A DNA stretch of 64,000 nt from NCBI GenBank assembly GCA_951406725.2, contig OX597831.1:30566001-30630000 (forward strand), in the 5' to 3' direction. This DNA comes from Octopus vulgaris. Its lineage: Eukaryota. The notes under the pieces were generated by a model, which was not told where the DNA came from, did not search any database, and saw nothing but the letters and a program-made list of their open reading frames with translations. Made by a program: the position numbers and the translations under genes. Each line of letters starts with the position of its first letter. The stretch's first letter is position 1. Below, piece after piece: positions 1 through 64,000 of this stretch.

Positions 1-110
1 TCTCAGCTTTTATATAGAATGTATTAAATCTGCAACTTGCTTTGAATTCTTTTCATTTTGTAATTTGTAGACACTAATATTTACCTATGGACCCGCACGC
101 ACACACATAC

Positions 111-142
<32 letters not shown>

Positions 143-263
143 GTCTACACGCATACGTATCTGTTTTTCTATGTATGTTTGTTTGTATGAATGTATGTAT
201 GTATCTATCTATCTAGCTTGATATCCATCTATCATCAATCTGTCTATTTGTACTTGTGTTCGT

Positions 264-301
<38 letters not shown>

Positions 302-1055
302 ATTTGTAATGTGTGTGTGTTTGTATGTATATATGTTTGTTTGTAGGTAGAAACAAGCAGAGAGACAAACAGAAAGATAGATAGATAAAGAGATTCAGAA
401 AGAAAGAGATAGAAAAAGATGGAGAGAGAGAGAAAATAGATTGGCTTACTCTTATATTACTTAAAGTTCCGTGCTTCATCGACAGATGTGTGGAGCCAGG
501 GTAAACAGAACTTTAAAAAAAATAAAATGGTTTCTTGTTGAGAATACTTAGATCACATTTGATCAGTCCATGTCGCGTGGATGCTTTCGCTAACCAGCGA
601 CAACGGCTTTTCCGCCCTCAAAATGACGGCAGCACTGATGGAAGTAGCGAAAAACTGTTGTCGCTGCTTGGCTTAAAGCTCATATGCTATCTAACGTGTA
701 CAATGGACGCTTATGCTTCCTCACATACAAGTCTTTTAAGAATATATCTTAAATTCTCACCGACCTGAATCTGAATATTTGATTGTATGGAAGCGTTAGG
801 CGACCTCGAAACTTTAAGATATGTCGGACTGAGTTAGATTACAATTCAAAACAAATGTATTGTGTGCTACTTTCTTTTGTTCGACTACTCCCCGTAGGCA
901 GAACAAAATACATACTAGACTTTAAAATAATAAGTACTTACGTCGATTTGATCCACTAAACTCTTTTAGACGGTGTCCAGCGACGTCCGAGTAATTGAAT
1001 AAAATACAAAATAGCTCTATATTTTTACATTTAAAGCATACTTCTTTTTTTTTTT

Positions 1056-1440
1056 TAGCTGGTTACCAGCCACATGGTTCTGGGATCATTTCCCACTGCG
1101 TGGCACCTTGGGCAAGTGTCTTCTACTATAGCCTCGGGCCGACCAAAGCCTATGTGAGTGGATTTGGTAGACGGAAACTGAAAGAAGCCCGTCGTATATA
1201 TATGTATATATATATGTATGCTTGTGTATATGTTTGTATGTGCTTGTTTGTCCCCCCCCCCACATCGCTTGACAACCGATGGTGGTGTGTTTACGCATCC
1301 GTAACTTAGCGGTTCGGCAAAACAGACCGATAGAATAAGTACTAGTCTTCCAAAGATTAAGTCTTGGGGTTGATTTGCTCGACTGAAGGCGGTGCTCCAG
1401 CATGGCCACAATCAAATGACTGAAACAAGTAAAAGAGTAA
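1056..1440 (+). mobile_element. SINE family A (tRNA-derived, CORE-like, internal microsatellite), 5'-truncated
   Basis: Matches other copies in the window: ccacatggttc..cccactgcgtggcaccttgggcaagtgtcttc, then ggtagacggaaactgaaagaagc-(TA)n/(TG)n-gacaaccgatg, then gctccagcatggccac..aaatgactgaaacaagtaaaagag tail. Confidence 0.9.
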
Positions 1441-1762
1441 TCTAATAACATGCGAAAAGAGACGATGTCGAAAGATTAAACAGTAAATGCTTGAAGATGC
1501 GAAACATTTGACCTTGAAAGACGATCTGTAAGCGATTCATCATTAATAGCAGACGAATTTTCATTAAATCATGTTCTTTTGTTGTGAAGAAGGGAAATGA
1601 CATATTGAATGATATATTTCTTGTTTCCCCTTAAAGGTGGGATAAGAGATTGATCATGGCTGAAAGCATTCTCCAATTTTTATTTATGAGTATTTGCAGA
1701 CTTCACAAGTTATGCAAAGTGGTAGTGTTTATTCTGTGACAAAGAATGCTTGCACACCGAAA

Positions 1763-1764
<2 letters not shown>

Positions 1765-1828
<64 letters not shown>

Positions 1829-1839
1829 TAATAATAATG

Positions 1840-1907
<68 letters not shown>

Positions 1908-1910
1908 AAC

Positions 1911-1955
<45 letters not shown>
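1765..1955. repeat. (AAT)n microsatellite
   Basis: Seen directly; explains the poly-N/I/L ORFs. Confidence 0.98.
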
Positions 1956-2148
1956 TTCTACTATAGGCACAAGGCCTGAAATTTTGGGGGAGGGGTTGAG
2001 TCTATTAAATCGACCCCAGTACTTAATTTATCGAGCCTGAAAGACAAAGTCCACCTCGGCAGAATTTGAACTCAGAACGTACCGACATACGAAATATCGC
2101 CTAGCGTTTCACATGGCGTGCTAACGATTGCGCCGACTTTCCGCCTTA
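1956..2148 (-). mobile_element. SINE family B, diverged copy
   Basis: Reverse complement of the ggcggcgagctggcagaa..ttctgagttcaaattccgccgaggtcgactttg..actggggtcgat consensus seen elsewhere in the window. Confidence 0.8.
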
Positions 2149-2453
2149 AGAATAATGATAATAGTGATTATTTCAAGTAACTAAAATTTTGCTGCATAGA
2201 AGAAATTATAGTCCACGTTAATATAGTGAGCTCACACTACAAAACGTATATGCGTTAGCACACGCACCCAGCTTATAAAGAGTACGACTTAGAACATGTC
2301 GGACACATGTATAGTCGATCAGAGCTGATTCGGGAACCACAACAATTCATTCTGCTTCAAGCCAAAAATGGATGTTCGACGCGGTCATCGAACTTTATAT
2401 ATTTATCTAAATTTATGCTTGTATCTACATACACGCGCGCGCACGCATGTATT

Positions 2454-2492
<39 letters not shown>

Positions 2493-2714
2493 GGGAGGTG
2501 CAGAGAAAGAGAAAGATAATGGAGGAGAGAGCGAGAGAGAAAGTGGGGGAGAGAAAGAGAGATTTAATATTAACATTGAACATATAGATTAATTGAGAAG
2601 CAGATAGCTTGCGTTTGTGTGCATGTGTTTGTATGTGTGTGAATGTGTGTGTGTGTGTGTATGTATGAATGTGTGTGTGTATATGTGTGTGTGTTTATAA
2701 GTGCATTTCTTTAC

Positions 2715-3175
2715 CATTTCACTAGTTCAAGCCAGCAGACTGTGACCAAGCCAGACCCGCCAGCTATTCGTTTTCCTATACAAGTGTCTGCCCATTCGCC
2801 TGACTATCCCTGTTTTTTCAATAGATTAGTATTCCTATCAGTTTAGCATTCGTCTGATATGGTTGTTGTATCTAAAAGATGCTGCTATAAATAGACGTGG
2901 AAAGATTTCAAGTGGAGTGAAGTATTACGAAAAACACAGACATACGTGTTTGTACGAAATATTTTATCATTCATTCCGAAAACTAAACTGATAAATCTCA
3001 ACCCAGTCCAACCCCTTCTGTTATAATTCCGATATTTATCTGAAGAAACGTCATAGATTGAAGAATCCGTAGGAATGATGCGGCAACATAGCAATAGATA
3101 CAGTCTGAAACATCTTAATAGTCTGCTATTATCAGTAAAAAATCTTTCATTTATAGACACGACAGAGAAAAGCAT
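2715..3175 (-). other. Candidate exon (probably 5' UTR or non-coding) of a minus-strand host gene
   Basis: Strong acceptor ttttcctttatttctgttttcggtgtttttcag|ATG at 3176/3175 with an AG-free zone of about 44 nt; candidate donors CAC|GTATGT (2946/2945) and ATG|GTAAAG (2715/2714); sequence is non-repetitive; no recognisable protein. Confidence 0.35.
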
Positions 3176-3790
3176 CTGAAAAACACCGAAAACAGAAATA
3201 AAGGAAAATAACAATGACGTCTTCTCAATTAACAAATTAACCGAGAAATAAGTTGACTAATGGACTCGTTTTGGTCAATATGGTTGAATGGCTGTATTTA
3301 GATAGTGATATGTAGGTTGTTATTACTGTTCTTGTTGCTCTTTAGAATCAAGTCACCCTTGATCGATAGAATCGATCTATGACCATAGACGATTTAGTCA
3401 CGATTTTGGGCCGTTGGATAACCTATCTTTTACGAACGTTCAGTAATATGCCTCGAGGTTTATATGCCTGATAGGAAAAGATGGTATGGTCGCAGTTGGT
3501 ATGCTGTTGGTAAACTGTTACTCTTTAATCAGTACCTAGCACTTCCCATTATCCTTCAAATAATTCAGACGGCCTATTATCTATTTTGTGCATGGAATAT
3601 CAGTATTACGTGATGTGCTCTCTGGAAAACGTAATTTTACAAAACATACACTTAAAAGTGTGGCAGGACGAAGCAAAATAGACAGGGAAGGAATCAATGG
3701 AAACACCCCTCAAAATAAAAATTATTGCGACCAATATAAATGTAGTCTACACACTCGAAAGCATATCTCTCCAAAATTTCAAGAAAAAGT

Positions 3791-3957
3791 AGGCGCAGGC
3801 ATGGCTGTATGGTATGAAGTTTGCTTCCCAACCAACCATATGGTCCTGGGTTCAGTCCCACTAAGTAAGACTTTGTGCAAGTGTCTTCTACTGTAGCCTC
3901 GGGCTGACCAAAGCCTTGTGAGTGGATTTGGTAGACGGAAACTGAAAGAAACCTGTC

Positions 3958-4008
<51 letters not shown>

Positions 4009-4260
4009 TATATGTATGTATGCATGTATATATGTGTTTATGCGCTTGTTTTTGTCATTCCACTATCGCTTGACAACCGATGTTAGTGTGTGTACGTCCC
4101 CGTAACTTAGCGGTTCTGCAAAAAATACCTATAGAATAAGTACTATGGCTTACATAGAATAAGTCCTGGGGGAGGGGTCGATTTCGTCGACTAAAAAACC
4201 CTTCAATGCGATGCTCCAGCATAGCCACAGTCAAATGACTGAAACAAGTAGAAGAATAAA
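3791..4260 (+). mobile_element. SINE family A, full length
   Basis: Head aggcgcaggcatggctgtatggt (A box) and gggttcagtccc (B box), CORE-like segment, internal (TA)n, conserved 3' part. Confidence 0.9.
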
Positions 4261-4462
4261 AAAAATGAAAGAATTAATCAAGAAGAAAGCTTCAGGGGAA
4301 AAGTAATAGCTTGTAGTTTTGTCTAGGTTTCTTGAATTTAAAAAATCAACACCAAGTTAAAGAAATATTGTTATATTTTTCTTTTAATTGAAACAGTTGA
4401 AAGTCTTTAGGTGAAATATATTTGTCAATAGATCTATCCATTGTCTTGAATGGACGCGAGAA

Positions 4463-4464
<2 letters not shown>

Positions 4465-4508
<44 letters not shown>

Positions 4509-4521
4509 GTGATGGTGATGG

Positions 4522-4570
<49 letters not shown>
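4465..4570. repeat. (GAT)n microsatellite
   Basis: Seen directly. Confidence 0.98.
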
Positions 4571-4574
4571 AACG

Positions 4575-5253
4575 GTTTCAAATTGTTGCGCAAGACCAGC
4601 AATTTCTACCCCAGTGGTCAACCGGTACTTATTTCATCCAACCCGAAAGGACGAAAAAGCAAATCGACCTTGGCGAAATTTTAACTCACAAAGTAAAGAC
4701 GGACGAAATGCCGATAACCATAATAATAATGATAATGATTTCAAATTTTTGCGATTTCCCCGACCCCAGTGCGTAACTGGTACTTATTTAATCGACCCCG
4801 AAAGGATGAAAGGCAAAGTCGACCTCGGCGGAATGTGAACTCTTTACTACCCACAAGAGGCTAAACACAGAGAGGACAAACAAGGACAGACAAACGGATT
4901 AAGTCGATTATATCGACCCCAGTGCGTAACTGGTACTTATTTAATCGACCCCGAAAGGATGAAAGTCAAAGTCGACCTCGACGTAATTTGAACTTAGAAC
5001 GAAGCGGCAGAGGAAATACCTATTTCTTTACTACCCACAAGGGACTAAACACAGAGGAGGCGAACAAAGACAGACAGACGGATTAAGTTGATTATATCGA
5101 CCCCAGTGCGTAACTGCTACTTATTTAATCGTCCCCGAAAGGATGAAAGGCAAAGTCGACCTCGGCGGAATTTGAACAAAGAACGTAGCGGCAGACGAAA
5201 TACCGCTAAGCATTTCGCCCGGCACGCTAACGATTCTGCCAGATCACCACCTT
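4575..5253 (-). mobile_element. SINE family B cluster with tandemly reiterated body
   Basis: Three near-identical blocks cgaccccagtgcgtaactggtacttatttaatcgaccccgaaaggatgaaaggcaaagtcgacctcg (about 4760, 4915, 5098) plus an older copy at about 4610; head at about 5250. Confidence 0.9.
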
Positions 5254-6040
5254 AATAATTATAATGATGATGATGATAATAATAATAATAATAATAATTA
5301 TAATAATAATATTGACGACGATGACAGTCTCTATCACGATGATGATGATGATAATGTTGATGATGATGGTGGTGGTGATGGTGGTGGTGGTGGTGGTCGT
5401 CGTCGTCGTCGTGGCGGCGGCAGTGATGATTTAGTTGTTATGCAGGAAAAATATAGCTTTATCGGTCAATAAAAGACAAAATTATATTAGAGTGATGGAC
5501 AGCATAATGGGTTAATGTTTCCCTGTCGCTAATAAAATTCCCCTTACATGTGAAGGTGTGTGTTTCGTTATTGTTGTTATTATTCGTTGTTGCTCAGTGT
5601 TTGATTAAGCGTGTGAGGGAATGTGATTGACGAAGAGAATGGTGTGCGAGGGGGGTGGGGAACTAGAAAGATAAGACTGAGAGGGGGTAGGTAGGTAGGT
5701 AGGTAGGTAGGTAGGTAGGTAGAGAGCAAGTATGGTTCTACGGTCTCTAAATCACTTTTCGTCAGTGTGAATATTGTAGTGGATGAACATGGTAGGTATG
5801 TTATGAATGCCTACCATAGTAGGAAGCGACATATTTAATCAATAAATTAGAAAACACATCACAATAGATTGAAAATTCGAGTTGCGTTGTTTTTTTTGTC
5901 GTATACAAAGCAACCAAAGCGACCGACATAAATTTAGGCTTTGTGTTGGAAGCAACAGAAACATTATATCTGGTGTGGTGACTGTGGTTAGTTGAATATT
6001 TAAATTTAAATCCATCCATCCACCCACCCACTCATCCGTA

Positions 6041-6343
6041 AGTGGAGGCACATGGCCTAGTGGTTAGAGCAGCGAACTCGCGATCGAGGGATCGTGGGTT
6101 CGAATCTCAGACCGTAACGATGTGTGTGTTTATGAGCGGAACACCTAAGCTCCACGCGGCTCCGGCAGAAGGTAATGGCGAAACTTCTGCTGACTCTCTC
6201 ACCACAACTTTCTCTTCACTCTTTCCCCTTGCATCTTGGAGCTCACCTGCAATGGACCGGCGTCCCGTCTAGGTGGGGAACCTGTACGCCAAGAAACCGG
6301 CCCGTATGAGCCAGGCATGGCTCGAGAAGGAACAAACAACAAT
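6041..6343 (+). mobile_element. SINE family C, tail type 2 ((AAC)n tail)
   Basis: tRNA-like head gtggaggcacatggcctagtggttagagcagcg..gggttcgaatc; target site duplication (TSD) tcatccgta at 6032-6040 and 6344-6352. Confidence 0.9.
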
Positions 6344-6372
6344 TCATCCGTATGTATGTATGTGTGTGTGTA

Positions 6373-6488
6373 TTTTTCAGCCTAGTCCTTACTCTATCTT
6401 TCTCTTTTGCGGAACCGCTAAGTTACGGGGACGAAAAGACACCAACACCGGTAGTCAAGTGGCGATGGTAAGAGTAACAAACACAGAT

Positions 6489-6520
<32 letters not shown>

Positions 6521-6631
6521 ACACATACACACACATGTTTATACGATGTTCTTCTTTCAGTTTCCGTCTAACAAATCCACTCACGATGATTTGGTCGGTC
6601 CGAGGCTATAGAGTAAAACACTTGCGCAAGG
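6373..6631 (-). mobile_element. SINE family A, internal fragment
   Basis: Reverse complement of the family A body with an internal (CA)n. Confidence 0.85.
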
Positions 6632-6919
6632 AATAGTCTCTAACGAAGTGCTTATTTACATTCGTGTCCACTGCACCATTGAACACGTCGTCGTCGGCTG
6701 TAAAATCTCCGCTCCGTCACCTGCTCTGACCAATTTTCCTCCGCCTGCCACACATCTACCCCTCCTGCAACAGTCTGCCGAACCAGATATAACATCTTAA
6801 TGGGTAATAGTTGACCCAGGGAACGTAGAAGACTTCAATGCAAGGTAAGAGGTGGGCTTAACTTCAACACAGAAAACACGAGCAACGCCAGGTCCAACAG
6901 GTCCTGGTATATATATATA

Positions 6920-7007
<88 letters not shown>

Positions 7008-7082
7008 GCTGTAAGACCTTCTATCTATAAATGCTCTAATATCTATACAGCCTTGGGTTTTTTTATCTCATTACGCAAAAAA

Positions 7083-7138
<56 letters not shown>

Positions 7139-7708
7139 ATTTGAAATTACGTATACGATTTTATTTCATGCTGACTACCTGATATAATTATTAACGTGAA
7201 TTTATCCTTCAGTTCTATTACAAATAAACAATATAATATTTATACTCCTGATCACAATCGCATTTCCTGCGAGGCTGCTTTAATAATATACTCGTGGCTG
7301 AGATGAAAAAAAATATAGAACTGACTTCGTTTTGGTCTATACGTGCAAATATTTGTATGGAGACTTACGAATCCGGTTTGTACGGGCATCTATTATTATT
7401 TGTATTTATATTCCCGTGTAGTGTGTTGACGAAGGAAAGTCTTTTATGGCTTTAGTCCAGAAATTGCAATCAATTCACAATTAACGTGAAATCGCTTCCA
7501 GTATGTTTCCATTTGCCTGACTACAACCTGTGTTTTTGCAGTTATTCGGTAGCTTCTTACTGTTTTTGGCATTTATTTCAAGCACGTAGGAGACACGTCG
7601 TTCCGCCCTGCTCCCTTGATATAGTTATATAATTATTAATTTAATATACAAATTACCTGAGATTTTTTTTCATTAACGTGATTTTATCCTTCACTTCTCT
7701 TATGTATA

Positions 7709-7744
<36 letters not shown>

Positions 7745-7775
7745 TCTATATACACACATAGACATATGTGTTTGT

Positions 7776-7814
<39 letters not shown>

Positions 7815-8272
7815 TGTGCGTTTTGTAAACACACTTCAACAATCGTTTTCTGTTACCGTTTTCTAAATTCGTTATGTCATTTTTTCTACCATTTTGTTTT
7901 ATTTAAAAGTTGTAAGTAACATAAACAGGTGTTTGTTTAATCGCCAAAATTATGATTCATATCTGCGTTGTAAATATATTTCTCCCACGCTATCATTGGT
8001 TCCTGCTAGTATCAACATGGTAGGCCTTTTATCAATTCTAATCATTTGGATATGCTCCATCTTATAGCACAGGTTTTAAAACAAAAAATAACCTTCTCTT
8101 GAAGCATATTACTAATAATATCTTAAATTTCTTCATATTCTCTTTCGCAAGCCCGCCATTCATATATTTATGATCTCTAACTCCGTGATGCTGGAGGATT
8201 AACGTTACTACGAGGTAACAAAGCAGTTGTAGGACTTTGGCTTGATGTGATGCCCGATGTCGTTCATGATAC

Positions 8273-8458
8273 AGGAGCAGGTTCGTGGTGGCTGTGTGGT
8301 AAGTAGCTTCCTTACCAACCACATGGTTCCGGGCTCAGTCCCACTGCGTGGCACCTTGGGCAAGTGTCTTCTACTATAGCCTCGGGCCGACCAAAGACTT
8401 CTAAGTAGATTTGGTAGACGGAAACTGAAAGAAGCCCGTCGTATATATATATATATAT

Positions 8459-8500
<42 letters not shown>

Positions 8501-8704
8501 CGCGCGCGTGCTTGTCCCCCCTCCCAACATCGCTTGACAACCGATGTTGGTGTGTTTACGTCCCCGTCACTTAGCGGTTCGGCAAAACAGACCTATAGAA
8601 TAAGTACTAGGCTTTCAAAGAATAAGTCCTGGGGTCGATTTGCTCGACTAAAGGCGGTGCTCCAGCATGGCCGCAGTCAAATGACTGAAACCAACAAAAG
8701 AATA
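8273..8704 (+). mobile_element. SINE family A, full length
   Basis: High identity to the other family A copies. Confidence 0.92.
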
Positions 8705-9052
8705 ACCATATTTTATGGAGTGAATTTCGACCATCAACTCTCCTTTTGTCCTTAATAAACGTTGTGTAATGGTGGACTTGTTTTATCGTAAAATAATTTA
8801 ATTCGCGGTGAACTTTATCCTAGTATATTTTCATTTTCTACATGTAGTCAATCGAACTGAGATATTTTTGCAATTTTGAAAACGTGTGTACGTTCAAGTA
8901 TTCTTTGGTCTGCCTCAGAGGGGAAAAAGAGATATAGAGGAGGGAAAATGTGTTTGAGAGCGAGCGAGTGACAGAGTGAGAGAGAGAGGTGGGTGAGAAA
9001 GTAAGAGAGAGAAAGCAAGTATTCCTTATTTTGCTGCAATTATATAAATCCG

Positions 9053-9269
9053 CAGTGACTCAGTGGTTAGGGCAGCGGCTCCGGCAGGGGGTGGTGGTGA
9101 TCCCTGCTGTATTCTTTCGCCACAACTTTCTCTCACTCTTTCCTCTGTTGTCCTGCTCGCTTAGCCAGCGGGGTGGCCGTCAGTTGAAGGCTAAAACAAT
9201 GCGAAACGCATTGTGACCAGCAATGTGTAGCAACATCTGATAGCCTGGTCGGTCAAGGTGATCACGGTG
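9053..9269 (+). mobile_element. SINE family C, tail type 3 (CACGGTGAT tail), internally deleted
   Basis: TSD atataaatccg at 9042-9052 and 9270-9280; same 3' part as 47290-47576. Confidence 0.85.
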
Positions 9270-9296
9270 ATATAAATCCGTATTAGGTTCAAAAGT

Positions 9297-9500
9297 AAGG
9301 CGGTGAGTTGGCACATTCGTTAGCGAGCCGGATAAAATGCTTAGCACCGTTTCTTCCGGCTTTTCCTTCTAAGTTCAAATACTGCCACAGTCATTTTTTT
9401 GTTTTCATCCTGTCTGGGTTGATAAAATAAGTACAATGCAATCGGCTGGACCCTTACTGCAAATGGCTGGCCTTGTACCTATCGTTGTAAGAATTATTAT
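9297..9500 (+). mobile_element. SINE family B, old copy
   Basis: aaggcggtgagttggcac..gttcaaatactgcc..tttcatcc..gataaaataagtac. Confidence 0.75.
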
Positions 9501-9678
9501 GTTCAAAACTAAATTACACTAAGGCAGCGAGCTGGCAAACCGCTACCGGACCGGAAACAAATGCGTATGATTCTGATTTTAAAATGCCACCGAAGTCAAC
9601 TTTGTCGTTCATTCTATCAATGTTGGTAAAATAAGTACCAGCCGAATACGGAGTTCGAAGTAATTGACCTACCACTTT

Positions 9679-9935
9679 GTGGAGGCGCGTGGCTTAGTGG
9701 TTAGGGTGTCAGCATCATGAACGTAAGATTGTGGTTTCGATTCCTAGAGCGGGCGACGCGTTGTGTTCTTGAGCATAACACTTCATTTCACGTTGCCCCA
9801 GTTTACTCAGCTGACATAAATGAGTAACGCTGCGATGGACTGGCGTCCCGTCCAGCTAGGGAACACATACGCCATTGAAACCGGGAAACCGGGCCCATGA
9901 GCCTGGCTAGGCTTCTAAATGGGCGAATTTATTTT
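9679..9935 (+). mobile_element. SINE family D (tRNA head, CORE-like, then V-domain-like segment)
   Basis: gtggaggcgcgtggcttagtggttagggtg..ggtttcgattcc..tgtgttcttgagcataacactt..ctgcgatggactggcgtcccgtccag; the domain labels are from memory of the CORE and V SINE superfamilies. Confidence 0.8.
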
Positions 9936-10242
9936 GTGGAGGCACATGGCCTAGCGGTTAGAGCAGCGGACTCACAGTGCAGGGATCGCGGGTTCGAATC
10001 TCAGACCAGGCGATGTGTGTGTTTATGAGCAAAACACCTAAGCTCCACGCGGCTCCGGCAGAAGGTAATGGCGAACTTCTGCTGACTCTTTCGCCACAAC
10101 TTTCTCTCACTCTTTCCTCCTGCATCATGCAGCTCACCTGCGACAGACCGGCGTCCCGTCCAGGTGGGGAACCTATACGCCAAGGAAACCGGGAAACCGT
10201 CCCTTATGAGCCAGGCATGGCTCGAGACGGAACAAACAACAA
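9936..10242 (+). mobile_element. SINE family C, tail type 2
   Basis: Near-identical to 6041-6343. Confidence 0.9.
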
Positions 10243-10744
10243 ACCTACTACTTTCTCAAACATTGCTGGCATTATGCCAAAATTTGGAACTATTATTATT
10301 ACATTCAAAAGAGAAAAAAAGTAATGTACTTTAAAACTTTTGAGTTGTTGTACAACAACAAACTAATCAAGTTTTTCCCGGCAACTTTATTTGGTTCTTT
10401 TCTCGGTGTTATTGATGCTGTCGTGTCCAGCCATGTTGTTTGTATCAAATATCTGCATAGTGAATACAAATTTAGATACGTATTTGACAAAGATCTTTAA
10501 TAAAGTCTTTCTTCAATGAATGTGATTAGAAGATTCACCAGTTATTTAACATGGCTGCCAGTTGTACTTTTAATACGGGAGACGTTATTCATCTCATATT
10601 CAATGAATAGTCTCCTACGCTACGCTTTCAAATGTTCACGTTAGCTGTCTGTGTGTCTGTATGTGTGTATGAGTGTGCATCTACGCACGTTCTTATGAAT
10701 GTATGTATGCATATTGTGTGTAACAATATTAGGTTGGACAGTAA

Positions 10745-10747
10745 ATA

Positions 10748-10787
<40 letters not shown>

Positions 10788-10804
10788 TATACACATATGT
10801 ATAC

Positions 10805-10893
<89 letters not shown>

Positions 10894-10932
10894 CATACAT
10901 GTATATATATGTGTGTGGGTGTGTATAAATAT

Positions 10933-10973
<41 letters not shown>

Positions 10974-11036
10974 TGATGTTTATACATATATATATATGTA
11001 TGTGTGTATGTATATATATATATATATATATATATA
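10745..11036. repeat. (TA)n/(TACA)n compound microsatellite; representative of dozens of such tracts in the window
   Basis: Seen directly; source of the YIYI ORFs. Confidence 0.97.
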
Positions 11037-11378
11037 AGCTTCATTACAAGTTTAAAGAAAAATGTGGAAATCCAAGTCGATTCCAGCCGAATGTGTTTAC
11101 AACATATTAGCTGTTTAACTGACAATCGACTCCACGTATGAAACGAGACCTCATCTAACCTGAGAATGTGTCACGTACGGGATGGCTTTCACGTGATCAT
11201 TTTGATTAGCTTCCCTGCTGACGTAAACAATGATGAATTTGCGCGCATGTGCTATTATGAGTAAAGAAATTGTGGGTCTGAAAAGACGTTTCGTATATTC
11301 TTTACATACAAGCTATCACGTGCAAGCGTGCGTGTATGTATATAATATACACATACATGCGTATATTTATCTAACAAC

Positions 11379-11379
<1 letters not shown>

Positions 11380-11466
<87 letters not shown>

Positions 11467-11501
11467 GCATGCATACATACATACATACATACATACATAC
11501 A

Positions 11502-11537
<36 letters not shown>

Positions 11538-11555
11538 TATATTTATATATATATA
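11380..11555. repeat. (TATC)n + (TACA)n + (TA)n microsatellite
   Basis: Seen directly. Confidence 0.97.
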
Positions 11556-12129
11556 TTGAAGTACCCTAATATACACAAAGCCGCGCACACAAACTCACGC
11601 GTACATATGCGTAAATACACTCATACACGTACACACATACACACACTCACGCAAACATATGCGTACATACACTCACACACGTATACACATACACATACGC
11701 ATACGTACACACACATCATTGGGTTTAGTTACACGGTTTCTTTTTCTATAGACATGCATAACTTTCATTCGTTGTGTAGACATCTCTATATTTGGTTGTG
11801 CTGGTGGAACCTTGGTCTTAAACTTGGTGCGCTGGAATTCTCATCTAATGAATCGATAGGTTGTATGTACGAACTCTTGACGCAAAATATCACATTTACG
11901 AGGATGACACTCGTGACAGGCCTTCCATATCACTCATCGTCTTCCAGGGACGTTCTTCCATTTTTGGAATAACCATGTCACCCGAAACATTGCGTACGTC
12001 GCTTTGTCTGAATCGTTTGTAAGCAGATGACAAAGTAATAAAGTTTCCCTTAGAAGGATTTTAGTTGATCATGAGGACCCATTATACTGTAAGTATGTTA
12101 ATTATGTAATCACTCCCTATTAATCAATC

Positions 12130-12432
12130 CCTTTTATCTTTTACATGTTTGAACCATTAGACTGCGGCCATGCTCCAGCACCACCTTCAGGGGTTTTAGT
12201 CGAATGATTAATTTTTTTTTAAAGCCTGATGATTATCTTATTTTGCCGAATTATACGTATATATTTGGTAGTTAGTCTACCAAATATATGCGTTTTATTT
12301 ATTATTTTGCACATTACTTATGTATTGGTATATGTTTTATCTTATATTTAATTTTGTCTATAAGATGTAATTTTTTCTAAATGGTATAATTTAATTTTTT
12401 CATTGTTGAATTGATAGAAGGTGGTTCTTTTT

Positions 12433-12476
<44 letters not shown>

Positions 12477-12563
12477 TATATTATATTATATTACATTATG
12501 TAAAATTTGATTTAGTATTTGTAAATTGAATTTATCCCTGTAAGTTTGGAATAATATTCTCTC

Positions 12564-12626
<63 letters not shown>

Positions 12627-12795
12627 GTTGGCCTTCTTTCAGTTTCCGTCTACCCAGCCAAATTCATTTACAAGTCTTTGGTCATTTAAGTTCTACAGCC
12701 GAAGGCACCTACCCAAGTTGTAACGCAGCGAGACTGAACCCAGAACCGTGTGGCTGGGAAGCTAACTTCTTACCCCACATGCATGTCTTCGCCTC
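12130..12795 (-). mobile_element. Old SINE family A copy split by AT-rich and (TA)n sequence
   Basis: 3' part gactgcggccatgctccagcacc at about 12160; 5' part ttctttcagtttccgtctacc..gactgaacccagaaccgtgtggct at 12633-12795. Confidence 0.7.
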
Positions 12796-14229
12796 ATCCA
12801 GATAAATACGCATATTGGTACACGCACTAACGCACACATTTAAGAAATAAATTATATAATCCAATATTGATGACATTGTTATATGTTTCTGTTTAGTCTG
12901 TTACATCTTGGCTATAGGAATATCGATTTATCGCTCTTTGAAATTCCAATGAATATTTCCGCGTCAATACATCGAATAATTATAGCAACATTAGTAAAGA
13001 TTCAAATACATCATTTATGAGTCAGTGACTTTCGGATTGCAGACGGTTGACGCCTCTTATTGCAATCCGATAGAAAATAAAATGTCTCTATCTTTCTGTC
13101 ATTTTTTTTTTTTTTTTTGCTCAAGATGTTTAACTGGGGTTAAATGAATGCTTGGAATGAAGTAGTTTATTTTGTATTTTTTTTTCTAAATTATTTTCCC
13201 GAGTATATTAACTTTCCCATTGAAATTAAAATCTCAGCTTGTCGTCAATGCAGCATTTAATGAAAAGAAATAAACTATATTATTGCGCCTGTCACAACAT
13301 GCATTTGGATTTTACACTTGTCTGTGGAACCAAATCGAAGACGTAATTGAAATCTTTAACAGAGAAACAAGTCAGAGTACCGAGATTTCATCAACCATAA
13401 CTATGGAAGGACGTTGAAGACACAAATGAAACATTTAACACACAGAATCAAGCCCATGAGTTTTAATTTTATCAATCTTACTTAAAGAATAAAATCGAAG
13501 GCATAATCGATTTCTTTAATACATGGAAAATATGGCATGAAGATAATAAAAATTATGTAGCAAAATAGATATAGGGAAATAGATGAAGGACATGTATCTC
13601 TATAGTAATGATATTCGAACACATATCTCCAGATGTTACATCTGCACTGATCACCAATCTATATTAGTAAAGAAGATGACTACCAATCAGGGATCGACAT
13701 CTTCACCAATATCTCTGAAAATGGTACCTGTGTTTTTCCTTTCCAAATGCTATGACACCAGCTTATGGGCAAATGTTTTGCATATTGCTTTGACTTGCCC
13801 TTTCATCTCATCCTATATTTTAAAGACGTCACATTTGTGGCCCTAAACCCTTCCTATCCCAATGAAAGAAATTTCACTTAAAATATTCGCCAGGATGGAA
13901 ATATAGAACAATAAAACTTGTGTTCTTGACGAGGTAACGTTCCTACTCTCGCTCTCCTGATTTATAGACTGTCGTATATTGTGTCTTGTTTACACACACA
14001 AGAAACCCTGCTTTCGTTCTTCCAATATAATTTCTATATCGAGAGCCTTTTCAACTATGGCTAGGAACGATTGCAAATAATGGCGCCCTTAGTTTCATAT
14101 TTATATCTGCTGCGTGTGCATATATTGTTATGTTGCTGATGTTGTTAAACAGATTCACACACAGTATATTTAAATTCTATGTTTTAAATATTTGTTATAT
14201 TTATAGATTGTAGTTACAATAAAATCTTT

Positions 14230-14550
14230 GTGTTGTAATTAAAATAGGATTTGGTTTAGTAAAATTTCTCTGTGTGAAACATGTTACTTTGCATTTTGTA
14301 CATTTGGAGGTTTTCTTCTTGTGGGCACAGCTGAAATATTTACAGCCACTTTTTGTACACGACGGCAAAGAAAGACAAAAGTCTCTTCAAAAAATTAGAC
14401 ACAAACGTTACTGTTTAAGTTTGTCAACCCCTGTAAGAGAAGACTCCCAACTTTGGAAACTATCTAGCAAAATCTTTCTTTCACACAGTAATATATTTTC
14501 TCAGGGAGTGAATTGTACACAATATCTGCCTGTTCTACAACCAGTGGTGA
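14230..14550 (-). pseudogene. Probable piggyBac-like transposase C-terminal (cysteine-rich domain) remnant
   Basis: Minus-strand translation GCKYFSCAHKKKTSKCTKCKVTCFTQRNF resembles the piggyBac C-terminal CxxC..CxKCxVxLCF..RNCF motif; upstream sequence is stop-ridden. Confidence 0.45.
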
Positions 14551-14574
14551 ATGATATCAATAATAATTAATAAT

Positions 14575-14750
14575 ACTGGTTTCAAATTTTGGCACAAGAC
14601 CAGCATTTCTAGGACAAGGGGTGAATCGATTACATCGACCCTAGTGCTCAGTTGGTGCTCATTTTATCGACCAGGAAATGATGAAAGGCAAAGTCGATCT
14701 CAGCAAAATTTGAATTCAGAACGTAAAGACAAAAGACAAACGAAATACTG
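14575..14750 (-). mobile_element. SINE family B fragment
   Basis: tttcaaattttggcacaagaccagca..tcgattacatcgaccc..atgaaaggcaaagtcga..tttgaattcagaacgt. Confidence 0.85.
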
Positions 14751-14765
14751 CTGATAATAATAATG

Positions 14766-14814
<49 letters not shown>

Positions 14815-14829
14815 CAACAACAACAATTG

Positions 14830-15360
14830 TGGCTCTGATGGCTTCTGATTTTAACTCATTGGAAGTGTTAGCATGGACATTGTTTTCCCTTGGTATAAAA
14901 GGTAAGCTACAGTAAATATTCTGCTCAATACCACAGATTTGTTTGACCATAACTATTTGAGCATGTCCGTTGGTGCAGACGATATGCATCTCTGATCACG
15001 AGCAGAAGTAGTAAGGGAGCATCATAGCCATGTTTCGAGAGGATTTCTTTGGGGTTTGAATAATTTACCTCTGGAAACATGGGTATTTCATTCAACATCC
15101 TTAAACAATCCTTATTTAAGGACCTTTTTAGCGGGATGGGCTACTCGACCCGAAGAAAATTCTAACTGGGCCCCATCTGTAAGGTCATGCGCTGTTTATC
15201 TTGATATAAGATCACCATGTCATGCACATATAATTTTGATGCATATGCCTGGTGTATCCTTATCAGACGGTTAGTCATGATAGGTATACTGGGCTTCGTA
15301 TATTTGTACCTCAGTGTCACTTTGATGGCATTGCTCTCTCACTCAATAATAATAATAATA
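14830..15360 (+). mobile_element. Unclassified interspersed repeat, probably a LINE 3' UTR with an (AAT)n tail
   Basis: More GC-rich block between two (AAT)n tracts, ending ctctctcactc(aat)n; family not established. Confidence 0.4.
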
Positions 15361-15580
15361 TTGGATTTGAGATGAGAGCAGAGAAAGCCCCCAAAACTTC
15401 TCTGCTGGGAACAGCTAGGATTTTAAGATTGGTACTTGGATGTTGAATGTCTCCCACGATAATTAACAACCAAGCATCAAAGCTTATAATGTACGGAAAG
15501 AGACCATGTGAGACCTCTGACAGCAGGCTGATGTCTGCTCTCACAGAATCTACCAGAACGCATAAAAGGGAGAACAAACT
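15361..15580 (+). mobile_element. R4/Dong-like (restriction-like endonuclease) non-LTR retrotransposon, extreme 3' fragment
   Basis: Translation KTSLLGTARILRLVLGC* matches the conserved C-terminal KxxLLGTARILRxVL motif; lies next to (AAT)n. Confidence 0.65.
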
Positions 15581-15903
15581 ACGGTGGATTTTGGACATAG
15601 AACCTAGAGACGGACGAAATGCCGCAACACACCGGCGTATTAACGGTTGTACCAACTCGTTGCCTTGGTGATAATGGTAATTACTACGATCTTATTTTTA
15701 GTGATAACACTGACTGAAATCATAATGAGAAGGCTGGAGGTTTCGTGAGAAACGGTTTAGCTGATTAACTGTCTACTCATAGTACTTGGCCGGTATTATA
15801 TTTTACCAGACCCTGATTGAAGATGAGTACACTTTAATGTCAGTGTTATGAAAGAAAAGGAGTGATATAAGGAGCCAAGTGAAGAAAAATTTTTAGTGAC
15901 CAT

Positions 15904-16322
15904 AGGCGCAGGAGTGGCTATAGGCGCAGGAGTGGCTATAGGCGCAGGAGTGGCTGTGTGGTAAGTAGCTTGCTAACCAACCACATGGTTCCGGGTTCAG
16001 TCCCACTGCGTGGCATCTTGGGCAAGTGTCTTCTGCTATAGCCCCGGGCCGACCAATGCCTTGTGAGTGGATTTGGTAGACGGAAACTGAAAGAAGTCTG
16101 TCGTATATATGTATATATATATAAGTGTTTGTGTGTCTGACAACCGATGCTGGTGTGTTTACGTCACTTAGCGGTTCGGCAAAAGAGACCGATAGAATAA
16201 GTACTGGGCTTACAAAGAATAAGTCCCGGGGTCGATTTGCTCGATTAAAGGCGGTGCTCCAGCATGGCCGCAGTCAAATGACTGAAACAAGTAAAAAGAG
16301 TAAAAAGAGTAAAAAAAAGAGT
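15904..16322 (+). mobile_element. SINE family A with a triplicated 18-bp 5' end
   Basis: (taggcgcaggagtggcta)x3, then the consensus body and an (aaaaagagt)n tail. Confidence 0.92.
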
Positions 16323-16408
16323 ATACTCTGCAATATATCAGTTTACTCAAGCAGGGTGGTCACGCTAATTGAGCAGATACGATATTCTTGTCACTTTGTA
16401 GTTACTGA

Positions 16409-16469
<61 letters not shown>

Positions 16470-17379
16470 GGGGATGACGATTAACTTCGATATTTGATGG
16501 GCATATTGATCTCGGTAAGTTTTTGAACTAAAAGACCGTAGGATCTTGGAATGTACAACTCTCGGTCTCCATTCATATCTTTCTCCTTCTTTATGGTACT
16601 ACCTATATATAACCCCTCTGAAATTCTCTCTCTCTCTCTCTCTCGCTTTCTCCCTCTCTCTTTCACACACACACAGTCTCTCTCTCTCTCTCCCTCACAC
16701 ACATACGCATTCTCTCTCTCTCTCTGTCTCTCTCTCTCTCCCTCTCACACACACACACTGTCTGTTTCTATAACAAAGTTTTAATTGAAATGTATTCCAG
16801 AAGTTCTGTGCTAGACACAAGTAAGCCAAATCGTTGCAACTACTTCTCAACCTTCAGTCACCAGCCTACAGCCTACAGTCCCTGACTATCAAGTTCTTCT
16901 TCTAAACGCAGCTTCAAACCGTTGCATCACAGAGAATTCAACTCAAGTCACGTTTCCATTATAATTACCAATCGTCTGTCAATACAACCAAATTAAGAAT
17001 CCACCGAACATAATTTGTCCACTTATCCTTATGTCACAGATTGCGAAATTCTCAGAAATTACAGAAAGTAAAGAACAATAAAGAAGAGTGCTCAGAAAGC
17101 TGTGGACACTCTCCATCGCTGTTTGTCCAACCTACTGAATGCAAATTATCCATATCTATAAATGTAGTCAACGGCAAATTCATTCGATGTGTCAATAATA
17201 TAAAAATGAAACACGAGTGACGTGTTGACTTCACTGTGTTATTTATTGGCTACAATCGTTGCGTCTGTCACCACTCTTTACATTCCTGTATCATATTATT
17301 GGAATAGTCATCCATCTTCTTCAAAGACAATATCATGAAATGCGTAGTCGTGGTATACTTTAGAAATTATTATTACTTA

Positions 17380-17820
17380 GGCGGCAAGAGGTGGAGATAT
17401 GACAGATCGTTTGCAAGCCGGGCAAAATGCTTAACGGCATTTCCTGGCAGAAACGTTAGCACGCCGGGCGAAATGCTTAGCCGTATTTCGTCTGCCGCTA
17501 CGTTCTGAGTTCAAATTCCGCCGAGGTCGACTTTGCCTTTCATCCTTTCGGGTTCGATAAATTAAGTACCAGTTACGCACTGGGATCGATGTAATCGACT
17601 TAATCCGTTTGTCTGTCCTTGTTTGTCCCCTCTGTGTTTAGCCCCTTGTGGGTAGTAAAGAAATAGGCATTTCATCTGTCTGAGTTCAAATTCCGCAGTG
17701 TGCAGCTTTGCCTTTTAACCTTTTGGAGTCAATAAAATAAGTACCAGTTAAGCACTGGGGTGATGTAATGGACTAATCTTCTCCCTTAAACTTTCAGGCA
17801 TTGTGCATTTAATAGAACTG
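17380..17820 (+). mobile_element. Young SINE-B (about 17444-17665) nested in an older SINE-B
   Basis: ggcatttc is repeated at about 17436 and 17666 on either side of the young copy. Confidence 0.85.
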
Positions 17821-17827
17821 ATTATTT

Positions 17828-18030
17828 AGGCAGCGAGTTAGTAGATTTGTTGAAACGTCAAAGTCCAAAAACAATGCTTTGCACTGTTTGCTCTGGCTAG
17901 TTGTATTCTAAGTTCAATTCCTGCCAATGTCAATACTGGCATTCATCCTTTTGGGTGTGACAAAATAAGTTAACAGTCTAGTAGTGGGGTCTTCGTACAC
18001 GACTAACCCTCTCTCACGGGGAAGTGTTAG
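17828..18030 (+). mobile_element. SINE family B, old copy
   Basis: aggcagcgagttag..ttctaagttcaattcctgcc..ttcatccttttggg. Confidence 0.65.
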
Positions 18031-18500
18031 CTTTGTAACAAAAAAGGAAGCCAGTAAAAGGGTAGTAGAATCAGTAGAATTGCTACAGCGTCGGAAAAAT
18101 ACCTTGCAAAATTTGTTACGGCCTTTTACATTACAACTACTTATGTCTTGGGAGATCCGGCAATCTCGGGGAGTCACGAGGTAGAAATGTGAACTTATTT
18201 TAACAAGATCAAATATATAAGTCCCTCTGGATGTGACTAGCTTTTGTTTCATGGTAATAATCAAAATAGTTCGATAATTTGTGCTTAACATTGTGCTTTG
18301 ATTTGTACAGTTTCGAGTGTTAAATATATATTCATTCATCCTATTTAGATGGAATACTTTAAGCAAAATAGAATAAAGCTATGTTACACTGTACTTGATA
18401 TTTCACATCTAATTGCACAAGGAAAGCAATTATATGTGAATTAGACGAGGTGGTTCCTCAATTACATCAACTCCAATTTTTTAGTGATATTGTATATTAT

Positions 18501-18770
18501 CGACACCGAACGAGTAAAAGCTCTACCTGCGACGATTTCATCTCAATCGAAGGAGAGGAGCTTTCTCCGTCCGGGTTGCGGATCCGTGGAACAAGCTGCC
18601 AGGCGAGATGGTGAAGATGCCGACGACCGCTTTGTTCAAAGTCTCCCTTGACCTCAAGTGGCCTGAACTCTTTACATGAACACCACCCTGTACTTAACTC
18701 CATGTCCCCCTACATGGCCTTGCTGTTTGCTTTTGAGCCAAAAATTAACTAACTAACTAACTAACTAACT
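18501..18770 (+). mobile_element. CR1-group LINE 3' fragment with a (TAAC)n tail
   Basis: Translation KLYLRRFHLNRRRGAFSVRVADPWNKLPGEMVKMPTTALFKVSLDLKWPELFT* matches the CR1/L2 ORF2 C-terminal FSxRVxxxWNxLP..FKxxLD motif; short 3' UTR and tandem tail. Confidence 0.85.
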
Positions 18771-19479
18771 GATCGCCACGGGATTTGAACACAGAACGTA
18801 AAGCGGTGGAAAATTCGTTAAGTATTTTGTCGCTTACACTAAAGATTCTGCCAGCTTGCGGACAAATATAATAATAGAAATATAAGCGAAAGGATTGGTT
18901 CGTTTCTAAGTTAATAATGATTTAAAAAGGATTGCGCAAGTTACTAACAAGGATATGTCTCTCTTAAAATAAGAATGTTTTCAAAAATTTTCTGACGATT
19001 GACGGATCATTCGTTGAGATATTGGCTAACCAGTGATGACCAATGATTTGTGTCCACCCACTTATGCTGAATTTTATCCATAGACAAAGCAGTAATCGAT
19101 TCACTCACCCTGGCAAGCAGTAACTGGGCATAATTAGTTGATTTTATAAGCCCTGTAAAACATGGAAGTATAGATTCATTGCAGAATTCTTGATTCACTT
19201 TCCACGCCAAAAGTATATGAACGAATATCAGAAGATCTGCCCACTTCATAGACTTTGGACTGATTCATTAATTAATAATGAAGTCGTGAACTATATTATA
19301 TGCGTTTGTGATTATTAGCAGTGTTGATTCATTCATATTAAAGCAATCATCTCTTGCAACACAAAAAAGTTTTTAACATCATAAAATTTTGCAGAATATG
19401 TATAAAATCTAAATAGCTCAACCCCTACACTGTTCGGTATACCTCAAGAGAGGTATACCGAACACATGTAGTTCTAAAC

Positions 19480-19915
19480 CTTGGTTGTATATCGTAACCA
19501 ATAACACACATTGTACAAACAACACTCCGCCCAGGTATAGTGATCTTCTCAAATTCCACCAAACAGGTGATCATGTAGGAGCTGACCATGCCCTCGGAGG
19601 AACACAATTAGGGAACTCGAGAGGAAGGTTTCCGGGTATCAGGAGTTGGTGCAGTAGTGTGGAAATCGGGGCAGACAGATACGTTTTGAAGCAATAGAAG
19701 TGAAGAGTCGAGGTTCACTCTACAAAGCTCTGACTGAGCTCGAAGTTACTGTTACTGCAAAGAGAGACGGTTAAACATTCCATCACTGAAGCTGTGAAAA
19801 AGGCCACACTAGGGAGCATAGGATAAAAAGGTCAGACCAGTGACTTGCTGTTACTATGATGCAAGCTGGGACTTGATCACCTCTGGGTGGATCAACCGGA
19901 CGGGGTTGCATCTTA
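19480..19915 (+). mobile_element. HERO/NeSL-like non-LTR retrotransposon 3' fragment (restriction-like endonuclease domain), decayed
   Basis: Translation TTLRPGIVIFSNSTKQVIM*ELTMPSEE...YQELVQ*CGNRGRQIRFEAIEVKSRGSLYKALTEL matches the RPD..ELTVPWE..KY..L..IEVG.RG pattern, with stops and frameshifts. Confidence 0.8.
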
Positions 19916-19936
19916 AAACTATACACACGCACGCAT

Positions 19937-19968
<32 letters not shown>

Positions 19969-20032
19969 GTATATATTTATGGCTAGACAGATATATAAAC
20001 AAATAGATAGACATATACATACATATATAATA

Positions 20033-20090
<58 letters not shown>

Positions 20091-20093
<3 letters not shown>

Positions 20094-20554
20094 TAATTGT
20101 TATCGCCATATTAATATGGCAGTCTTATAGATATAAGACTAAAAGCTGTCGCTGATTAGCTCCATGAGGCCATCGCCTTAAGATAGCTATTTGACACACA
20201 AACTGTGTCCATTATAACCTTCGAACATCTATAAGACTGCCATATTAATATGGCGATAACAATTAATTTCCAGTAACGCTGCCGTAATCTCTTTTAGAGA
20301 GACTTAGTAATTTTAATATTTCTATTATTGAAAACAAGTGGATGTATTCCACCGAAACTAGGTAAATAAAACCTTCGAACAGAGACGATCAGTGGCGACA
20401 CCTGCTGGGTCGACTACGCTACATTGACAAAGGGCAAATACCCTGAAACGCGTCTGTAGCTGTGTGACTGGCAGTGTGAAGCGGCTGACCTCCCTTGTTC
20501 GAAGGTTATAATGGACACAGTTTGTGTGTCAAATAGCTATCTTAAGTTAGATAA

Positions 20555-20644
<90 letters not shown>

Positions 20645-20760
20645 TTATCTAACTTAAGATAGCTATTTGACACACAAACTGTGTCCATTATAACCTTCGA
20701 ACAAGGGAGGTATATTTATATATATGTCCATTATAACCTTCGAACAAGGGAGGTATATTT
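20091..20760. mobile_element. Penelope-like terminal-repeat remnant in direct and inverted copies, embedded in (TA)n
   Basis: 42-bp perfect inverted repeat (20091-20132/20227-20268), 224-bp perfect palindrome (20488-20711), hammerhead motif, and a diverged sister copy at 55707-56050; no RT or GIY-YIG ORF seen, so the Penelope-like assignment is inferred. Confidence 0.6.
20418..20460 (+). ncRNA. Minimal type I hammerhead ribozyme motif, U3-A8 core variant
   Basis: GCUACA [UUGACAA] AGGG-CAAAUA-CCCU [GAAA] CGCG UC^ UGUAGC: 6-bp stem I, 4-bp stem II, palindromic ACGCGU stem III, GUC triplet. Confidence 0.75.
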
Positions 20761-21217
20761 ATATATATATATATATATATACAGCGAAAGAGGGAGGGAG
20801 AGAGAGTTTTGAGTTATACCCACGTAATTGTATATATTATAGGTAAGGCAATATTTAAAACGATTCAAATAATCGTATAGAATTCGAATTTTATTTATGA
20901 TTGGAATGCTAAAGAACAGCTGAATTATCCTATATGCGTGTGCGTGTGCATGTATGTGCGCATGTGCGAAGTGGGCTTGTGTAACTATGCACACGCATTA
21001 TAAAATATATATATATAAGAAATATATGTGTACATATAAACGTCACTGAGTATATATAGACGTCGCTGTGTATATATCATTGACTGCGCCTGTGAGCATT
21101 CAAACATATACAACACACAGTCATACGCATATGCACATACACAAACTCATCTATATATATATATAAGCACATATATATTTAGGCATATATATGTATATGT
21201 ATATATATGTATATATG

Positions 21218-21258
<41 letters not shown>

Positions 21259-21675
21259 ATACATTGCCAGACACAAACACGTATATATTCATGCATATGT
21301 ACATATATATGTGTGTGTCTTACATACACGCACACACATGCATGTACACACATACGCAGACATACACACACATATATATATACACATATCCTACACGTAT
21401 ACCTATATGCTTCTGACCGTGTCTGAATGTTTGTGAGTGTGATGATGCGATGTAGGGCTTATTTTAGGCGGAAATGTTAGTAATGGGAGAAGTTACACTA
21501 TGGATCGTAGCAATAAAATTTATTGTCGAAAGATAATTGGTACAAAGAAGATTTCGGTATTTGTTATATGTTTTTTTCCACATATATTAAATCCCTACAG
21601 TAAACAATTAGATTATAAAATACATAAAAATAGGGAGTATACTGTTTTCATTGTAGAAAGAAAGCCTAAAGTCTA

Positions 21676-21769
<94 letters not shown>

Positions 21770-22887
21770 CATACATACATATGCGCACACACACATATAT
21801 ATATATACATACATACACGCACACACATGTATGTATGTATGTATGTATGTATATATATAAATACATAAAAGTATACATACAGAATACAGAGAGAGTGGGG
21901 TAAGATGTGTGAGAGAGATTTCGCCCCCTAGTTCTATAATGTTAATTGAATAATATCTATTGAAAAGCAATTCTTATTGAATATTAACGAAACCCGTTTT
22001 GTTACGGTTTTTTCTTCTCTTCTTTTAATTTTTTTTTTTTTAGAGAGTATTAATTAGATATTTAATATCTTCGACGTTGTTACTCTGTTACAGCCAGCTT
22101 TGAATTTCAGTAAAATTTGATAACAAGGGGCATTTTTGCATAATTTTTACACTGTTCATAAATCCACGATGCTAATTTAACCAGCAACTTTTCCATCAAA
22201 CACTTTTGAAAGCATAGTTTCAAGTATAATTTCATTTCGCTCTCCTCGGGGTTATTACAGTAACAAACACACAAAAGTAACACAAAACCAAACGCAATGG
22301 CAGCAAAGTCGAAAACAAACAGCGCCAATATCAATGATAATGTGAATAGTTATATCAGCTAAAATGGCTACCTTAACAATAAGAATAATGAGACCATAAC
22401 AACAAAAGAACGAACAATACTAACCACGATTCGTAAACATAAAATATAAAGTGAGGTTTCCATAAACATTAATCTGAGCTGTTCATTGGAAAACTGGTAG
22501 AAAAAGGAGGTAAAAGAGAGAGCACGAAAATATAAGAAAACAGCTGAAATTGTTTCAATCTAAATAAAGCTTCGAAGTGCAAATTAAACATACATTTCTC
22601 CATGAAATATGAGAAAGTTTAATCAGTAAAGAACACGTAGAGGGTAGGGTATCAATAATGAATGAGGGAGACGAAAAGAGTGAGAGAGAGAGAGAGAAGA
22701 AGAAAAGAGAGAAAGAGAAAATGAAAGTGAGAGGAAGAGAGAAAAAGAGGGAAACAGAGGGAGAGAGAGACACTTGAGAATGAAGTGGGAGGCAGGGCGA
22801 GTCAAAAGCAGACATATTTACATATACACACATATATACATACACATATAAGAAGGGCTGAAAAACAATTATGTATGTATATATATA

Positions 22888-22950
<63 letters not shown>

Positions 22951-23009
22951 GTGTGTGTGTGTATTTATATAGGCATCTATATATATATATACACACATAT
23001 ACACATATA

Positions 23010-24101
23010 TATTTGTTTTTTCGAAAGCTATAATGGAAGTGACAAAGGAGCATATTCGGCATATTTTGCTTTATGAGCTCAATAAAGGCAACAACTCAAT
23101 GGAAAATGCGAAACACAATATAGTATATGGGGATTTGTTAATAAGCGTAAGCCAGTGTCAGTGGGGGTTCTAGAAATTCTGAGCCGGAAACTACAGCCTT
23201 GAAGACAAGCCTCGTACTGAAAGATCTGTAGAGCTCGACGAGAACGTCCTGCAAACCCTGCTGGGATAAAAATCTATCGTAACTTTTGAGGAACTAGTGC
23301 AGAAGCTTGGATTTGGTCATTCAACCATTCATCGATACCTGCGTGCAATCGGAAAAATCAGTAAATTGAGTCAATGTGTTCCATACAAACTTTCCGAGCC
23401 TAATCGTGCGCAGAGAGTGAATGTGTGCTCTTCTTTGCTGTCACGTCTGATGAATGAGTCTTTTTGAACCGAATAGTGACTGGTGACGAAAAATGGGTTC
23501 TCTATAAAAATGTCAAGCGCCGAGGACAATGGGTAGGAAACGGGGGAAGTATTCACCCACGTAAGGTGTTGTCATCTGTATGATGGGATATGAAAAGTTT
23601 AGTTCACATTGAACTTTTCACCCAAACGGTAACAAAGGAGATCTAGCGAGGGCAGCTTGAGCAGCTTAAGTCAGCACTAACCGTAAAACGACCATATTTG
23701 GTTTCAAGTCGAAGGCTGTTTTTCCATCAGAATAATGCTCGGCCACACACAGCGAGGATGACATTCCAAAGACTGGAACAGTTTGAATGGGAAACGATGC
23801 TCCACCCACCGTATTCACTGGACATTGCCCATCTGATTATCATTTATTCCGCTGTCTTCAAAATCATTTGGAGGGAATTAATTTGAATTCTTTAGACGAG
23901 ATCGGAACAGTAGTGGAGGAATATTTTTCGTCACGGACAAGTGAATTTAGAAAGAGGGGCATTGCAAGTCTTCCAGATAGATAGAAGAGCCTTGTAGAAA
24001 ATGAAGGAGTGTATATTTTAGATTTAAAAAGAAATTTTTTTATCATAATTTATAAAAATAAAAGTATAAAAAGACTGCATTATTTATGGGATGACCCAGT
24101 A
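23010..24101 (+). mobile_element. Mariner transposon (DD34D), decayed; right terminal inverted repeat (TIR) present, left TIR lost
   Basis: Right end ..gcattatttatgggatgacccag followed by TA (24100-24101); contains a transposase pseudogene. Confidence 0.9.
23033..24026 (+). pseudogene. Mariner transposase pseudogene
   Basis: [15 protein letters not shown].., CVPYKL (WVPHEL), IVTGDEKWVLY, HPRKVL, HQNNARPH, HPPYSLDIA/PSDYHLF, GIASLPDR; multiple stops and frameshifts. Confidence 0.93.
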
Positions 24102-24566
24102 TGTTAGGGAATTCACATAAACAAACAACTGAAATATCTTCTTCATAAGCGACGGAGAACCGTTTACAAATGAACATGAATTGCAAAATGAGGCGTGCTT
24201 CTGTCAATGCCTGAATGGATATCGCCAGTAATGAGGTTTTGGATCAGATTTACAATGTTTCATTTGTTCATTTATTTCTGTAAAAAGAACACATTTGTTA
24301 ATTGGTTCACTCGTAGAATAGAAATACAGAGCAGATGTTAATATATACAGACAGACAGACAGACAGGCAGACATACACTCATAGACACACGCATATGTAT
24401 AACGAGTGTAGTAGTGGATGCAAGCGCGCTTATGTGGAACGCAAGAATACCCACAAAAATATATGTATACATATATGTGTATGTAAGGATATACATATAC
24501 ACACCTAAAATCACTCATGTTCATATACACTCATAAACACGGCGTATAAGTATATATATGTGTGTG

Positions 24567-24608
<42 letters not shown>

Positions 24609-24663
24609 CACATACATGCATACATATATGTATATATGTATATATACATATATATATACATAT

Positions 24664-24755
<92 letters not shown>

Positions 24756-25260
24756 TTGTGCATATATAGTTTCATCTAGTGATATGTAAGTATATATCCG
24801 GACATGTGTACTGAAAGCAGTAATTGTATGTAAGATTACACCCAAAAACACACACATACACACAAACACTCAACTACGCACGCAAACGCACGCACCCGCA
24901 CACACACACACACACACACGGAAACACACACATAAACACGCATGCGCGATCATGCAACACATGCACGCATTTATTACTAGAAAACAGTGGAAAAAATTAG
25001 GAAATAAATCTGCTGAACGTGTATAGAACGTAATGATTTTGATTGAGTACTTGATTAGGAAACAATTATTTCTTATTAACCCATTTAAGCAATATATATC
25101 TCTATTTCAACTTCCTGAGCCATATGGTATGACCTCGTAGATCAACTGGGCTTCCGATCTCGTTATTATCTAAGATATGCTTATTAACGTACGCGTTACT
25201 AAGAGTTATCTATGAAGACGTGTACATGAATACATGGACGTGTTTCTCTGTAGGACAATC

Positions 25261-25474
25261 TACTCTTTTTACTGTTACTTGTTTCAGTCATTTGACAGTG
25301 GTCATGCTGGAGCACCACCTTTAGTCGAGCAAATCGACCCCAGAGCTTATTCTTTGTAAGCCTAGTACTTACTTTTTGGCCGAACCGCTAAGTTACGGGG
25401 ACGTAAACACATCAGCATCGGTTGTCAAGCGATGTTGGGGGTGACAAACACAGACACACAAGCATACACACACA

Positions 25475-25537
<63 letters not shown>

Positions 25538-25850
25538 TCTTTGTAAGCCTAGTACTTATTCTATCGGTCTCTTTTGCCGAACCGCTAAGTTACGGGGACG
25601 TAAACACACCAGCATCGGTTGTCAAGCGATGTTGGGGGGACGAAGACAGACACACAAACATATATATATATATATATATATATATACGACGGGCTTCTTT
25701 CAGTTTCCGTCTACCAAATCCACTCAGAAAGCTTTGGTCGGCCCGAGGCTATAGTGGAAGACACTTGGCCAAGGTGCCACGCAGTGGGACTGAACCCGGA
25801 ACCATGTGGTTGGTAAGCAAGCTACTTACCACACAGCCACTCCTACGCCT
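25261..25850 (-). mobile_element. SINE family A with an internal tandem duplication of about 190 bp
   Basis: The block ttctttgtaagcctagtactta..gtcaagcgatgttgggg..(CA)n(TA)n occurs twice (about 25350 and 25538). Confidence 0.9.
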
Positions 25851-25928
25851 GTTAGTTTCTTCTTTATATACGCATACGCACATATATTTATACACTTACA
25901 TGCGTGTACAAAATTTTTCCTTCCTTCT

Positions 25929-26313
25929 GGATGGAAGCACTCCGTTGGTTACGACGATGAGGGTTCCGGTTGATCTGATCAACGGAACAGCCTGCTCGTG
26001 AAATTAACGTGTAAATGGCTGAGCACTCCACAGACACGTGTACCCTTAACGTAGTTCTCGGGGATATTCAGCGTGACACAGAGAGTGACAAGGCCGGCCT
26101 TTGAAATACAGGTACAACAGAAACAGGAAGTAAGAGTGAGAGAAAGTTGTGGTGAAAGAGTACAGCAGGGATCACCACCATCCCTGCCGGAGCCTCGTGG
26201 AGCTTTAGGTGTTTTCGCTCAATAAACACTCACAACGCCCGGTCTGGGAATCGAAACCGCAATCCTACGACCGCGAGTCCGCTGCCCTAACCACTGGGCC
26301 ATTGCGCCTCCAC
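25929..26313 (-). mobile_element. SINE family C, tail type 1, full length
   Basis: TSD ttccttccttct at 25917-25928 and 26314-26325; head with A and B boxes and a TCG (Arg-like) anticodon region. Confidence 0.92.
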
Positions 26314-26325
26314 TTCCTTCCTTCT

Positions 26326-26789
<464 letters not shown>

Positions 26790-27054
26790 TATATACATAC
26801 ATACATACATACATATATATATATATATCTATATCTATATATATATAATAATAATAATAATAATAGTAATAATATAAATAATATATAAATATATGCATAT
26901 ATACATACATATATGTATATACCTACATATATATGTATTTATATACATGCATATATGGGTACAGGACATCAAAAAACGTTGGACACTATGAGAAACTAAA
27001 CCATAAAAACAGACAGACAGATAGATAGAAATATAGAAAGACAAATAGACAGGT

Positions 27055-27072
27055 AGATAGATAGATAGATAT

Positions 27073-27144
<72 letters not shown>

Positions 27145-27297
27145 GTAGGTAGGTAGATTGATAGATTCGTGTGTATGTGTATGGAAAATGGTTATATATA
27201 CAAATTAAGCTAATCAGTACGCTAATATTTTCACAGCAGCATTAATTTCGAATGGAAATAGCATTAACTTCACCTTTCTAAACTAGTAACCAATTAC

Positions 27298-27359
<62 letters not shown>

Positions 27360-27419
27360 AAGTGTGTGTGTGTGTGTGTGGTGTGTGTGGTGTATGTGTG
27401 CGAGCGTGTGTGTGCGCGC

Positions 27420-27465
<46 letters not shown>
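27055..27465. repeat. (TAGA)n and (TG)n microsatellites
   Basis: Seen directly (about 27055-27145 and 27300-27465). Confidence 0.95.
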
Positions 27466-27466
<1 letters not shown>

Positions 27467-27945
27467 CGTCTGTGTATTTGTGTGTTTGTTAATCAAAGTA
27501 TACATTATTGCAGATCCGTTACAGCCGATCGTAACCCATTTTTCCACACCTGCCACCTCTGAAGACCACAGTTACTGGATAACCTTCTAGTTGTGTTATA
27601 TCCGGTACGAAAGGAATTCATATTATCGGCGGCAATGCATATATAATAATGTATAATACACTAAACTCATACACTCATACATTGAATTAAACACCAATTC
27701 TATCGAGAAATATACGAGTGGCTCTTTTGTTGATTCAAACATGTTTAGAGAATGTACACATATACAGACAGGCACACACGAACACATACACACACACACA
27801 TACACAAATATATATATATATATTTGTATATATATATATATCTATATGTTTACATCTATCTATATATATATATGTGTTTATATGTATATATATATATATA
27901 TAAATATGCTTATTTATGTGTGTATATGTATATACATATGCATAT

Positions 27946-28016
<71 letters not shown>

Positions 28017-28090
28017 TGTGTGTGTGCGTGTGTGTGTATGTAATGTATGTATATGGTAAATGAAAGACGGAAGATGGAATTTTATTATTA

Positions 28091-28196
28091 ATCACGACAA
28101 TTGTTTCGACACATCTAGCATCGTTCTCTTATGAGTGGGACACTTAACAACTGGTTCGGCAGCAACCGGCGGTGCAGATATATCTCATCGGGTGAT
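28091..28196 (-). ncRNA. Type I hammerhead-like motif with a long stem II insertion (U4C core change)
   Basis: AUCAC [CCGAUGA] GAUAUAUCU...AGAUGUGUC [GAAA] CAAUUG UC^ GUGAU: 5-bp stem I, 9-bp stem II, palindromic stem III. Confidence 0.6.
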
Positions 28197-28426
28197 AAAT
28201 AAATATGTTGAAATAACTGTTTCGCAATGCATCTTATTTCGTAGAAAGAAAAGCAGCAAAATAAAGGAAATATCTTCATTTATACAGAAGATCAAAAATA
28301 AAATGCAAAAATGAAACGAACACGCAATACAGCAAGAAAAGTATACAGAGCGTGAGATATGCAAACACAGCCCCCTATATACCTCTCTCTCTCTCGCTCT
28401 CTCTATCTTTCTCTCTCTCCCTCTCC

Positions 28427-28459
<33 letters not shown>

Positions 28460-28624
28460 AAATATAAATTAGAGATTAAAATCACTATTATGCAACTATG
28501 CAACTCAAGCAGTGATAGACATAAACCATAAATAAATATATATTTTGTAAAACATAAAACTAGATCTCAAAATGTATAAAAATGAATGATCAATATATAA
28601 TAAGTATTATGCATTTATATATAT

Positions 28625-28711
<87 letters not shown>

Positions 28712-28764
28712 GTTGATTATGTACGTCTATATAAACATATCTATATGAGATAGCTAGATTAGAC

Positions 28765-28827
<63 letters not shown>

Positions 28828-29139
28828 CAGAGATAGACTGAGATATAAGATTTAGCTGGAACGTACAAATTGGACATCATGTTTCGGTTAGAGCTTTTCA
28901 GATTTCCGAATTAGTCTAAAGTACACAGGAAATTTGATAGTAAACAGATACGACAGCACTGATGTGAAATGAAGTAAAACAAACTCACGAACACGATTAC
29001 AAAACCTAAGTTGCATAAACGTCGTATAAATATGTAATAAACGTATTCACATTATATTATTATATTACATACTTTTACAGGATTTGCTACAAGATTTCTA
29101 AAACCAATTTTTTTTTACACAAACACATTGACGCTTATA

Positions 29140-29227
<88 letters not shown>

Positions 29228-29520
29228 AGTATGTATATTTGCATTTATATTAGGTTTACATATACATATATGTATGTATATATATATGTATGTATATTAG
29301 ATGTACATATATATATATATATATATATATGTGAACATATATCTACACATAGGTACATATATGTTTGTGTGTAGATGTGTGTGAATCTAAGAAGGAAATA
29401 TTTTGCATAAAATTAAAATTTATTGAACCTCCTGTATTTTCTTTTACCCAAAGCTAGGAAGTTCTCAGCACTATCTCATATATATGTATATAATGTATAT
29501 GTTTGTATAATTATGTATGT

Positions 29521-29590
<70 letters not shown>

Positions 29591-29649
29591 TTATTAATCC
29601 GATATATACTTATTAAAGCGATCTCAAGATATAACTTTATATTTTGTAA

Positions 29650-29690
<41 letters not shown>

Positions 29691-30767
29691 TACAATATAT
29701 ATATATATATATGTATGTATATATGAATATATATATGTATATATATATATGTATGTATTTATGTATGTATGCATGTATGTAAGTATATATATATACAGAG
29801 AAAGAAAGAGAAAGAGAGAGAGAGTGAGAGAGAGAGAAAGAGAGAACTAGAGATATACTTATCAAAAGCTAAATAATATACGCCATATAAACGAGAATGT
29901 GTTCCAACAACACACCAAGCGCGCGACAACGACTCTCGAAACTTGAGCATATTACATGTCAAAACCCCTCACTTTCGATTATATTAAAGTGGTAATGGAT
30001 ACCCCCTGCAACAAATTAGGCCATTTTTAGTACCTCTTACGTAAACACCATAAGTATTTTACCTATTTTATCGAAAACAGGACGAACCACAATATCCAAT
30101 AATAACCTATAGAATGCTATCCCCTCTTGAAGAACAGCACTCTGCATAAATCTAATATACATTTGTCATTCCAAAGAAAGTGTTTACATAATGGCTTATT
30201 ATCTGTAAATTACTTCACCAGGCTAAAATTACTTTCTCGAGATTGAACAATTTACAACCAGATTAATAGAAAAGGTTTGATGACACCATAACAAGTGTAA
30301 CATAAAGTAAGTACTGTCATTGTATTTATTGGGTTTTAAGTCTAATTCCACCTGTGACGAAAAGGCCAGAAAATACTACAGTTGATTACTCGAAGATAAT
30401 AAAGAAATAATGACAACCAGAAGACCGCGAATTCAGCTAATTTAAGCTAAAACAACATTTACATATTCGCTTATATATGTATGCATTTACACACACACAC
30501 GCACGCTCGCACACACACACATATGCAAGATGTAGGTATGATGTGTGTATTATGTAGTTAATATGCATATGTATATATACATGCATATGCAAATGTATGC
30601 CTATATATATATTTGTTATACTTTAGTGTTTATGCGCATACACATATGCATGTGTATCTGCATGAATAAATAGATAGGTATGCATATATACACGTGTCTA
30701 TATGTGTGTGCATGCATACATACAAATGCATACGTGTGATTGTATGTCTCTCTCTCTCTCTCTCTCT

Positions 30768-30827
<60 letters not shown>

Positions 30828-31334
30828 GCACACACACACATATACGTATTTATATATATATATGTATACATGTACACATATATACGTATATATATATATA
30901 TATATATACATACTACACACACACACACAGAAAGATATGTACATGGACACATGCACACACACACACAATCACATGCAGATTTATACTGAAAGGAAATTAG
31001 AAGGACATTACAATGAAAACGTCAAGTCCCAACACAATAGACACCGTATAGTCACTTGGGATGTAAACCAAAACTGATACAGTATCATGGAAGACAATTG
31101 TCTCGCGAGGGTGAAAGATTCATCGAAGTTACAAGAATGAAGATAGTTATTAGATATTAGCTTCCATTTTATTCACTTCTTTTAGACTTTTCTCCAACTA
31201 CAAAAATCATGACAGAAGTAAATAGACACCCCATAACGCATCGTTTTATGTTTGTATTAGCTTGTAAAGGTTCACATTTTTTTTTATTAATTGACAATTT
31301 TATGTTTCAGGTTCTATATGTGACTGTATAATCC

Positions 31335-32895
31335 TGCCATGTACAAAAGAAGCCTTGGAACTGTCTGAATTTCAAAGAGCCCGTATTGTGGGTCATTCTG
31401 AAGGGTAAAATCGCAGAAGACCTTGGGATCCCGCTTTCTATAGTTAATAGAGGGATTGTGCAATTTACCAGAGATGTGAAGGAAGCCACTTCTTCGACCA
31501 GCCAACATCAAGTGGAGGAAAGCTTATGCCGGTGAGATGGGGGAGAAGCCACTAGCATTTTGGGACAGTGTCATATTCTCTGATGAGACCAGATTTGCTG
31601 TATTTTCTGAAGGTGGTCGAGTGTGGAGCTGGAGACTGTGATCAAGAATTTGATGGAAAAAGGTTGCAGCCAACAACGAAACACGGTAGCTATTCTGTGA
31701 TGGTCTGGGGAGCAATTTGTAGCAACGGTTGATCAGAGCTGGTGGAGTGTGAGGGAAACATTAACTCAGATAAATATGTGCCTATATTGCAAAAAGAACT
31801 CCTTCCAATCTTCTGTGGTGAAATGATTAAAGAGGACTTTTAATTTATGGAAGATGGGGTTCCTTGTCACACGGCTAAAATGACCCTAGATTTCTTGGAT
31901 GAGAGTGATATTAAAAATTTTCCAAGGCCAGGCCAGTCGCGAGATATGAACCCTGTTGAACACCTCTGGAACATGATGGAGAGAAGACTTTTTCCTATTG
32001 CGGCGTCTCTTAAGTTATATTATTTATTTAGGCTTTCCTCTGAGTAAGGGAAAATATAATGATTTATCGTCACTTATACTAAAGTGTTATCATTGTATCT
32101 TTAACCCTAACTGCAGTTGTAACGTCATATAGACATATACGCATGGAACGCTAACTCAATGACCATGTATGTTGAATATTTTAATCGTGTCCTTTAAACC
32201 GCTAAAAGAAACATAAAACAAAGATTACAGAAATGCATATTTATCTATGCTCAGTTGAAAAACAAACGAAGAGAAACATTTTCTTTTTAATTATTTATTT
32301 ATATAAATATAACATTTTATATTTATTTACAAGAAGAAAGATAACTTAGTCGTGAAGAAAAACGACTTTAAATTCCTTAGCTAATTTCTTTTTCTATCTA
32401 ATACGTTAACCAACAAATCAAAATAGATTTGTGATTAACGTAGACATGGCATAAAAATTTACCGATTTCTCCAAAAGAGTGAGTGTCGTGGAGTTGAATG
32501 ACTACCGAACGAACACTAAAGTCTCTCCTCAAATCCAGGGTTTTTATAACTGCTCAACCTGATCAAAAAGAATCGAAATTCAGGACAAACATTCTTTTCG
32601 AAACTTTTAGAATCTTTATATGAGCAGTTACACTAACCAATGGGAAAAGAACGAAAATGACAATTCCTCGGCAAAGACATTACGTCATATTGCCAATTCG
32701 CGCCACATTTCAAAATGGCTAAAATGGCTATTGCTACAACTTCATAAAAAGAACACGAAAACATCTTCAAAGCCAGATCTTTTGAGATTATTGCATGAAA
32801 CTTGGCAAGCAATTCCGCAAGAGAATATTCGTCATCTGATCATTAACACGCCTAATAGGATCCTTACAATTAGGAATGCAAAGGTGATGTATACT
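31335..32895 (+). pseudogene. Tc1 transposase pseudogene, split at 31990/32743
   Basis: ELSEFQRARIVG..KIAEDLGIPLSIV (helix-turn-helix), FWDSVIFSDETRF, VMVWGAI, FMEDGVPCHTAK, PGQSRDMNPVEHLW, then LLHETWQAIPQENIRHLIINTPNR. Confidence 0.9.
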
Positions 32896-33127
32896 CTCTC
32901 TCTCTCTTTTACTCTTTTACTTGTTTCAGTCATTTGACTGCGGCCATGCTGGAGCACCGCCTTTAGTCGAGCAAATCGACCCCAGGACTTATTCTTTGTA
33001 AGCCCAGTACATATTCTATCGGTCTCTTTTGCCGAACCGCTAAGTAACGGGGACGTAAACACACCAGCATCGGTTGTCAAGCAATGCTAGGGGGACAACC
33101 ACAGACACACAAAGACACACACACACC

Positions 33128-33159
<32 letters not shown>

Positions 33160-33327
33160 TACGACAGGCTTCTTTTTCAGTTTCCGTCTACCAAATTCAC
33201 TCACAAGGCATTGGTCGGCCCGGGGCTATAGCAGAAGACACTTGCCCAAGATGCCACGCAGTGGGACTGAACCCGGAACCATGTGGTTGGTTAGCAAGCT
33301 ACTTACCACACAGCCACTCCTGCGCCT
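32896..33327 (-). mobile_element. SINE family A inserted in the last codons of the Tc1 ORF
   Basis: Full-length consensus match. Confidence 0.93.
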
Positions 33328-33449
33328 AAATATTATATATTCACATTATAACAATGAATAAATAATTTGAAGGTATAATTTCAGATGTAAATATATTTTA
33401 ACGATTATAAGGTTGTCTATTTACTTGTGTCATGTCTATGTATAAACCT

Positions 33450-33612
33450 TCCAGTTTCTGTAACTTGGCCATGTGGGGGCACCGTCTAGAAAGTTTTAGT
33501 CGAACAAGTCGACTCCAATACCTATTTTAAAATCTGATACTTTCTCTGTTTCTTTTTGCCAAAGTGCTAACTGACGGGGGACATAATCAAACCAACATTG
33601 GGTTTCAAGCAA
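33450..33612 (-). mobile_element. Old SINE family A 3' fragment
   Basis: ggccatgtgggggcaccg..ttagtcgaacaagtcgac..tttttgcc..caaaccaacattgggtttcaagc. Confidence 0.6.
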
Positions 33613-33726
33613 AGATCCTTAATTGACTTTTCGGAAATATCTATGTAAACAAAATAGTAAATGTATCTTGTTGTAGATCGGTTTAGGATTGCACAGACAC
33701 ACAGACACACACTCACACGCGCACAC

Positions 33727-33779
<53 letters not shown>

Positions 33780-33886
33780 ACACACACACGCACGCACACA
33801 AGTCTGTGTGTTTGTGTAGAGATAAATTAGTTTATACATAGATATAGATATAAATATATGCATCTGTATATCTATCAGCATATACT

Positions 33887-33955
<69 letters not shown>

Positions 33956-33980
33956 GTATATGCATATGTATATGTAAATG

Positions 33981-34094
<114 letters not shown>

Positions 34095-34851
34095 CACATG
34101 TATAAACACACGGATATATTCATATCTATATATATTGCATACATTTGCGTATATACATATAGATATTTATATATATATATATATTTGTGTGTGTGTGTGT
34201 GCGTGTATGTTTATGTGTGTGTGTGTATACAATATATATATATATGGATATATTCGAGCGCATTTATACATACATATATGTGTTTAATACAATTCCTACA
34301 TGCGGCTGCGCTCGGGACCAGTGTATGAATGTGTGTATCAATGTATTTCTGTTATGTATGAATATCGTTTCCTTAATTTCAATCATCGTCTGCTTACTCG
34401 CCTCCGGCAATACATTTATTTATTTATTTATTTGTATATTTATTTATTTATTTCTGTTTCCATTCTTTTCAGCATTTACTTCTTTTCCATTTTTATTTTT
34501 ACTAGTTTAGCAGAAATAAATCGAAAAGTGACAAGCACGCAACTACATACTAAGTTGGCTTGTCAGCCTCTATTAACAAGCCACGTCTCTGCATGTTCTC
34601 TAACAATTAAAATCTTATACTTTACTATTACTGTTATTTGGACTTTCTCGTAATGTTGTTTTCTCATTTTGATTTCCTTTTCTATCTTCTTTGTTGTGTT
34701 TTATTTCCCCCATTAATCCATGGTTGCACTCACCTAGCTAATAATCCTGTCACCCGACTATCTATGCAGCTAAACACTAGCTAAATCCTACTCATATAAC
34801 AACCCATTGTAGAGCGAGGTAACAAGTGAAATCATCGAATTCCTCTTTACA

Positions 34852-34956
<105 letters not shown>

Positions 34957-35004
34957 GTATACATATGTATATATATGTATGTATGTACGTATCTATAACT
35001 ATAT

Positions 35005-35400
35005 TCTTTTACTCTTTTACTTGTTTCAGTCATTTGACTGTAGCCATGCTGGAGCACCGCCTTTAGTCGAGCAAATCGACACCAGGACTTATTCTTTGTA
35101 AGACTAGTACTTATTCTATCGGTATCTTTTGCCGAACCGCTAAGTTACGGGGACGTAAAATTACCAGCATCGGTTGTCTAGCGATGTTGGGAGGACAAAC
35201 ACAGACATACAAATATGTATGTATACATATACAAATACATATATACGACAGGCTTCTTTCAGTTTCCGTCTACCAAATCCACCCACAAGGCTTTGGTCGG
35301 CCCGAGGCTATAGTAGAAGACACTTGCCACAGTGCCACGCAGTGGGACTGAACCCGGAACCATGTGGTTGGTTAGCAAGCTACTTACCACACAGCCACTC
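35005..35400 (-). mobile_element. SINE family A
   Basis: Consensus match. Confidence 0.92.
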
Positions 35401-35738
35401 TGACCTTATGCATACATACATATGTGTGTATTTGTGTCCATGTATGTAATATTTATATGTGTGTGTGTAAGAGTTTATGTGTGTGTCATAAATCCTGATC
35501 TAATTGTACACATACACACATGCAGATTATATATATTTATATATGTCTTAAAATCACGACATATGTAATTATGTGTGTATAAGATGATTTAAATCAGGTA
35601 TTCATAGAAGCAGGTTTATATTTCTACTTACGTAACTCGGTATCCATTTACAAACGCAAACCTGACTATTTGTAAAGGTGTGTATTTAAATAGGCATATT
35701 TACAATATCTGTATAATTTGTGCTCATGTATACAGGCA

Positions 35739-35823
<85 letters not shown>

Positions 35824-35865
35824 GTCTGTCTGTCTATGTGTATGTGGGTATGTGTGTATATGTGC

Positions 35866-35919
<54 letters not shown>

Positions 35920-35995
35920 ATGTATATAAGCAAACGCACATATATTTATGTATTTATATATGTTCAAATATATGCATATGTGTGTGTATATGTGC

Positions 35996-36066
<71 letters not shown>

Positions 36067-36483
36067 AAGTATGTATGTGTAAATCTGAATAGTTATACTC
36101 TTATTTTGTTTCATTTCTTGAATCCAGATTTGATATTCAGGTAATTTTTTTCTCTGAGCAAACATCCCAAATATCTATCTGATCCATTTCTTTGACGATA
36201 AAACTGACTTTAATCTGATATCTTGATTGTATTTGGTTGCCGTATGAGAATGGCTTAAGCAAACAGATAAAAATTCAACCCAGAAACAGTATTCTGATTC
36301 GGAAAAGATCTAACTTCTTTCCCATTCACTCATTCCTTTTACCTATCTTCCTGTCTTTTCCCTTTGCATTCTCGTTTTCCCTTTCATTTTTGTATTTGTC
36401 TATCGTTATTCCCCTCTTCATGGTATTCTTCTCTTAGTCTATCTTTCTCTCTGTTTCTCCTCCTCTCCCCCGCCTCTCTCACA

Positions 36484-36655
<172 letters not shown>

Positions 36656-36746
36656 TTATCTTGCCATCTAACATTAGCTAATGTTTTCGTCAATTTGCAG
36701 TACTGAGCTCAAAATAGTCTGTCAGTGACGTATAACTGATTTAAAA

Positions 36747-36959
36747 CAGTGTTTTCCAGCCATTTTTTGCCTATAGACCCGGAGAGAGCCCCAAACGTTT
36801 GCGATGTTTAAAAATCCTATTATGTTTTTATAATAAAATATTATTAGAAATTGTATAAAAAAGATTGTTAAAACATATTGTGTGTTATAGAATACAACCA
36901 ATTTATTGCCAGTAAATTTAGCAACAAAATCTCATACGGATTCCGGTTGGGAACCACTG
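36747..36959. mobile_element. hAT-type MITE
   Basis: Imperfect TIRs cagtgttttccagcc / ggttgggaaccactg; degenerate 8-bp flanks atttaaaa / gttcaaaa. Confidence 0.65.
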
Positions 36960-37340
36960 GTTCAAAACGATATTTGATTTAAGCTGGATCCAGAAAAATA
37001 AATAAATACATGAAAACCGAATCAAATTGCTGTTTCTGAACCTTTAGCGGAGATGTGATCAAAGGCGTTCCAGCCATTACAGCTCTTTAAGAGTTCCGTT
37101 TGCAAGACAGTAGTCTTCGAATAGGCCCATGTAACATGGAGCATCTGGTGGGTGATAAGTGGTACATATATCTATATCGAGTTGTCGTCATATATGTACA
37201 GTTAGTGTTTCACACACCGTGTTTCAGTATGACAAAATGATCTGAAACGTGAAGTCTTCACGAGTGTACTTGGCAGCTCCACTATGACTCCTCTACAAGT
37301 ATGCATATCGTGAAGTAAATGTTGTAAATATACAAAGATA

Positions 37341-37555
37341 TACTCTTTACTCTTTTACTCTTTTACTTGTTTCAGTCATTTGACTGCGGCCATGCTGGAG
37401 CACCACCTCGATCCCGGGACTTATTCTTTTTTAAGCCCAGTACTTATTCTATCGGTCTCTTTTGCCGAACCGCTAAGTAACGGGGGACATAAACACACCA
37501 GCATCGGTTGTCAAGCAATGCCAGGGGGACAAACACACTCACACAAACACACACA

Positions 37556-37599
<44 letters not shown>

Positions 37600-37766
37600 T
37601 ACGACGGGCTTCTTTCAGTTTTCGTCTACCAAATCCATTCACAAGGCTTTGGTCGGCCCGAGGCTACAGTAGAAGACACTTGCCCAAGGTGCCACGCAGT
37701 GGGACTGAACCCGGAACCATTTGGCTGGTAAACAAGCTACTTACCACACAGCCACTCCTGCGCCTA
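37341..37766 (-). mobile_element. SINE family A
   Basis: Consensus match with a (tactcttt)n tail. Confidence 0.92.
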
Positions 37767-38419
37767 TATATGCTTACCTAGTGCAAACATTATCTTATAT
37801 AAACTCAAATTGTTGGGGAGAGTCGACAAATATTTTAATTATATCAAACATTTGGCAGTGGACTTCCGTCCAGGTTGAGCTGTTCGCGTGAATTGCTGCA
37901 CCCCGCTCCTGGGATGAAACCCAGAATTGACTGTTAACGTTTGACGTTAATACACGCAAATTGTAAGCTTAATTATTTTTCCGTAATTTATCTATAGACT
38001 TCAGAGTTAATCTTAGTTTATGCAAACAAACAAAAATCAACATAATATAGTTTGTAAGTGTTAGACTTTAGAGGAACTTTCTTATCTCGGTGCAACAAGT
38101 GGAGTGTAAGATTCTGAACCATCATCCGAGTGCGGTTTTGCAATAAACATGTGTAACATCACATAAATATGTGTACCAAATTTAAGAGAGGAAATTTAGA
38201 AATGCATGGTGAAGAGTATACTGTTGGAGTCTAGTATGTTGTGGCAACGTTATTAGAAAAACACGTTTTGTGTTTTGTCAGTTGGTGATGAGATAGATAA
38301 ATATACAGAAAAGGTAGGCAGACAGGTTGATAGACTGAAACTTAGGCAGGCGGACTGATTAAGACACACACACACATACACATATATGATGTATATATAT
38401 ATATAAATGTGTACGCGTG

Positions 38420-38456
<37 letters not shown>

Positions 38457-38510
38457 AAAAAAGAAGTTTGAAAACGCCACTATATTAGATAAATTTTAAT
38501 TTTCTTATGA

Positions 38511-38555
38511 ATTTTACATGTTTCGGTTCTTGAAAAAACGAACCTTATCAAAAAT
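38511..38555 (-). ncRNA. Minimal type I hammerhead motif, U3-A8 core variant
   Basis: AUUU [UUGAUAA] GGUUC-GUUUUUUCAA-GAACC [GAAA] CAUG UA^ AAAU: perfect 5-bp stem II, palindromic ACAUGU stem III, weak 4-bp stem I. Confidence 0.55.
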
Positions 38556-38658
38556 ATTATAAAAAGTGTAATAGAAAAGTTCATAATCATTTCTAACTGT
38601 TCTCAATAGAATCCATGTGGTGGTGTTTTGTCGGTAGTTGGTATAATTGTTATATTGT

Positions 38659-38749
<91 letters not shown>

Positions 38750-38775
38750 TGTATGTATGTATGTATGTATGTATG

Positions 38776-38824
<49 letters not shown>

Positions 38825-38825
38825 A

Positions 38826-38868
<43 letters not shown>

Positions 38869-39018
38869 ATCTATCTATATATATATATATATATATTCAT
38901 ACATATATATAGAGAGAGACAGAGAGAGAGAGAGGAGGACTGAGAGAGAAATGTTTGAGAAGTACGATTGAACGAAAAATTCAACAGTTGAGTCACACTG
39001 TAAGTTCTGTCGTTTAAT

Positions 39019-39235
39019 GATTTCAATATTAGGTACAAGGCTAGCAGTTTCGAGAATTAGAGTAACTCGATTAAATCGATCCCAGTGCCCAACAGATTCT
39101 TTTTTTTTTTTTATCGACCCTGAAAGGTTGACCGGCAACGTCGACCTCGTAATTTGAAGAGAGATCGTAAGGACGGACGAAATGGCGATAAGCAGTTTAT
39201 CCGTCGTACTAACGACTCTGCCAGCTCACCACCCT
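39019..39235 (-). mobile_element. SINE family B
   Basis: TSD agttctgtcg(t/a)ttaat at 39003-39018 and 39236-39251. Confidence 0.85.
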
Positions 39236-39308
39236 AGTTCTGTCGATTAATAATATATTAATATATTAATAAATTATATATATGCAGCTGTATAAAAATA
39301 CATGTAAG

Positions 39309-39365
39309 AGTGACTCGTACAATTGTAAGTGACTCGTACAATTGTAAGTGACTCGTACAATTGTA
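39309..39365. repeat. 19-bp tandem repeat x3 (agtgactcgtacaattgta)
   Basis: Three perfect copies. Confidence 0.95.
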
Positions 39366-39519
39366 TGCAAGTATGTGTTATCATGTACGTTCTCTTTTCT
39401 AGAGAGGTAGTTGTTTTGTCGTTTGAACGTCCACGTTGGCAATATTACGATGCTAACTCTTATACCATCCCCTTTTCCCCCTCTTCTGTATTGTTTCCCT
39501 CTATCTTCTTTCTCCTTTT

Positions 39520-39735
39520 GGCGGCGAGCTGGCAGAAACGTTAGCACGCCGGGCGAAATGCGTAGCCGTATTTCGTCTGCTGTTACGTTCTGAGTTCAAA
39601 TTCCGCCGAGGTCGACTTTGCCTTTCATCCTTTCGGGGTCGATAAATTAAGTACCAGTTACGCACTGGGGTCGATGTAATCGACTTAATCCGTTTGTCCC
39701 CTCTGTGTTTAGCCCCTTGTGGGTAGTAAAGAAAT
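39520..39735 (+). mobile_element. SINE family B, young monomer
   Basis: ggcggcgagctggcagaaacgttagcacgccgggcg...gtgggtagtaaagaaata. Confidence 0.92.
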
Positions 39736-40063
39736 ATATAAATATATACCTAGTTTACATTTCTAGTTCCATTTAAAGAAAGAAAGTAATTGTGACCTTT
39801 TCCGATGACTGTTTTAGAGCCTATTCACTACTGATATCACAGCAGCCGATTACATCTAGCTAACCCTCGATGTGTTTTCACTCTCTTCAATGATGCCTAA
39901 CTGAGAGACTCAATCCACATCCTGTGGTATTTTTTCTCCGAACCAAATTTTTAATCTCCTGAAGAAAACAGTTTCTCCATTATGTAATCGACAGATTCAT
40001 CAATAAAAAATGCATCAGAAACAGATGTAGTGAAACTTTAACTCATTTGTGTGTTTTATGTTC

Positions 40064-40120
<57 letters not shown>

Positions 40121-40124
<4 letters not shown>

Positions 40125-40330
40125 CGGGAAACTTTATGAAAATAGACAAAAGACGAAGGCAGGTGGAATATAAACAAACAATTGTATTAGTATGGCGCTC
40201 AGGAATATAAATAAAACAAGTCTTTTACGTTTCGAGCCTACGCTCTTCAACAGAAAGATACACAGAAAAGAAACACAGAAAGAAACAAGGAGAGAGAAAA
40301 AATGCGTGCAGAAGCTAGCGAATCAACAGA
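40121..40330 (-). mobile_element. Probable Penelope-like remnant with a variant hammerhead at 40221-40258
   Basis: UCUUU [CUGUUGAA] GAGC-GUAG-GCUC [GAAA] CG UA^ AAAGA; element flanked by (TA)n. Confidence 0.5.
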
Positions 40331-40912
40331 CATATATATATATAGAGAGAGAAAGAGAAAGAGGAAATAGAGAAGGAGAGAGAGAAAGAGGAAACAGAGA
40401 TGAAGAAGAGAGAGAGAGCTTGCTAGATAGATAGACAGATACATACATAGATAGATGTATCAATAAATTGATTGCGACAGATATACCATCAAAGGTTATT
40501 AACTGCTGAATATAATTGATAAGTTAGTCTGAATTAGAATTTATTGATGTCAATTTTAATAACTGGGTGCCTAATTCCATTACGCTAACAGTTAAACAAA
40601 AGTTTGTCTATATATGTATATTCACATGTAGTCGTTCGGAACTTTCACGTGCCACTTAATAACGCACACGGTTATAGAACGATGACCGGAACATGATAAG
40701 AGAGACCTGTCTCCCGTGTCACTTCTCAGCGCCTGCCTTTCCGGTGTCTGTGGTTAAACAGGAGATAACCACTCCAAAACGCATGCACCCTACAGTCTGG
40801 TCATTACAAAATACAATGAATATCTTTCTTACGGGCTCGAATATGCGTCAAGCACATTTGAATTTGTAACAAGGGTGTATTTTAACATATCAATGTTTAG
40901 TGCTGTAACCCC

Positions 40913-40984
<72 letters not shown>

Positions 40985-40998
40985 ATGTATATTGCAAA

Positions 40999-41042
<44 letters not shown>

Positions 41043-41043
<1 letters not shown>

Positions 41044-41420
41044 TAGCAGTATCGCCCGGCGTTGCTCAGGTTTGTAAGAAATAACTATAAAGCATTTTTA
41101 GAGAGTTATAGCCAAAAAATAGCAAAAAAATGGAAAAAAATGATGGTAAATTTTTTTTGAGAGTAAAAAAAGGTGGAGTTGCGTCCCCTAGACAGTTTGC
41201 GGTTTGTGTTTCTAATTCTCGACCCCATGTCGAATTTATCGATTTTTTTCAGAAGTGGGGGAACTTTTCAAAATTTTCGCTGCGTTAGTTTTGAATTATG
41301 ACATTGGGCTATGTGTGTGTCAAGTTTCATCAGAATCGGTTGAAAGCCGTGGTCAGGGTGAGGGTACAAGCAAACAGACACACAGAAACACGCACAGACA
41401 AACTGCCGTTTATATATAGA
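41043..41420 (-). mobile_element. Non-autonomous Helitron
   Basis: 5' TC, 3' CTAG, inserted between A and T with no TSD; subterminal GC-rich hairpin (cccggcgttgctcagg); degenerate (GTCT)-type repeat near the 5' end. Confidence 0.85.
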
Positions 41421-41490
41421 TATATATGTATATATATAATATATTGCAAACCTATATATATATATATATATATATAATATATTGCAAACC

Positions 41491-41524
<34 letters not shown>

Positions 41525-41775
41525 TGCAACCCTCTATATATATATATGTATGTATTAGGATCGCAGAAATTCAAAGTAAGACTGCCTTCTCATTGTTCTA
41601 TGTGTGTGCGTGTGTATGTGTGAGAGGGTGGATGGTTGTGAAGGGAGAAAGAAGTTGAAGGGAAAGGAAATAAAATGGAAGCCATACTTTGAGAAATGAG
41701 AAGGCAAAATAAGCAATCAAGAGCAGGCGCCAACCGAAAGCACACACGGACATGCAACGCACACGCATAATCACT

Positions 41776-41825
<50 letters not shown>

Positions 41826-41991
41826 AACAGATCCATAGAAAGAGAATTCCTGAAAATATGAGCAGGTGGTTTGTCATTCATTCAGTCATTCATTATCTTC
41901 TGGGCATGTTGCTCAGTTAACACTGAACAATTCATATATGCATACATACATACATACATACATACATACATACATACATACATACATACAT

Positions 41992-42033
<42 letters not shown>

Positions 42034-42191
42034 AGGAAATGAAGAAAATGCTGACAAAATAATTTAAGTAAGCGAGAGTGTATTTAATTAGGTGAAAGTT
42101 CTTTTTACCGGTTGCGCATTTGTTATGCTTATCAAAAGATATTTTTTAAGAGGGATAGAGTTCCTTTCTGATAGATTTTTTTCTCTTATCT

Positions 42192-42226
<35 letters not shown>

Positions 42227-42459
42227 GTTTGTGTGTTTGATAGATAGTTTCTGCTGAAGTAAATAGCTGAACGAAAAGAAAAGAATATCATTATACGTAC
42301 GTGAAATAACGGAGTAATCATAGAGATATTACCAACAATTGTTAGCAAACTTGCAGTGATATATTATTTCACATTCAGGACCTTGGGGGACTTGACAATG
42401 ATCCATAGCTCTAGCATAATCTATCTCTCCATTGATTTCTAAATATATGCATTGATCAA

Positions 42460-42672
42460 GCGGAGGCGTGTTGACAGAATCATTAGCACGCCGGGCAAAA
42501 TGCTTAGCGGCATTTCGTCGGTCTTTACATTCTGAGTTCGAATTCCGCCGAGGTTGACTTTACATTTCATCGTTTGTTTCGTTGTCGTTAAAATAAGCAC
42601 CAACTGATTACTGGTGTCGATGTAATCGATTTGCCCTTAAATTGCTGGCTTTCTGCCAAAATTTGAAACCAA
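42460..42672 (+). mobile_element. SINE family B
   Basis: Consensus match. Confidence 0.85.
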
Positions 42673-42707
42673 TATATACATTGAGAAATGGGAAGGCAAT
42701 ATACGCA

Positions 42708-42776
<69 letters not shown>

Positions 42777-42829
42777 CCTATCTACCATTTCTTTCCCTAG
42801 CTCCGTTTATACTCCCTTCCCCCTTTCTC

Positions 42830-43070
42830 TTTTACTCCTTGTCATTGGACTGCTGTCATGCTTGGGTACCACCTGTATGTATTTATGTATGTATATGTGT
42901 GTGTAACAGTTTTTTTTTTTTCAGTTTCCTTCTGCTAGATCCACTCAAAAGTCTTTGGTCGTCCGGGTGCTAAATTAGAAAGCAGTTGGTCAACGTTCCA
43001 CGCAGCCGGAGCGAACCCGAATTCATGTGGATGAGAAGAAAACTTCTTACTAGTCAACTACGCCTACGCA
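42830..43070 (-). mobile_element. Old SINE family A, internally deleted
   Basis: gtcattggactgctgtcatgc..tttcagtttcc..gaacccgaattcatgtgg..cctacgc. Confidence 0.6.
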
Positions 43071-43155
43071 TACGTATTTGCGTGTGAGTTTGTGTCTGTG
43101 TAATACAGCGCCTACGCATATCTACATATCTACATAAATACATACACACACACAC

Positions 43156-43198
<43 letters not shown>

Positions 43199-43834
43199 TG
43201 TGTAGGTATGTATGCATATATCTTCATACAGTCATCCTAAGCAGAAATGTCTACAAATGAAAATACGTATGCACCTATAATCGTAGCAATTTTAATAACC
43301 ATACATTGAACACCACAATGGTCATGAATGCTATAATCAGACTAAATTGACGACGAAAGCCAGTCGACGGGGAAACACATATAACATTCTGTCGAATATC
43401 GATTATATAAATACCATTCTTAAGTAATTAATCTGTTGGAAACCAACCATTTTTCCATATTGGAAACTGAAGAAAATTTCTGTATCAATTATATTTCTCC
43501 TTGAAATATATGTCACCATATTCATATGAAAACGAATATATTTTCTTCCATTGAATCGTTTTTCTCTGGTTAAACATTGCGTTGCTCTATCTTATAGAAA
43601 GAAAATATGTTAAATATATGTAGCTTAGGGGAATACCCTACTTCGGATTTGAGTGCAATAGTACATAATAACTCTGTTTTTGATAAATGCATTATCGGTA
43701 GGGGTGTCGGACGATATACATATAACCATAAATCTGTCTTGTCCGCCCACTATACCTTGGAGGGTCCTGGGTTTAGAGTCTTCAGGCCTGTCCTACGTGC
43801 TATAAATTCAGAAGCAAGTATTATTAAATTCACT

Positions 43835-44352
43835 AGCAGGACTCCCAACGGCGACCAAAAGTGATCATGGATATTTTTCAGCCATTTCGTTCTTAGTCTG
43901 CTCCTTGGTCTCCTGCCGCTTGGCTTGGCTTTGCTTGAATTAATTGTCTTGCGATTCTTTCTTGAGATATTGTAATCACATATCCGAAGTACTGGAGCTG
44001 TGATCTCTCAACCCGGAGTGAAAGACACCCTGATCTTCGAGTTGCACAACCTGTCGAGTAACGTTATTTCAAAAATCCTTCAGAGGAACCCCGTTTCGGC
44101 TACTTGCATATGCGATTGTACTCTCTGTCGTAAACCAGCATTCATGACCATAGGTGAGCATTGCCGTGAAAACCGAAGTGAAGGTTGTGAGTTCGCTCTT
44201 TTTATGAAGCTCTTTTCTTCTGAGGATCGAATCTTGGAGCTAGTGCATGACTGTACTAGCACCTGCAATTTTAGCGTTCAATTCAGCCTCCTGTCTCTTA
44301 TTAGTCGTGAATACGGTCTCGAGATACTTAAAATTCTCCATATGTCTCAGTA
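43835..44352 (-). mobile_element. RTE-clade LINE 3' fragment
   Basis: Minus-strand translation ENFKYLETVF..AMLTYGHECW..QVAETGFL*RI..TLLDRLCNSKIR..GRRPRSRLRTKW matches the RTE FKYLG / LxYGxExW / GxRxxGRPxxRW motifs. Confidence 0.85.
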
Positions 44353-45135
44353 ACGCTCGACTGATATACCCACAAATCACAGCACTTAAATAGCTGTAAT
44401 ACTCACCACAATACTATTACATTCAGAGCTAACTTTTGCTTTCAAGTCTACCTGTAACTCTTATACTATAACTTTTAGTATAAAAGCAAACTGGAACCTT
44501 CATTTGATTATTAAGATTTTCAGAAAGCAATTGTGCTTCTTATATGATTACTACAACACTCACGATATAAATCTCACTCTGAAAAATAAGTATCACTCAC
44601 TCACTTATGATAACTACCACACTCATATGATTATTTTAATGGTACAGAATTGTTGTAACTCTTATAAGTAACACAATATCGCATATATACACTAACTGCG
44701 ACGACAAAAGATAAAATATAGCGTTTACAGTCTCTGAAAGCAACAAATGGCGATTGTCAAAACATACAAATTTGTTCCGTTTTCCAAGATAAATCTTAAT
44801 CCAATTTTCTAACCTGTGTTTCGTACATTTCTCTTATGTACATCCGAAAGTAGCTTGCACAGGGTAAAGACATAATTTATCACGTTACTGTCTCCTTTTA
44901 AGAATTATATTTCATTGATTACAAAAAAGAGAGAAGCTATTATAATAGAATAGGAGCATCGCCAGACAGTCTTGTTTCGATAGCAAGAAAAAAAATTGCT
45001 ACAGGAGAATATTAACGTTATGATAAATGTTCAGAAAAGACAAAGAGACAAAGGCAGCGTTATCTAAAATTACTTTTGTGATGTATTGTATTTAATAATT
45101 TTCACTCTTCACTCTCTACTTCTAAGAATTTTATC

Positions 45136-45136
<1 letters not shown>

Positions 45137-45168
<32 letters not shown>

Positions 45169-45240
45169 TGTATGTATGTATGTATGTATGTATGTATGTA
45201 TGTATGTATGTATGTATGTATGTATGTATGTATGTGTATG
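45137..45240. repeat. (TATG)n microsatellite at the start of a 1-kb TA-rich simple-repeat field
   Basis: Seen directly. Confidence 0.97.
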
Positions 45241-45639
45241 ATTTTGCGCGCGTGCTCACACACACATACACATATATGAATATATGTATATTTATACATG
45301 AAAGTAGGTATATGTGACCACGTAGTCACGTACATACACATATAGAGATATATGACTGTATATAAATATCTATATATGTATATAATGTAGCTATATGTAT
45401 ATATATACACATATAAATCTATGTATATATATATACACACATGTATATATATATATATATATATACGTATATATATATATTATATATATCTACGTATATA
45501 TATATATATATATAGTTATATACGTATATATATGAATATATTGTGTGTGCATGTCTATATGCATCTATGCATATATGTTTGTGAGCAACTAAATATACAT
45601 ACATATAAATATATGCATATGTATATGTATATATATATG

Positions 45640-45679
<40 letters not shown>

Positions 45680-45832
45680 CATATATATATAAGTATATAT
45701 TTATGAATATAAAGTTGTATGTACGTGAAACTAAACAATTACTGTGGGCACTATACGATACGATAATGTCGAAATTGACATTATCGTATATTTTATTTTA
45801 CACTAAAATTAGATAAACAACTTTATATACAT

Positions 45833-45943
<111 letters not shown>

Positions 45944-45972
45944 TACACACACACATATATATACATACATCC

Positions 45973-46017
<45 letters not shown>

Positions 46018-46599
46018 CACACACACACATATATATACATATGCATAGTTATATGTACATACATACGCACACACACACATATATATATATAGATATACTT
46101 ACACACACGCGCACATATATGTGTCTGTATGTATATGGTGTTTGTGAGTAAATACCCGATGTAGATTATATTCATTCTTCCATTTCATTTAATTTCCTCC
46201 TCACAGATTTTGTTCGATATTTTCAAAGAATGTGTTATTTTGAGATGTTTAATATGAATCATGAGTATCCACTTGCTGCACTATCAAGATAGTGGCAAAC
46301 CTGTTGTATAAACGTTTTCCGCTCTAATCCAATGACTTACACATGTCGCTTTGTGGTGACCTGATTTGTTATTCCATCTATCAAAAAAAAAAAAAGCCTA
46401 TGGCGAAGGAAGATTAGCAAATGACAGCTTTCGTCTGCCACCTGTGCTTCCAAACTATACAGATCTGCAATTGGACTGAATGGCCATCTTAGAAGTCAAG
46501 GGCGGAAATTCAGAAATGCCACTGACGACGGGGAAGCATAAAGTGACGGCAATCATCTGTGAAGATTGAGCAATCGCCATACCATATACGGGGGGGAAT

Positions 46600-46725
46600 G
46601 CTTACCTTCTGCGTTCAAATTCTGCAGAGGTCGACTTTGCCTTTCATCGTTTCGGTGTCGATAAATTAAGTACCATTTGCGTGCTGGAGTCGATCTAATC
46701 GACAGGACCCCTCTAAAGTAGAAAA
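46600..46725 (+). mobile_element. SINE family B fragment (a family A 3' end follows at about 46838-46905)
   Basis: gttcaaattctgcagaggtcgactttgcctttcatc..aagtacc. Confidence 0.8.
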
Positions 46726-46744
46726 GTATACCTACATACACACA

Positions 46745-46834
<90 letters not shown>

Positions 46835-46924
46835 CATCAAAGGCACTGCTCCAGTAGGTCTGCAGTCAAATGACTGAAACCCAAAAAAAGAAAAACAGAA
46901 TAAGAGAATACACATATATATATA

Positions 46925-47185
46925 TAACTCTAACCCTAACTTACTCAAGTAATCATATAAATGTGTAACATGGTGGACAAAATAATACTCAGATACGGAG
47001 CTAGAGTAATATATTCTATTATTAAAGCTGCAAAAATAGCACAAAAAAGCTACTACTCAGAGTTCCACGTTCCTCTTTCGTCGGGCAGTTGTGATCCTAA
47101 CTGCCCAATGAAAGGGAGCGTGAAACTCTGAGTAGCAGATTTTTGTGATATGTTCGTGATGTTTTTGCACCTTTAATAATAAAGT
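46925..47185. mobile_element. Palindromic Penelope-like remnant with two inverted, decayed hammerheads
   Basis: Arms 47017-47090 and 47099-47181; each reads CUGC-CC(G/A)A(C/U)GA-..-G(A/G)AA-CUCUGAG-UA-G(C/U)AG. Confidence 0.55.
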
Positions 47186-47196
47186 ATGTATATCTG

Positions 47197-47289
<93 letters not shown>

Positions 47290-47293
<4 letters not shown>

Positions 47294-47576
47294 AGGCACA
47301 ATGTCCCAGTGGTTAGAGCAGCGGACTCGCGGTTGTAGGATCGCGGTTTCGATTCCCAGACCAGCCGTTGTGAGTGTTTATTGAGCGAAAACACATAAAG
47401 CTCCACGACGCTTCGGCAAGGGGTGGTGGCGATCCCTGCTGTACTCTTTCGCCGCAACTCTCTCTCACTCTTTCTTCTGTTGGCCTGCTCGCTTAGCCAG
47501 CGGGGTGGCGTCATTTGAAGCGCATTGTGACCAGCGATGTGTAGTAACATCTGATAGCCTGGTCGGTCACGGTGAT
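47290..47576 (+). mobile_element. SINE family C, tail type 3
   Basis: Family C head plus the 3' part shared with 9053-9269. Confidence 0.9.
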
Positions 47577-48312
47577 ATATATGTATATACTTGACTGCTA
47601 TTCTATTTTATCGACGCTAAAATTGCGACAAGTCAAGCTAGATTCGGCAAGGTTTGGATATCAAACTTAAAGGACCAGACAAAATATCGCATTTTCGATT
47701 CTGCTAACCTAACGTGTAAAATGATAGTTGTCTGTCTTTTAGAAAGGGCGGTTGATAGTCATGTATTGGAAAGGCATGAACATCACAGAAATGTCGAAAT
47801 TTAAAGGAAACACTCTTATTCAGCTTTCTTTAAATTTTTTAAATGCGCCGATCTTCATTCATGTGTGACACTAAAAGAAACTTTTCTTATTAAAAGATGT
47901 CAATTACTTTATTCGAAATATGCTTTATGTTTGCAAGCATTTCAAATGTAACGAGACCTTCGGAATGTAATGTAGAAGGGAATGTTGTTAATATAGTTTT
48001 TAGCTTTTATTGTCGTGTCGTTTTTATTGTTGTTCTTGTTGTTGCTGCTTGCAATATGTCAGTCCTCTGATCGGGTTATAGTTCAACTCTCACATTATCA
48101 AAGATATTCCTGTCATTGCTATCCTCTTCTATTTTAAGTGTGTTTGGAGAGATCGGTATCATCGGCTACCTTAGTCTGTGCCTACCACTACATTTTAGAG
48201 AAATTATACAGTAATTTGAGGGAGATTTGGCTTCTATTTCTTATAAGTCAAGCGAACATTTGTAAGGTATTTCGTTGGAGAGAACCTTTACGTGGTAGTA
48301 ACTGAAATAAGT

Positions 48313-48698
48313 GGGGTGGAGGCGCAATGGCCCAGTGGTTAGGGCAGCGGACTCGCGGTCATAGGATCGCGGTTTCGATTCCCAGACCGGGCGTTGTGAG
48401 TGTTTATTGAGCGAAAACACCTAAAAGCTCCACGAGGCTCCGGCAGAGTGTGGTGGCGAACTCTTCTGTATTCTTTCACCACAACTTTCTCTTACTTCCT
48501 ATTTCTGTTGTACCTGTATTTCAAGGGGCCGGCCTTGTCACTCTCTGTGTCACGCTGAATATCCCCGACAACTACGTTAAGGGTGCACGTGCAAGTGGAG
48601 TGCTCAGCCACTTACACGTTAATTTCACGAGCAGGCTGTTACGTTGATTCGGATCAACCGGAACCCTCATCGTCGTAACCGACGGAGTACTTCCATCC
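48313..48698 (+). mobile_element. SINE family C, tail type 1
   Basis: 13-bp TSD aactgaaataagt at 48300-48312 and 48699-48711. Confidence 0.93.
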
Positions 48699-49290
48699 AA
48701 CTGAAATAAGTACCATACAAGTACAGCAGTCAATTTAAACAAATACATTATTTCAGCAGTAACGCTCCCGCTTGGTCGTCATCAGATTAAAACTAATGAA
48801 ACTGAAGGAGAAAAGAAACAAATATTTGCTTCTATTTCGCTCCACTTTAAAGATTTTTGCAAGCGATGGCTTTTCCATGAATGAAACTAGTTAATGAAAA
48901 AAGATACTTTAATTAATTAGTTTCTTTCTCGGATGTGGTGTACAACATAATTTTTTTTTATATTTTAAACATTCTTTACCGGGTGGTTCTGTGAGAATTT
49001 TCAAGGAGCGAACAAATTACTACCATTAATAAAATTAAGACGAAACCAAACTTTCTAAACTTGTTCAAACCATATTTAAGTTAGAAGAATTATGCGGAAA
49101 CTAAAGTTTTGTTCTTTCATCACTAAAAAGAGGGAAGCAAAGAAGTTTAATTGCATTTTTATGGGAGGAGAACTGTGTTCTTTTTTTGGTTAATTGACTA
49201 TTGGTCTACAACGTGCAGCCACATGAGGGCAATGGTATATATGTATGTATATATACATATATGTATGTATATATACATATATATATATAC

Positions 49291-49376
<86 letters not shown>

Positions 49377-49377
49377 C

Positions 49378-49565
49378 AAATTATAATTTAGGGTATCTAG
49401 CAGATACCACCACGCTGGTATCTCTTTCAGCATGACTCTAAAACCACATTAAATGTGCATGCAGCACCAGGAGGTGCTGTATGAACATTTAATGTGGTTT
49501 TAGAGTCAAGTTTTAGTTGCTATTTCCAGCGTGGTGGTATCACTTAGATACCCTAATTATAATTT
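49378..49565. repeat. Fold-back inverted repeat of about 190 bp between (TA)n tracts
   Basis: Inner arms 49433-49468 and 49473-49508 (4-nt loop); outer arms attataatttagggtatct..ataccaccacgctgg / ccagcgtggtggtat..agataccctaattataat. Confidence 0.9.
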
Positions 49566-49670
49566 TAATAATAATTATTTCCTTTGAAGGCTTTTATTCC
49601 CATGCTGGCCGCTTGATAAGATCGATATTTAAATTAACGAACTTATTCTTATTTATATAAATTTATATAT

Positions 49671-49820
<150 letters not shown>

Positions 49821-50316
49821 CCTTATATTGCGCCTAGCTGTCTATATTAATTTTTAATAAATACATTAGCATTTCGCTAAATCAGCCATACATGTTTCTA
49901 TGGTAAATCTACACACTGACAGTCCGGTTTAGCCAATCCATAGAGCAATTGTGTTGTCACTCAAATTTTAAATGTTTTGAATTTTCGTTCTTCTCGTCTT
50001 CCTCAATGTTACCCTTCGCCATAAACACTTGTTAACTCCCCTTTCTTCTCCTCCACTTCGGTCTCCTTTTTCTCCTGGCTTTCTCTCTCTCGTAACTGTG
50101 CATCTTTTTCCGGCGAAAGATTTTTCTCCGAAGCGTCAAGTTTACTCTTCATAAATCATTCCACTAAAGGAAAATGTTTACCTATCTTATAAAGACCAGT
50201 ACGTCAGCTATCCTTCAGTCTGCTCCTACCTCTCAATGTGTGTCTGTGTTCTTAAATGCTGGTTTGAACTGCTCACTCTCTTTCCTTCTGTTTCCGTCTG
50301 TCTGTCTGTCTGTCTA

Positions 50317-50368
<52 letters not shown>

Positions 50369-51479
50369 GGTACACTTGTCTTATTTCTTTGTCTTTTCAT
50401 CCTCTATCTTTGTGTCTAATTTTTTCGTCTGCTTGTCTGTCTGTATATAAATTTGGCTTTTTGTTTGCTTTCACTCGTTTACCTTATACGTTTGACTGTT
50501 GACTGCCTACTTATATTTCTTTCTCCTCTCTCTCTCCCCTTTACTCTATCTTTCACTGTTTGTCTCATTTTATCTCTCTCTTTCTTTCTTTATCCTTTAC
50601 TCTTTCTCTCGCTGTCTAACATTTATTTATTTACTCTATATATGTTTACACATTCCGCTATCTTATGAATGGCAGACATTACAGAAAAGCAGACTCACCC
50701 ACCACCTTTTCTCTTTCTCTCAACCTCCCCACCTATCTTAACTCTCTACTTTAAACATGCATTTGTCATGGTGTTCTGGACGTTAATCAAGTGAGCAGTT
50801 TCTTTCACAAAGCTTTCGATGTCGGGATTATGGAGAATTTCCAGAAGTCATGCTGAGCTTAGCCAGGCAAAGCCACTTTTGCAGAAATTAGTGCAAAGCA
50901 GCTGGGACTCTCCGTGCACTTCAGAGTATAACGAAACCATTCTGCAATCACTGTGCGAGCATTCTTTTCTTGCGGAGTTAGTTCAACATCTGATAATTCC
51001 CCAATGGCAGACCCAGTAGATCAACCAAATCGATCATAAAGATCGCTCCAGTGAGTTTTATTCTTTCGCAAGGAAATGTAAGCAGTTTTCCTCCTTCAAG
51101 TGATCACAGTAGCGAGAGTGGCGGTGTATAGAACGAGCAGGGGTATGCCTATTACAGCCAATTCCATATAAAGCACTACTTAATCAGGATAAATGGATGG
51201 AAAAAGAAATATTCTCTCCAGTTAATTTACTACAAATTGGATGAGAATAAGAATGGCGTGTTTCCTATGCTGTTTGTCTTCACTCTTAATTACCTTATAT
51301 AACATCACAATAAAAAATCCCACACGATTTAGTAATTAACAAAATTCGGAGACAAGTGGTTGGCCCAAAACTAGATCACTTTTTAAGACTTCTACATCAT
51401 ACAGGTAAAAAGTTTTATTATCCGATATAGCCGCAAGCCTGGGTGTGTATTTAATGTTGCTTTGCAACGACGGGAGTTT

Positions 51480-51600
51480 GGATCGAGTTCCACTGAGCGG
51501 CATCTTGGGCAAGTTCCCTACCATACCCCCAGGCTGGCCAATGCCTTGTGAATATATTCGATTGACCTCTGTGGAAGCCAGTCGAATATATATATATGCC
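51480..51600 (+). mobile_element. Old SINE family A 5' fragment
   Basis: gttccactgagcggcatcttgggcaag..ggccaatgccttgtga. Confidence 0.6.
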
Positions 51601-52196
51601 TCTACACACGTATGACTAAACATACACACACACACATACACACTCTTCTGATTAGATTGTATTTCTTCTATATTATGTGTAAATTTTTGTACACTTGTGT
51701 GTACCCTTCTACTCGTATTTTTCTTATATTCCTACTGGAACGCGCCCCTACAACTCGAATATCATAACGACCATACTGCCATTCCATATCCTTCTATATA
51801 ATATTAAGCTGGATTATTACCGCTTAAATAACCTTTTTATATATACTAAAACACACACTCAGTATAACCAACACATCCCTATCCAAAGTTTTATGTTTTT
51901 CTCTTCTCTTTCTCCGCTCATTTATCTCCCCTACTTTTATTTTAGTGTATCTAACTACCTTTTCAAATTCTCTTTCTCGTAGTTATAAACACAGCAAGTA
52001 CATACTGCTTTAATTGTCATATCAACAAGAGCTTTTCTGTTTTTACTTATTTTTTTCTGCTTTATCATTAATACGTGTTACCTAATATGATCTTTAACTC
52101 ATTCTCATTCCTTTATTTCTTCTGCCATTTGTATACGCGAACTATCTAGTATTAGCTTCTCATATACTACTTCCTCACGTTATACATCACTCATAT

Positions 52197-52616
52197 CTTT
52201 CTTTTATCTTTTTTATCTTTTACTTGTTTCAGTCATTTGACTGCGGCCATGCTGGAGCACCGCCTTTAGTCGAGCAAATCGACCCCGGGACTTATTCTTT
52301 GTAAGCCCAGTACTTATTCTATCGGTCTCTTTTTGCCGAACCGCTAAGTGACGGGGACGTAAACACACCAGCATCGGTTGTCAAGCAATGCTAGGGGCAC
52401 AAACACAGACACACAAACACACACACACACATATATATATATATACATATATACGACAGGCTTCTTTCAGTTTCCGTCTACCAAATCCACTCACAAGGCT
52501 TCGGTCGGCCCGAGGCTATAGCAGAAGACACTTGCCCAAGATGCCACGCAGTGGGTCTGAACCCGGAAACATGTGGTTGGTTAGCAAGCTACTTACCACA
52601 CAGCCACTCCTGCGCC
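52197..52616 (-). mobile_element. SINE family A
   Basis: Full-length consensus match. Confidence 0.93.
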
Positions 52617-52944
52617 GAATTTTTTAAAAATACATTATACTACGAACTGATTTCAATGGTTACTCCTAATTTTAATTAAAATTCTGTATTGTCTCCCCAT
52701 TGGACATTTCTAATATTTATTTGCCCGACGCTACGTATATGGAGCTTTAATTCTAATTTTCATACTCATATATAGAGGGAACGTCTCCGATACCGCTCAG
52801 TCGTTAGATTTGACTGGAAACTTTTCCTTTTTACCACAATTTTTTTTTTTGAAGCTTCCGTCTATGGTGTGTATATATATATCCTTTTGTCCTATCTCTT
52901 TTTATCATACATCTGTTCAACTACGTGCCTTTAATTTATACATA

Positions 52945-52985
<41 letters not shown>

Positions 52986-53517
52986 TTGTATAGGGGAGAT
53001 ATGTTTGTGCTTGCGTTTATGCGTGTATTTATGTATATATGTATACATGTATGTATGTGTGTATGACATTTCTGCGACTTTGCTCAGACAGCTAGATTAA
53101 CATATCCTCTCTTGGAGACATCGGAATGAAAGACAGGCTGCTCTAGAGAAATAGTTTCCCACTAGACGTCTGATCTAGTGATAATGATCAGCCATTAGAA
53201 CATAAAATCGGCTTCAATTAGATGATCTAATTTTATCCAAGTATCTATGTTGTTACTTACTGTCTGTTCCACATTTATAAGCTTGATTCCCATTCAATTA
53301 CGTTGAACATACATCTTGCTCTGTCAACGGAATTGTGCTAATTATTCGAGCAGGAGTCTTCTTAATTTTTGTGTACAGAGAGCAAATCGATACAGACCTA
53401 ACAACAAATGGATACGATATTGGTTCGCCCAATATTGTCATTGACAGCACATTTTGCAAGTGGCTAACATTTAAATATAATATTACCCTGCGTTACTAGT
53501 CGTAAGTATATATACTA

Positions 53518-53580
53518 CAGGGTGTTCAAAAAGTCTCTCCGCACTGAATATTTTTCCATGCGGTGCATGCGCATCTTGGC
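53518..53580 (+). mobile_element. Orphan Tc1/mariner-like TIR
   Basis: TA followed by cagggtgttcaaaaagtc; no partner TIR found. Confidence 0.4.
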
Positions 53581-53589
53581 TATTACTGG

Positions 53590-53750
53590 TTTGCGGCATT
53601 TCATCCGTCTTTACGTTCTGAGTTCAAACACGACCGAGGTCGACTTTACCTTTCATCCTTTAGGGTTCGATAAAATAAGTACTCGCCGAGCACTGGGATC
53701 AATGTAATCGACTTAAATCTCACTAAACTTGCTGGCCTTGTGCCAAGATT
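53590..53750 (+). mobile_element. SINE family B, 5'-truncated
   Basis: Consensus body and 3' end. Confidence 0.85.
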
Positions 53751-54794
53751 TTATAGATGCACAATGTTAAAAAAAAATACGAAAACAAAAAAATATGTCA
53801 GTAGCAGACGAAGATCGTACAGCAACGGTAATGAGAACGCAAGATATGCATGTCTGCTTTTGAGGCTTTGTCAGTAGCAAGTATTCACTAGTAGCTGCAT
53901 GCTAAATCGAAATTCGTCATTGCTGATATAGGAAAACTATGATTCAAAAATTACTAATGTAATATTTAACTGGCCTGCTGTATAAAAATTTGTTAAGTGC
54001 AACGGAAGCAGTATTAGTTTAAAATAGTAATTTGTGTATGTACTTAATGCAAATACATCACGGGAGGCCAAATTACCTGCGGTATTCGTCCTGAGAATAT
54101 ACCTATATATATTGCAGAATATATCAGGAATATTGAAAACAGAGTAAAGCCATCAGCATGGTACACTGTAGTTAGGTTGGTTGTAGCATTTGAACGTGAA
54201 AAATCTTATTAAAATGCACATACAGTAAAGAAAAGACAGCATTGCCTTAATAACTGATATTATTTAGATACTTCAGACAAGTGCAAGGAGCAATTCCACA
54301 CACATTTTGGGCTTATATGACTTCCTCGGTGAAACACAAACTTGAATGTACTTACTGAAATAAGTATAATAAAATAATTATGTAGATGTACATCTCTAGG
54401 CTTGAAAAGCTGGCATACATACTTTACTTTTAAATGAAGTTAATAACTCAGAGACGCTATCAGAATTAAATAACAATAAGTAACAATAGTTCATGAATAA
54501 CTGAGGTGTAAGTCTCAGGAATGAATCTGTTAGCTCATTGTCAAGGTATAATGTTTGTAAATGACCAAATTTGGTATTTAGAAGTTTCAACATCAATAAG
54601 TAATTGGTAATTCTCGAAGGTTGTTCATGTCATAATTATCATATGTTTTGCAATATTTCATAATGTATAAGTGGCTTCAGAATTATACATGATTCCCATG
54701 AGATAAATATTGAATACTATAATATTTAAAAGCAGTAAAACATTAAAATAACAAGATGCAACGGCAAACTCTAGCTATTATTGTCGGTAATGTT

Positions 54795-55117
54795 AAAGCG
54801 GTGAGCTGGTAGAAACGTTAGCACGCTGGGCGAAATGCTTAGCGGTATTTCGTCTGCCGTTACATACTGGGGTCGATATAATCGACTTAATCCGTCTGTC
54901 TGTCCTTGTTTGTCTCCTCTGTGTTTAGCCCCTTGTGGGTAGTAAAGAAATAGGTATTTTGTCGTTCGTCTTTAGGCTCTGAGTTCAAATTCCGCCGAAG
55001 TCAACTTTGCCTTTCATCCTTTCGGGGTCGATAAAATTAAGTACCAGTTGCGTACTGGAGTCGATCTAATCGATCTATTCCCCCCAAATTTCGGGCCTTG
55101 TGCCTAGAGTAGAAAAG
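54795..55117 (+). mobile_element. SINE family B composite (two bodies fused)
   Basis: 18-bp TSD atta(t/c)tgtcggtaa(t/c)gtt at 54777-54794 and 55118-55135; internal junction aaagaaata|ggtattt. Confidence 0.88.
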
Positions 55118-55377
55118 ATTACTGTCGGTAACGTTGTCGATAGGAATTGAGCTAATACAGGCATGGTGTCTCATAGAGAATATTTTCACATCTACATTAC
55201 TGCTCATGAATAATTAATACACGTAAAATATAAACTGTTGATACTTTGTTATAAATAATATTCAGTGTGGTATAGCCATCGCGATCAGCGCCATAATAGT
55301 GAAGCATATTGTAAATATACAACAGACCTCAGTTTCATATATATCTGTAGAAACAACTGGTACTACGTTTATAAAAA

Positions 55378-55665
55378 CGCGGTTAGGGTATTCAGCTCGC
55401 AATCGCAGGGTCGCGAGTACAATTCCACGCGTTGCGTTTTCTCCTTGCGCAAAACACTTTATTTCACATTGGTCCCGCTGGTAGAAATAAGTGGTACCTG
55501 TATTTCAAGGCAACATGGTCGTCACGCCGAATCTTTCAGAGAAATATGTGAAGGGGTACGCGTGTCGGTGGAGTGGTCAGCCACGTGCACGTTAATCTCA
55601 CGAGCAAGGTGTTCCATTGATCGAATCGACTGGAACCCGCTTCGTCGTAAGCGGCGGACTGCCAA
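55378..55665 (+). mobile_element. Old SINE with a D-like head and CORE segment and a C1-type tail
   Basis: ggttagggtattc..ccttgcgcaaaacactttatttcac, then gtacctgtatttcaa..gagtggtcagccac..gttccattgatc..ggaaccc. Confidence 0.65.
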
Positions 55666-55673
55666 TTGATATG

Positions 55674-55706
<33 letters not shown>

Positions 55707-55716
<10 letters not shown>

Positions 55717-56051
55717 TTAAAATTATAATAAAAGAGAACAGCGATAACTATTACATGTATTTTAATATTTCTATTATTGAAAACAAGTGGATGTATTCCA
55801 CCGAAACAGGTAAATAAAACCATCGAACAGAGATTGTCGGAAGCGACACCTACTGGCTGCTACGCTGCATTGAAAAGGGCAATACCGAAATAGCTGCCGG
55901 TCAAGTATGTGGAGCGATGACCTCCTTGTTCGAAGGTTATATGGATAGTTTGTGTATCAAATAGCTAACTTAAGGCGATGGCCTCATGGAGCTAATAAGG
56001 GACAGCTTTATTCTTATTTTTATAAGAATGCCATATTAGTATGATAACTAT

Positions 56052-56052
<1 letters not shown>
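55707..56052 (+). mobile_element. Diverged sister copy of the 20091-20760 Penelope-like repeat; hammerhead partly deleted
   Basis: Shares ttttaatatttctattattgaaaacaagtggatgtattccaccgaaac..ccttgttcgaaggttat..cttaaggcgatggcctcatggagctaat; flanked by (TA)n on both sides. Confidence 0.8.
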
Positions 56053-56136
<84 letters not shown>

Positions 56137-56537
56137 AAGAGAAATGTTCATATTTGTGTAATGGCGTGTGTGTGTATATATATATGTATGTATGTGTATG
56201 TATATATAAACACAGTACACACACACATACGCACACACATACACTCACACATTCAGATACATATATCTGTTTATACAGAAATATGTACGTAGATGCCTAT
56301 TTAAGTGCGTGCGCGTTTCTGGTATATATGTGTGTTTATATGGCTTGCATACAAGTTTCACTTCTTAACGATCTAATCTAATAGATTTATTTACCTATTT
56401 ATCTCTGCCAATCTTTATGTACATAAAACTGATTATCTATTATCTTATACATTTATATATATATATACATATATATGCATATATATCTTTATACCTATAC
56501 ACACACACACACGCACGCACACACACATACAAACGCG

Positions 56538-56595
<58 letters not shown>

Positions 56596-56767
56596 TGTAT
56601 ATATTAAGATACATTACGAAGACATATGAGATGTCTTTATATAGATTACTATATAAATATAACATGCATTTATATATGTGTGAGTATGTATATATATATA
56701 CATATATATATATATGTATATATAAATGTATGTATATATATATATATGTATATACATATATATATGT

Positions 56768-56815
<48 letters not shown>

Positions 56816-57126
56816 ATTGAAACATCATTATAAAAGTAAAAGTCTACAGAAGGCGATTCACAAAAGATAACATAAATATATGTTTTAACTCTGTTTTCCT
56901 TGATATAATGAGAGAGCATCTAGTTAAAGTACATCCAGAAATATTAAAATGTAATAGATCCACTTGGGAAATGAATGTCAGAAGAATTTAAGGAAGGGAA
57001 GATAAAGATTTAAGAAAAACAACTAAAAACAAAATGTAGTTCTTGAATCGGGAATGGAATATCCATGAGCGAAAACGGAAATATTATTGTTAAAAGATAA
57101 TTGAAATTCTTGATAATGATTGTGTA

Positions 57127-57171
<45 letters not shown>

Positions 57172-57219
57172 GAGTGTGTGTGTGCATGTATATATGTCTA
57201 TATGCATATATATATATGT

Positions 57220-57258
<39 letters not shown>

Positions 57259-57527
57259 TAGATATATAGATATAGATATTCTTGATATCTGTTCATTATT
57301 CTTAGACAACAATGTTGTTAGCAGTGTCTTCAAAGTTGCAGTCATCTTGGCTATTGTCGCACTGCTTAGCTGGCCGAAACTTCGTAATCGACATTCTTTA
57401 AATAGAATAATTAATTTGTACTCTACAAAATTTTAGACCAGCGCATTGCATTGACGTAAAGTTATTTTTATTATAACTGAATATACATACACACACGCAA
57501 ACACACGCGCACGCACTCACATATAGA

Positions 57528-57680
57528 AGGGGTCAATCTATGACATCGACAATAATAATTGACTGGTATCTTATTTCATTGAGCCCACAAGGGTCAAACG
57601 CAAAGTTGGTTTTAATGGGTTCTGATCTCACACTGTAAAAAGGGGCAGCAAATAGCACAAAACATTTAGCCGACATTTTA
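57528..57680 (-). mobile_element. Old SINE family B fragment
   Basis: ggggtcaatctatgacatcgac..actggtatcttattt..gcaaagttgg. Confidence 0.5.
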
Positions 57681-57784
57681 AATATTCTGCTGTATACTCT
57701 TTTACTTGTACATATACACAAACACGGACATCGACATACGTTTGCATGCATATACATAGACATGTACTTATTCATAAATGTATG

Positions 57785-57854
<70 letters not shown>

Positions 57855-58058
57855 AATGTATATAGTACTAAAAATGAAAATTCTCGAAGACGTGGTAATA
57901 AAAACAAAGCGATTAACAAAAAGTAGAAGGAAAATCCTTTTTAAGTTTCGTGCATATGCTCTTTTGCGGAAATAATAGAACGAGGAGAGAGAAGTGAACA
58001 AATGTATTAAATGTGTCTCAACTAGTCGGTCACTGCATGCTTAAATGACCGAGACATA

Positions 58059-58121
<63 letters not shown>

Positions 58122-58122
58122 C

Positions 58123-58161
<39 letters not shown>

Positions 58162-58168
58162 GGAGGCG

Positions 58169-58233
<65 letters not shown>

Positions 58234-58241
58234 TATATATA

Positions 58242-58274
<33 letters not shown>

Positions 58275-58378
58275 TAATGCAAATATGCATTTGCATATAA
58301 GTATAGATGTTTGCGAGTTCATATATACACGCAGATGCATATATGCATGTCTGCTTAATTTAGAAATATACTTATATC

Positions 58379-58450
58379 ACTTACCTTATTAGGATAACAG
58401 GATAATAAAATGAACTTACCTGTAAGAAAAATTAGAAGAAGACATTAGAT
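58379..58450 (-). promoter_or_regulatory. Candidate recursive splice site (AG|GTAAGT) with a 35-nt cryptic exon and a downstream donor
   Basis: Minus strand reads atCTAATgtcttcttCTAATttttcttaCAG|GTAAGTtcattttattatcctgttatcctaatAAG|GTAAGT; junctions at 58420/58419 and 58385/58384. Confidence 0.65.
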
Positions 58451-61091
58451 ATTTGGGTCATTTTATATTGCACATTATTTTACATTACATGAGTCATTCT
58501 ATATTGCATATTATTTACATTTATATTGCACATTATTTACATACATACCACCTGTTTCCCAATACCTTTAAGCGCTGTGTAAAACACAGACATCGAGGGG
58601 CTGTTTTGTTGGTAAGGAGAAGCGTACGTTTCTAGAAATACAGTATAATTCTCCTTCTTATCACACTCCTTGTTATCATTCATTGTAAATAGGTGAACTG
58701 ACCTATGTGTTATAGGAAAATAGATGGCAATTGTCTTGTTCGTAAAGACTTTGATCACATAACTGCTAGCTGTGTCCTCATCTTGGACTCAAAATCAATA
58801 ATAATATAAGTTGTAAGTCATATCCAGTATAAGCTAAAATGATCTGACTCCAGCTTCTTATGTCACTATTATTAAGAGCTTTATAGTAGCTTTATAAAGT
58901 CACCGAACCTGCTATAAATAGCAGCTAATTTTTCTTGAAATAATACCGTACAATTGATACAAAACTATTAGAAATTGCGTAAGGACGTTCTGCGCATATA
59001 TGTGTATGCGTATGTATGTATGTGTGTGTGTATGTGTGAGTGTGAGTGTGAATGTAAGTATGTATGTCAATGAGTAGCACGTTGTGATCTAAGGGAATTG
59101 TGCTGCTAACTAACGAGTTTTGTACTACGTGAAGAAAGTATTGAAACGCCAGTAGCCTCATGGGAGCCCCGCGGTTAAATAGATATACATTCACCCTTTA
59201 TACCTCTTGATTTTATGATTTTATATGTATTTATGTATGTATGTATGCATATATATCTGGCGAACAACTTTGATCATGTAAATTCTAGCTAAAGCCAGAA
59301 TGTATATATCAGTCATTTTGCAAAGCAGTTTCTACAACGAGAGGTATAACACTTCCATTAACCAACAAACATGGTGAGACATCCTCAAGTTATGTGAACA
59401 TCACATACTATCCCCAGTACATTCTCCATTAAAATCACATCTTCATAAATTTTGTACTTTATTTTTTAAACTCAGTTCTGACTGATAGTGTTATCTTGTT
59501 AGCATGCCTTGTAGGTGCATGCATATTTATAGAGAAGGTAGAACAGTAATGTAATTCAGAATGGCGCTGTAACTACGTCTTTCCGGTCGGTATCTGATGA
59601 TTGCCTTTTTAATCCCTGATGTGCCACTATTCACAGTGACAAATTCGTCGAAGTGAAAATGCAGTTTCAAAATCCAAGGACTGAACTAAATTTTGTTCAA
59701 CGTTATTGCTTTCCTTTTATGGCCTAGTGTGCCTAAGAAGGGCGGTTACTATAACGTAGTACAAGACTATCAAGACCAGTTGAGAAATGATAGAAGCAAC
59801 TGCAAATCATTGGTTACCTTTAAAACGAGAACATGACTCAAATAGTTGCCATAGAATGTGCACCGCTAAGGACAACCATTGGTGAAATGCATGGACATTA
59901 TATGAGAATCCAAACCTTTTTGCATGTCTCTTATTAATACAATAAGCCTAATAATTTTAAACTTAATTAATAACCATAACCTGTTAAGCTAATTAACTCT
60001 GAAGGTTGAAGCAATTAATTAATTAATTAATTAATTGGAATTAGTTGATTAGAATCCACTGATTACAAGTAGTGATCTGTCTCAGAGTATGACAGTTGTG
60101 ATTCTTTTTAATGAGAAGAAAAATTACCAGAAAGTATCGGAATTGAAACATTCAACACATTTCCAACTGCTTGATAGATGTTTATTACTGCTATGTTTGA
60201 AGAACGGAAATTTAGTTTCAACTTTTTCTCATTAGAATATTCTTGCAGCATTCAAATTTCACATTGCAAAGTGTTAACATGGTCAAATTATATCTTTTCT
60301 CTATTTTCCCGTTGAAAAAGATTTGAATGGCGGAGCAGATAAGATGGCAACCAATTAGCCTAGGATTACTGGTTCCAATCGTGTCATTATTGCCGTACAT
60401 CGTCTATGGTCAAGCCACACACACACACACCCACATACACACGTAGTTGTGCATTCAGCTTTATAGCATCTAAAATTGCGTATTAATTCGTCATCGGACA
60501 GTTTCTCTAAATGGCAACGCACTTTCCAGCAATCTTCAAGAGATGTGTGTTCGCGTCCAATACCTGTTTATTGGCAATTTTTTTCCCCCGCTGTGTAAGG
60601 CTTGGTGTAATTTGTTTATATATATTTATATATATAGAAAGGTTCCAAGAAGATTCTCTAAGTACACTGCTTTTTATAACAGAGAGAACTGTAAGCCAAT
60701 GACGTTGATTACTCAATTCCTTTCATTGTCAATCATTTAATTTCGTATTACACTCTGCACTCAACTAACAATTTATTCTGAAGCAGAGGATATTTTGGGT
60801 TCTAAAAACAGGTTACTACTATCGATATGCCTAAGCAACATCCTTGTATGTATATATATATATATATATATATTGCTTTTAATTATTTAAATTCTTCCTG
60901 TGAAGAAGGAACTGGTTTCTAACAAATATACAAAGTTCTATCGTTGGAATCTAGGTAACTGAATCAATGTTACATTTTAAATCCGAAAAAAGTCTTGGGT
61001 AACTTTACTCTTCCGCTTACAAATTATATTTTTAATGTGCGATTTAGCTGGTTGATTTCTTTTTCTGAAAATCTAAGGTTTTGTATATGTA

Positions 61092-61108
61092 TGCGTAAAT
61101 GCATACAC

Positions 61109-61200
<92 letters not shown>
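61092..61200. repeat. (TG)n microsatellite
   Basis: Seen directly. Confidence 0.98.
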
Positions 61201-61207
<7 letters not shown>

Positions 61208-61299
61208 TACCATCAGTAAAAGAAGATGGTACACACATATTCTACTACAATATACCATAATCATAAAGTGTGAGGAGAGAAAAAATACCATTCTAATTT

Positions 61300-61503
61300 A
61301 ATAATCATTTCCACTGTTGGGCTGGGGGAATAGTTGATTACATCAACCCTAGTGTTTAACTGGTATTTATTTTATCGACCCTGAAATGATAAAAGCTAAA
61401 GTCGACTTCGGATGAATTTAAACTCAGAAGGTAAAGACAGACGTGTGAAATGCAGATAAACATTTTGTCCAGAATGCTAACGATTATGCCAGCTAGCCAC
61501 CTT
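61300..61503 (-). mobile_element. SINE family B, diverged
   Basis: Reverse-complement consensus match. Confidence 0.8.
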
Positions 61504-62776
61504 ACTTATATATATTCAAAATTAGTAAATGCGCAATATAATCGGATTCTTCAGTGTTTATAGAATTCTGCATCTGTAATCGAAATGTTTCCAGATCATT
61601 AAAAACAGGCCTATTGCTGCCATAACAAACACACTTCTTAAAAACAAATCTTCTTATAATTAGATATGTGAAGAGTAGATGACCAGGCACGAAAATTCAA
61701 TCCTGTCTCATACTGTTGGAAATAGCAGCCAAATCTCTTACAAATCCCATTGACGCCTAGATTGCAAATATATTTCATGCATGTTTAAACGTCTTGTGCC
61801 ATAGCTTTACGACTACGACTGATCTACAATGCATGATAGAATCAAAGTTTACTTTGAACCAACGAAGATAGGGCTCTGTTGGAGCATGTGATTTTCTGGA
61901 AATACCCAAATTTCCTACAAACTAAAATGTAATGGTTTACAATGGAAAAATGTTGATTCATATATTCAATAAGTCGAAAGCTTATTATATAACAACTGGT
62001 CGATACAGAGATACAGCGATATTGTGTCTACACTTAAATCTTGCAACGAAGGTACAAATACATTAAGGATCAGATCTTACATAACTCTACTTGAATTATA
62101 GCAACTTCTTCATTGCTTCAGATGTAATGGGAAGCGGTGATGTCTTAAAAGTTAATGGCTGTCATTGGTTCTCATTCGAAAAATTCGTTTTTACGTCAGA
62201 CGTCTTGATCAACACAGCATGGTGGAATCTATCTCCGCCTGTCAACTATACCTACTCGAAAAATATAACGAGGCTCTGGCAAAGGACAAAATGTAGTCTT
62301 ACAATGCTACAATTGCTTCAAGTGGTGAACTGTAACTATCAATCATATACTATTTACTCTCAGTTTATAGAGTGGATTGACCTGAGTTAAATTTCTTGCT
62401 CGAACGCAAATGCAATATTGATGACAGTAAACAAATCGCAGAGATTTCAGGCGGTAATCTACCATTTTATCGACTCCGTCAGTCGGAAATTTCATTTGCG
62501 TTGATCTGAAGAGAAAACTTTTATAAAATTGTTAAAGGATGATAAATTAGGAACCACTTTTTAACCAGTTCGTATTCGAAAAATAATCTTTTGAAGTAAG
62601 CAAGCGTTATCATACTGATTGTGTGAAGCCGTGACATCAAAGTCTTGGATTAAATGTTTCAGTTGTGCTGTTGGAAGAAATATATTCGTCACGACACGCA
62701 ATATTCTTTCTTCTGAATCTATAGCAGTAATCACTCGCACACATACAAACATACGTACGTACATACACACTTGCTC

Positions 62777-62826
<50 letters not shown>

Positions 62827-62849
62827 CTATAAATAAATATATATATACA

Positions 62850-62891
<42 letters not shown>

Positions 62892-63019
62892 AATATATAT
62901 ATATATGTTTACACATACATATATGTATATATATATATATACATATACACACATATATGTATGCATATACATATACATATATATGTACATATATAAGCAA
63001 ATATACATACATAAATATA

Positions 63020-63067
<48 letters not shown>

Positions 63068-63522
63068 GTATGTGTGTGTCTGTATAATATGTATGTAATG
63101 TATGTAAATATATGTATGCATATGTTTTGTGTGCATGTCTGTGTTAGTGTGTGTGTGTGCGTGTGCGCGCATGTGTGTGTGTGTGCGTGAGTGAGTGTGT
63201 TGTGTATGTATGAGTGCGTGTGTGCTCGGCATCAGTCAATAATCTAAGAATCTTGAGATCCAAAGACGTGACGTCTCAGTTTCAGAATAGAATTTGTAGG
63301 AACATTAATAAAACATTACATCTCTCTTTCAGTTGACGAAAATCAGTGATATAAGAATAACTCTTGTTAACAAGCAATCTGATGAGGATAAACATAGTTC
63401 AGTAGTACGGATGCAGCTTCATATGACAGTAGATCGAATTGGTAGTTACGATATCTAGAACTCAACTGACAGGAAATGACTTATAGCATTAGACCGACGG
63501 CTGAAATGTACCTAGGGACGAA

Positions 63523-63910
63523 TATAGGAGCACTCCGTCGGTTGCGACGATGAGGGTCCCAGCTGATACGATCAACGGAACAGCTTGCTCGTGATATTAA
63601 CGTGCAAGTGGCTGAGCACTCCAGAGACACGTGTACCCTTAACGTAGTTCTCGAGGAGATTCAGCGTGACACAGATTGTGACAAGGCCGGTCCTTTCAAA
63701 TACAGGTACAAGAGAAACAGGAAGAAAGAGCGAGAGAAAGTTGTGGTGAAAGAGTTCAGCAGGGTTCACCACCATCCCCTGCCGGAACCTCGTGGAGCTT
63801 TAGGTGTTTTCGCTCAATAAACACTCACAATGCCCGGTCTGGGAATCGAAACCGCGATCCTCCGACCGCGAGTCCGCTGCCCTAACCACTGGGACATTGC
63901 GCCTCCACGC
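63523..63910 (-). mobile_element. SINE family C, tail type 1
   Basis: TSD cctaggg(g)acgaa at 63511-63522 and 63911-63923. Confidence 0.92.
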
Positions 63911-63972
63911 CCTAGGGGACGAACGATGCACGTATATATTATAGTAAGGCATTAATATGATTTAGGACAAGA

Positions 63973-64000
63973 AGGCGGCGAGCTGGCAGAAACGTTAGCG
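63973..64000 (+). mobile_element. SINE family B head, cut by the window end
   Basis: aggcggcgagctggcagaaacgttagc. Confidence 0.85.

Follow-up and report, generated by a model that had tools for sequence, protein, structure and literature searches.

A candidate recursive splice site with a 35-nt cryptic exon in a giant adenylyl cyclase intron of Octopus vulgaris

The host gene and its first coding intron

The window analyzed here (64,000 nt of Octopus vulgaris DNA) was read together with its surroundings, 664 kb in all and free of N, and candidate exons were listed and compared with Pfam, solved structures, and homologues. Minus-strand exons flanking the window match PF16214 and PF00211, the signature of a membrane adenylyl cyclase (AC). 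Their best match among solved structures is a type 5 cyclase, and the database neighbors of the host protein are named AC type 1 or rutabaga. To judge by these names, the host is probably an orthologue-like counterpart of rutabaga, a learning gene of the fly. The AC1/rutabaga-type gene (C18:30889412-30283045) spans more than 600 kb, with its first coding exon 457 kb upstream of the second.

The first of these exons (exon A) carries the likely start codon and ends at C18:30888444 (CAG|gtcagt), and the second (exon B) starts at C18:30431646 (ttacag|CTG). In a snail AC1-like protein, the part corresponding to exon A runs to residue ~195 and the part corresponding to exon B continues from 195 without a gap. 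Sixteen of the 96 retrieved homologues were inspected; exon-A-like sequence is intact and leads straight into exon B in 10 of them, and the other six begin at or near exon B or carry an unrelated lead-in. The homology-based join of exon A to exon B defines a phase 0 intron of 456,797 nt (C18:30888443-30431647), in agreement with the original prediction that the window lies inside a very long minus-strand intron. All three retrieved cephalopod proteins lack exon A and start at or just before exon B, so the join was drawn from gastropod, bivalve, and arthropod homology rather than from a cephalopod transcript. Gene prediction that fails to span the intron is the probable reason why the cephalopod models miss this exon. 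One database model, labelled Octopus vulgaris, is 100% identical to exon B and opens with an 8-residue leader. The corresponding 8-codon exon (C18:30454116-30454093) lies 170 kb downstream of the site described below and has a weak donor (CAG|GTTTGT); it could be an artefact of prediction or else an internal first exon, use of which would bypass the site. Inside the intron, decayed-transposase-like frames and an endonuclease-like retroelement fragment were recognized by eye at window positions 22973-23981 and 31310-32044 and at C18:30494855-30494349.

Anatomy and strength of the candidate site

The features of the site, in window coordinates and read from the sequence unless otherwise stated, are as follows.

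1-64000, minus strand: whole window, placed by homology within the first coding intron of the AC1/rutabaga-type adenylyl cyclase; the flanking exons lie outside
58444-58448, minus strand: CTAAT, likely branch point (A at -26 from the junction)
58431-58435, minus strand: second CTAAT, probably too near the AG to act as a branch point
58420-58442, minus strand: pyrimidine tract and CAG acceptor, AG-free for 79 nt upstream (sequence and acceptor score)
58431-58424, minus strand: TTTTTCTT
58422-58420, minus strand: CAG acceptor
58414-58419, minus strand: first donor, GTAAGT (candidate ratchet-point donor)
58385-58419, minus strand: 35-nt candidate cryptic RS-exon, between the two donor junctions
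58379-58384, minus strand: second donor, (AAG|)GTAAGT, closing the candidate cryptic exon at junction 58385/58384

The elements named in the original prediction are all present on the minus strand: two CTAAT motifs, a pyrimidine tract, CAG|GTAAGT at junction 58420/58419, and a second donor, AAG|GTAAGT, exactly 35 nt downstream (58385/58384). Given usual branch distances, the first CTAAT is the plausible branch point because the second is only 13 nt from the junction; the second reads TTAAT in the single contig of run X3 that covers it. The further claim that the window holds no comparable site was borne out by a search of both strands, in which just two AGGTAAGT were found, both of them here. 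The sequence is also unique, as had been proposed. It was left unmasked by self-BLAST and TRF across the 664 kb, and the 661-nt stretch around it gave one full match and one 50-nt match in the 2.8-Gb genome. A repeat origin of the site was rejected on these grounds, the stretch being unmasked and single copy. Upstream of the branch motif, positions 58495-58542 hold a 22-nt short tandem repeat, in or near which contigs of three runs stop, with one loose end at 58462. Four contig runs were consulted, none on record as RNA; they contain no splice joints, and the second donor is uncovered in all of them. One contig (X3, depth 2.2) keeps CAG|GTAAGT, and the other three runs do not cover the junction. 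The X3 contig is ~97% identical throughout and is therefore uninformative on conservation.

Splice sites were scored with rough weight matrices of our own making, and the values are approximate. The site scores 16.7 as a combined acceptor-donor; within the intron, the runner-up among 1,086 sense AGGT positions reaches 12.7 and the top antisense position, of 1,088, reaches 12.6. It thus ranks first among all 2,174 AGGT positions when both strands are taken together, and it is the only strong acceptor-donor on either strand of the 664 kb. The acceptor alone (11.7) is within the span of scores (10.4-14.3) of five real host-gene acceptors. The second donor (12.2) is stronger than all seven real host-gene donors scored (6.2-11.1), and donors of that strength occur only four times on the 457-kb sense strand, or ~0.0005 per 60 nt. 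Because exon A ends in CAG, its splicing to the site would rebuild CAG|GTAAGT, a donor scoring 13.0 vs. 8.8 for exon A's own. The search for additional ratchet points in the intron returned no strong candidate: the next best sense position (12.7) lacks a downstream donor, and the antisense background is equal to it.

At the level of sequence, the site has every property expected of a ratchet point with a cryptic RS-exon. A strong 3' splice site adjoins a 5' splice site (YAG|GTAAGT), a downstream donor closes a short candidate exon (AAG|GTAAGT at +35), the site lies on the sense strand within a long intron as defined by homology, and the end of the upstream exon is predicted to regenerate a usable donor. 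It is a real feature and probably a true recursive splice site.

One detail of the original prediction was not supported. Position 3175 had been suggested as a splice partner for the 35-nt piece, but by homology the next coding exon starts outside the window, ~193 kb from the site, and the acceptor at 3175, with a score of 9.2, is outranked by at least 32 other AGs of the intron. Immediately after this acceptor come ATG and an open frame of 96 codons (3175-2885, minus strand). If 3175 were joined to the 35-nt piece, eight residues would be read before a stop.

Paired acceptor-donor sites across the genome

A genome scan for the motif, proposed with the original prediction as a check, uncovered a class of sites with the expected anatomy. 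Raw counts were only weakly enriched. The loose pattern Y6-N-YAG|GTAAGT has 828 matches vs. 737 for its reversed control. The stricter Y10-N-YAG|GTAAGT has 209 genome matches vs. 96 reversed, and vs. 59 when a purine is placed at -3 (RAG). Expressed as a share of all 22,369 Y10-N-YAG|GT positions, GTAAGT follows in 209 (0.93%), compared with an expected 0.38% from local counts (12/3,130) or 0.6% by composition. Many of the loose matches are therefore chance or repeats, and the signal lies in the paired anatomy. Two interspersed repeat families themselves carry acceptor-GTAAGT and raise the raw counts; such families could seed new sites.

Ninety of the 209 Y10-N-YAG|GTAAGT sites were examined, all from the first 100 listed and including six loci that are repeat copies. 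A donor of at least 7 bits was present at +25 to +84 in 29 of the 90, vs. a mean of 6.2/90 in nine control windows (Fisher P = 8e-11). This peak is confined to the sense strand, the antisense strand having none. CTAAY occurs at -45 to -15 in 14 of the 90 sites, vs. 1-7/90 in six control windows. The cryptic-exon lengths in this set divide 8/10/11 by remainder modulo 3, and no bias to multiples of three was seen in any length set tested.

The pairing was then counted directly as Y6-N-YAG|GTAAGT followed by a downstream donor, with the reversed pattern as control. A second donor AG|GTAAG after 20-50 spacer nt gave 19 matches (this site included, along with two duplicate pairs) vs. 4 reversed; the same donor at 51-80 nt gave 14 vs. 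1, and BG|GTAAG at 20-50 nt gave 22 vs. 2. The total is 55 paired sites vs. 7 reversed (P = 1e-10). When the second donor was moved to 140-170 nt, 3 matches remained vs. 19, and the paired excess peaks 20-80 nt downstream of the first GTAAGT. Replacing the first donor by GTAAG(A/C/G) left 6 matches, three of them from one tandem repeat, against 5 in the control. By composition such donors should be about twice as common as GTAAGT. The pairing needs a perfect first GTAAGT. Base composition was examined in 51 paired sites (17 + 14 + 20, duplicates dropped); the unconstrained positions -24 to -11 are strongly T-rich, and T is found at -6 in 50. The AC1 site is part of this class of at least several dozen octopus sites, and within the class it alone has been placed, by homology, on the sense strand of a giant intron.

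Members of the class tend to share a strand with their neighbors. Among the first 100 listed sites, 14 of the 17 pairs of neighbors less than 700 kb apart are on the same strand, where 2.6 same-strand pairs are expected under uniform placement. In the set of 54 paired sites (one duplicate dropped), all four neighboring pairs share a strand, one of them possibly through local duplication. Same-strand runs were seen at C8:14961411, 15104034, and 15244988 (minus); C3:9636738 and 9754255 (minus); C13:4648747 and 4805407 (plus); and C8:21831926, 22038040, and 22311563 (plus). These runs, ~120-270 kb apart, probably mark other giant introns. Duplicated paired sites at C5:77185879 and 93311007 and at C12:64851937 and 64944753 suggest segmental or tandem gene duplications that retained the motif. 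Around the paired sites, 53 three-kb loci and two 10-kb stretches supplied 387 open frames, the top 150 of which were compared with Pfam; none matched, a result weakly consistent with deep-intron positions.

Recursive splicing as the proposed function

We consider it likely that the site is a ratchet point whose cryptic RS-exon is normally skipped, and that the giant intron, which the site divides into 264,024 and 192,773 nt, is removed in two steps. The evidence for this reading comprises the motif, its uniqueness, its strand, its place between consecutive coding exons, and the anatomy of the class; all of the kinetic steps we infer from flies and vertebrates. As in those organisms, the acceptor and the downstream donor would define the 35-nt piece as an exon, and exon A would be spliced to it once 264 kb had been transcribed. 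The joint between exon A and the site would recreate CAG|GTAAGT, and the regenerated donor would outcompete the downstream AAG|GTAAGT and be spliced to exon B, 193 kb farther on. The 35 nt would depart with the second lariat, leaving no trace in the mRNA. Occasional use of the downstream donor would instead include the 35 nt, introduce a stop, and likely lead to nonsense-mediated decay.

The consequences of inclusion can be read from the flanking exons. As the original prediction had it, the 35 nt would shift the reading frame, since the piece sits between two phase 0 exons. The resulting stop falls 34 nt into exon B and 116 nt before the next junction, a geometry that normally triggers nonsense-mediated decay. 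An ordinary coding microexon was rejected because the 35 nt gives this stop and the homologues run straight through. A coding lead-in was also considered, namely an 83-codon, non-repetitive frame (58788-58540, minus strand) whose GTG|GTATGT donor would connect in phase, across a 129-nt intron, to the 35 nt. The frame had no match in Pfam, the genome, the protein database, or a representative library. It was rejected as coding on the strength of seven replacement vs. three silent changes and a 2-nt deletion in contigs of related organisms, and an X1 contig is unspliced across its GTG|GTATGT donor.

The same geometry would serve an expressed or regulated poison exon, in which sizeable inclusion of the 35 nt either lowers AC levels through decay of the frameshifted message or produces a truncated membrane fragment. 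The near parity of the downstream and regenerated donors (12.2 vs. 13.0) and the position of the stop favor such an exon, and a further observation pointed the same way: frame 0 is stop-free in 15 of the 17 non-duplicate short AG|GTAAG sites vs. 6.3 expected (0 of 20,000 shuffles). The effect was not repeated, however, in 29 other predicted exons (9 vs. 8.8 expected) or in 34 further sites (12 vs. 12.6), two sets that overlap in part, and the openness reflects either chance fluctuation or something particular to the subset whose competing donor is strongest. Moreover, the frame-0 peptide of the 35 nt was found in 0 of 97 proteins, among which the cephalopod proteins lack exon A; the strictness of the class about its first GTAAGT suggests that skipping is selected for; and fly intronic ratchet points are described as skipped in the accessible text of PMC8605326. 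We therefore regard substantial inclusion as unlikely.

Two further explanations were weighed. The site could be a short exon of another minus-strand transcript (a non-coding RNA, or a 5' untranslated exon belonging to a message with an internal promoter), or it could be a decoy that is bound but unspliced. Internal starts are possible in principle, since the Octopus vulgaris database model opens with a short leader inside the intron, and run X1, whose identity as RNA is a guess, contributes a contig immediately upstream of the site; but the leader lies 170 kb downstream with a weak donor, the X1 contig shows no splicing and could derive from DNA, and an ordinary exon has no reason to start with the perfect GTAAGT that the class requires. 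We judge this very improbable. A functionless chance motif in an AT-rich intron is equally hard to credit: the loose counts barely exceed the reversed control and the controls yield 3-4 matches for every 19 of the real pattern, but this leaves ~16 of the 19 paired matches in excess of chance, and the site lies on the sense strand of a giant intron, is preceded by 79 nt without an AG, has its branch motif at a suitable distance, and scores higher than any of the other 2,173 AGGT positions there.

A ratchet point, the favored reading, can be compared with the recursive sites already described. In flies, according to the accessible text of PMC8605326, ratchet points are tandem acceptor-donor sites in long introns, with a cryptic and usually out-of-frame exon of ~50 nt and competition between donors; more than 500 are cited for flies and nine fully suppressed ones for mammals. 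Fly recursive segments measure 9-15 kb and are enriched in first introns in the part of PMC6110457 consulted, and the human introns with saw-tooth sites in the corresponding part of PMC10156609 are ~170-870 kb long, with a median of ~550 kb. The octopus site resembles the Drosophila ratchet points of PMC8605326 in its perfect GTAAGT tandem, short out-of-frame candidate exon, long intron, and membership of a class with many sites per genome. It differs in scale, its predicted segments of 264 and 193 kb contrasting with the 9-15 kb of Drosophila (PMC6110457); close-neighbor sites elsewhere in the octopus genome are likewise ~90-280 kb apart, against the same Drosophila range (PMC6110457). The very long intron and an RS-exon with competing donors recall vertebrate recursive sites (PMC8605326, PMC10156609). 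Unlike mammals, with about nine fully suppressed sites in the text of PMC8605326, the octopus has, under tight patterns, at least ~45 paired sites in excess of the control and a fly-like demand for GTAAGT. The nine supplementary files of PMC6110457 contained no match to the name rutabaga or to a presumed FlyBase id.

The motif has been predicted more widely among invertebrates. In the portion of PMC2773006 consulted, the sense strand of introns longer than 50 kb is enriched 4- to 22-fold in (y)nncag|gtaagt in fly, mosquito, bee, beetle, and sea urchin, and the octopus site shares this motif with the predicted RP-sites. The octopus intron, with one strong site in its 457 kb, falls short of the density of 0.5-2.2 per 100 kb reported there (PMC2773006), the thresholds being different. 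The 13 species of that survey, as given in the same portion (PMC2773006), include no mollusc or other spiralian. A literature search that left most subscription papers beyond its reach found no report of recursive splicing in a mollusc. The mechanism is already known, and this is apparently the first recursive splice site from a mollusc. The longest octopus genes are enriched for neuronal transcripts, as stated in the text consulted of PMC7222433.

A broader proposal can be offered only tentatively. The octopus may use RS-exon-defined recursive splicing genome-wide, with a hundred or more fly-style perfect ratchet points set at vertebrate-scale spacing (100-260 kb) in giant introns, the first such case in a spiralian. 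In rutabaga/AC1, and at some sites that combine a very strong downstream donor with an open first frame, the cryptic exon might have a second role as a regulated switch by which the protein is tuned or truncated.

To date, demonstrations of recursive splicing come from flies and vertebrates, and motif-based predictions from a few further invertebrates. A class of octopus ratchet points with cryptic exons would place this exon-definition mechanism in the third great branch of the bilaterians, and would allow one to ask whether the mechanism is ancestral or arises anew as introns grow. With a motif and abundance like those of the fly and distances like those of vertebrates, the class would also provide a test of the length limit of a single splicing step.
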